Positions 1-64,000 of a DNA stretch of 64,000 bases are shown here, piece after piece; the stretch's first letter is position 1, and every line of letters starts with the position of its first letter. This DNA comes from Orbicella franksi (lineage: Eukaryota). The notes below the pieces were generated by a model. The model searched no databases. It saw nothing but the letters and a program-made list of their open reading frames with translations, and was not told the DNA's origin. Made by a program: the position numbers and the translations under genes. The stretch lies in NCBI GenBank assembly GCA_964199315.1, contig OZ116706.1, positions 27,280,001 through 27,344,000 on the forward strand, in the 5' to 3' direction.

Positions 1-154
1 CACCTCCTGTAGGTGAACACCTTCCATAAGTGGACACATAAGTAATGGTCCCAGCCACATACAAACACTGCATTTTTGACCTCCCATAACCGGACACCTC
101 CCTTAAGCAACACTTTTTCTCGTTACGAGGGTGTGCTTATGGGATGTTTGACTG
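1..154. mobile_element. Right part of a Tc1/mariner-type MITE
   Basis: Ends GTTTGACTG|TA, the reverse complement of the TA|CAGTCAAAC terminus also seen at 56206. Confidence 0.6.
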
Positions 155-308
155 TATTTTGCCTTGTTTTAAACATCAGAGGGCTGACTAAAAATTTTAG
201 GAAACAATGAAGTACAGCAGCTATGTCCGATATGCTCACCTACAGACTTAATAAAAATGTTAGTAGAAATGTTGCCTTCATGTATCTCATGGATGTTTAT
301 TCTAACAG

Positions 309-3300
309 AAAGGAACAATAACCAAGAAGGACCGATGCCTATTCTTGTTTAATGATATGCTGGTTTGTGCAACTGTCAAGCGAAAGGCTAATGCTCTCAG
401 ACGAGGTTCACTAAGCATGTAAGTTGATACAGTATATAGATTTTATGTTGATTAAAGGTCATGCTATGTAGCAAATGAATCAAGGCAAAATTTGATGGTG
501 GAATATAAGCATCAGAAACAAACAGCATGAGATTGTAACTAGAGAATACAAAAATATGTCCATGTAGGAAGTGTGCCAGTGGAATTTTTGGTTGATGTTA
601 TTTGAGCTCTGTCCAACTAATTTCTCCATTGTTGGTTAGATTTTCTGGCTCTGGCACTGAATTCAACAAGTACAAACTACTCTGGAGACTACACCTTGAT
701 AGTGTGGAAGTGTACAAATGTGAGTATTTTCTTTTCCAGCTAACGTCTTGTATCTATGTTCTAGTGGTGTAGTGTCAGCCTAATATTTATTTTACTGGGT
801 GTAAGAATTTCAGCCTTGTGAAGCCCCTTTTTTCTTGACTAAAACACTTACATTTGAAACTCTCCCAAAAATGTTTTCCATTCAGAGGAAATATATACAG
901 ACAAGAAATGTTGGCACAATTTTAATTTTTCCCATTTTAGTTTGGAAGAATCTGTGTCCTGTGCGGATTAATTAGTGTGCGTATGGTTTATATTGTGGGA
1001 GGCGCGGTGGCCTTAAGCGGTCTGCGTTTGAGCCATTGTGTTATGTCCTTTACTTAACTATCACATTGCCTCTCTACACTCAAGTGTATAAATGGGTATG
1101 GGCAAATTTAATGCTGTGGGTAACCCTGTGATGGACTAGCATCCAATCCAGGGGAGGGGGGTGGGATAGAAATACTCCTAGTCACTTCATGCCACTGAAA
1201 CTGGGATAAGCACCGGCCTGACGGGCCACTTACCTCGTATATATGTATACAGACTTTACCTTACCTTATATAGTTTATATATTATTATTCAAACTCTGTT
1301 GATTTTAATTTACTGCCTTGTTACTTTTGCATAGCATCTCCTGAAGCCCAGAGACGGAATAGTCTAGAGAAGCAGTTGGAGAGACTTGACAATGACATGT
1401 CTTTACTGAGCAAGATCAGTATCTTGGCTGACACCTTAGCAATTTCACATATGGTAAATATTGGACTTTTGAAGATCATTGCTTTTATCTGATTTTAAAA
1501 TAAGATTCTGTAAAATCAATTTTAGTAAAAAAAAGACTATTATAAGACTATTACAAATTACAAGGACCTGTAGAGTATTTTTATGTTGTTGTGAGGGGTT
1601 CAAACTGTTTTTATTTTGCCTTTCAGGCCCTAGATGGAGCTATTCGAGAACTGATGAATGAAGTCAATCGGCAGATTTCTGAGAAGCAAATCCCATTACA
1701 GCCTCCTACCTCCACCAAGTTAGAGCTGCATGTTACTCAGTCAGAGTAAGTAGGACAGAAAATATGTCTTTGATTTCTTGCTAAATCATATTATAATCAT
1801 GTTTCAACAGCCTCATGGGTTTCATTAACATTTTCAGAAGGAGGGCAAGTGGTTTTCACAGGCGGCTAGACTTTTTGAACTGAACGCCTTTATAACAAAA
1901 ACTTTCCTATGGTTGGTCAAACCAGGTGGGAAAAATAATCCTCTTAGCTGGTCAATTTTCCTGGTGCTGGGCCCTCAATGAAACCCCTGCAGCATGCATA
2001 GCAAGTGCTCACAACAGATATCTCAACTCCTCAATAGATCCCTCCCCATTTTGTACTTAGAAATTCCAAATCCTTTTATACCGGGTGTATTTCTTAGGAT
2101 ATGTATCTTGTTCTCTTCTGTGAATGTAGGTAACTCAACATACATTGTCTCTGTTTATAGGGAAGATGGCCCTGAAGAAAAAGATTTTCAGTTTTTGTTC
2201 TTGGAAACAGAAATTAAGAATTCCTGGGAAGCATACTTTGAAGATGCAAAACAAAAGCTTGGTAAGAATTGAATTTTGAGAAATTTGTTATCAATTGACT
2301 TACAATTTTTCTTTTTTGCTATTTAAACTTTGCTTTAATTCTTTTTTTTTTAGCCTATGCCAAAGACATATTTCCTCCTGAGTTTCAGTATTGTATTCCT
2401 ATTAACAAGACAAGAAGTGGAATGCAGGTAACCATTGATATTCCCCATAGTATAAAAGGCCTTATGTATGATTATGTCACATGCTCATAATTCATCACCG
2501 AGCTTCGTTTGCAAGAAATTTTCTCAAGCCTCTTGCACCTTTGTGTTGTTTTCACAGGGGTGTTCTTTTCCTCTTTGCTGCTTTGGGAATTTGTCCTTGA
2601 TAAAATTTGCAATTTGCAGTTTCAAACCAAGGCTTGGTGGTGAAATTTGCGTCTTAGATCACATCATGCATAAGGGTTATTTGGTTTTCTTTTGAAATAT
2701 ATTTTTTTGTGGTTTGCTGAATGTTTACCTTTAAAGTCTTTCTTGTTATTGTTTCTGAATTTTTTGGTTTGTTTGCTGTTGTTTTAGTTCACTTGTGCCT
2801 CACCCTGCCAAGTACCACACATGCTTGACAGAGGAAATCATTGCGGGTCAGGAGACGTTTGGGTTTGTAACAGTGATGGTTACGTTGGACAAGTGTGTAT
2901 TCTCAGAATGGGAGCTCAGATTCAGGTGAGAGTTGAATTTTTTTCTGGTCTTAGTAAACAAGCAGCTTTCTTTACTCCCTCAATCCACCCCTAGTTCGTC
3001 AGGTACTGGGTAAAATGTTTGGTGGTGGCCTCATTGATCTTGTCAGATTGACCCCAGGCTGCAATGGATCTGGAAAATTCGCAGTTAATTGGTGCAATTA
3101 CTTTTGTGCAATCACTTTGGGGGTTAGTGGAAGGTTCTCTGAAATGTTGACAGAAAGATTGAAGGACAGATTCTAAATCTTACAGATGGGAGGGTAGGCG
3201 GGAGGAGTGGCGGGGGAGGTGACTATGACCCCTTAGCCCTTCCACGAACTCAACCTATCGTGGAACCATCGAAGATCTCACAGATACAAAACTTACTGCT

Positions 3301-6300
3301 TTCCCCAAGGCCACTTATTAAATACTTATTTGTTCACAGTTAAAATTACGTTATTATCCTTTCATAAATGTTATGTTTTTAGGGAACATTAATTCATTAG
3401 TAAAAGGGCTGTGCTAGATTTCTGAGTAGAAAGGTTATCAAGAACTATCTTTCACCATTAAATTCAGAGGGTAATTTTACATTGAATTCTTGCAAAGTCT
3501 CCCAGCGCATGGTTGCAAGGGTATTGTAGATGAAGTTTCATTCATGTAGTAATCTTAAACTAATTCTAAGCTTACCAATTTCGTTTTGTTCTTTTTTTTT
3601 TTCAGCCGTTTGGTTCCATAACAGTGTGTATGTCTCGAATCCTCTGCATTTCACCTGTTCCTGGAACGAAATTCAGCGGTTTGGAAGCACTCCAGTCCGA
3701 AAACGAAACCAAATCCGACACTCAGTCCATCTCTCTGGGAAGTGAGAAGAGCAGTAAAGGAAACACAACGCCCAAAATTTCACGTTCAGGTTATGCCAGC
3801 GACGAAGATGTCACCGGTCCACAAAACATCATGGCGTTTGATAGCAGTTCCGAAGACGAGGAGGGACTGGGTCAAGAGAGTTTTCTTGGCGGGAAATTCA
3901 CCGACGGAAGCTCGCCGTTCGACGTCGACGGCCGACTCAGTCCCGAAGGCAGTAGTTTGGGAACTACGGGAAGTGCCGACGGCTTGGACAGTAGTCAAGA
4001 CGAAAATGTGTTTGAGTTCGAGGAAAATGACTCCAGTTGTGACGAGATGAAAGCTAAAGGATCCCGTAAACACTCGAAGCGGAGAATGGGGTCTTCTCCC
4101 AGAGCCAGCCAAGATCTCAAAGACAGCCTGTCGGATATTGTGAATTTTGACACCGATGAACCTTGTACTGTCTGGCTGGGAACAGAGGACGGATGGTATG
4201 TTCTTGTCTTCTTAACTAGACTTTTTGCGTGACATTAACGTGCGTGATGGATGGATTCACGCGTGTCACGCAACCAGCGTTTATATGGTTAGATTTCTCC
4301 TCGTCTTGGACAATCAGAAACAATGTATAGGTCCAATCATATTAACTAGTCAAGTGTTGATAAAATATTAATTTCCATTTTTAATTCGACTAAACTTTTG
4401 CATTTTGCTTTTTCAGTATTTTCGTGTATCCAGCAAAGGAAGCGCAAAACAAGAAATCAAAGTTAAAGCTTCAGCATTCTGGATCCATCCAGTGTATATT
4501 GTAAGTATCGCCTGGTTTGCCAGTCAATAACCATACGCCATTGCGTTGTGTACATAGTTAATTTGTTGAATATCTGTTTCAGGTATGTTGATAATCAAGT
4601 CTTCATTTCACTATCAACGGGTCACTTGTACATTTACAGAAGACCGCCAGGTGAGACTTAAAGTATTTGACAATTTTTTTTTGTAACAGTTAGACCATGA
4701 TGTCTGAACAGTGACCACAGACGGAAATAACCCGATTTATAATTAATCAAATATTTTCGCTCATCAAAATGTTTTGTGGACTCGCTCGGCTGCGCCTCGT
4801 GAGTCCACAACATTTTGACTACTGTGATGACGCGTATCGTTGTCGATAAAAGTACAGACCACGCTAAACCACATTCGATTTGTCAAATCTGTTCCTCGAA
4901 GCTCACAGTTTTCTCCGAGCTACGTCCTCGGAAAACTGTTCGCTTCTCGAATGTCCGCGGACAAATATCCGTGCATATTTTCGCGTCAAATGACATTAAC
5001 GTGCGTGACATTGTTTATGTATAAACTGAAGTAAAAACTTGCCGCAGGTGCCAATCGCGCGAAAACTGTTAACGGTGCTAAGCGCGGGAAAACGTGAAAC
5101 AAGTACCAAGCGCGGGAAAATATTTACCGGGGTTCAACCGGTGGTAAGCGCGGCTGATGAAGCGCAGGAAAACTCGCTAACTCGTATTTAACTGATGCTA
5201 AGCGCTGGGAAATATGAACCCTGTTCCAAAGCGCGGGTAAACGCGTGTAAAACAAGTCATGATTGGCTGAACACAAGGTATGTGTGTCCTGATTGGGTGA
5301 AGAACACTTAATGAGTATGAATTTTTGTTGTTTTCCTGTGGCTTAGTTGTAAGACCATTTTGTACCGAACACTGGTAGAATCATCTAAATTTGCGCCACC
5401 TAGGCGTTTCATTTGCAGTTTGCGCAGGTTTTAAAACAAGCTTCAACCAGTCTGCCACCCAGCTGGATGGTTGTACCATGTGACCAAACCAATGTAGTGC
5501 AATGCATACTTTAACCTGCACTGACGCATTTCATTTTGTAATCAGGTTGCGCCTGGGAAATAGGCAATCCCGTAATGCTTCACATCGGAGAGTCGGCAGC
5601 AGTCTCCTGCATGACAGCTATTCACGGTCGATTGTGGTGTGGCCTGGGCTGTAATGCTGTCATCGTCAACACAACTACTTTAGCAGTCGAGGTGAGACTG
5701 TCATTTCAAAGTTTTCTGTATTGTTTGAAAAGCGATGGTTAATTCTGAAGGGAAGGTGAAGCTGATTTTGTAATGCGCATATTTTTTCTTTTCTCTCAGA
5801 CGTCGTTCAGCTGTAGTTTGGACAAAGACCATGCTGTGTACCGCATGGCTAGTTCTGGAATGGGAGTGTGGGTTACGCTGCAGAGCTCTTCTGCGGTGAG
5901 ATTGTTTCACGCTACGCGGTACGAGTGCTTGGCAGATGTTGACGTGGCCCCACCCGTGCACAAAATGCTTCAAGGTAAGACTGCTGGCTTATTTTGTAGG
6001 TATGCAATGCGTCCAGAGTATTTGCGACGCGTGCACCGTTGAATCTTTGATAAAGGTAATATTGTGTTGTTCCAGATTGTTCTTCAAAATGTTATCCCTA
6101 ATTTAACCGTGCTTTAGGGGAAGAGAGGTAACTGTAAATGAAATACCGACATATGTAGTTCTAAAGCTTGTGTATGTTGTTCTTGTTAGGTTCTGATGCG
6201 ATCATCCGTCAACACAAAGCAGCCTGTCTGCGCGTCACAGCTCTGCTTGCTTGCAAGGACCTCCTCTGGATTGGCACTAGCGCAGGCGTAGTTTTAACAT

Positions 6301-6650
6301 TACCGCTGCCAACAATCACCGCCAGCACTGCTTCTCTTCGTAACTGCCCCTCGGCAACAGCCTCCTTTCACGGGCATACGGGACATGTGCGTTTTCTCAC
6401 TGCTGTCGAGGTCCCAAGAGAAGGAACACAAGACCACACCAACGATAAAGGGTCCAGCACCACAATAAGCACCACTCTAAGTACGTCCCCTTCGACTCCG
6501 AATGCACCTCATACGCCGGGCTCTTCCGCGGCAAGGGACGTATTGATCATCAGCGGCGGAGATGGCTACGAGGACTTCAGAGCAAGCTCCGCCAGCGAAT
6601 CCGCTGGACGAGATGACAGCACTAATCATCTCCTTATTTGGCGTGTATGA
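309..6650 (+). CDS. ARHGEF17: Rho guanine nucleotide exchange factor 17-like, 3' part (end of PH region plus C-terminal beta-propeller); 5' exons lie outside the window
   Basis: 13 GT-AG exons join in frame: 309-418, 640-719, 1335-1453, 1627-1745, 2161-2261, 2354-2427, 2788-2925, 3606-4195, 4417-4500, 4583-4650, 5546-5691, 5800-5974, 6190-6650 (TGA). Peptides KKDRCLFLFND, KYKLLWRL, IPINKTRSGMQF, VWVCNSDGYVGQVC, VWLGTEDGC, GSDAIIRQHKAACLRVTALL and GRDDSTNHLLIWRV match ARHGEF17 as I recall it. Confidence 0.93.
995..1270 (+). mobile_element. tRNA-derived SINE with a CORE/Meta-like central domain, internally deleted copy
   Basis: Aligns by eye with the copies at 50065-50350 and 59249-59547; possible TSD GTTTATAT at 986-993 and 1273-1280. 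Confidence 0.75.
4764..4818. repeat. Palindromic hairpin inside an interspersed repeat
   Basis: TCAAAATGTT(TT)GTGGACTC pairs with GAGTCCACAACATTTTGA around an inner GGCTGCGCC mini-hairpin. Confidence 0.7.
5057..5241 (+). repeat. Degenerate array of the AAGCGCGGGAAA motif
   Basis: About 7 copies at irregular spacing (5057, 5081, 5108, 5146, 5161, 5201, 5229). Confidence 0.75.
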
Positions 6651-6698
6651 TACTTGAAGCGGAAACAGTCATGCTAAAATCCTTTCGCCTGACAGGAT

Positions 6699-6775
6699 GT
6701 TGCCTAGCAACGTGACGTATCCAGAGAACTATAAGCAACAGACGCATGACTTTCGGATTCCTCGTGATTGGCCAA
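6699..6775 (+). promoter_or_regulatory. RFX X-box, CRE half-site and inverted CCAAT cluster in the ARHGEF17 3' UTR
   Basis: GTTGCCTAGCAAC 6699-6711, TGACGT 6713-6718, AGCAACAGACGCATGA 6734-6749, GATTGGCCAA 6766-6775. Confidence 0.5.
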
Positions 6776-7373
6776 TTAGAAACGGAGCACTTCGGATTCT
6801 CCACAAGTATTTGCCGAAAGTGGCGTCGCATCCGACCCAGTATGTCGATGGAACAAGACCCGAATTCTAAGTTGTAACAATTGACTCTCCAAACGATTAA
6901 GTAATAATTAAGAGTTAATTGTAAGAAGTTGTAATCAATAGAAAGCAAATAGTTTGTCCACTTTTTAGGAGATTTATCATATTCAAATGCGTTAGATTTT
7001 TCACGTTGTGGCTTAATCTTGAGTTAATGTCGGGTCAACATGTTCCCTTGAAAAATAGGAGTTATTATAACGAAGGAAGACAGAAGAGTAAAGTTCGGTT
7101 CATTCTCCAAAAAGGTGACTTGCATAAGCATTTGAAGTAAATATTAGAACGTGGAAAAAGAGAGGTATTTTTTAAAGTCAGTTAATATTTTTGTGAAATT
7201 GTACATAGCTCATGATTGACCAAGTGGTGTTTGTTGGACAAAAACAAAAAAGTCAAACGTTCGGATAGAGTAGAACCACAGTAGTTTTATTAAAAGCTGA
7301 TCATGTACATGCAAATTTGAGCTTATTTTCCTAACAGGAAAAAAATATGTAGAGGTATTTAGACACCGCTGTA

Positions 7374-7379
7374 AATAAA
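7374..7379 (+). terminator. Candidate polyadenylation signal of ARHGEF17
   Basis: AATAAA about 720 nt after the stop codon, at the end of an AT-rich 3' UTR-like tract. Confidence 0.45.
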
Positions 7380-8577
7380 GATCTTAGAGCAAAAGGAGCG
7401 ACTTAAGTTGTGTGAATGATTAAAATTATTTTTAGCTTACAAAGGTTTGCTATACTACTGACTGTCTAGAACCTAAAGCCAGACGAAATCGTAAATTATT
7501 GACGTTGACCCAATCTATCTCGTACTCAGGCCATTTTCTAGTGGCCTTTTGCCTCTGTGTCATAACGAGTATTCACGCGAAATAATTCGTATGAAAATGT
7601 GTTTTCCCCCCACGTTCATCTTCGTGCTAATCATTTAACATGAACAGTTTTGCACGAAGTCTCGCTTTAAAACAACAGCTCGGAATTCATTGGTCTATCC
7701 CCTTGCGCCTCCCCTTTCGACATTCACGTGACAGAACATGACGCGCGTGTCGTTGAACGCACGGTTGCGGTGTATTAATTGCTAGCAACACGGCAAACAG
7801 TATGTTTTTCCATTTTGACCATGATTATGTCCTCAAAGTGGTATTCTTAAGGAAAGAAAACTCAATGGCACCCTATGGGGCCGTGCCAATCTTGAAGCTC
7901 GTAATGATAGGCTCACTTTCCGTCGCTCTCTCCCGTCCCGTCCCCGAAGGTCTCCCCGAGAAGCACGGGCTCCTTTCCCTAGCAGCGGCCGTTTGTAGCT
8001 GCAGTTTATGCTTTCATCTTTTACAGTTTACTTCTTGTTTTCACAATAAAATTAAGTATCTCGAGCTCGTTGCAGTCTTTCTTTTTATGTTCCTTAAAAA
8101 TGAACTCGAGCGCGTTTCTTGAATTTTTCTCGAGCTGATCTATCCAGCCTTCCTCTTAATGACTTGTGTCAATTTACCTCCAAACGCTAGAAACTTACAA
8201 TATGTTTAGAGTAAAAAGTAACAAAACCGTGAATTTTTTACTCATCACAAAGAACGTCGAACGACATGACGTCCAACGCCAGAAACCAGTGAGCAGTTTG
8301 TTTCGTCACGCCACGCGTGTCTGCACTCAGGCAAAACGCCATGCATGCGTTATCTTTGTGTTATTGTTGAGCGACCTCCTGTTGCTCATATTTTTGCTTG
8401 GTACGCTAAATATTGTTAGTCTTTTATGCTAGGTTTAATCTGTATTTCATGGTGGAGATGCAGAAGACGAGCGAGAATATTCTCGATATATGCGTAGCGC
8501 GACGTAAAAGTTTCGAAAAGGTCATTTAATTGAATTTCATGTCACGCAATCTTGTGTGAGGCCATAGAGTAAAACCC

Positions 8578-8725
8578 ACAGGGGAAACGCAAAAAAGATG
8601 GAGACCCCAGCACACCTGGAGGCGCACAAGAACGATATAGTTGTAAGAGAGACGGCTCTAGTGGCGGGACGTGAAACAGACTGCTCAAAACAGGGTTAGG
8701 TGGCGGGCGCTAGTGGACAACCTGA
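8578..8725 (+). mobile_element. 3' fragment of a non-LTR retrotransposon, RTE-like
   Basis: Decayed GKRK..G.P..TWRR followed by KQTAQNRVRWRALV, the typical C-terminus of RTE-clade reverse transcriptase ORFs. Confidence 0.65.
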
Positions 8726-10110
8726 AGCAGATTGATGAATCTTGTGTGACAAGCCAACCAATAAAGTGTGGTAAACAAACAAGCCAACAAACAACAAACA
8801 TCAACATTAAAAGCTCCTTTAATGAGCAATATGATATGCATTCAAGTAAACAAGAACGACCAATCTACCATAAATACTATCATCAGTGCGGTCTAAACTC
8901 AGGCTACTCCTACACTGCCAGCAGTCGGATGCAATTAAGAGACAAGTGGCGTCATTATTTTAACAATTATTGTTAGATTAACAACGGATCAATGAAGCGA
9001 TCTATAAAGGCTCCAAAACCAAATCCAACAAGTAGCATTTTGCCTTCAGCATTAAGACCTTTTCCTAAACATACACTGAAGTTTTCAACTCTGCATTTCA
9101 CAAAAATGTTATCTTCCGTATGAAAATGTGCTCAATCTCTTACTTTCAAAAGCCATATCTTGATCAAGTCCTGCATGTAAAAGAACCAAACCTTTAAAAA
9201 CTTGATTGCTGGATAAACTTGATTATCAAATTCAATGCGAGTATTCACAAATCACTTCTGTAAAAGAAGTTTGTCTACGGAAGCTTCTGACCACGTGCAA
9301 ACCGCGTGACAACCATATAAGACCCACGTGACTTTACCTTAAGACCCGCGTGACCTCTCTAAATTATCGTATGTACAAATCTACTGCAATAAATTACGCC
9401 CTACATGAACTCGCCTCTAACACAATACTACAAACCACAAGACGAACATGCACTGGTTTTGTAAGGTATACTATTTAATTCATAATTTCACACGTGTTTC
9501 TCTTTCACTCAGAAGGGAAGATTCCAAGTAGCCAACGGATTCTGAAATAGTCTGTTAACAGGCGCCTATTTTTTCTTGCGAGTTACTTTCTTTTTTGAGC
9601 GCGAACGCGCGAGAACGGCCGCGAAGAGGGCGCAAATTTTGTCATTCCCCTGGGCCACCCCCTTGAATTCGGGCTTTTTTTAAAAATTACCTGCGGCTAA
9701 TACTTCTGCTAAATGCGATCTTCACGAACTCAAGACAAAATAGAGTGTCTGGGACAGACTAAATGTGAAATAGAGACGGTAAATTAGAATAAATACTTCA
9801 CGTCCGATCAGAATTTTTTTACGGCACTGAATATCGGTTAGATCCGGGAAGAGATTCTCCTTTGGAAACCGTGTGAAATTACGACTGCCGGCTATTACTA
9901 TACTCTGAAGCATTTCTTGAAAGCTATTAACTCGAAAACAGGTCAACGAACGAAATTTCTCCAATGTGGAAGCCAATTAACAATATATGCTTGAATAGTG
10001 GACGGAAAACAGACAGGCAAATAAATTAAATCTATATTTTGACTATGTCGATTTTTACTCAGTACTTTATGCCAAGCTCTCTTAACAGAAGACGACTGCA
10101 TCCGTGAGAA

Positions 10111-13100
10111 CTAAACGTTTGTATGTTCGTTGAACACAGGGGGAATTCCTTCACGATCGCGGTCCTATGAAGAAACAAAGACCAAACTTCAATTTCTCCT
10201 TACGGAATCACGTGATCAAGCAAACAGAGATAAGAATAAGGAAAACCATCAACTAGGGTATCGTCCTGATGGGGCTCTTAATTCTCTAAACTGACACTGA
10301 AGGAAAATTATGAAAATCAGTAAGAGGAATTGAAATTTTGAGAAAAGAAAAAAAAAATACTTACATGCATCCTGGCAGAGCCAGCAGAGGCCTGGGAAGC
10401 TCGTGACGGGGATCCGCGGCTGGATTTAGCCGTGGCAGCCCGGGAACCACTGGGGCTGCCCTCGCGGTTCATGGATGCCTCGCTGTCCCAGCGCTCCAAC
10501 TCCTCTCGCACCAGTCTTTCCATCTGATCTCGTTTCAGATCCCGCTCGCTGCGCTCACTTCGGTCACTCTGAGGAGGGAAAAAAGAAAGTCTTACATCAC
10601 CCGGAAAAAACCGTGGCGTGAAAATGCGTTACGTTTCGTGACTGTTATTCTTGCTGTCTACTTACATCAGCGATGGAGTCGAGCAGTCTAGCCATAGTCT
10701 CGCGTCGTTTCAGCTTGGCCTTCTCCATGGCCTCAAGTTTGACAAGGACCGCGTCAATCTTGGACACAATGCTACCGATGGAGTGTTCCATGCGATCCAC
10801 GCGGCGGCTGAGACTAAAACACAAACCACAGATAACATGATGAAGGTTCTGTTTTACTTTTATTAAGTGAAAAGTTCCTTAAATTTGTTACTGCAAGGTG
10901 TCTAAGATACGTGCCCCAGTTGATCTCTTTGCAAATGCTCTTAGCTTTTCACGTAAGAGGTGCCACTTCATGTAATTTGTGGCTGCATGAAGTTTAGCCT
11001 TGTTGGTCAGAGACGTCTTTGATTTCCAATGAAACTCTGATTACGCCCAAGGTTGAGCTTGAAAGGGAGAGGTGGTGTAGTTTAACTTCAATAAATGGTT
11101 TTATTTTAAAAAATGTAGTGGTATGTACTGTGTGGTTACAAATCGATAACAACGCTACGCCACAAATGAAGATATCATTTTTATCCAAACGTGTGATGTC
11201 ATTATTGATATCATTTTTTGACCCTTGAACTGTACTTAAATCTGTTGGCGTATGATCGAAACATCTTCGGATCTTGCTCGGAAGTCTTCGGTAATCTTCG
11301 GCCACCTTCGAAAAATCGTCGGTAATCTTCGGAAAAGTTGGGGAATAGTTCGTAAATATTCGCGTAGCCTTTGGACAACTTAACGAAAGCGGCCACGTAC
11401 TATCGCCTACAACTTACACGTTGAATTCTTCATACGAGACTCCTCCCCCACCAGCATTGGATCGAGCCATAGCTGAGCCGGCTCGCGCACTCAGTCCGCC
11501 GGTGGAACCCTCGTCATCGTCACTATCATCACTGCTAACATTGCTGGCGCTCTTGGGACGTCCACTCTTTGTTTCTTTGGCTCGTTCCATCTCCTCGATT
11601 TCGTCGTTCAGTTCAGCCTACATGATGCAAGCATAAGATGATAGCGAGTTCGAATGTGGAAGATCAGCGCTACTATTTTTACTTGAAATTCTAACAAATG
11701 CTCAACTGCACAACTGAATAATTATTTCTATGTCTGACAGTTTTAAAAATCTTGCAAGACAGTATCAAAGGATGACACTCAAAACAACAGCCAAGTGCTC
11801 GAATTTAGCCCAAGATTGATTAGAAATCTGACCTTCTGTCCTTCCAGATCTTCTTGCATCTTTCTCTGTTCTTCCTCGTCCAAGATTCTGTCGCCATCTA
11901 AGTCGTACTTGGCAAAGACCGCTTCGATTTCTGCATCAGCATGGCCACGGCTAAACAAAAACGACACAACCGTATGAGTCGTACAACACTTCCTGTCTAC
12001 AGATAAATTCTCTTAACTGGTCGCGATAAGTTTCTTACAATACAAGCCGGGAGAATTTATCAAAAGATCAAGGAAATTTCTTTTAACTGAGCAAGCTCTT
12101 GTTTCTCGGGACTTACACGCTGGTATTGCCAGTTTGAGGATGAAGTTTAATCACAGAGACCCTTGCCACACCCATTCGCGAATCGTCTTTGGCCTCCACT
12201 CACGCGGCGATGATCGCTCAAATTTTGTAACAAAATGTTTAATTCTAATACCGCATTTGATACATATAGCTTCGATCACGCCGGGGATAATAATTTATTA
12301 GACCGCATACAGATGCGAAAACAGTCACTTAGCAGCATAAAATTCAGAAATTTAACCCAACCTTTAACAATTTTCCACTCTTACTTTGCGCACAAAAAAA
12401 ATTCTAAACCGACTCACCGGCTCAAAGTTGAACCACTATTTGTTTTGTTTAGAAATTCACACCGAGCAACACGCAGGTAAAAAGTTTTAAAGTCGAGCAC
12501 CGTTGCATCAGCTGCACCACATGTTTTGCTTCATTTGCAGAGGGTTTCAATGGAATTTTCTCGAGCCATCACACCGAATAAAAGTAACAGGTCTATCCAC
12601 AAACCTTAACGTAAAATACAACTGTAAAAATTGAGGAATTTTAAAAGGATTTCAATCGAATCGGGATGCGAAAAGTTTGCATTGTCGTATAGAAATCGAC
12701 AGAAAGATCAGTCGCTTGTTGAATGGAATTTCAGGTCTCGTCCACACGTGTCCGGATATTTTTGAATCCGCAACTTTTTCTTTCCGGAACGGCTTCCGTC
12801 CCCACGCATCCGGCGAATTCAGTCGGCAGCAAATCCGGATATTTTTCCCCCGTGTGAACGGGGAAATTTTTGAATCCGGAAAGAAAAAGTTGCGGATTCA
12901 AAAATATCCGGACACGTGTGGACGGGGCCTCAAATTGTTACTGTGTATTTTTATCGTCCAGAATTAAGTGGAAGGAACAGTTAAGGGTTGCACGCGTATC
13001 AGTTAACTGAATTTAACATATCACTGATAAACTTAAATAGGTATTCGTGATACGGGTGGTAAAACCTGCGAAGGTTGCTACGAAAATAACCCACGTATAT

Positions 13101-16100
13101 TTGCTTATTATTTATTAAGAGGGACACTTACTTGGATGTTTGAAAGCAATATTTAAATATGCATGCGCAATTGTATAACTTCAACATGAATTATTAGCCC
13201 AAGGCTGAACCTTGGAAAAAGGGTTGAATAAAAAGGAGAGGCCTTAAAAGAATTTTTTTTGGTTCGAGTTAATTCCTCGGTGTAGAGAAGCGCAACATAT
13301 GAACAGTACTTACGATTTTAAGTTCGCTCGCCATTCTTCGAAGTCAAGCTTGTTGTCTTGGTTTACGTCGGCAGACTTCAGCGCCTTTTGGATGTCGAGG
13401 ATCTTCTCACGTTTGAAGGACAGTTTATCCAACATCTTTTGGTATCCCTACAAAGCGAATCAGAACGCCGACATCACCGCTAACGTTTCGCTCGCAAATG
13501 GAAGCCCTTACAGAGCTTTTAGGTAAACATGGTTCATCAAAGAACCCAATGAAATTTCTAGCGCGCCAAATGGTTTACGATTCTAGACTTGCATAATTTT
13601 AGACAAAAACAGGGCCACCAGCCCGTTGAAAGGTTCTTAATGGCGACAGACCTGGTGTGTTTGGGGCGGAGACAAATTTCACGGCCAATAACAGACCAGT
13701 AACGTTTACCGTTTTCTTGGCAAAGCCAATAAAAAGATGACCTATTCTGCGGTTGCTAGGCGACAATTAACAGCTGAATGCGCGGCAGGAAAACTGGCAT
13801 AAAAAATAATCTTGGCTACAGAAAATCAAACTTTTAAGACACCTGTTCTTTTTTATTCCTTGCTTTTAATTTCTTCGAATGTTTCACCACGTGCTGAGAA
13901 TAGCGATTGTAAAATTACTTTTGTTTCAGACTTAATGGCGCAATTTACATGTTAGACGAATTCCAGGGTTCATAAATAACAACAGAATTTCCCATTTTCG
14001 AGAATTTCCCCTAGCTATAATTACGAACGTGAAAGAAAATATAAACTACTTTATTGATGTTTCAGCACAGCAATTATTGAAATACCTTACGGCGACCAAA
14101 AGACAAAGGAGCCGAAAGCACAATAAGTAGGTGCCATAAATTCTCTTTTAAAATGCAGAATTCGACAGGAAATTAGACAAGTTTATTTATTATTAACAAA
14201 AAACTGTCTACGGACTCTCATCAACGGGAAACATTACAAACACGTTAATTACTATTTGACACGAAACCTCCTTCTTGCCAATTTATACCGCAAGCTTTCT
14301 GCTCTGCAGGCTAAAACGACAAAATTTGTTCTTTAAAGTTTCGTTCTGCAGCAAAGTTTTATCGCAAGTCTTCCATTTACATTTGTAAGATGCAACCCAA
14401 AGAGGTTCTTTAATTAACATACCCTGACTCGCTTTCACCGGCTACGTTTTTAAGTAAGATTTTAAAGTCGGGAGTACGAAGACACTTTTGCAACGATAGA
14501 TCAAGCACTCAAAACAGTCCCTAAATTCCAGATATAGCTTTTCAACTTACAAGGTGAAGCTTTTATAAAATTCACCCATGGAATTGAATCAAATTCCACG
14601 TAAACCCCCTGGTTCAGTTGAAAGTTTACGGGGCGAATTCCTATTTTGATTACGTAACCGTTGCACGGCAAAAATGAAAACTTTCGACTAAATTTTCTAG
14701 AGCTTCCTTCGGTACACATCCGCACAAATTGACAAAGCGCTTGCAACTATTTTGCTTTACTTAGGGCTGGTTTTTTTTGGATAATTTTTATAAGACCAGT
14801 GCTTACGAAGCGTCAATAAACCTACATTTGCAAAACTTATAGGGCAGTGCATTTTACTCCCTTAACTTTTTCTTTTTGCCTTTAAAATTATATTCACGTG
14901 TAAAAATTAAACAACCTTGGTGTCATTTTGGTAGACAAATGTAAGTGATAACATTTGCGAAGATGCAGAGTTAACAGCGCGATTTTTCATTTGACGACAA
15001 CGCAACTTTTGACTGAGTAAAAGGAGATCAGTCACGGTATTTTGAGTGATTTTGGCCATGAACAGAATTGCTTTAATTCGAAGGAAACCTGAAAATAATC
15101 GTTTATTGAGAGAGCAAAACACCAAAAGATAATAATAAACCGTAAAGGAAAAAGGATGGTTAAGGATGGAGAAGATTGACACGGATTACAAACGAAGAAC
15201 TTGAAAAATTTAAGGTGGCCGAACACAGTTTTCGCGCGCGCTTTTGCTGATGCAATTCAGCGCGCGCGCAAGGATTGCAAAAAATAAACATGCCGTCAAG
15301 AGAGCGATCATTCTATTTACTCAACACCCGCAGTATCTGTGCTATTTTTCTCTATAATTGAACGCAGTGCATTGATGGCTTTCGTCATTTATTACAAAGA
15401 TATGTTAGAAAAGGTAACGATGCAAAGAACCCAGCAATTCTCAACTTTTTTTTGTTACCGAAAAGAACCCAGTTAAATGCAGCGCATGCGCAGTAAGTCA
15501 AAAAATTGCGATTTGATGAAAAATTGCACTCTCGGAAGTACGCCTATTTCTCGAGAACCACTCACTAGAATTTCACGAAATTTGGCACGAAAATACTCTA
15601 GGAAATAAGTTATTGGAGTATTGAAGATAATTGAACTTTAATAAAGGAAATTCTAGATATTCCAGTGAACCTTCAACAAGGGATAATTAAAGATCTCTCT
15701 GTTAAATTATTAGCAAAATGGTGTTAACTTGTGAGAATCGTTACAAGCTTGTTGCTTGCAAATTATACAGAAAATCTAATGACTAGATTTTCTGCAAATA
15801 AAACAAAACCAATTTTAAAGGCCTGTTCATCTTTATTCATGTTGCCATGGCAACGGCACAAATGTCAGCTTAACCATCAAAAAACCAAAGTTTGTGTTGT
15901 TAACTTGCTTGCTGCCATTTTTGGCGACCTAGAGATCAAGGGTTTTAGAGAAATAGGTGAATGAAATACAGGTATCAACAACTGTGTTCAGCCACCTTAA
16001 GCTAAACTTTACAAGATGTGCAAACCATTATGAAGCTCCTTTAAGTCTCAAAGTATTAAGTGCTCTAACCACTTGCATTACGTTTCTTTCAAAATTAACA

Positions 16101-19100
16101 TCGATAACTTTCTGGTACATCAAAAGAAAGGCCTCCTTGATCAATTTCTTAATTCGTTTTACCTGTCCGCACCTGACAGCCAATTGCTAGTAGGAAGAAA
16201 TACAATGTGGATCACTCTGGAGTTCACCTACCTTCTTGAAGTAGTCACCAATCTCAAACTCGCTCTTCTGGGTGGCGATGTTGGATTTGACTTCAGCGTA
16301 CGTGTCGTTAATGATGGCCAAGAACATATTAAGCAGGACAAAGAACACGAAGAAGACATAGGTGATGAAGAAGATTGGACCAAGGACACGGTTGGCAGCC
16401 TCCAGAGCATGGAAGTCGAAATCACCCAGGATAATACGGAAAAGTGTAAAGCTACAAGGAAAAATTAAAAAAAAAAAAGTGCACATGAATTCCAAGATCA
16501 GATCGAAACGCCAAAAAATCGAAAGAAATGAATTAGACTTGAATGCAAGGCGTTTATGCCTGCGATGTGCAATGCTTTGCGTGGTTCAGTAAACACGCGC
16601 GCGTGGTCTACACGCGTGAGGTCTATAAGTACGCGCGTGGAATCAGTGAGATCCGCGCGACGAGAGCGAGTCATGAACCTATAACACAGTGAGAATTACC
16701 AAAGCCGTCCAGAGCCTAGTTGGCTATTCTTTGCAAGGTTTCTCACAAGTATTACACTCGTACAGGTTTTTAGTGTTCAGATTTGAGCGCGCCTGTACGT
16801 GCGTGGAAATCGAGTTCTGCTTGCACTCGCGTGAACGGCCACGCCCGTATTTGAGGGGATGTTAGTAGAACCCTTCACATCCAAGTCTGATACTTACATG
16901 GCGTCCTCGAACGTGCTGAAGTCGCGCACCTGAGTGCCAAACACAAGGTAACCCAGCTGCGCGTACGCGAGAAAGATGATGAAGAACATGACTGCAAAAC
17001 CACCAACGTCTTTGGCACACTACGAAAGAGAAAGAAAACAAACTTTTAGGGTATTGAGCCGAAAAAAATATGAGAGGAGATAATGTGTTGTTTTAGAATT
17101 GGTACTTCTTAGGAGTGAAAAAAATTTCAAGCCACGCCCACAAAAAACAGGATCTTGGTACCTCTTAGGGATTCTTTTCAAAATTTCTGACGAGCACCCC
17201 CGGTCCTTTTTATATGGGAGTCCCCCCCCCCCCCCACGGGGCTCGCAGTCTCAAAACAGTCTGTCTGCCTGTGTTCACTCAAGGGGGAATTTTCTTCAGT
17301 AAGGCTAGCCCTAAATCATATGGACAACGTTCATTTAAAGTTGTCTTAATATGCGACTGTTAACTACATGAAAGTCCAAAGTTAATCAATACCTTGGATG
17401 TTCAATTTACCAAATGATAATAATAATTTAATGATAATTATTTTTTTAAAAAAGAAAAAATGTTACTCTACATTGTTGAGAGTGGCTGACAACTGGGTCA
17501 TGGTCTTGTTGAAGCTGATGTACTTGAACACCTATGGAGAAGATAAACAGCTACATTAAATAGAGTTAAACCCATAACATGGCAACGACAGCAAAGCGAT
17601 AAACTTTCCATAAGATCGATTTCTGTATCCCGACCAAGAAAAAACCAATCAAGACGCTCGAATTTACCCCGAGACCACCTTGCCACATAATAATGAAAGA
17701 TGCTTTTTTTCTCAAAATCATCCCCCCTCAAAAGTCGAATGGTCCAACCCTAACAAGAGGCTATGTAGTCGGCTACAAGCGCGGAAAATTTACCTCACAA
17801 AAAGCGCGGGAACTTTACCTCACAACAAGCGCGGGAACTTTAACTCACAACAAGCGCGGGAAATTTACTCCACAAAAAGCGCGGGAAACTTCGGACACGT
17901 GAGCAAACTTACTTTTAGTTTGTCGCATCTGATTTAGATGGAAACAAAATTAATATATGTCTCTTCATTGTAGAAAAAGAAACAAATATTTTTACAACCA
18001 CTAGTAGAAACCACCTTATAGACAGAATAAACGTACGAGTTGTTGTTTTACCTTGATCCAGGCGAAAAATACGGCCACCGCCACCATGTTGTTGAACTGG
18101 GTCTGCCAGAATCCCAGAGAGTCGAAGTTTGCGTATTGCGTGTTGTCTGCCAAAAGCCCCTTGAGCAAGTGGTCCACCGCAAAGGTACGATAGAGGTTGA
18201 AGGCTATCGCCACATAGCCCAGGAAAATGACAATAATGTCGAGAACATTCCAGAAACTCTTGAAGTACTTCAGCTTGTGTTTCTTAATCTCCAGGATCTC
18301 TTCGATGGTGTAGTAGATAATGAAAAGGATGAAGATGCCCTCGCAGGCCATGACGAAGTGGTCGAAGGCGGTGACGTAACGAATCAGCTTGACCGTGCGG
18401 AAGGTGAAGGACGGAATACAGCCGCCTGTAGCTGGGTATTCAAACACCAGTCTGGAAAAACACAACAGGAACAAATATTAGACTTGGATTGAGCACATTT
18501 AATTGTGATTTACTTTAGTTAACTTCCAAGAGTCGGCTGTCAGTCTTGTTAAGTGGTAACTAAAGGAGAAAACAGTACGTTTTCAGCAGTACAGTACAAG
18601 AGCATGTTCAGGCAAGATGTGGCTTCCATTGCACAGTTTACTGGCCACTCTGGTTCACTTTGGCCAGCTTTACTGAATCATCTCCCTCCGTATTCTGGTC
18701 CATGGTCAACTTCACAAATTCTTATCTGAGTCATTGGAATCCTTCCCCCTGAGTTAAAGCTGCAAAGGGGACCTCCATCCTATGAACTTCCCCCATTTTA
18801 TTCAGTGTGGCGATGTCTAAAGAGGAGGCAGTGTGACCAAGTGGTTAGGGTGCCAGACTTGAAATCCGGAGGGCGCAGGTTCAAGTCCTGCTCTGACCAC
18901 TAAGCTGGAGTTGTTTATCGGTAGACCCTAGTTCAACTCCTCAGTCATGCTTGTAAATAGCCAACTGGTCTGTCTCCTGCCAGTTGGGATTTTTAAGTCT
19001 ATTATGTTTAGTTGATATAAACCACAAGAATCTAGACTTGAAACACACATGCCAAGATCTGACTTACCTGATTATACAGAACAAGTTGATGTTGGCATTG

Positions 19101-22100
19101 TAAACTGTGAAGTCGATGAATACAACCCTTGTTCCACGGTCTAACCACAAGTTTTGCTGAAAAAGAATTTCAACAATATTTAATACTGTTTTTCAAGGAA
19201 GTTGTACAGTAAAAAACCTGTGTATAAGAACCTGGATTTTAAGAGCTTGTTAGGCTGAGATTCTCCAGTTAGATCTGTCATTCATTTATATATATAAACC
19301 TGTTAAAACTAACTTGGAAAAATCCAGGTTCTTATATGTGGGTTTTCACTGTATTTCATTATTGGTAAGCCAAGCAACCTGACTGCCTGCCTTAGAAGAA
19401 ACTGCCTGAGAGAAGTGTCTGTTTTAGAGAAGTGGCTGTTCTTGAGGTCTCTACATTAGTGACTGTCTGGATTAGCAACTGTTTGGATTCGTGACTGTCT
19501 GGATCAGAGATGTGTACAGCTATGTCTCACTTTAAGAGATGTCTGTTAAGGAAGATACCTATAGGAAAGTCCCCCACCTTACATTTTCTGCTTTTGGGGT
19601 GGTGTCTGTTTGAACAAGGTGACTTTAGATAGGTGACTGCCACATTTTCAAAGGAGGCAGGATTGTACTGCATTTAGACCAATCTGAAGCTATTTCTTAG
19701 CTATATCTGTCACTGACTGGGCTGTATTATATGGATTGGTGACCAAGCAGGTGGTCAAGATGGCTGGATATTGAACAAGTTCTCTCTTTTGTTGCGTGTT
19801 TTCTTTTTTAAGGACTGAGATGAGTCGAGGTCCATGAACGTGCAAATATCTAGCCATCTTGCCACCTGGACCAAACAAGCTTGGTCAACAAAGGATGTAT
19901 CATATGGAAAAAGAGCACTATTATCATCTGGGACACAGCAGGTTATCCTGGGTAGGAAAGATACTGCCATCTTGCCTGCTAGGGTAGCCAATGACAGTCT
20001 AGGATTTGGTTCATCTTGCCTGCTCATGGAGCAAGCCATACTGACCTTCAACTCATCAATCAATTTCTTTGTTTCCTCCTTTTTGGGTTCTAGAAGCATT
20101 GTAAACCCACCGCCACCATATGATGTAATTCTTCCCCAGTGTGACCGGCCATCAAGCTCCTTCTCTGTCTTGAAAGTCCAGCTGTGGTAGAAAACAATGG
20201 ATTTTACTTCAAAGTTTGTGAAAAGAGAAATTCACATTCAAAAGCCAAGTGCCATAAATAGATGACAGCTTCTTTCTATGACTTTATTGCTAGGTAATAA
20301 ATACTTCTACTAACTGAGTTTGAGGTCTGTACTGTAAGTTACAGACTGAGTTTTTTTCCCCTTCAATTTATGGCCTAAGTGCCAAACATGCAGGCCATAA
20401 ATTGAAGGGGAAAAAAAATGAGGATCTGTAACTTACAGTATGGACCAAGAAGATAAGGTTAGTACAATATTAATTTTATTACATCTCTACTGCATGCCTG
20501 ATGATTTCAGGAATGATTTCTATTCACATGGAATGGATTTTCACTCACGCAGTGCCATTTTTTAAGCCAAATGGATCCTCATCTTGAGCGCCTGGAGAGT
20601 AAGGTGCATAGCATTCATGGATGACGCTCTTGAAATCATCATGTACACTGAAATAAAGAACATTAACACAATTAAAATCACTGCCCTTGCTGGTATTTGT
20701 AATGCAAAAGTGCTATGCTTTTATTTAAAAAATTGAAAACATGCTCCATGTTTCTATCAAGCTACAGACACACCAGTGCAAGTTTGGGAGAACAAGGAAA
20801 TTTTGCGGGAACATGAGCCAACAGGAAAGTGTTTCCACAGCTTTTTCAAGTTCTCCCAAACTCCCACGAGTGTCCACAACAAAAAAAAAAGAGAAAAAAA
20901 CTTGCTTTGATCATCAAAATGTAAATTCTCTTTGCTCATGCTATCATTATGTCAACAGCTCATGCTAGTTCTGTCTTTCTATCGAGCGTTCTATCACAAA
21001 TGCCACATTCTGATTGGCTATGCTACTCACTATCTATTCTGTGATAGATAGTCAGTAGCGTAGCAGTGTGCCCTTGTTAACAAAATGACGGCCTCTTCTT
21101 GGTGTTTTCGAAGTGTCTGTGAAGAGGATTTAGATAAAGTTTTGAATGACTAGTAGATTTATACTAAAACAATTAGATTATTCGCTCTCGATTTCTATGC
21201 CTGATAGAAATCTCAAGCTCATAATCTAATTGTTTAGTAGAAACATGATTTTAAACCAATCGGTGCATTTGTTTCTCCAGGTTATTTTCTAATTCAGATT
21301 TATGGAACCTGTACAACCTTTTATGTACTGCAAAGGTACTGAGGGGAAAACGGTATCAACATTCACTTACACACAGGAATTATTCTTGACTCGTAGCTGT
21401 CTGAAGCGTGGTCGCCCAAGGATTTTGTTTTCAAAATAGATGTAGCCAAGATCCTCTTTCGATACATTCTGGTCATTGTAGTATTGTTCCCAGTACAAGC
21501 CGTCAGACAATGGACCAGTCGTGTACTGTAGAAATCGGCAAAAAAAAAAGAACAGCTCATTGACCATAGGTGCAACTGAACTGGAAATTCAAAGACTGTA
21601 ATAAAATTTTGCTAAAAGTAATAAGTTGAATTTTACATCCCCACTAAATCTTTACGCACATAACAGCCAATTTGAGTCACTGCAGTTGAGCTCCACCATC
21701 TATATGGAATTTTTTGGGCCAATTAAATCACAGAATCTTTTAAGTTGGGGAAGGATTATTTTCTCGAAGAAATGTATCTACACCATATTGTCTCAAGTTT
21801 GTTTAGTCAGCATTGTAAATTAGGACATCATTGTTGTGTTTCACATCCTATTTTGCCAGAAATCCTCATAATAATCATGTTCTCCTTATTTCCAGTTCTA
21901 CGTTCTTAGCTTACCATCCAGAACTCCTTCATTGTGGTTATATCCTTGAAAGTGTTTCTGTTTTCCATTGTTGTCTCCACAAACAAATCTGAAAAAGGTA
22001 TCAACACAAGCACAATTAAATTCAATTAGCTTGATCTAATCTAACTGAAAGCTGTGTTATGTATTTAGTCTGTGTTCAATCTTAGAGGCCCATCACAGAA

Positions 22101-25100
22101 TTCAGTAAGATTACTCCAGCACTGAGTTGCTTGTAACCTTGTAAGCATCTCAGTCAAGATTCGATCTCAGACTAGCTCACTGCTCAATTCAGAGTCTAGT
22201 ATGCACACTCTTACTGTTAAACAACCAGACTTCTCACAGCTAGACAGAGTAAACACCCGGGGGTACTCCCCTATGAAAGGTTGTGGATGCTTGACGTCTC
22301 GTTCAGGGGTATAAATCAAGGATTCTGGTCTCACTTAGGGTGATCGTGACAAAACACCACTTTCGCTGTCAAAGTATCTCTCAGGGTGCACTCAAAGAAA
22401 TAGTAGTAAAAAAACGTTCCTATTTCCATTTCTAGGCTCAATTTCTGCTCGTCTCTTGAGTCTGGTCTACTCGCTACTGTAGTCTTTTAGGGGTCAAATA
22501 AAGCCCGAACCACACCCAGATTGGTCTCCTTTAGGGGTTTAAAATTCGACAAATTTTTCGATGAGTATCCCGAACCTTTTCATATGGGAGTTGCCCCATT
22601 CGCGAGTAAACATCCTACTTACCTCTCATTACTTTGGTGTAGTAGTACATGGTGGAGTTTGTCATTCCAAATGTCACTGAAAAAAAGAAGATTTTTCAGT
22701 CTTTGTCATTCTGCAATGTTTCATGCATTTATTTTGTAGGCTGATGGTCTTTATCTTCTATTGGATTCCACTACATTTATGAGAGAATCATCACTATCAT
22801 TGTGCCTTGTGTACCTAATGTCAGGACAAACATTGATTGCCAAGCTCAATATTTGCCCCTGTCATGGGTCATGGAGAAATGTTGTAGTTTGGTGCATAGA
22901 AACATCACAGTGTTACATAGTTCACACTTGGCAGGGAAAAGTAACAAAACTTTGTGTCTTGCCTAAGACCATAAACCAATCACAATTTTTTATGTGAAAG
23001 TTTAATATAAGGTCTTAACATTTCTGACCACCAAATTATACACTCATGTCCTGAAGTCCATTTAACCCTTTACCCCCTAAGAGTGCAAATTGGCACACAA
23101 GGTCATACCTTTGTGAATATTTGATAGATTTCTATGAATTTTTGCCATGAAAATTGTCTTGTGAAGATCTACTCATTGAAGTCATAAAATTTTGACCCCC
23201 TCCCATCCAAGACATGGTTGATTACCCCCAGAAGTTTTTAGTTCCTTTTTCAGGATGCAAATGGAATGCAAGACTTGTTTCATCTCAAGCTATGCTCTAA
23301 GAGCTGCTAAATAAGCTATAGTTAAGGGGTATACCTAATATAGTGGAAGATTGATATATTTTTGAAGTCGTTTATTTTCTCATTTTAAAGCAATTTCTCT
23401 CAAAATGTCTACCTCCTTCATAGTTGCTGATGTCAATTCTTAAATAAGCTGATTAGTGGCTTTCAAATGGCATATTGAACACAGGCAGAGTGTCTTTATT
23501 TGCCAATTTGGGAAAAACTGCCGTTCGCCTTAGGGGCTAAAGGGTTAAGGTCATTCCACTGAAATAGAACCTGCACTGAGATTTTTGAGAAACTTTGCCT
23601 ATTAATTGTTTATATTATAGGAAATTAAATTCTGAAATAAAAATGAGGGGTCCCCATGCTCGTTTAGGACCAACAGCACCTTGTTTACACCCATATAAAT
23701 CCTTATAATAGCACCATGATTGTAGTCACGATTGCTTGCTAAATTGACGTTTCCGATGATTGTTTTTTGTTCTACACTGAGAATTGGTCAATATTTATTT
23801 TACAAAGGGAAATTTAGTACTCAATTCAAAACAACAGAAAAAAATGATAGGTCACCATACTCCTTTGCGAGAAAATGACGATTTACCTCTATGGCGAGGT
23901 CCAGCCGTAAAGAAAAAGCCGCCATTTTTTAATATGCGCGCGCTAATCACGCGTGAAATTATGTGCAGTAGGGATGCACAATGCAATACTGGGGAATGAC
24001 CTTAAGGTCACCTGACTGACATTACAAAAACCCAATATCCGGTTTTACTCACATATGCAGAGGATGGTGATGAAGACCAGGTAGATTATCAGCTCCCGCA
24101 AGGTGGTCTTCACATGAGTCTCAGGATCTGAGTCAGTATCCTCTGTCTGTCGTGTTCTCCAAAACCCTACCAGTCAAAAACAAAACAATTCCTCAATGGC
24201 TGGCTAATCATAGCCCAGGTCAAACATTTAATGACCAGGGTTCTCATTAAGTGCCGGCCACCAGCTAAAAAACCAGCTATGGTGTACTTTGATTTCGGAG
24301 CCGCCTACTATTCGCAAAATAATACTTGTGCAAGTTATAAAGAGTAATTTAGGGAAAACACAAGTTTTCTGCAATGTGACTGAACCTTGACTGTCTTTGT
24401 GTCAGAGGACAGTCATGGCTGTACATGTACCTAGGGAGGGGGCATAGGTTCTAGATGTGGTATAAGTTTTCAATAATTTACGCTAACGCTGTAGGATAAA
24501 AACTGAAAAAAGCCTTTGTGATCCTTAATATTTTTGGCATTTTGACTTTTTCCAAAATTGATTTTTTCTGTTATTAGGAAATAACTCCAAGAGAATGCAT
24601 AAAATAGCATTTCTGTCAGAGCCTCACAATTTCAATTTTCAATTTCTGGGAGATCATACCCTAGACCACTCGCACTATTGGTGTCATAATGTCATGTTGT
24701 GATGATGATGTTGATGTTGATGATGATGATGATGATGATGATGATACTCTACACCTCCCTAGCTGCTTGTCCCTTCAGCCTTCGAGTCAGTGTCTGCCAT
24801 CTACCTCATGAAACAAGCCCTCTACTCCCTAAATGAATGAGACTCCCGAACTACATTTATAACAGAACTAAAGCAAAGCGCGCGCTCTGATTGGTCAATT
24901 TAGCGTCTACTATTTGCCCATGCGTGTATGCTGCTGACGTGTCTGCTAATGTTTACAAAGCAAATCTTTTGACAGATATTGTTTCCAAATTAATGGCCGA
25001 CATCCTTCTGCCAGAAATGGGAAACTGTCTTCACAGTTGTCTGAAGATGAAACTTTATTGAGTTACTGGTGTGCAGTCGGTTGTCATAAATGAATTTTCG

Positions 25101-28001
25101 CGTGCTTGTTTTCTCTTGTCATGTAAGACTACAGGAACATTTTTTTGTGATGTAGCTCAATAAAAGGACTTCTGTTGTTCCAATGTCTCAATGTTATGTT
25201 ATAAAACAAATGGTAAACGCCATAGCATGCACTATTGAGTTATGGATGCACGCGGGAGGTTGCTAAGCATGAAAGAAGCGTAAGAGTAAGACTCTTATGC
25301 TTCTTTCGTGCTTAGCAAGACTCTTACGCTTCTTTCATGCTTAGCAACCTCCCGCGTGCATCCATAACTCAATAGTGCACGCTATGGCGTTTACCATTTG
25401 TTAAATGTATGCGAACCTAATGGGATTTTTGTATTAAACTGCAATAGGTTCCATTCATGAAAAGTTAAAAGTTTAACAATGGCCAACACATTGACTGATG
25501 ACCATTGAATAACAACTTCTCAATTTAGACAAAATATCTCTGATAGAAATTTGTGTTTTGAAAAAATGAATACAAAATGAAATGATATAAATTGTTATCA
25601 TATATGAAATAATTTTACAATATATCAAAAATTTTCTTTTGATGATTTCAACTCAGACTTAAATATTCAAGTAACTCAAACTATAGAAAAATGTCAACTC
25701 AAGTATGTGAAATACCTTATGCATTTTATTTCTTTGCACTCTGCAACTGAATATATTGTAATTCTCTGCAAGTGTTTTTTGTTGTTGTTTTTTGAACAAA
25801 ATACATCAAAAAAACTTGCAACTTCATGGCAATTATTTACTGAAGGTGATAATTTCATTAAGGAGATTTAGAGGGTTATTTTAACAAAATCCAATGGCCG
25901 CAAAGTATGCCAGATGAAAGCGAGCGAACTCCCAGTGTAACAGTTTTGTGTGACACTCAAAAATAATTATTAGAAAAATTTGTAAATTTAATAAAGCCAA
26001 ATGGGACATTAGATTGTGTAAGCTAAATCCGCCAGTTAGAGCGATAGGCCACCGTTAGCTGTACCTGTTTAACTTTTTAAGATACTAGTAAAATAAAGAC
26101 AGCTGCTATGGATCTTCAAATATGCAAAATAGGAGAACATCTAAAATAAATAAACTTTTTTTTTTAATCAACATGATTAAAACACTTATTCCTCTTTGAA
26201 AGGTTCCAAGATAACTCCAGATATGTTTTCTTATTACTTTTCAACCTCCTAGTTCATTCTTTAAATGACAATAAAAATTGTTGCCTTGTTCGAAATAAGG
26301 AGCGAAGCCGCATATTGAAATTTGACCAGGCACATAAATTCAAAAAATATAATCGAATAATCGATTCGAAAACAAAGGAAACTTGCAGAAAACAGTCTTT
26401 CAGTTTAAAATACTCCTTCAAATGGTTTCCCCTCGGAGTAATGAGGTTGCAGAACGAAAGGTAACCGCCTTGACTCCTTAATAGACTGTAGCGATGGAAA
26501 CATACTGACCGATGTGCATCCATTGTGTAGCGCAGTTTGTGTTCCCAAACAGATGTTTATTTTAGAATTTTTCTTAATTTCAAACTGCGAATAAGCCCCG
26601 CATTTTCCCCGTGAAAATTACAAACCCCGATGGAATAATCAAATTGCAATCAACTCCTGTTAGGAATGGAAAACGAGTGCCATTTCTACGGCTGTTATTT
26701 AATACTAGAAATTGAACGTCGCTCCGGCCTTCGCCTTCCTATGCAAAACCAATACAAGTAATATAATGCGACACTCGAGAGAATAATACCCAAAACACAT
26801 TGACCTATACAATAAATTCTCTTTTTATTGGATAAAACGGGTTCTAAACAGCAGTCAGAAAATTTCCCAGTCGTGTAGCAATTTTACTGAAATCTAAGTG
26901 GAATAAATAATTAATTGCGAAGATAGTTGCCGCAGAAATAGGAAAACCTATCAGCAAGGTATCTGATACAACGAGTTCTCAATGGCCATCGCAAGCACAC
27001 ACTGTTTCGTTTGGAACATTGTCGATCGCATAAGCATAATTCGTGAGGATTACAACTGAAAGTTCTATCGAGGAAAATACAGTAACGTTTACGCCGAAGA
27101 GAAGTTCGGCTTTAGTTCACTCAGGTTGACATGAATATTATTGGCAGACAAAACACCTGCCCGAGTGTTCATTAAATTTTTAACGTTCTGGCAAACCGAA
27201 TGTGCGGCCAAATAAGTTAGATCCTTTCACATCTTTCTCCGAAATAACAGATCTAGAGACATCGAGGAAAACAGCCAAAGTGTAATGAACAGCCCTCATT
27301 AGTGAAACCCGCATTAGCACTGTTCGTTCTCAAATCTACCATGGATTAATTACAGCAACGCAGCGAAATTTCTGCAAACGCGTAATTACAGCTCCCTCTT
27401 TTCATCTTGTCTTCCTTCGGGGATTAAGCTGTACAATAACGAGCCAGTCTAGCGTAGAAACCGTAGACAATTGAACTCTCACTAGGCAAAAATGTAAGAG
27501 AACTGAACCATAGAGAATTATCATCCAAATTACGTGACATTACATTTCTTACGGCGCTTTAGGTAAGATCGAGAAGAAAATCGTGCGCATTCTACAACCT
27601 GATTTCTTAGGCGAAATATATGATACATGTGGGAAATTTAACCTAGTTTGTGACTCGAGGAAACAGTTCTTACCTCGAATGATCCTTTTAAACCGTGTCC
27701 AGCAACCAACAGGTACGTTTTTCGTGCCCGGAGCTCGAACATCCGCGGGTACACGGGCTTGATGGTTGACCGGTTCTTGTTCCATGGCAGAAGGAAGATC
27801 CACAGCGGCCGAAGCGGGTGCTCGCGGAGAAAAATCGATCTCGTCATGCCCGCCGCTTAACAGATCGTCGGACCAAGCGTTCCTCGAATGCGAAGATGGC
27901 GGTCGGCTACCCTTCTCATGCATTTCAAGTTCATCGCCAAGGCTAGCCTGAGATCCCAAGCCGCCTCCTCGAGTTCGGCGTTTAGCCGAGCCTCCACTCA
28001 T
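10111..28001 (-). CDS. PKD2: Polycystin-2 (TRPP2) cation channel, 902 aa
   Basis: 18 GT-AG exons in frame, total 2709 nt: 27674-28001, 24053-24166, 22623-22676, 21915-21988, 21371-21525, 20549-20647, 20046-20181, 19068-19156, 18052-18451, 17472-17531, 16898-17019, 16232-16451, 13314-13447, 11833-11950, 11418-11617, 10666-10813, 10365-10568, 10111-10164. Hallmarks: [37 protein letters not shown], pore [13 protein letters not shown], gate [14 protein letters not shown]-hand [18 protein letters not shown], coiled coil [30 protein letters not shown]. The short last exon is the least certain. Confidence 0.95.
11254..11335 (+). repeat. Short degenerate tandem of TCTTCGG units
   Basis: ATCTTCGG/GTCTTCGG recurs at roughly 10-20 bp spacing. 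Confidence 0.6.
12734..12929. mobile_element. PIF/Harbinger-type MITE
   Basis: About 55-bp TIRs starting GG(T/C)C(T/C)CGTCCACACGTGTCCGGATATTTTTGAATCCGC; 3-bp TSD TCA at 12731-12733 and 12930-12932. Confidence 0.85.
15214..15996. mobile_element. Kolobok-type non-autonomous DNA transposon
   Basis: TTAA on both sides (15210-15213, 15997-16000); 17-bp TIR GGTGGC(C/T)GAACACAGTT with purine-starting termini. Confidence 0.8.
15841..15854. promoter_or_regulatory. Perfect palindromic RFX X-box
   Basis: GTTGCCATGGCAAC, inside the Kolobok-like element in PKD2 intron 12. Confidence 0.5.
17777..17888 (+). repeat. 25-bp minisatellite, 5 copies, core AAGCGCGGGAA
   Basis: Cores at 17777, 17802, 17827, 17852 and 17877. 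Confidence 0.9.
18823..19010 (+). mobile_element. tRNA(Ser)-like-headed SINE
   Basis: A box TGACCAAGTGG, loop CTTGAAA, B box GGTTCAAGTCC (18878-18888), followed by a non-tRNA body. Confidence 0.75.
19207..19351. mobile_element. Short Tc1/mariner-type MITE
   Basis: TA|CAGTAAAAAACC...ATAAGAACCTGGATT and AATCCAGGTTCTTAT...GGTTTTCACTG|TA. Confidence 0.75.
20330..20440. repeat. Palindromic interspersed repeat
   Basis: TACTGTAAGTTACAGA...TTTTCCCCTTCAATTTATGGCC, a 17-nt loop, then GGCCATAAATTGAAGGGGAAAA...TCTGTAACTTACAGTA. Confidence 0.8.
20980..21300 (+). mobile_element. Interspersed repeat of unknown class; intact copy of the family that is split at 36.5/39.3 kb
   Basis: TTGGCTATGCTACTCACTATCTATT...TTTTCGAAGTGTCTGTGAAGA...CTAAAACAATTA matches 36350-36517 joined to 39343-39600. 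Confidence 0.8.
22257..22598. mobile_element. Non-autonomous DNA element with CCCGGGGGTACTCCC-type termini
   Basis: Left end CCCGGGGGTACTCCCCTATGAAAGG; right end CCTTTTCATATGGGAGTTGCCCC. A related right end occurs at about 17100-17235. Confidence 0.55.
23066..23544. mobile_element. piggyBac-type non-autonomous element
   Basis: TTAA|CCCTTTACCCCCTAAG ... CTTAGGGGCTAAAGGG|TTAA. Confidence 0.85.
24701..24745 (+). repeat. (GAT)n microsatellite
   Basis: Direct reading; two GTT interruptions. Confidence 0.95.
25205..25402. repeat. Near-perfect 83-bp inverted repeat with a duplicated spacer
   Basis: Arms 25205-25287 and 25320-25402 differ at one position. Confidence 0.9.
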
Positions 28002-31000
28002 GTTTGAGGTCTGTTACCTTTTTTTAATGTAAAATGAGACAAAAATCCTGTCAATTGAAGGCTGTTTTACAGCACAACTTTACAAGAGAACGTTGTGGCA
28101 CTCGCGACTTGCCCTAAATGCAGATCGATCTGAGCCAGTTTTCGAATGTTCGCTGATAGCACTGATAAATATTTCATGTACGTTCTACGCAAGTGGAAAG
28201 CATGAATGTCAATCATCAGCGCGCTAATTAAAGTTTCTATAGTTACGGATTATGAGAACATTTCGAAAACACGAAACGAGTACGGTTTGTAAAACGAAAT
28301 CCTCTTCCAATCCATCTCGATTTTCGCAAATTGATATGTTCAATTTTCGCATTTGAGGGCAATTTTGTAATTCCTTCGATTACTTCGATGATTAATGAAT
28401 TTTTAACAGTTTGCATCCGATAGATCGAGAAGGAACACTGAAAACACACCATGGAAAAGTGTTGAACTGAGGAAACTCTATGGTGTAAAATTAATATCTG
28501 TTGAAAAAAACAAAAAACGAAATCCTTTAAATGCGCGGGTGTAACATACAATGAGTATAGGCCTTACCGGAATAAATGAATCCAAAGATGAAAAAATTAT
28601 GGAACCGAGATGGTTTTCACAGAACGAATTCACCTGTATGACAATTCAAGGAAGGCAAATATCCCTGTGCATTATGCCAGTGATGAATGTTTTATGAAGG
28701 TAGCAAAATAAAGACAGCTGATTGGCTGTGTTTTCTGTCAACTGCCTAAGGACTTCAAGTATTGCGAAATAAGCATGATCTTAGGAACAAAATATATTTC
28801 CAAACATTAGGAAAATATTCGCGATATACGAACATTTATGATCAACTGGAAAGTTCTAATACAAGGGAGTTTCTCCTCTTCAATTTAAGACGTTTTAATT
28901 TACATTAAACGTGTCCCATTGGGCAAGAAAAGGCTCCGTTATTATGCAAGTGTTTCTGTAGAAAGACCCGTCAATTATAAAAACAATGGCACAACTTCCC
29001 TTTAGTTTGCAATAACTTTAGGAATAAATTATAATTGAAAAGCCGAAAAAACAAACAAACTGGAAAAAAGGGGGAAGAATTGATATTGACACACTGAATG
29101 ACGGAGTGATGCTTATTTTCAACTCTCTCATCTTTATATAGCTAATTTTCCAATTTACGCCGATCGAGGGATTACCAAAACAACTGGGAAACCATTACAG
29201 AGTGTATACCCCGCAAAAACCTAACCACAAACACCAAAATTCGATAACTAGGATGATCCATCAGAGTAGCTATGTAAACTTTGTTCCTCGCTGACGAGAT
29301 GGCTCATTGGCTAAAACAGTGACACATCACTTCATTGTTCTGTTTTTTTTTTTTTAAACCAAATATTGACAAATTGGGCGACTTGGGGAAGTCGATGTCG
29401 AATGCTACCAAATTGCTTATGTCACTAAAAGGTGAATTTAACACTACTAGCTCTTTGTCAACTTGACTACCTCCGCATTGACATTTCAGGAAAAAACTGA
29501 AGGAAAGCGAGAAAGTTGGGCTCTTTAAGCTTTGTCGCGTTAAATTTTCTGAGCTATTTCACCAGTCAGCCGTGGGTGTTTCGTTTCAAAAACAGCCTAT
29601 GAGATCTTGCTGGGTGTTTCAATCGTACGCTAATTGCCTTCCTTCCTGAAATAACCGCTATAAAATGCTTTATTTTCCTATCAATAACCCTGTCCCAGCC
29701 TATAGTATTTGCGAACAACCAAAATAAAGACACGTGAGACACATGTAAGGGAGATCTTAACACAACTAAATGACAAGAATTAACTCCGGCCAAAACTGAA
29801 AAAGCCTGAAAAGCGGTCGCCAATGAGCTGATTGGATTAGTTAAGACCAGCGAGAGAAAAGCTAGTCTATTTAAACTTGAATTTATACTGTAAGCTAAAA
29901 AATATTGACAGCAATTTTCCTATTACTGACCCAGTATGACCGACCTGCAGTGGCTTGATTGAAATATATGGAACGTTCCAGATTTGGCAAAAGAACTAAA
30001 GATTCTTAGAATGGAAACCAATTATGATTTGGGGAGATATTAAAAATGACGTAAAGACTTCTCACTTCTCAACGAGTTCAAAAGAACTTTTTAAATTCAG
30101 TTCAAAATTCTGGCAACTCGAAAATGAATCGAAAAGAACGGCAACATTTTGGTTCCTCCTTGCTCAATTGTTACGCCTAAAAAAAAAAAGGTTCGTAGCT
30201 AAGGCGACATTGTGGAAATTTCCCTCTTACAAGCTAGTGAAAATGATAATACAATTGCTAGTATTGGATTTGCTAATAGTATTTTAGTGTGATGCATTTT
30301 TTTGAAAGATGTGTCGCTGCATCAAAATGGCAACTGAAATTTCAAGTGCAGTTCTCAAGTCGAGGACTGTATTATGATTTTCAACCGCTTTGAGCGACAG
30401 AGTAACTTCATAGATTACCGATCGTTTCGATAAACCCAATTATGGTAAAACGGAAAAATGAAGGTTAAGAGTGAACGAGAACCCACTTAAAATAGCATAG
30501 TTCACGCAATGACTAGGGAAACAAAGATAAATAAAAACAGGTTGATGGTTTTGTTAACTCTAAGCCCGTTTTCTGCAAGTTTTGTCGCAACAAGTTCATC
30601 TGAGATTCTCCTGAAAGAGCTGATATCAGCTATAAGACTGATACAGCTTTGAAATCAATAAGTGCAACAACAAAAAAAACAATTTGCGCCTTTATACTTG
30701 TAAGAAACTCATAAGGGAAAATAAAAACAGTTTGTGGTTATAAATAACCAGTAATGGGTTTTCTTGTAGATGAAAAGCGATGAAATTGTGCTACAGTTTT
30801 CAGTAAATTTGACTACAAAGTTCATGGCAGATATAGCTAAAAATAGATGATATGCTTTCACGAAATTTTTTTGTTTTTGCATGGTGGAGTTTGCGGAAAG
30901 TGCATAAGCACGTAATTTCAATCGTCCATAATATTTCTTTTCTGGCCACCTGCTAACGAGAGCTAAGAGATAATCTTCAGTGCTTTTTACTCCAATGTTT

Positions 31001-33617
31001 AATTAAAGTGCGTGGCTATTGAGAACACGTTTTCGACAGAAACCGTCATCAGATCGTAGGAAGAAACAGCAAGGCCAACTTAGTTTGGCGTTATCTCGAA
31101 GTCCGGTGGTTTGAAGCAATAAACTCTTCTTGGGTGGCAAAAATTCGAAACACACGTGCTTATTAAACTAACGAGATGTGTTCCTCAATTCTCGAGGAAT
31201 ACAAAGAGTGACATGTTGATTGGCAGTTGAAATTTAAAAGCTGTACTCTGGATTGGAAACTTAATAGGATAAAGTTGAATTAGACATAAATATACGGACG
31301 CAATTAGCTATGAGTTCGGTTGAAAGCTCATTAAATACTTTTTTATGTAAAAACATTTGCCATTCAAATCCTTCCACTGACGTCACCAAAAGCCAGAACG
31401 TGCGAAAATTATCTTTCATTTTGGGCGAAATCTATGAGAGGAAATTTTTAATGACATTTTCGAATTTTGCGGAATCTGCCAAGTTCAAAAATATTCTACT
31501 TTATTTAGAAGATGTTTCTCCCCTCATCAGTGTCAAAGACATTGTTTACTTCAAATTGTAAGCGCTGAATGTAACGGATAGTTTCAATTTATTCCATCGC
31601 TAACAGTTCACGCATTTCCGAACGCACGTCCAACAAGCGGTCATTTGTCCGTTTTAGAACAATCATGAACTTAATGCTATGCAATCACTTGACGGTCTCA
31701 AACTAGAACAGGAAATCATTCAGACATTTAACTAGCATCACATTTGTTGTATTGAGTTAGCTGTACAACCCAATCTCCTCTTCCCCCTTCCCTACCTCCT
31801 TCGCAGTAGATTAGAACTCATCCATCTTAATCCTTTGTTCAACATATCAGCAGCTAATCACAACATTCACTACTGGAGATTGGTTCCAACAAGAACAACG
31901 TCTGATAATTTTTTTTTTTTTTTTTGCTTTAGATAATCAACTATAACACCATAAACAATTGGATAGGAAAGCAGCTACGTAATGTTTCACCCCAAGCATT
32001 TATAGTTTACTTTAGTTAACATATTTGATTGCATTGGGGAAAACTCCCTAACGTTGGCTTTATAGGTATGTGTGGCACCAAAAGGTATCGTTCTTTAGCC
32101 GTTTTGGTCTGAAAAAGGGTGGTAAATTTTAGCCATTTTCGGGTCTGAAATAGGCATGGTTTTTGCACTCTGCTCTTAACCTGAGTATGGTTTTGGAAGA
32201 AGCTACTTTTTTAATCATTATAATTAAGACCAACAATTGCCTTTAACATTGGTCTGGACTGGGGAACTGATTAAAAGGCAGGTCTGAAAATTATAGAGTA
32301 TTGGCTAAATGATCAGGTTTGAAATATTGTAAAATTATCAAATTTTGGGGCAGGAAAACTGTACCCTACACAATTTTTCTGGGATTAGCTTCCTCCTCTC
32401 CCCCCCCCCCCCCCGAAATCGCAGAAACCCCCAAATTATAAAGCCTTCCAATAGGATAACGCATGTCAAAAGAACTAAAAAATGATGAAGATTGATGATT
32501 TAAACTAGCATTAAGCAAATTATCGTTGTCAAACTCACCTGCCCGTCCTGAAGGGTAAAGTAAAAGTAAAACCGTTAAACCCTCTGTATAATGCCATCTG
32601 TTTTTCTCTTTGTAAACACATCGATGTATGAAATAACTGGCAAAGATGTACCACTCATGGTACATGGGTTTAGCCTCAGAATGCAATAGCCTTGTTTTTC
32701 AAAATCTTCTCCAGCACGTACCGAAGACATCGCACTTCTTTAAACCCTGGAAATGAAGCAAAGGACAACTGTAAGTTTTACTATACAATGATTACTTTCA
32801 GTCAGAACCCATTCAGTGAAAAACTGTTCGATTTGATGTGCAAGCAAGCTGATTCTCTCGCGATCGATCAACGTAAAGTGTGTAAAGTGTGTCTAAGTGT
32901 GAGCGTTCTGTAAAGAAAAATGGCTGTAAAAAATTTACAAAGAAGCTTCAAAAAGAAAGAAGCAATTCACTTTCAAACCATAGAAGATCATAATGGTAAC
33001 TTTCTCGCCGGATTAGAACGGAGAAAACTACAGAAAAAGTTCAAATTTCCCACCTCTGCGATGGCCGCCATTTCTCCTCTAGGAGAGGGTCTGGACTCGA
33101 GACAACATTGGCCTCGATATCGTGCCCAAGCGTCTTCAGCTGACCCCGCGGTTTCCTCGGGTAGAAACCCCGTTCACACCAACATGTTAAACATGTTTAA
33201 AAGTAGTTTAACTAAACAAGGTCAAAGATTAGTTGCTAGTGTTGTGTACACCCTACAACTTAACAGGGCAAAAACCTGTTAGGATTGACTTCTTGAAATG
33301 ACTGCAAAGCATAATCGTCCAATTGGAAAAACCTAAAACTGATTTAATTAAACTAGTTTATTTGGTGTGAATGAGGTTTAAAAGGTCTCTTCTATATTGT
33401 TATGTAAATGTGTATAGTTTTCCGTGGACTGCTTATGCTTGAAGATGATTTAACTATTTTACCCATTTCTAAAGTATGAATGCTCAAAAAGTCTTCAAAT
33501 TGTGAACTTTTTAATTGACTTTTTTTCGGACAAAAGCATTAGGCCATTTTACAGTTATGTAAACTGAAACTGGGCCTCCGCATGACAGCAGGGTTAGAGT
33601 AATTTTACATTTGAAAA

Positions 33618-33777
33618 CAGGGGCAGATCCAGGATTTTTCTTAGGAGGGGTGCACCACTAGGGAATGGCATAACTAACTGGTGAGGTAACCAAATGTTAA
33701 AAGCAAATATGAAGAAGGCTTCATCTCAGGGGGGAGAGGTGTACAACCCCTACACCCTCCCCCTAGATCCACTCCTG
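33618..33777. mobile_element. hAT-like MITE
   Basis: Termini CAGGGGCAGATCCAG and CTAGATCCACTCCTG; GAAAA on both sides (33613-33617, 33778-33782). Confidence 0.6.
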
Positions 33778-35996
33778 GAAAAGTAACAAGCTTAAGGTTT
33801 GTATCACAGCAAAGGCAACTCTAGCTCACTTTCCTGGCATGATCACAAGGCATGGAAATATAAAATGGGTAATATCTGTAATATTAATGAGGTGGGTGCA
33901 ATGGCAGGGCTTCATTGTATATTGACAAATCTCATTATATTTTCAATAACCAAATCCCAAATAGCCTGCATGGCAGGTCTCCCTCTCCTTTGAACACCTT
34001 CCACGCAGGCTAAATCCCAAGTAGTTAGCAAGGTTTGAGGGAAGCTGGCATCAAATAAAAACATGGGGAAATTAATCTTTTTTAAAGTAATTTTGAAGAC
34101 CTACTGATCTGTTCAAATCAATAATTCTTTTATTTCCTTTACATTTTGTGTAACACACAGTTCTCAACTTAAATGAAATTACAAAAAGTCACATAGAAGA
34201 CAGGTTGGAGAGACTTACAATACACCACAAAACTGGTCCTGTTTTACTACCCAAAAGGGGCGTAAAACCCCAGCCCCTTATTCTAAAATTTTACCACCCA
34301 TTTGCATGTCCTCTGCACTATGCATGCACCACTATTTTATGGAAAAGAATGAACTGTTTGGTGGTCTTTGTTGTGAAGCAGAGGTATATCAGTACACTTG
34401 TGTATGAGGTGGGTCTCCATTCTGAAAAGAAAGGGACTGGAGAGAAAAAGTAGTGAAATAATTTTTGGCCTCAGACACCGAGTGCCTAAGCACCTCCCTC
34501 CCCCTTTCTCTGGATCGGCCACTTTTAAAGGATCATACATTGTAAAAATGTAAAGGGATCAGTGTTAACGTCACAAGAGTATTACAGGCATGTTTAAAAC
34601 ACGAAATGGCAAAATGACAAAATACTACAGTTAGCCTAAATAGCACTCTGGTTAGCTTCAATATCACTGACTTGAAGGTGGTTAGATCTCAATAATTGTT
34701 TGGGTTAACTGTATCAAACGTTGACTCTTACCAGTTAAGTGTTTTTTTTGTGATTTTGTGTCTTAAACATGCCCAAGTATTACCACAAGCCTAAACATCA
34801 GAGCATTTCAGAGATGCCAAAAACCCCAGTTCTTGACCTATTTAATTTATTTGAACTTTATATTTCTTCATTATGAAGGTGTATGTGATTATTGCGTCAA
34901 TGGTAGTGAATTCAAAGCAGTCAAACATATTCCTATATTACTCAGTTGTCCAGTTATTGACTGGAAAGAAACTAGCTTTTGTTAAAAAAAAAATAAGTAA
35001 ATGTAAATTACAATCTAGTTATCCAACCTCCTTATTCATACACTTGTCATTCAACATTCTGCCTAAAGCCTTAACTACAATGCAAGTTCAATTTATTACA
35101 CCTCTCTGACCAGAAAGTATCAAACAACAACAACAAAAAACTGATACTAACAGTCATCTCACAAAGCAATAATGATTTTCCTTTCACATCCAAATTACCG
35201 TCCATTTAACAAAGCAATAGGTTGCCCAAATCAAAACAGTCCACTGCAAAAAGCTGCCAATCTATTGCCACTCGGGAATGCTTTTGATTAACATGCCACA
35301 ACATAAAAGCAATTTCAATTGTATTATTTATCGGTTTTATTTGTTTTGAAAAATACCAGGTTGAGATAACAGAGTCAGCTATTACTATCGAGCAAAATGA
35401 TGCTACATGTATTGAAAGAACAGTGTTGAACTGGCTCATCAGGTCTGAATTGAGGAATATGGGTCTCATCCTTTGGCAAGTTTATAGACCACACTGAAGA
35501 CAAGGTCCATGAACTTGCCAAAACAACAACTTACAGCAATGGCAACAACTTGACCATATTTTCCCAGAATAAATGTCACACTGGTCCAGCAACATCTATA
35601 CAAAGCACGACCTACATTTATCTAACACTGCGATTATCGCAGTTAACATTTATCTAACACTACCAAAACCATTATCGAGTAGCACAGGTGCGATGCTTTC
35701 ATTGTGATAGTCATTAAGTCTAATTGACATATAGGCCATGTTCAATATATCAACATTCTAATATGGCTCCGAGGCTTTCAGGGCAAACTTCTACATTTAG
35801 TGGTGTTTTCTTTGTATCCAAATCTCTTTTGAGAATTGAGGGACAAAAGGAATTTACCAAATTTACAGTTTTGTCCAGAAAGCCTTAGAGCCATGTTAGA
35901 ATTTTGATTATATCGCACATGGCCTATTGAAGAGTAATACACACTAGCCCCAGGCCCACCAAGAGGGCTTATTCTTGTTTAACCGGTTTAACCGGT

Positions 35997-38351
35997 TTAA
36001 CCAGTTGGGACGTGGATGGCAGGTCCTTTAGGATCATCAAACCTATCCATAGTTGTCAGGCTGAACATGGCAAGCACACCAGTAAACAGGATGAGTATGA
36101 GAATCCCAGCTGTGATTAGACCCATGAAGATGGGAATGGTAAAGAAACCCACACAATCGTATGCATACTCAAAGGTACCATTATTGACATTGAAAGGTTG
36201 GACCTGCAAGAAATGGGCAACTCTTGTCAGTGAGGAAGCACTGAGCACAAGATAAACACTCTAGCCTGCAAAGCAAACCCTTCCTAAGTGAGAGAAGAGC
36301 TTTTTCCATGCTCTGGTTTGCTATTTTTGCACGGCCAGAATGTGGATGAACCTAAATTAAGAAATAGAAAACATGTACAGTGTTTCTATCGGGTTCTAGT
36401 ACAAATCTACTAGCATTAGAACTATCACCAATGCCATTCAACAATTGGCTATGCTACTCACTATCTATTGATTGTAGATCGTGAGTAGCCTAGCAGTGTG
36501 CAGTTGTTATCGAAATGTGTGGAATGCCAGAACTGTCTTATGATACTTTTTTTTAATTATATTGGGTGGTTATGTCATTATATTTAGTACTTATGTTATT
36601 ATATTCGGTGATTAACTCATTATACTCGGGGCTTATTCCATTATACTCGGTGCTCATGTCTTTATATGCAGTGCTGTCTTCATTATATTCGGTGCTTATT
36701 CCATTATATTCGGTGCCTTCCTCGTTATATTCAGTGCTTTCTTCGTTATATTCGGTGCTTTCTTAGTTATATTCAGTTCTAACTTTGTTTGGTGTTTTCT
36801 TCATTATTACGGGTGCTAACACTATTATATTCGGTGCTCTCTTCCTTATATTTGGTGCAAAGGCCATTATATTTGGTACTTCCTTGTTCGGGGCTTACTT
36901 CATTATATTCAGTGCTTACTTCATTATATTCGGTGCTTACTTAATTATATTCGGTGCTTACTTCATTATATTCGGTGCTTTCTTCGATATGATCGTCACC
37001 AGTCTTCGCAAGGGGCCATACAATTTGGAGGTAGTCTAGGGAAAGCCAGGAAAAATGGGTGTCATGAAAACTCAGACCCCGAAACCTCAGACCCCAAAAA
37101 CTCAGACCCCTCGAAATTAAAAACTCAATTGTTATCACCTGAATTACTCTATGGCCACAATGGGGCGAGATGTTTATCTTCTCCGGTTTATGTTGTTGCG
37201 TCTATCAAATGGTGAAAAACAAATATTTAACTTCTCAGGTTTATCGCTGTCGTGTCGGTCAAACAGTGAAGAACTAACAAGGTTTAGAACAGCAGCCGAC
37301 ACTGTTTTTCAAAACAGACCTTTTTTATGCAATTGTAAGCGGCAAAAAAATGTGTTGTTCTCTGAAACATACTCGTTTGATCGCAATCTGCTTGTTGACT
37401 TTATGTTCGATCGACGCGACAACATAAACCGGAGAAGATAAACATCTCGCCCCATTGTGGCCATAGAGCAATTCAGGTGATAACAATTGAGTTTTTAATT
37501 TCGAGGGGTCTGAGTTTTTGGGGTCTGAGGTTTCGGGGTCTGAGTTTTCCCGTTTTTCCCGGCTTTCCCTAGACTACCTCCAAATTGTACGGCCCCTTGC
37601 GAAGCGGCAGGTTTCTTTCACAGGTCACAGGTCACAGGTCACAGGTCACAGGTCACAGGTCACAGGTCACAGGTCACACTCAAAACACTCAGTAAAACTC
37701 GCGATGTAACAATTACCCGAGATTCCCAAGAGGTTTATCGATGTTTCCATGCAACAAACCCTAACTTAAAATGTTTTACTGTATAATTTTAATGAAAAAA
37801 ATTCTACGGGTGGTATATGTACGAAATGGGTTGAAATGTAGCTTTCAGACATGTAGTGTTAATATATTTTATCGTAATAAAATAATTCATTATGATAGCA
37901 AATTGAACTGTTTTCTTTCTCTCATTTTTTGAAATCTTTACAACGGGTATGTACTAAACAGAAACAAGAGGGTCCCCTATACCTCCTCTGAAAACAATTT
38001 CACGCATAAGTAATTGGCCTTTTCACGCATCACAAAAAATTCGAAAACAGTTTTACCTTCACAGAAAAAAAGAAGCAATCACTTTTCACGTAAACATGCA
38101 AAGGCTAAATCATGTGTCACATAAAAATACAAATTTTATCCACGTTTCTCAAAACATACAGAACCCTCCATTTTGATGCATCGAAATGCCGTGTGTGACA
38201 CATCGTGACAGACTAGATTCTAGGCCCTCCTGGTTCACTGTCGCTGTGGTTAGTTTCTCAGTCTTCCAGCCGCAAGCGCGCGGAATGGGCAGGTTTTACA
38301 TCTAGTTTCCCGCAAAAGTCGTTGGTTCACAAATCACATCTAAGTAAATGC

Positions 38352-38387
<36 letters not shown>

Positions 38388-41300
38388 ACTTTATTTAAAC
38401 ACGATAATAATTACAGCTAAAAGCTTGTGGGGTCGTGTATTTAAATTTAACTTAACTAAAAATTTAAAATTACGATTAAAATGTTTAGATTACGATTCCC
38501 AGATTTACAATAAAATTAATTATTTAATTAATTGCTAACTAGATCTATTACTAAGTTAATCTACTATATGATAATTCATAATTCACAGATCAGTGTAAGC
38601 CTCTTTCGTTTTCATGTTATATTGAAAGGCTACAAACAATTTATGTTTTCAACAGAAATAAGTCTTGGCTTTTGTTGGATCAATTTTTTTTTATTTCAGT
38701 GCTATAGCTGATTTCCCCTATGCGTTTTTTTTTTCAGAAAAGAGCCGTTATAGTTACACTTAGGACGCACTTGTGTGCATCTGTTTCATGACGTTTTGGC
38801 ATATTTTTTGGTGACCTGTGACCTGTGACCTGTGAAAGAAACCTGCCGCTTGCGAAGACTGGTGACGATCATATCAAAGAAAGCACCGAATATAATGAAG
38901 TAAGCACTGAACATAATGAAGTAAGCACTGAACAAGGAAGTACCAAATATAATGGCCTTTGCACCGAATATAAGGAAGAGAGCACTGAATATAATAGTGT
39001 TAGCACCCGTAATAATGAAGAAAACACCAAACAAAGTTAGAACCGAATATAATGAAGAAAGCACCAAATATAATAAAAACAGCACCGAATATAATGAAAA
39101 AAGCACCTAATATAATGAAGAAAGCACCGAATGTAACAAGGGAAGCACCGAATATAATGGAATAAGCACCGAATATAATGAAGACAGCACTGCATATAAA
39201 GACATGAGCACCAAGTATAATGGAATAAGCACCAAGTATAATGGGTTAATCACTGAATATAATAACATAAGTACTAAATATAATGACATAACCACCCAAT
39301 ATAATAAAAAAAAGTATCATAAGACAGTTCTGGTGTTCCATAGAAATGAACGCCGATTCTTTCTATTTTCGAAGTGTCTGTGAAGACAATTTACATAAAG
39401 TTTTAATTGACTAGCAGATTTACACTAAAACAATTAATATATTATTTGCTCTTGATTTCTATGCGTGATAGATGACTCAGGCTGCTCCCTCGTCAACTTT
39501 CTCATGGTAGAAATCTTGAGCTCATAATCCAATTGTTTATAGAAACACAATTTTAAACCAGTGAGTGCAGTTAATTTCTTTGGGCTATTTTCTAATAGTT
39601 CACAATGATCTGTGTAGTTTCTTCCAATCTGAAAAATTGTGTGCACATAAGATCCAGCCCAAAACCAATATTGTTCCCAGAGGCTGCCTTGGTTTTGGTT
39701 GGCACCAATAAATTGAGACTTCTGGAAGAAACCTGAAGGTGACTCAGTATTAGTTCCCATGGCAACTCTCTCTATGCATGCATGCACGTTTAGAAACCAT
39801 TAATGAACTAGAATGCGTAATAATAACTAAGAATATATTAATTAATATTTTAAGAAGAGGCCTCCAGTCACCTAATGGTGGTTTTCAGGAGGGGCCTCGA
39901 ACAAATAAAGGTCTAAAATATTGCATTACTATAAAGGTTTAACACTAGATTAAGAATGCTACTGACTACAGAGTAACATTAACATGGTTTAGTAAAAACT
40001 ATTTCAGCTTCTGTTTAAAAATCATTTTTGGCAGGAGTCTCTTGAGCTCACTCAGCAGTGAGGTCCAATCTGTAAAATTTTGCTTTATAATACGTTTTGT
40101 TTTCTTGGCCTGCTAACTTTGGGCACAATCAAACCAGACCCAGGATTCTCTGGACAAGGACGAGGAAATGGACAAGTGAATATATTAGAGATTGACCTCC
40201 CCACCCTTCATTTTTCAAGCCCTACTCACATTCCGCACTCACAATTCAACATAAAATTCTCACCTGAAAATGTTTAAAATTTAGGGAACTACCATTAGTC
40301 TTGAAGGTTACATTGATGCAACTGTACGAATACTCTGTTGGACCTTCCAGTGTGTCACTGCAGTTGTATGAAAACTTTCTTGTCATTTTTTCCCCTCCAA
40401 ATTCTCCATCAATGTCCAAGCTGGCCTCCGTACAGGTCCAGTCACCGTCTGAATCATTGGCGTTGAAGGAAAAACTTGAAGAAATAATTCAAAGAAGCAA
40501 CAAGATCAATAAGATTAATGGAAGGAAAAGATCTGATCTCTTTTCAGTCTGTATGCTAATTTTACTTCTAGTCAAAATACATGCACATAATATTCCTTGG
40601 TAACATTAGATTAACATGAAGACCCTGATGTTAATGTTGTAGGTCAGTTTGTTCTTTAAGTCAGAATGATTTCAACCCAGTTTAATTTGTTCCAAAGTTA
40701 AAGGAGGAGTCTAAGACCAAGAACTTATTAGACCAACAAATTTGAGCAAATTTGAGCAAATTTGTAATGATTGCTTGCTTGGCCTAGTGGATCAGATTAA
40801 GGTGGACTTCAAAGTCAGAGATCAGGTGTTCAAATCTAGGTGAGTACAAAATAAATATTAAAAAAATTATCTGGAGGGTTAGGGTTAAGGTTAGGGTTAG
40901 GAGTAAGGGAGGTTATTAAAAAAGTTATCTGGTGGGTTAGGGTTCAGGTTAGGAGTAGGGGGGTTAATATGAGATCCCGGCAGGGTAGGGTGGGGTCAGG
41001 AACTGAAGGGGGTGGCTGGTTTGCATCTCATTCTTTTTTAGAACCCCCCCAAAAAGTGAAAAAACTGGTTTGAAAAATTTAACCTAGGTTGAAACAAATT
41101 ACAGTGTAATCTAGGCTGAAATCATTCTGACCTAAGGAACAAATTGAAATACAAATTCTCATTACTGGTCTCTGTAAATTTTTCCGTTATTAATATTAGT
41201 TTGGAGAATCAACGTTTTGAGCCCTAACGTCAACATAAATTAGAATTCTTACCAGTTGCAATGGATTTCCTATAAATACTACTCAGAAGAATTTGAATAA

Positions 41301-44300
41301 ATAGGCCTGTACAGTCGAGCCTCGATTATCTGTACCTCGATTATCTGGATTTCTCGATAATCCAGACTTTTTCTCTAGTCCCAATTTTGTCATGGATATT
41401 TATTAGTCATGATCAAGATCTGTAGTAATATTCTTATTAAAACTATAGCATTAAAAAGTGCAGTCAAAAGCAAGTTTGTTTTGCTTTTAAAGAGCAAAAG
41501 CAGCACTCACATGCATCGTAACTAATAAAGAACACTTGAATGAGGTCTGATTGACTCAGAGTTGAGTGGTTCAAGATGTACTGTAGACCACATTGTTTTC
41601 CAAACGATTTGTAAAAGTGTTGTTTCACGATCAAATGTTGCTTTATTTAAACAGTTTTGTTCTTCATTGCGTTCGAAGAATGCAAACCTAATTTTGACCT
41701 GTGGCTTTCTAGAGTTGGTTGTCCTGGGCATGGTTATGTGCAGAAAAATCCACATTCCTGTACGGCCACCAAAATGGCCATCCCGCTTGATTTTCGCAGG
41801 GGCATGTCACGGCCAGTAAACTGGTACTGTTTGATGCTAAGACAGGTGATAAGACATGTGGCGAACATGTGAGTATGTAAGCAGGCCATGCGAGCTCATC
41901 TTTCTGTTGGATCTTTCTTTGACTTCTTTCCATTCAGTCGCTGTATGCTTCACTATTATGCGCTCTCAGCGTTAGATTTTGGAGAATTTAAACGCTTTGA
42001 TGGAAGCATTTATCGAAATCTGAGGGAATTGTTTCTTGTCTATTTGGGATGTTAACCGTGGGAACAGCTACATTTTGATTGTACTTGTTAATTAGTTCCA
42101 GTCGTGACAGATAGCTCAGTCTTTATCCAGTCGAAATGTTATTGTTTGGAATTGGTGGAAAAGTACTCTGAGGGCAAGATCCAAAAGTCTACTTTATTCA
42201 TCAGGGGAAATACTCCAAGTAGTTGCATGGAGTTTGTTTATGATAAATGAGCACTTGATTGCAAATGCTACAGCTTAAATTTGTGCTTCCAGCTTAGGAT
42301 AATGTACATAATTTAAATATTCTATGAAATTTGTGCGTCTACAGTAACTGATGGTGTCATGGAACGTATCAACAAATCGTGACCTCTTCCCTAGCATGGA
42401 CTTTGACACTATGCTTATCTGACTGTAAAATCTTGGTTGTGGCTGAAAAATGTTGATTTTAGCAGTAGACAAAGGTTGAAAGTCAGCTAGTGAAATCATT
42501 TATTTAAGGTATATATCTTAAAGTGAGGGCACTCTCATAATCTCTGATTACTGCTAGTTAATATTCATATTTTCGATTATCTGGACTCTCAATTTCATCT
42601 TGTCCCAATGGGTCTCGATAATTGAGGTTCGACTGTACATGCACATGTCTGTGTGAATGCAGTGTTAGTGGTCTTGACACACTGAGGTTGGGCACTGATC
42701 ATTGTTCATTGCCCCCTTTCCCTTGTACTTCATCTACAATCACATCTTGTTAAGCAAGTTTACCATTTTAATCTTACCTGAGGTCTAATTTTTTAATCTG
42801 TGGTCCCTTGAAGCTAATTAAAATGCTATAAAAAGGAAAAAATAATCACATTGAAGTAATATACAGTATCAAACACGAATGACCACGTTTGACCACATTT
42901 CCAAACACCGAGGAGAGAGTTGAAAATACAGAGTATTTTTCAAGTTGGAAATACAGAGCATTTTTGATGAACTTCAAGGTGTTTGGAAATGTGGTCAAGC
43001 ACTGTCTTGAGTGTTTGATATATCTTCTCAATCAAAACCAAAACTAAGGAGAAAATGGAGAAATGAAATCATAAAAATCTATGCTAATTAAGATCAGATA
43101 TCCAAACACCATCACGGTCATGATTTCCTTAGTTTAAACTTGATGAATTATTAATGAGTTTGAGAATAATAGTTACAACATTGCAGGGCTTGTGAGTGTT
43201 TGAAGATGAAGAAAATTAAATATCTTAAAATTAACTCGACTAAAGAGAGAAAAGCAATAACAGTGACATGAATCTAATACTTGCTTCTAATGGAACCACT
43301 AAGGTAAGTAAATTTAACTCTAGATTAGATAAATCAGGTTAACAAATAGATTCCATGTTGTAGTGCATCTGTTCTGCATCATTAATTGATCACAGATGAT
43401 GTCAAAATGTTGCAAAAACAAAAATATGACAGTGCTTTTGAGTTCTTCCACAGTTTTAAGCCGTTATTGTGATATGTAAGTATAATCTACATCTATGATC
43501 ACAAGGTCGGAGCTAAAATTGCCTACAGCTGTGTGGCGTAGCCCCTTTAAATCTGCTGGGTGGGTGCATACATTGTTTTCTGTACATTAAGAAAGTCAGG
43601 CATCTTGCCCAAGAACACGACTTAAGGACCCGTATTCAAACCTAGCACTCTCGCGTTGAGTGCAACATGCTAGTAGTGTTAACCATTACAACACTTCACC
43701 TCTCACATGGGAAAAACAGATAGATAGAGATAGATAGATAGATAGTTGGTGCCAGTTTCCTCCCTTGCAGCCAGAGGCTGAATTGCGGAGGAACCAGAGA
43801 GGTGAAATCGGACGTCGGCATATGAAGGCACACTTTAAAGCCACTTCAGTCCATAAACATAAACAACTTCTTCTTTAAACAATAGTTCTATGCATAATTT
43901 GTATCTCCTCCCAAAATATCAACGTACAGTAATTGCAGACATACCTGTCAGAAGTATTTTGACACTCTGAAGAAACAGTATATGTCATTTTTGTATCATT
44001 CAAGACATCAAAAGACACATTATTCGTTTCAAAGGTAAACCCCTTAGAGTACAGTAAGATGCAGTCACTGCTAGCAAACAAACTGCCATTAACAGGAAGG
44101 GCATTGGCATCTACAGCAGAGTTATTTTCTTCTAGTGCTCGGCGCAGTCGGTCGTGAGCCATGGCAGACCTTTCCTCTGACAGCTTTCTTTCATAAATGG
44201 CCTTGAATGTAAGCAATTGGTTCCTGTATTAGTATTAGCATAACATGTGTGGAATTGCCCTTCTTAGATTTATTCTGAGGACAGAACTTAGGCAGATGGA

Positions 44301-47300
44301 CACTGTAGGTAGACGATACAGATAACGAACCCCACAGTTCAAATGGACAGTTTAATCATTGTGCACATAAGTGCGTGTGAGTGAGTGAGTGAGTGAGTGA
44401 GTGGGTATGCTGTGAGTCCAACAGGATTTAACTCTTCAGAATAAAACGTCAGACGCTCAGAACAAGTTAAATGCCAGCAAAACACAGTAGAAACTGGAGA
44501 AAACTTAACTGCCAGCCACCAAACAAGTACTGGTGGAAAAAATGTACACTGTGCATAACGATGACACGTTAAGTGCTATTGAGTAGATTACGCAATCCCC
44601 AGAGGTAATGCAATAACGTGAAATAAAAACAAGGAAAATTCTAGTAGCTACAGACACAGGCTATTAATATCCCATCATCTGTCACATGGCTAATTTAAAT
44701 GATTAACATCATTTAAGACATTTTAATAATAACTGCGCATGTGATATGTGTATACAAGGCTGTTGCCTAAGGAAATTTTTAAGGCGCCCTTTGGGCTTCT
44801 TCCACCAAAAGTTAGGAGCCCAAGCCACTTTTTTAGGAGCCCAAATAAAATTCTCCGTGGTCAATCCGGGGGGGTGGGGGGTGGGGGGGGGTTGGGGAGG
44901 TTGAGGAAGATGGCGGGGGGTTAATTGTGGAAATTTTGGGGAGGGGTCCTGGGGCAGAGATTTTCCATGAGACACTAATATGGTCTAATATCAATCAAAT
45001 TTTATAAATAAAGCATTTAGCAAAGTGATCAGGTCATGACTGAGAAAGAATACTATTTCTGGTCAAACTCAATTATTGGTGTATCCATGCAGGTGCTGCA
45101 GCTTTTTTTATAAAAATTTATATTGCTGCTTTTGTTTTTGAGTTTTGCAATTCTATTTTAAAAAGACGAAATACGTTGTACAAATCATGAAATGCAAGCC
45201 ACAAATGAAAACAAACAAAAATGAAAGAGACATTTGGGGGGGGGGGGGGGGGTTTGAATTTGGCCTCACTGAAATGTGCGTTCCTTCCCCAGGCTTGGGA
45301 CATTAGTATAAACTAAAGGTGATTTTGAGGTAGCATTACAGTAATATTGGCCACTTCTTTGGAGAAAATAAATTCTTGTATATTGGGCGGGGTCGCGACA
45401 ATTGATTTGATAATTTAAAATATAGAACCCTAGTATGCAAAGAGAATTGCAATGATGTGTTCTTTTTGGTGGCTAGTTACTTGAATTATCCTTTCAGAAC
45501 CTAAAGAAATTCATTCAGTACATCTAAGTGAAGTTTTCTGAAGTATCAGACAAATATTTAGACACATTTATCTTTTTTCAACTGTAAATATAATGTCAGC
45601 AGGATCATCACTCCAATTCCAAAAATATTTGTTATCAAAGTAGTTAATTTGCAACTCGGAATCAGTAAGGCATCAATAGAGACACAATCCATTTGGCATA
45701 CATGCTTTACAGTTATTCAATACTGAGCTTGCAATGCATTATAGGGCGATTTTCAAACATGGCTGTTTTCGGCTGTTTCGTGAGTGGACAGAGACTTTGT
45801 TGCCGTGCTTTTGCCCAGATTTCTGGTGATAAAAGCAAAACAGGACCAGAGTAGCTGTTGTTTTCCGTTTAATTTATTGTGTGAACGATTTTTGACCAAT
45901 TTCATGAGAAGATTGAAGTAATCGAACATATTACATGGGAAACAAAACTCCATGTTTAGGCGCCCACTCGGGCTCCTTGAAGAAAACTTTAGTTGCCCGC
46001 ACTCGTAACTTAGGCGCCTCAGGCGACCGGGCGCCCGTTAGGCAGCAGCCTTGGATTATATGTAGTACGTGAGTTTGTTCCGAGACATCTTGACTTCCGA
46101 GATTGCGAGACCGACGGTACATAGACGAACACAAACACTTCAAAGTATTTTAAATGAGAACTCGAGACATTCAAGTTGTAAAATTATGTTCAGACATTCA
46201 TTTATAAAAAACAAACTTGAAAACAAGCAAACAAATTGGTACTTTAAGACTTTCTTAGCCTTGCAAGATATCGAGAAAGTGAGATAGCTTTGTGAAAAAA
46301 CTGAGACTGAGAGACGCACATAACTGCTAAAAAAAAGACTGAGACCCATGAAATTTGATGAATATTTTATGGCTTTTAAAAGAACCATTCAGCACCCCGA
46401 ATGGCGGCCAGATACTTTTGACAAACCTGATGGAAACCCTAAAAATTTACCATCATTTCTAACTGGGCAAAGAGAAGTGTTATACGAGTAAAGTATCATG
46501 AACAATAACACAGCTCAAAACCCCTTAGTTCACTGTCCTTTTAACAATTTAGTCAAATGTACACTGTACCTGGAAATAGGTGAAATAAACTTATTCACAC
46601 CCTCACCTCACTAGGGGCTGCTGCAGTCAACAAACAAGAATATGGCAAACCAGTTGATGAGATTTGATGAGTTACTGAACCAACCAACTTGTCTACAAAG
46701 AAACAGTACAAACAGTACATGAATTCAATTTTAATTTCCTCACAATTTCATTGCAATTGCCTTGGAAATCTGACAACAATAAAATACTAATGATGGATAC
46801 AAATTTCATTTTAGACTTACCATTTTGTGTGAAAATCTCTGCAGGGGTGCTAAATAGTTAATAAGGAAAAATATAATATCAATATATTGCAGTAATTAAT
46901 ATAAGCAGTTGGCAAAATGATTCAGGAGAAATGTTAACTGTCAAGTGTTTCAAAACTTTTCCATAGTCAGATTAGTTTCTACTTGCAAAATGTAAACACT
47001 ACAGCATGTATCATCGGCAAAAATTTGTAGATACAAGTAGATTATAGGAAGTGACCTATAATAATATTGGAGCCTAAATGAAAATTGTGCAAATGCAGAA
47101 ATTGCAGAGAGAGTACACAATTCTAAAGAGTGTTTTCACTCACGTGGCAAGCTGCCATGCAAATTTACTGTAACAAAAGAAAGTAATTACATAAGAAAAG
47201 AGTTCAAGTTCCACATGATTGGTTTGAGACACCAATGTTCGTAGTTGTTGTTTCATTGTTTTAACACACCAATATGGCTGCTGTGATGTCATGTGAAACC

Positions 47301-58004: not shown

Positions 58005-59112
58005 ATGGTAAGTATTTTGTTATCGTCTCGGAAAGTTTTGTGCTTCATCCACGAGCTGCATGTATCGGGAAAAGATTCCTGAAGGGGTAGAATTACTTTT
58101 AACTGAGGTTTTCTACGAGGAACTATCAGCTAGTAACAGGATATATGTAAAGAATTTTACTAAAGTAAACTCGATGGTATGAGTCTTGATAACGAAACTT
58201 GTCGGCACCGACCTTGTTTTACTTGTGTCAGTGTTTGGATTGGTCGTTATGGTAATGTGCTGGTGTCAACCACACGAAATGATAAACATGAGCGTATTCA
58301 CATGGTTACCATTTAGTTGCTCAAAGAGTGAAGAGTTTTAATATACTAAAAAAATACAGGTGCTTGGGTGCAAAATCTACAGGTTTTTTTTCTATTCATT
58401 AGGGAAACCCAATTATATATTTGTGTTTACTTTTAAGTCTATCCAAGTGTGTCATCGGGAAAAAAAGTGTTTTATAATCTTTCCAGGTAAATATGATGCA
58501 TAGTCAGGAACGAGAACTAAAGAAAGCGATCAAGCTTCCAACTTTAATGCCATGGAATTCTAATGTGATGATACAAAGGATGGTTTTGATGCGGTCGAGA
58601 TGCGGGAAGGATTTCAAACTACAAGCAAAGCGGACGCCTTACCAAATATATCCTCAAGCGACAGGCCCATTGTTAAGAGAGTTGCATTCGAAGATGCTAT
58701 ACAATCGGTAATGGAGGCAAACGGACACAAAGAAGAAAAAGAAGCAGATTTAAGGTTACCAGATATCCACGATTCGGCGTCAAGTATGTCTTCGGAAGAT
58801 AGACGATTTGAAGAGAATTCTCGCAGAAACGACTTTTCTGGTTTGGACAACGAGCGAGGAACAGAAAACCACTTTTCTAAAAAAGTTGACGTTAAGGAGA
58901 ACACCGAAAACTCATTGATGAAAAACTACGAATTCCAACGTGATCTACGATTTACACAATGCTCGAAAAAACTATCGCGAGAGAGATATTCCTACTTCCC
59001 GCGTTTTCCTTCTCCAAAGACCATGAACAACAGAGAGAGAGAGACTGAAAAAAGAATTAGAGAAGAAAACATTGAAGAAACAAGAGGAAACTATTCACCC
59101 GGGAAGCCTTAG
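58005..59112 (+). CDS. Uncharacterised disordered protein with an RVxF motif; ATG-only first coding exon(s) spliced to an exon at 58487 that carries an apparent -1 frameshift
   Basis: ATG|GT at 58005-58009 and 58174-58178. Acceptor TTTCCAG|GTA at 58487 continues in frame as MVNMMHSQERELKK. The long frame is open 58564-59112 (170 aa from ATG 58600) and contains KRVAF, LRLPDI and YSYFP. Confidence 0.6.
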
Positions 59113-59248
59113 AACGAAGGAAGAATACTTTTTCTTTCCCCGAAGAAAGTTTAAAAGCAGTTTGTGAAGAAACATGAGCTGTCTTGCCGCCCTATGGATT
59201 CACCGTTTTCTTTTTTTTTTTGGATTGATTTAGCATATCTGAGGTATA

Positions 59249-59547
59249 TGGTAAAATCTGCATATACGAGCGAGTGGCCCATCAGGCCGGCGCTTACCTC
59301 CGGTTTCTGTAGCATGAAACGACTAGGAGTACTTCTACTCCCCCCTGGATGGGATGCTAGTCCATCTCTGGGTTACCCCCAGTATTAAATTCGCCGGTAC
59401 CCACTTATACACCTGGGTGGAGAGAGGCACTGTGAGAGTGAGGTGTCTTCCCCAAGAACACAACATAATGTCCCCTGCCAGGGCTTGAACCCGGACCGCT
59501 CGATCCGGAGTCGAGCGCACTAACCATGAAGCCACCGCGCCTCCTAC
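59249..59547 (-). mobile_element. Full-length young tRNA-derived SINE
   Basis: A and B boxes and CpGs intact; 12-bp TSD ATCTGAGGTATA at 59237-59248 and 59548-59559. Confidence 0.9.
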
Positions 59548-59868
59548 ATCTGAGGTATAAAGCGTGACTTAAATCAGATGGACCAGGAAACCAAACCCAT
59601 TTCTAACAAATTGCGTGACTGTGTGCAGTGAGATTGCTAAGAAATAGAATTGTAAAAGCCCACCTCAGCGGCATGCATGTCCTCCAAGAAAGAATTAAAT
59701 CGTTACATGCTACAGCGTCAGAGTCTTTGAGATATTCCTGATGTCAATAATAATGTTAAATAATGTTAGATCAAGGTTTTGGAGTTGCTTGGATATCGGC
59801 GTTTCTTTGAGGTCTCTTATTACCCGACCCAGATCTCCTCCGTCCGTTACTAGTGAGATCGAAGATTA

Positions 59869-59882
59869 GTTTCCATGGCAAC
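59869..59882. promoter_or_regulatory. RFX X-box
   Basis: GTTTCCATGGCAAC fits GTHNYYATRRNAAC fully. Confidence 0.45.
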
Positions 59883-60086
59883 TACTGCAAAGTATCGAAG
59901 TTATAACAAATGTGAAATAAATTTGTAAATAAATAAATGAATAAATAAATAAATTTAACTAGCAGTTAGCGATTAACAACGTTATTGATAGCTCGCAATA
60001 GTTCCGCTGACAAAAATTCTTCAATTAACACAAATCAATACATCAGTCTACTTCAAAAGCAAATGGTGGTGTTCAAATTCAATGCA

Positions 60087-60842
60087 TCAGTCTTTGTACT
60101 TCAAAAGCGAATGGCGGTGTTTAAATTCTCTCAGTTTTCTTCCAATTTCCGCTTCGTGGCGAGTCATTCTCTCTCGCATTTTATCTTCTGCCCAATGCGG
60201 TGGCATAGAATCGGAGCTCTGATCCACAGACTTCTTCTGAAGACAAGGAAAATAGGAGAACCCTTGACACGAAGTTCGTTCAAACCTGCCTTCGAAATAA
60301 GAATGTTTTGGCTCTATCGAATGCCCCCATTCCGAAGAGATCATCCTGTTTTCTCTGATCCGCTGTATTTTAGCCTCTTCTCTCATTTGTCTGTCGATTT
60401 TGAGTATCTCGTCGGTCAGTTTGTTCAAAAGACCTCGAGGAATTTCGTAAGTATCGCGTAAACCCAACGCAGCACTCCAGCTTTCTGTGGGCTTACTTGT
60501 AACACCTTCCGATGTTGACGTTAAAGCGAGCGAAGGCAAACGTAAATTGCCTCGTCGTTTTTCGAGCTTGGTTGGTTTAGTAGCTTCTTTTTGTCGTGTT
60601 TTTAACATTTCTTGCGTTTGAAAAGTCACCTTCGGTGATGAAGACTTCCCAGCGACTGTTTTCGACGAGTTTTTCGTCGCGAGTTCAGGAAAGTGAACTA
60701 TAACATCTTTTTGTTTCTTCTGACGCAAATATTTTTTCTTTGTGCCACTTTTTGCTTTGTGTTTACGCTTTGAGCTATTGTCGTCAGCTATCGAGGGCAG
60801 GAAAGATTGCTCCTGATTGTCAGAACTTGAATACAAAACCAT
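60087..60842 (-). CDS. Uncharacterised disordered basic protein, about 251 aa from ATG 60842
   Basis: ORF open from 61064 to TGA 60087; strong acceptor at 61003 (CTTTCTCGCTTTAATGTAG); first in-frame ATG at 60842; candidate non-coding leader exon 62441-62549 with canonical sites. An N-terminal extension from an unseen exon is possible. Confidence 0.7.
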   Translation of the reverse strand: MVLYSSSDNQEQSFLPSIADDNSSKRKHKAKSGTKKKYLRQKKQKDVIVHFPELATKNSSKTVAGKSSSPKVTFQTQEMLKTRQKEATKPTKLEKRRGNLRLPSLALTSTSEGVTSKPTESWSAALGLRDTYEIPRGLLNKLTDEILKIDRQMREEAKIQRIRENRMISSEWGHSIEPKHSYFEGRFERTSCQGFSYFPCLQKKSVDQSSDSMPPHWAEDKMRERMTRHEAEIGRKLREFKHRHSLLKYKD

Positions 60843-62767
60843 CCTCCGAGATAAAGAATATCCGGTGAACGTCAGCGAACTACATGAAGTGTCTGTGGAG
60901 AAAGACTGAGTATGTGATAGAAGCTGTGCCTTCGCGGCCCTGCTTTCATAAAACGCCTTTTGCGTGAAAAACGTACGAATATTCAGTACCTCAGTGGGTG
61001 ATGCTACATTAAAGCGAGAAAGTTTACTCCGTTGTTGTAGAAATGGTGTCAAGTTTGCATTCAATGTTTACTGTTATGGTTAAAAAATGTGTAACTTGAT
61101 AAGATCCACAACAATAACTGAATTAACTTGACAGTTATCCCCTACTGATCCACCTGCCATCTCCTAGCTATGTATTATATATTTTCAAGTGTCTAGATTT
61201 TTCTATACTTAGGCCAACTTCATCAACAAGATCTTCTCGCAGTCAAACATCAAGGTGAAAACTTTCCGTGCCAAAGCAAACAGATTTTATTGTTGTAGAC
61301 ATATGTCTGATCATCGGGCGAAAAAATCGCCACTTTTGTACAACAAGTTTCGTCCCTCGAGGTATAATGAGTGTGAATTCTCCCACTAGACGTAAATATT
61401 TAAAGGACGGGTCAATATATTTCCATGAAAACTTTATTAAAGCTTTCACGGGTTAATAACGAAACTAGCCAGTTGGAATCGTTGTTTATGCAATCTGTCA
61501 GACAGTTGTCTAGTAGTAATAGGCAAAACTTGAACCCAATAACTTTAAATTCTGTAGAAACTGGCCTACATTATTCATTTGGCATGTGTTAAACTAAATG
61601 GAAGGGTTTTCCTTAACTATTTTTTTTATTAATATAATAGGTTTCGGCGAGTTATTTTTTTCAAGCGAAGCAGTCCAATGTCTGGATATTACAAACATTA
61701 GAACCCTTCTCTAATGCCATGATTTTCAGTGCAATAAATTAGAAATAACGTTTATTTATTTATTTTTTCCGCAAAACAAACATCACATCATCACGAATCT
61801 GCTTCGCGGAAGCAACAGCTCTTTTCTGCGTGCAAAACAAATATTTTCGTGCCATATTTTCTTGTAGAATTCTGATGATTACAAATTACACATTTTCAAT
61901 GGGAAGCCATGCATCCATTGTGCAAACAGTTGTGTTATTTCAATAAAGAACATTTCCAATTGGTTATGGTAGACAATACCAACGGCTTGAGAGCCTCGAT
62001 CGAGTCGCGGGCATTTGTAAACAGCTTGCTCGATATTTATAAAGATTGATTTTCAAAATATATTTCCTTATGGTATCTCTTAAGTTTGTTCAACTTGATA
62101 TGATGTAAAATGCTGACAGAAGTTTGCTGTAAATTCAGCTAAAACCAAATTCATGTTAACAAGAAGTGAATTGTGTAATAGTAGGTTGGAAATTTTCTCT
62201 AACATGCCGGTGAATTTGAAGAACCCCAACGGGAAAATTTCCTTTATGAAACTCTAAAACAGTTCGGCAAAAGGAACTTTCTCAGTATTATATAAATATT
62301 TGTGTTTTTGGCTTGTTAACGATTATGTTTTCGTAACAACCCGCCCTGACGCTAAAACGCCTACAAAATGGTACTACAATAGAAATAAACAAATAAATGA
62401 AATAAAATGTTCGTCGTATCATGCACAAAAAACGTCTTACCTTGAATATTTGCCAATTCGAAATCAGAGGTATGTTCGAGCGTTAAAACGAAGAAGCCTC
62501 TTACAACTTATTTTCTGGTCTTGTAAATGCTCGAATTTGTTACACCGTCCTGAAAATAAATAATTGATGACTGTGCTAAGCAGTTGTCACGAATATGCCC
62601 TCCTCTCCGTCTTCCGTTATGTTTCCTGTTTCGGCCAGAAATCCACCTGTTCTCTGTTATGTTATTGTTTTTTAGAGATTGTTATTAGCAGGTAGTTAAA
62701 CGATCTTGACTTGAGTTGTTAATAGCTTTGCTTCTTAAACAGGCGTTTTAAACAAGTGCTGTCTTAA

Positions 62768-63065
62768 ATGCTCCGTCCATACTACTCCGGAGAAATTTGA
62801 AAGCGCAACTATCGGCGGTTATTTTATATTTGTGTTTGAGGTAAACTCGGGCGGGGAAATCACGTGGTTATCTTGGCACCCTCGTTTTCGAAAAGCTCCT
62901 TTCTCAAAATGTTTTCCGTCCACACCAAAACTAAAAGCCGGCGTTTGCAAGTTCCTCCGGTTTGAAGAGCGTTTTCGACAGGCTCCGTTTTCGTGACGGA
63001 TTAGTGTAGACTGTAGGCCTTACCGCGAACGTAAAGCTGCGTTTTCAAATTCCTCCGTGGTAGTA
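62768..63065. mobile_element. Degenerate Harbinger-type MITE
   Basis: Left end ...CCGTCCATACTACTCCGGAGAAATTTGAAAGCGC is mirrored by GCGTTTTCAAATTCCTCCGTGGTAGT; terminus resembles the element at 12734. Confidence 0.55.
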
Positions 63066-63738
63066 ATTTCACCTCACTACCTTGAAATGAATTGTTATTC
63101 TTGGTCTAATTCTAATTTCAGAAAGTGGCAAGCTTGCATAACTTTTGGTAAATTATTTCAGCATGTATAAATCACTATCCTGTGGACTTATTTAATCATC
63201 GATATCCAGTGAGGGTATTTTGTGTTGTTTACGGGAGGTTCCTTACCACTATGATATTTATAGTTGAAAGTCCGTTACAATTGTGCTATGAAAATAAAAG
63301 TTCGAAGAAAAAACCAAGCAGGTGATCTCTTGTGTCACAGCCGCCCTCCCCGAAAGAAAAAATCGGAGAAAGTAGCGTCTCTCCGATTTTTTCTTTCGGG
63401 AAGAGCGGCTGCCACACAGGTTAGTGATCGCGAATGTCGTGGTCTAGTTGTATGACATGTATGTTGTAAAGGAAGCGAAATGAAGACGTCCGGTCACCTT
63501 TCGTTGCGACCGGCTCGTCTTTACATCGTTTTAATCTCGCATTTTCGAAACGAAACCTTATTTCTCAGGGCACACAGCCGAAAGATGTCCTCCAAAAAGC
63601 CAAACAAACAGTTTGGCCTGCGGTCAATTTTCTCACGCTCAAATTATAAAGATGAGAGGGCGGAAACATCTGCTCCCAATGAAAATTAGCTCTCATTGAA
63701 TTTTAACGTGCAAATAGAGATTGTTCTTGCTTTGGTGC

Positions 63739-63752
63739 GTTACCATGGCTAC
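63739..63752. promoter_or_regulatory. X-box-like site in a probable promoter
   Basis: GTTACCATGGCTAC (one mismatch), with a second half-site GTTGCC at about 63768, in CpG-rich DNA upstream of the minus-strand 251-aa gene. Confidence 0.4.
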
Positions 63753-64000
63753 GTTTAGTGGCTCCAGGTTGCCTATCCTCAAACAGGAAGTCATTTCACG
63801 TCGATCCGACCCACCCTCTAATGATTTTATTCAACCTGATACCAAGAGCCACCATTGCTAATGGTCAGCGGTCTGATCTTGCATTGGTGTTCGGCAGGTA
63901 CTTCATATATAACGTTTCATATGTAGGTACCTTATGTATGGAGTTATATGGTGTAATACTGAAATAGCCTGACGAAAGGCCTGGGAATGTCATTTATTGA

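Follow-up and report, generated by a model that had tools for sequence, protein, structure and literature searches.

In the window (the whole 64,000-nt stretch of Orbicella franksi DNA analysed), two convergent genes, A on the plus strand and B on the minus strand, are likely to be very old tail-to-tail paralogues that were duplicated before the split between corals and sea anemones. We put the probability at roughly 60% for the whole reading, in which A and B represent hexacorallian paralogue families with a shared architecture, B being intact and A degenerating, and act as adaptors for a common partner. For now, A and B amount to an ordinary lineage-restricted gene pair, and neither a PP1 system nor a ciliary one has been demonstrated.

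Structure and expression of the gene pair

Both ORFs are real genes supported by RNA (the runs used were holobiont or unspecified samples), and the whole CDS of each lies within one exon. B is intact in O. franksi and is expressed from the minus strand: in run X24, stranded poly(A) coverage is confined to 59992-60837, and the RNA derives from the minus strand. The CDS of B (60087-60842, minus strand) encodes 251 amino acids followed by a stop codon and comprises FLPSI, HFPEL, PKVTF, NLRLPSL, helix 1, SCQGFSYFPCL, and helix 2, where helix 1 is predicted at 60345-60479 and helix 2 is predicted to terminate in REFKHRH. A 146-nt intron with GT..AG borders (60843-60988, minus strand) was found in the 5′ UTR of B from a spliced X16 RNA contig that joins 60842 to 60989; its acceptor lies immediately before the start codon, and the read depth falls inside it. 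RNA also covers an upstream non-coding exon from 60989 to at least 61100 (minus strand). Between A and B lies a high-copy SINE with a tRNA-like head (59240-59560, minus strand); its word depth in DNA run X1 peaks at about 1.1 million, and Rfam gives a tRNA match at 59477-59535 (minus strand; 27.8 bits for a gathering score of 29).

The approximate 5′ end and 5′ UTR of A occupy 58375-58492 (plus strand); the RNA contigs of X15 and X16 start at 58375 and 58384, and the word depth climbs from about 2-4 to 9-36 in the same region. A splice acceptor considered at 58487 was dropped, as the RNA shows no splice there. Codons 1-23, which are in the ancestral frame and hold the first LP motif (KLPTL), span 58493-58562 (plus strand), and the ancestral frame past 58562 leads into a 72-aa dead-end ORF. 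One nucleotide is deleted at 58562/58563 (plus strand): the window reads TCTAATG, compared with TCTAAATG or TCTAAGAG in L013, L012, and Oculina (one A is missing), DNA run X1 shows no difference from the window, and the RNA contigs of X15 and X16 lack an inserted letter. Because of this deletion, A is split over two frames and KLPTL is separated from the rest. An intron as the cause of the frame change was dropped, since the RNA contigs are continuous and the relatives differ by exactly one A. The main open frame of A (58564-59112, plus strand) contains ALPNI, KRVAF (RVxF), LRLPDI, a predicted helix, and SRERYSYFPRF, and the longest ATG-initiated ORF of the gene is located at 58600-59112 (170 aa).

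The plus-strand copy is decaying in the O. franksi genome. An (AG)6 microsatellite (59032-59043, plus strand) carries 4 nt more than in Oculina and shifts the frame, and the tail from 59044 onward is off the ancestral frame. The run is polymorphic, with an allele shorter by 2 nt in X15, X16, and L013; with the shorter (AG)n, which is seen in RNA contigs labelled as the same species, the ORF halts at NNRERD. The ancestral C-terminal third was recognized by HMM and DNA alignment as a relic (HPGSLRTKEEY...KQFVKKHxLSCRPMDSPF; 59044-59232, plus strand), dispersed over two other frames; 7 nt are deleted after 59129, and positions 59152-59154 read TAA. On the frame pieces, the A-family HMM scored 45.9 bits at 59027-59164 and 21.4 bits at 59155-59385. 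In the near clade as a whole, frameshifts have cost A its C-terminal third, and in O. franksi the 1-nt deletion additionally severs the first 23 codons. For annotation, the copy in O. franksi should be marked as frameshifted and truncated.

Orthologues and conserved synteny

Homologue searches yielded 31 sequences for B and 14-25 for A, every one unnamed or labelled 'uncharacterized', and a profile run against 1.84 billion representatives retrieved relatives of B including LOC125573264 of Nematostella, for which a literature search by gene id found no papers. The O. franksi genome contains one copy of A and one of B, and no further paralogues of either were found in it. Each gene has orthologues throughout the stony corals and in the sea anemone Nematostella, and the two families are so far known only from Hexacorallia (stony corals and sea anemones). 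Deep comparisons gave dN/dS values of about 0.25-0.3 for both A and B.

The gene order, namely a gene of about 700 aa, plus-strand A, and minus-strand B, is identical in all orthologous loci. The convergent pair and the upstream ~700-aa gene are conserved at seven loci (Oculina, L007, L012, L013, Nematostella, L010, and L011), and A is missing entirely at locus L009. This old tail-to-tail linkage, found from stony corals to Nematostella, would fit a local inverted duplication. A gene ending in ...RICDPNARVRHIF adjoins the syntenic locus.

The initial annotation had regarded both genes as unassigned, which agrees with the outcome of the Pfam, PDB, and fold searches. No Pfam family was found for the window proteins, 10 A and 26 B members, the neighbour gene, or the Nematostella pair, and a PDB sequence search with the A and B family profiles returned no match at E up to 10. 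Foldseek with the B model against AlphaFold Swiss-Prot gave TM values of at most 0.19, which are meaningless. The best scores in the ESM Atlas (0.77-0.80) were under the lead threshold, and nothing was found there for the helical half of B.

Motifs shared by the two families

Seven pairs of motifs in a shared order had been proposed for A and B; all 14 strings were located, and their order was identical on both strands. On the plus strand, they are KLPTL (58532-58546), ALPNI (58636-58650), KRVAF (58675-58689), DLRLPDI (58747-58767), ENSLM (58906-58920), YSYFPRF (within 58975-59007), and RERETEKRIRE (59032-59064). Their counterparts on the minus strand are FLPSI (60789-60803), HFPEL (60681-60695), PKVTF (60621-60635), NLRLPSL (60528-60548), ENRMI (60339-60353), FSYFPCL (within 60240-60272), and HEAEIGRKLRE (60126-60158).

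LRLP and SRxx[FY]SYFP were the only blocks with clear conservation across both families, and three of the seven pairs failed on inspection. The pair with KLPTL fails because of the frame break, the six remaining motifs of the plus strand being in another reading frame than KLPTL. The frame of RERETEKRIRE is a derived one, produced when the (AG)6 run was expanded by +4, and the ancestral reading at this site is REKLKKEMEE. ENSLM/ENRMI is conserved in neither family. Both families also share, more weakly, an LP motif near the N-terminus and an F-x-[KR]-[KR]-H block near the C-terminus. No segment is more conserved than the SYFP block in either A or B, and the two families agree at seven of its nine positions. 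To our knowledge, the conserved positions of LxLPxL and SYFP do not fit B56 LxxIxE, DEF FxFP, SxIP, or the MAPK D-site.

The members of both families share a common architecture of a single coding exon and 220-260 aa, with a disordered N-half, a helix, the SYFP block, and a second helix (predicted). The description of A and B as disordered proteins applies to the N-terminal halves, which are predicted to be disordered, but both also contain conserved helical segments. The view that only short linear motifs had been kept was incorrect, as each family holds its own long conserved helical blocks. HPGSLR..EEY is a block specific to A, and EIPR..L..EI.KI.RQ is one specific to B.

Similarity of A and B compared with chance

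BLASTP between the two window proteins gave E values of 0.15 (LRLP) and 1.8 (SYFP); the pair alone is thus non-significant, as had been anticipated for ordinary BLAST. The collinear-chain score of the window proteins was about 2 in z (p of about 0.03-0.06), and single-pair chain tests in seven species gave p values from < 0.002 to about 0.6. With whole family profiles, the chain score reached a z of 4.9-6.4, which none of 1000 shuffles attained. With the B-family HMM, 13 of the 20 A proteins exceeded the 99.9th percentile of 3000 shuffles (best E of 1.4e-7 as a single comparison), and when the locus was scanned in six frames, the best non-self hit of each family HMM was the other gene. The HMM-HMM comparison called for in the initial annotation gave a divided answer, in that the chain score exceeded the shuffles but the hhalign alignment was limited to SRxx[FY]SYFP (E of 0.0025-0.0031) and had a probability of 10-12%.

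The significance of the family profiles (z of about 5-6) is mostly due to the SYFP block. With this block removed, the N-part gave p values of 0.01-0.1, with the reversed control about equal, and the C-part gave 0.03-0.09. In the HMMER alignment, the LP motifs are shifted by one register relative to the pairing proposed initially; therefore, their one-to-one correspondence is ambiguous. When 18 A and B sequences were aligned jointly and naively with MAFFT, LRLP, SYFP, and F..[KR]H aligned, and the invariant columns were the P of the LP motif, the Y and F of SYF, and the F of the C-terminal block.

RVxF sites

RVxF sites were scored in a loose form, [RK]-x(0,1)-[VI]-{P}-[FW], and a strict form, [HKR][ACHKMNQRSTV]V[CHKNQRST][FW]; in shuffled sequences, these arise by chance in about 25% and about 2.5%, respectively. 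KRVAF in A and KVTF in B are loose RVxF sites that are collinear and predicted to be disordered (pLDDT under 50). Their fit to the PP1 RVxF docking consensus, as stated in the initial annotation, holds in the loose form for both window proteins, and no B member fits the strict form. Among stony-coral A proteins, 14 of 17 carry RVxF (13 strict), as does L011, and the motif is lacking at that position in Nematostella and L010. Only five of the 26 B members have the site, none strict, and all five are close relatives of the window; the position reads KATL in Oculina and SSL, TSQ, and similar elsewhere. RVxF was found at that position in neither Nematostella protein. PP1 docking as a property shared by the two families is not supported because B has RVxF only in the closest relatives. 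Neither SILK nor a conserved hydrophobic-pair accessory motif was seen in A or B.

X-box and the proposed ciliary context

A palindromic RFX X-box (GTTTCCATGGCAAC; 59869-59882, no strand assigned) lies about 200 nt past the stop codon of B, and L013, L012, and Oculina have it conserved at the corresponding position. X-boxes of C. elegans are located roughly 100-250 bp ahead of the coding start (PMC2873420); here, the perfect site sits downstream of both stop codons and not at a promoter position. Upstream of A, there is only an X-box with one mismatch (58243-58256), of which the first half alone is conserved. Another X-box lies at 63739, past the mapped part of the upstream exon of B. A repeat family as the source of X-box enrichment was considered and dropped, as the sequences flanking the sites show no relation to one another. 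The PKD-channel gene lies at a distance of about 40 kb, and the genome has 87 such matches, this gene included. The conserved X-box between the genes is the sole support here for a role in cilia or sperm, which is unproven. A language-model search returned a CIMIP4 cluster for A with a score of 0.77, under the lead threshold of the tool. At E up to 10, PF15400 matched none of the 10 A or 26 B members, and no axonemal proteins in the PDB matched the A or B profiles.

Proposed origin and alternative explanations

The initial annotation had described A and B as ancient inverted paralogs, which is the most economical reading of the synteny to Nematostella and the ordered shared blocks but is unproven. 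A duplication preceding the coral-anemone divergence would have placed A (plus strand) and B (minus strand) tail to tail. Both follow the plan of a basic protein with a disordered N-half bearing [LVF]-x-[LF]-P-x-[LIV], a helix, SRxx[FY]SYFP, and a second helix that has F-x-[KR]-[KR]-H at its end. We infer that A and B may be linear-motif adaptors whose SYFP and LxLP blocks would dock onto one conserved partner common to both. RFX control may be indicated by the conserved X-box, and coral A alone could recruit PP1 through its conserved RVxF site. A complex prediction with the helical halves of B and A scored 0.00, which is no answer and speaks neither for nor against binding.

It is considerably less probable that A and B are unrelated neighbours, in which case their motif string would reflect chance and composition or a convergent docking motif, and their adjacency would reflect shared regulation only. 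The non-significant pairwise BLASTP, the low hhalign probability over one short block, the widely varying single-pair p values, the marginal similarity beyond the SYFP block, and the loss of three motif pairs are all consistent with this, and convergence on a common partner could also yield shared short motifs. However, the SYFP block is the top conserved segment in both families and agrees at a level far above shuffles; LRLP, SYFP, and F..[KR]H occur in one order within the same layout of disorder, helix, motif, and helix; and the two genes have an equal structure and similar length and have been tail to tail since before the coral-anemone split. That A is a transcribed pseudogene here, leaving B as the only functional member, has somewhat less than an even chance. 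The deletion after codon 23 in both DNA and RNA contigs, the lost C-terminal third with several indels and an in-frame TAA, the (AG)n polymorphism that alters the tail between individuals, and the absence of the gene at L009 all point in that direction, as does run X24, which has zero reads over A and yet covers B. Against this, the 170-aa ORF is still open and retains the second LP motif, RVxF, the third LP motif, and the SYFP block; the dN/dS of the retained core in the near clade (0.5-0.7) is similar to that of B for the same pairs (0.51-0.55); RNA contigs from two runs cover the gene; and the N-terminus is intact in the close relative L013.

The proposal of the initial annotation, a single new family of disordered PP1-docking proteins with a shared RVxF site and a role in ciliary or sperm phospho-signalling, is improbable. 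The collinear loose sites in disordered regions of both window proteins, the site of A in stony corals, which is mostly strict and far more frequent than in shuffles, and the conserved X-box favour it. However, the B site is limited to members near the window, both Nematostella proteins lack RVxF at this position, and loose sites appear by chance in about one-quarter of such sequences. A broader version, in which A and B form an RFX-controlled hexacorallian family of the cilium or sperm flagellum, SYFP and LxLPxL constitute a new docking code, and A also recruits PP1, is very improbable.

Should the paralogy hold, together with the SYFP and LxLP blocks common to the families, A and B would be duplicates that kept a skeleton of short motifs and whose linkers diverged past detection by BLAST, and they could provide a lead toward a motif-binding partner in cnidarians. 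A practical gain is the definition, architecture, and syntenic anchor of two unnamed families for the annotation of corals and sea anemones.

Comparison with known proteins

PP1-interacting proteins with the RVxF docking motif include inhibitor-2, PNUTS, RepoMan, and spinophilin. A and B resemble them in having disordered N-terminal regions that bear short linear motifs, and coral A likewise has a conserved K-x-V-x-F in a disordered, acidic-flanked setting. In contrast, Pfam and PDB searches revealed no sequence relation of A or B to known PP1 regulators, and B and anemone A are without a conserved site. Among the lineage-restricted microtubule inner proteins of cilia and sperm, CIMIP4/TEX33 (PF15400) resembles A and B in being small, basic, and mostly disordered, with a few helices and short invariant motifs; the X-box near the A and B genes adds to the likeness, although it is not placed as in a promoter. 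The direct orthologues of B and A in Oculina patagonica are LOC144654673 and LOC144655265, respectively, and that of B in Nematostella vectensis is LOC125573264, with Nematostella A at L008:11291-11962 (minus strand); the convergent layout in both species is the same as in the window. The NCBI models of these three genes are named 'uncharacterized protein' only, with no family, domain, or paper attached. The A proteins of Oculina and Nematostella differ from that of O. franksi in retaining the C-terminal helix, which is gone from the latter.

Gene layout and transcription

The window is part of a stony-coral genome (G000, contig 9), and its region at 58487-60842 contained two convergent ORFs, belonging to a plus-strand gene (A) and a minus-strand gene (B). 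The B ORF comprised 251 codons on the minus strand, from an ATG at 60842 to a stop at 60087-60089. The initial annotation had described one plus-strand gene spanning seven motifs collinear with seven in B; all 14 strings were found in the stated order, but A was split over two plus-strand frames. The first frame (72 codons, ATG at 58493) contained KLPTL, and the second, with 58600-59112 (170 aa) as its longest ORF starting at an ATG, contained the remaining six plus-strand motifs.

Both A and B were conserved and transcribed. For B, a spliced RNA contig joined 60842 to 60989, corresponding to a 146-nt 5′ UTR intron (GT..AG, minus strand) whose acceptor directly precedes the start codon; the depth drop inside this intron indicated little DNA contamination in these libraries. 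Raw reads of the stranded poly(A) run X24 covered only 59992-60837, and their first mates were plus-strand, which makes the B RNA minus-strand; no X24 reads were observed on A. RNA contigs of A were found in two runs, extending from about 58375-58384 to a SINE at ~59327. This SINE (59240-59560, minus strand), inserted just beyond the end of the A relic, was present in very high copy, with a word depth of >1 million in a DNA run, and its head (59477-59535) was tRNA-like.

Homologues and synteny

The search with B retrieved 31 homologues at E < 1e-42, all unnamed except for one Oculina patagonica 'uncharacterized protein', and A had 14 to 25 homologues, one of which was another uncharacterised Oculina protein. 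A profile search with the B alignment against 1.84 billion representative proteins gave just 15 matches, including Nematostella vectensis LOC125573264. Each gene was present as a single copy in G000, and neither family had a match in Pfam, among solved structures or Swiss-Prot folds, or in the clusters of the ESM Atlas.

The order of A followed by convergent B was also found in Oculina (L006), the coral locus L007, and the close relatives of the window, L012 and L013; in these four loci, an intronless gene of ~650-820 aa, encoded on the strand opposite to A, was located upstream of it. The same three-gene arrangement was observed in Nematostella (L008), where the ORF adjoining LOC125573264 was a clear A orthologue (...SRVNYTYFHRFPSPPPLNKRERL..., with the C-terminal ...EFAKRHRL), and likewise in two more anthozoan loci (L010 and L011). 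The tail-to-tail pair is thus older than the split between stony corals and sea anemones. In the anthozoan locus L009 (8700-11500), B (P0062) and the large neighbour were present with no trace of A; P0062 did not have the C-terminal F..[KR]H motif with which B proteins usually end. A tandem-repeat ORF with the unit ENYNPASGSALQVVQYR was located between the A and B orthologues at L010:9266-9685 (minus strand).

The upstream neighbour in the window is an intronless minus-strand ORF of 657 aa (53324-55297), syntenic with L008:16298-18463 and L007:1442-3568. The protein was mostly low-complexity and had no Pfam match, and its termini were almost invariant (N-terminal MSS.E.LLQ and C-terminal ...LERICDPNARVRHIF). 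It represents a third uncharacterised conserved gene of the block, syntenic from corals to Nematostella.

Decay of A in this lineage

To determine the state of A, the window sequence was aligned at the DNA level with those of L013, L012, and Oculina. One A nucleotide, present in all three, was missing from the window at 58562/58563, which splits off the first 23 codons of the gene. The (AG) run at 59032-59043 was 4 nt longer than in Oculina, and the ancestral frame REKLKKEMEE... was thereby lost. Thus, RERETEKRIRE, which had been paired with HEAEIGRKLRE of B, is a frameshift artefact; the true A counterpart of the end of the C-terminal helix of B is ...KQFVKKHKL. Oculina, L007, and the anemones retain the complete ancestral C-terminal third (HPGSLRTKEEY...KQFVKKHKLSCRP.DSPFF); in the window, it was a relic across other frames, carrying a TAA at 59152-59154 and a 7-nt deletion. 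The relic pieces were still matched by the A-family HMM. In L012, the same C-terminus was gone via a different first frameshift and more indels.

The DNA run X1 was identical to the window across A and B. The extra A nucleotide was also absent from RNA contigs of X15 and X16 (two species labels), in which the AG run was 2 nt shorter and the ORF ended in ...NNRERD, the exact C-terminus of P0032 encoded on L013. The tail of A is thus polymorphic and unconstrained. The dN/dS of the kept core was 0.5-0.7 in the near clade and ~0.25 deeper, much like that of B. Considering these breaks together with the dN/dS, A in this genome is a truncated, frameshifted copy that is possibly dying but not obviously neutral.

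Probable relatedness of the A and B families

Of the motif pairs proposed as collinear, LRLP and SYFP (SRxx[FY]SYFP) were conserved in both families. The first two LP pairs (the second being FP in B) were conserved within corals in both families, but their one-to-one pairing was ambiguous, as all are instances of one repeated motif, [LVF]-x-[LF]-P-x-[LIV]. The ENSLM/ENRMI pair was not conserved, and ENRMI was part of the helix of B. The initial observation was partly confirmed, and its interpretation partly supported.

The main rival explanation for the resemblance is that A and B are unrelated neighbours whose motifs are common by chance or convergence. The two window proteins alone provided weak indications of kinship at the sequence level, with BLASTP E-values of 0.15 (LRLP segment) and 1.8 (SYFP segment) and a collinear-chain score of z ~2 (p ~0.03-0.06). 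Alignment of the family profiles using hhalign gave a single block (...SR-x-x-[FY]-S-Y-F-P...) at E 0.0025-0.0031 with a probability of 10-12%. When the SYFP block was excluded from the broadened profiles, the chain score of the N-part gave p 0.01-0.1, about equal to the reversed control, and that of the C-part gave p 0.03-0.09; the similarity outside the block was marginal.

Ancient paralogy of A and B is the probable reading (roughly 0.6-0.7). In a single targeted HMMER comparison, all 20 A proteins scored against the B HMM (E 1.4e-7 to 0.04), and 13 of them lay above the 99.9th percentile of scores from 3000 shuffles of the A sequences; the match spanned the SYFP block with ~20 residues on either side. 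Scored with the A HMM, five B proteins exceeded all 3120 shuffles; the match lay in the N-terminal LP region, where the LP motifs were aligned one step off the pairing initially proposed. In six-frame locus scans, the best match beyond its own gene was the other gene for both family HMMs, and the collinear-chain score with broadened profiles reached z 4.9-6.4 (0/1000 column shuffles). In a naive MAFFT alignment (8 A and 10 B sequences), the LRLP motifs of the two families fell in register, as did their SYFP blocks and their C-terminal ...[EQ]-F-x-[KR]-[KR]-H segments; P, Y, F, and F were invariant columns. AlphaFold predicted a layout common to both families: for B, a disordered region (1-120), a helix at 136-173 (pLDDT >90), the SYFP block at 195-199, and a helix at 216-244; for Oculina A, a disordered region (1-130), a helix at 134-153, the SYFP block at 161-165, and helices at 175-187 and 203-224.

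PP1 docking

The pair had been read as a candidate new family of PP1-docking proteins on the basis of KRVAF/PKVTF, which was conserved in A but not in B. In A, K-x-V-x-F was found between LP motifs 2 and 3 in 14 of 17 stony-coral members, 13 of which fit the strict RVxF consensus; the site was RIVTF in A of L011, and was absent from Nematostella A and from that position in L010 A. In B, KVTF occurred in just 5 of 26 members, all closely related to the window protein and none in the strict form, and the Oculina sequence was KATL. Shuffled sequences of the same composition contained the loose RVxF in ~25% and the strict form in ~2.5% of cases. Coral A is thus a reasonable candidate for PP1 binding. 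Docking by B is contradicted by this non-conservation, and as B is not a candidate, PP1 docking cannot define a joint A/B family. The PP1 claim overall is unproven.

X-boxes and possible regulation

The RFX X-box pattern GTHNYYATRRNAAC gave nine strand matches at six sites in the window (15841, 28233, 39753, 52817, 59869, and 63739) vs 0.48 expected by shuffling. The possibility that these sites are repeat copies was ruled out, as their flanks were unrelated. The perfect X-box at 59869-59882 lies between the 3′ ends of A and B, ~200 nt beyond the B stop. L013, L012, and Oculina retain it at the orthologous position across a synonymous divergence of ~0.75, and no counterpart was found in L007 or the anemone loci. 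The typical location of a functional X-box is 100-250 bp ahead of the coding start (PMC2873420), and this site is not in such a position. Upstream of A, only a one-mismatch site was found (58243-58256), with just its first half conserved. Conserved non-coding blocks were observed in five corals at 58243-58330, ~160-250 nt upstream of the A start codon, including an imperfect X-box-like block (GTCGTTATGGTAAT) and another with an E-box and an X-box half-site (CTTCACATGGTTACC). The X-box at 63739 is ~2.9 kb upstream of the B start codon and could be near the B promoter. The PKD-channel (PF08016) exons (16289-18381, minus strand) are ~40 kb from the pair, and the genome contained at least 87 PKD-channel matches, many in tandem clusters on three contigs (C4, C5, and C6). 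The suggested cilia or sperm role of A and B is a lead only, and the claim is unproven.

Proposed origin and role

A and B share their architecture and an invariant motif, and their linkage is conserved. A local inverted duplication would have produced the two genes; the SYFP block and LxLPxL motifs may be docking sites for a common partner, with the helices as a putative second interface, and the locus is perhaps under RFX control. A and B are an ordinary lineage-restricted gene pair, previously undescribed.
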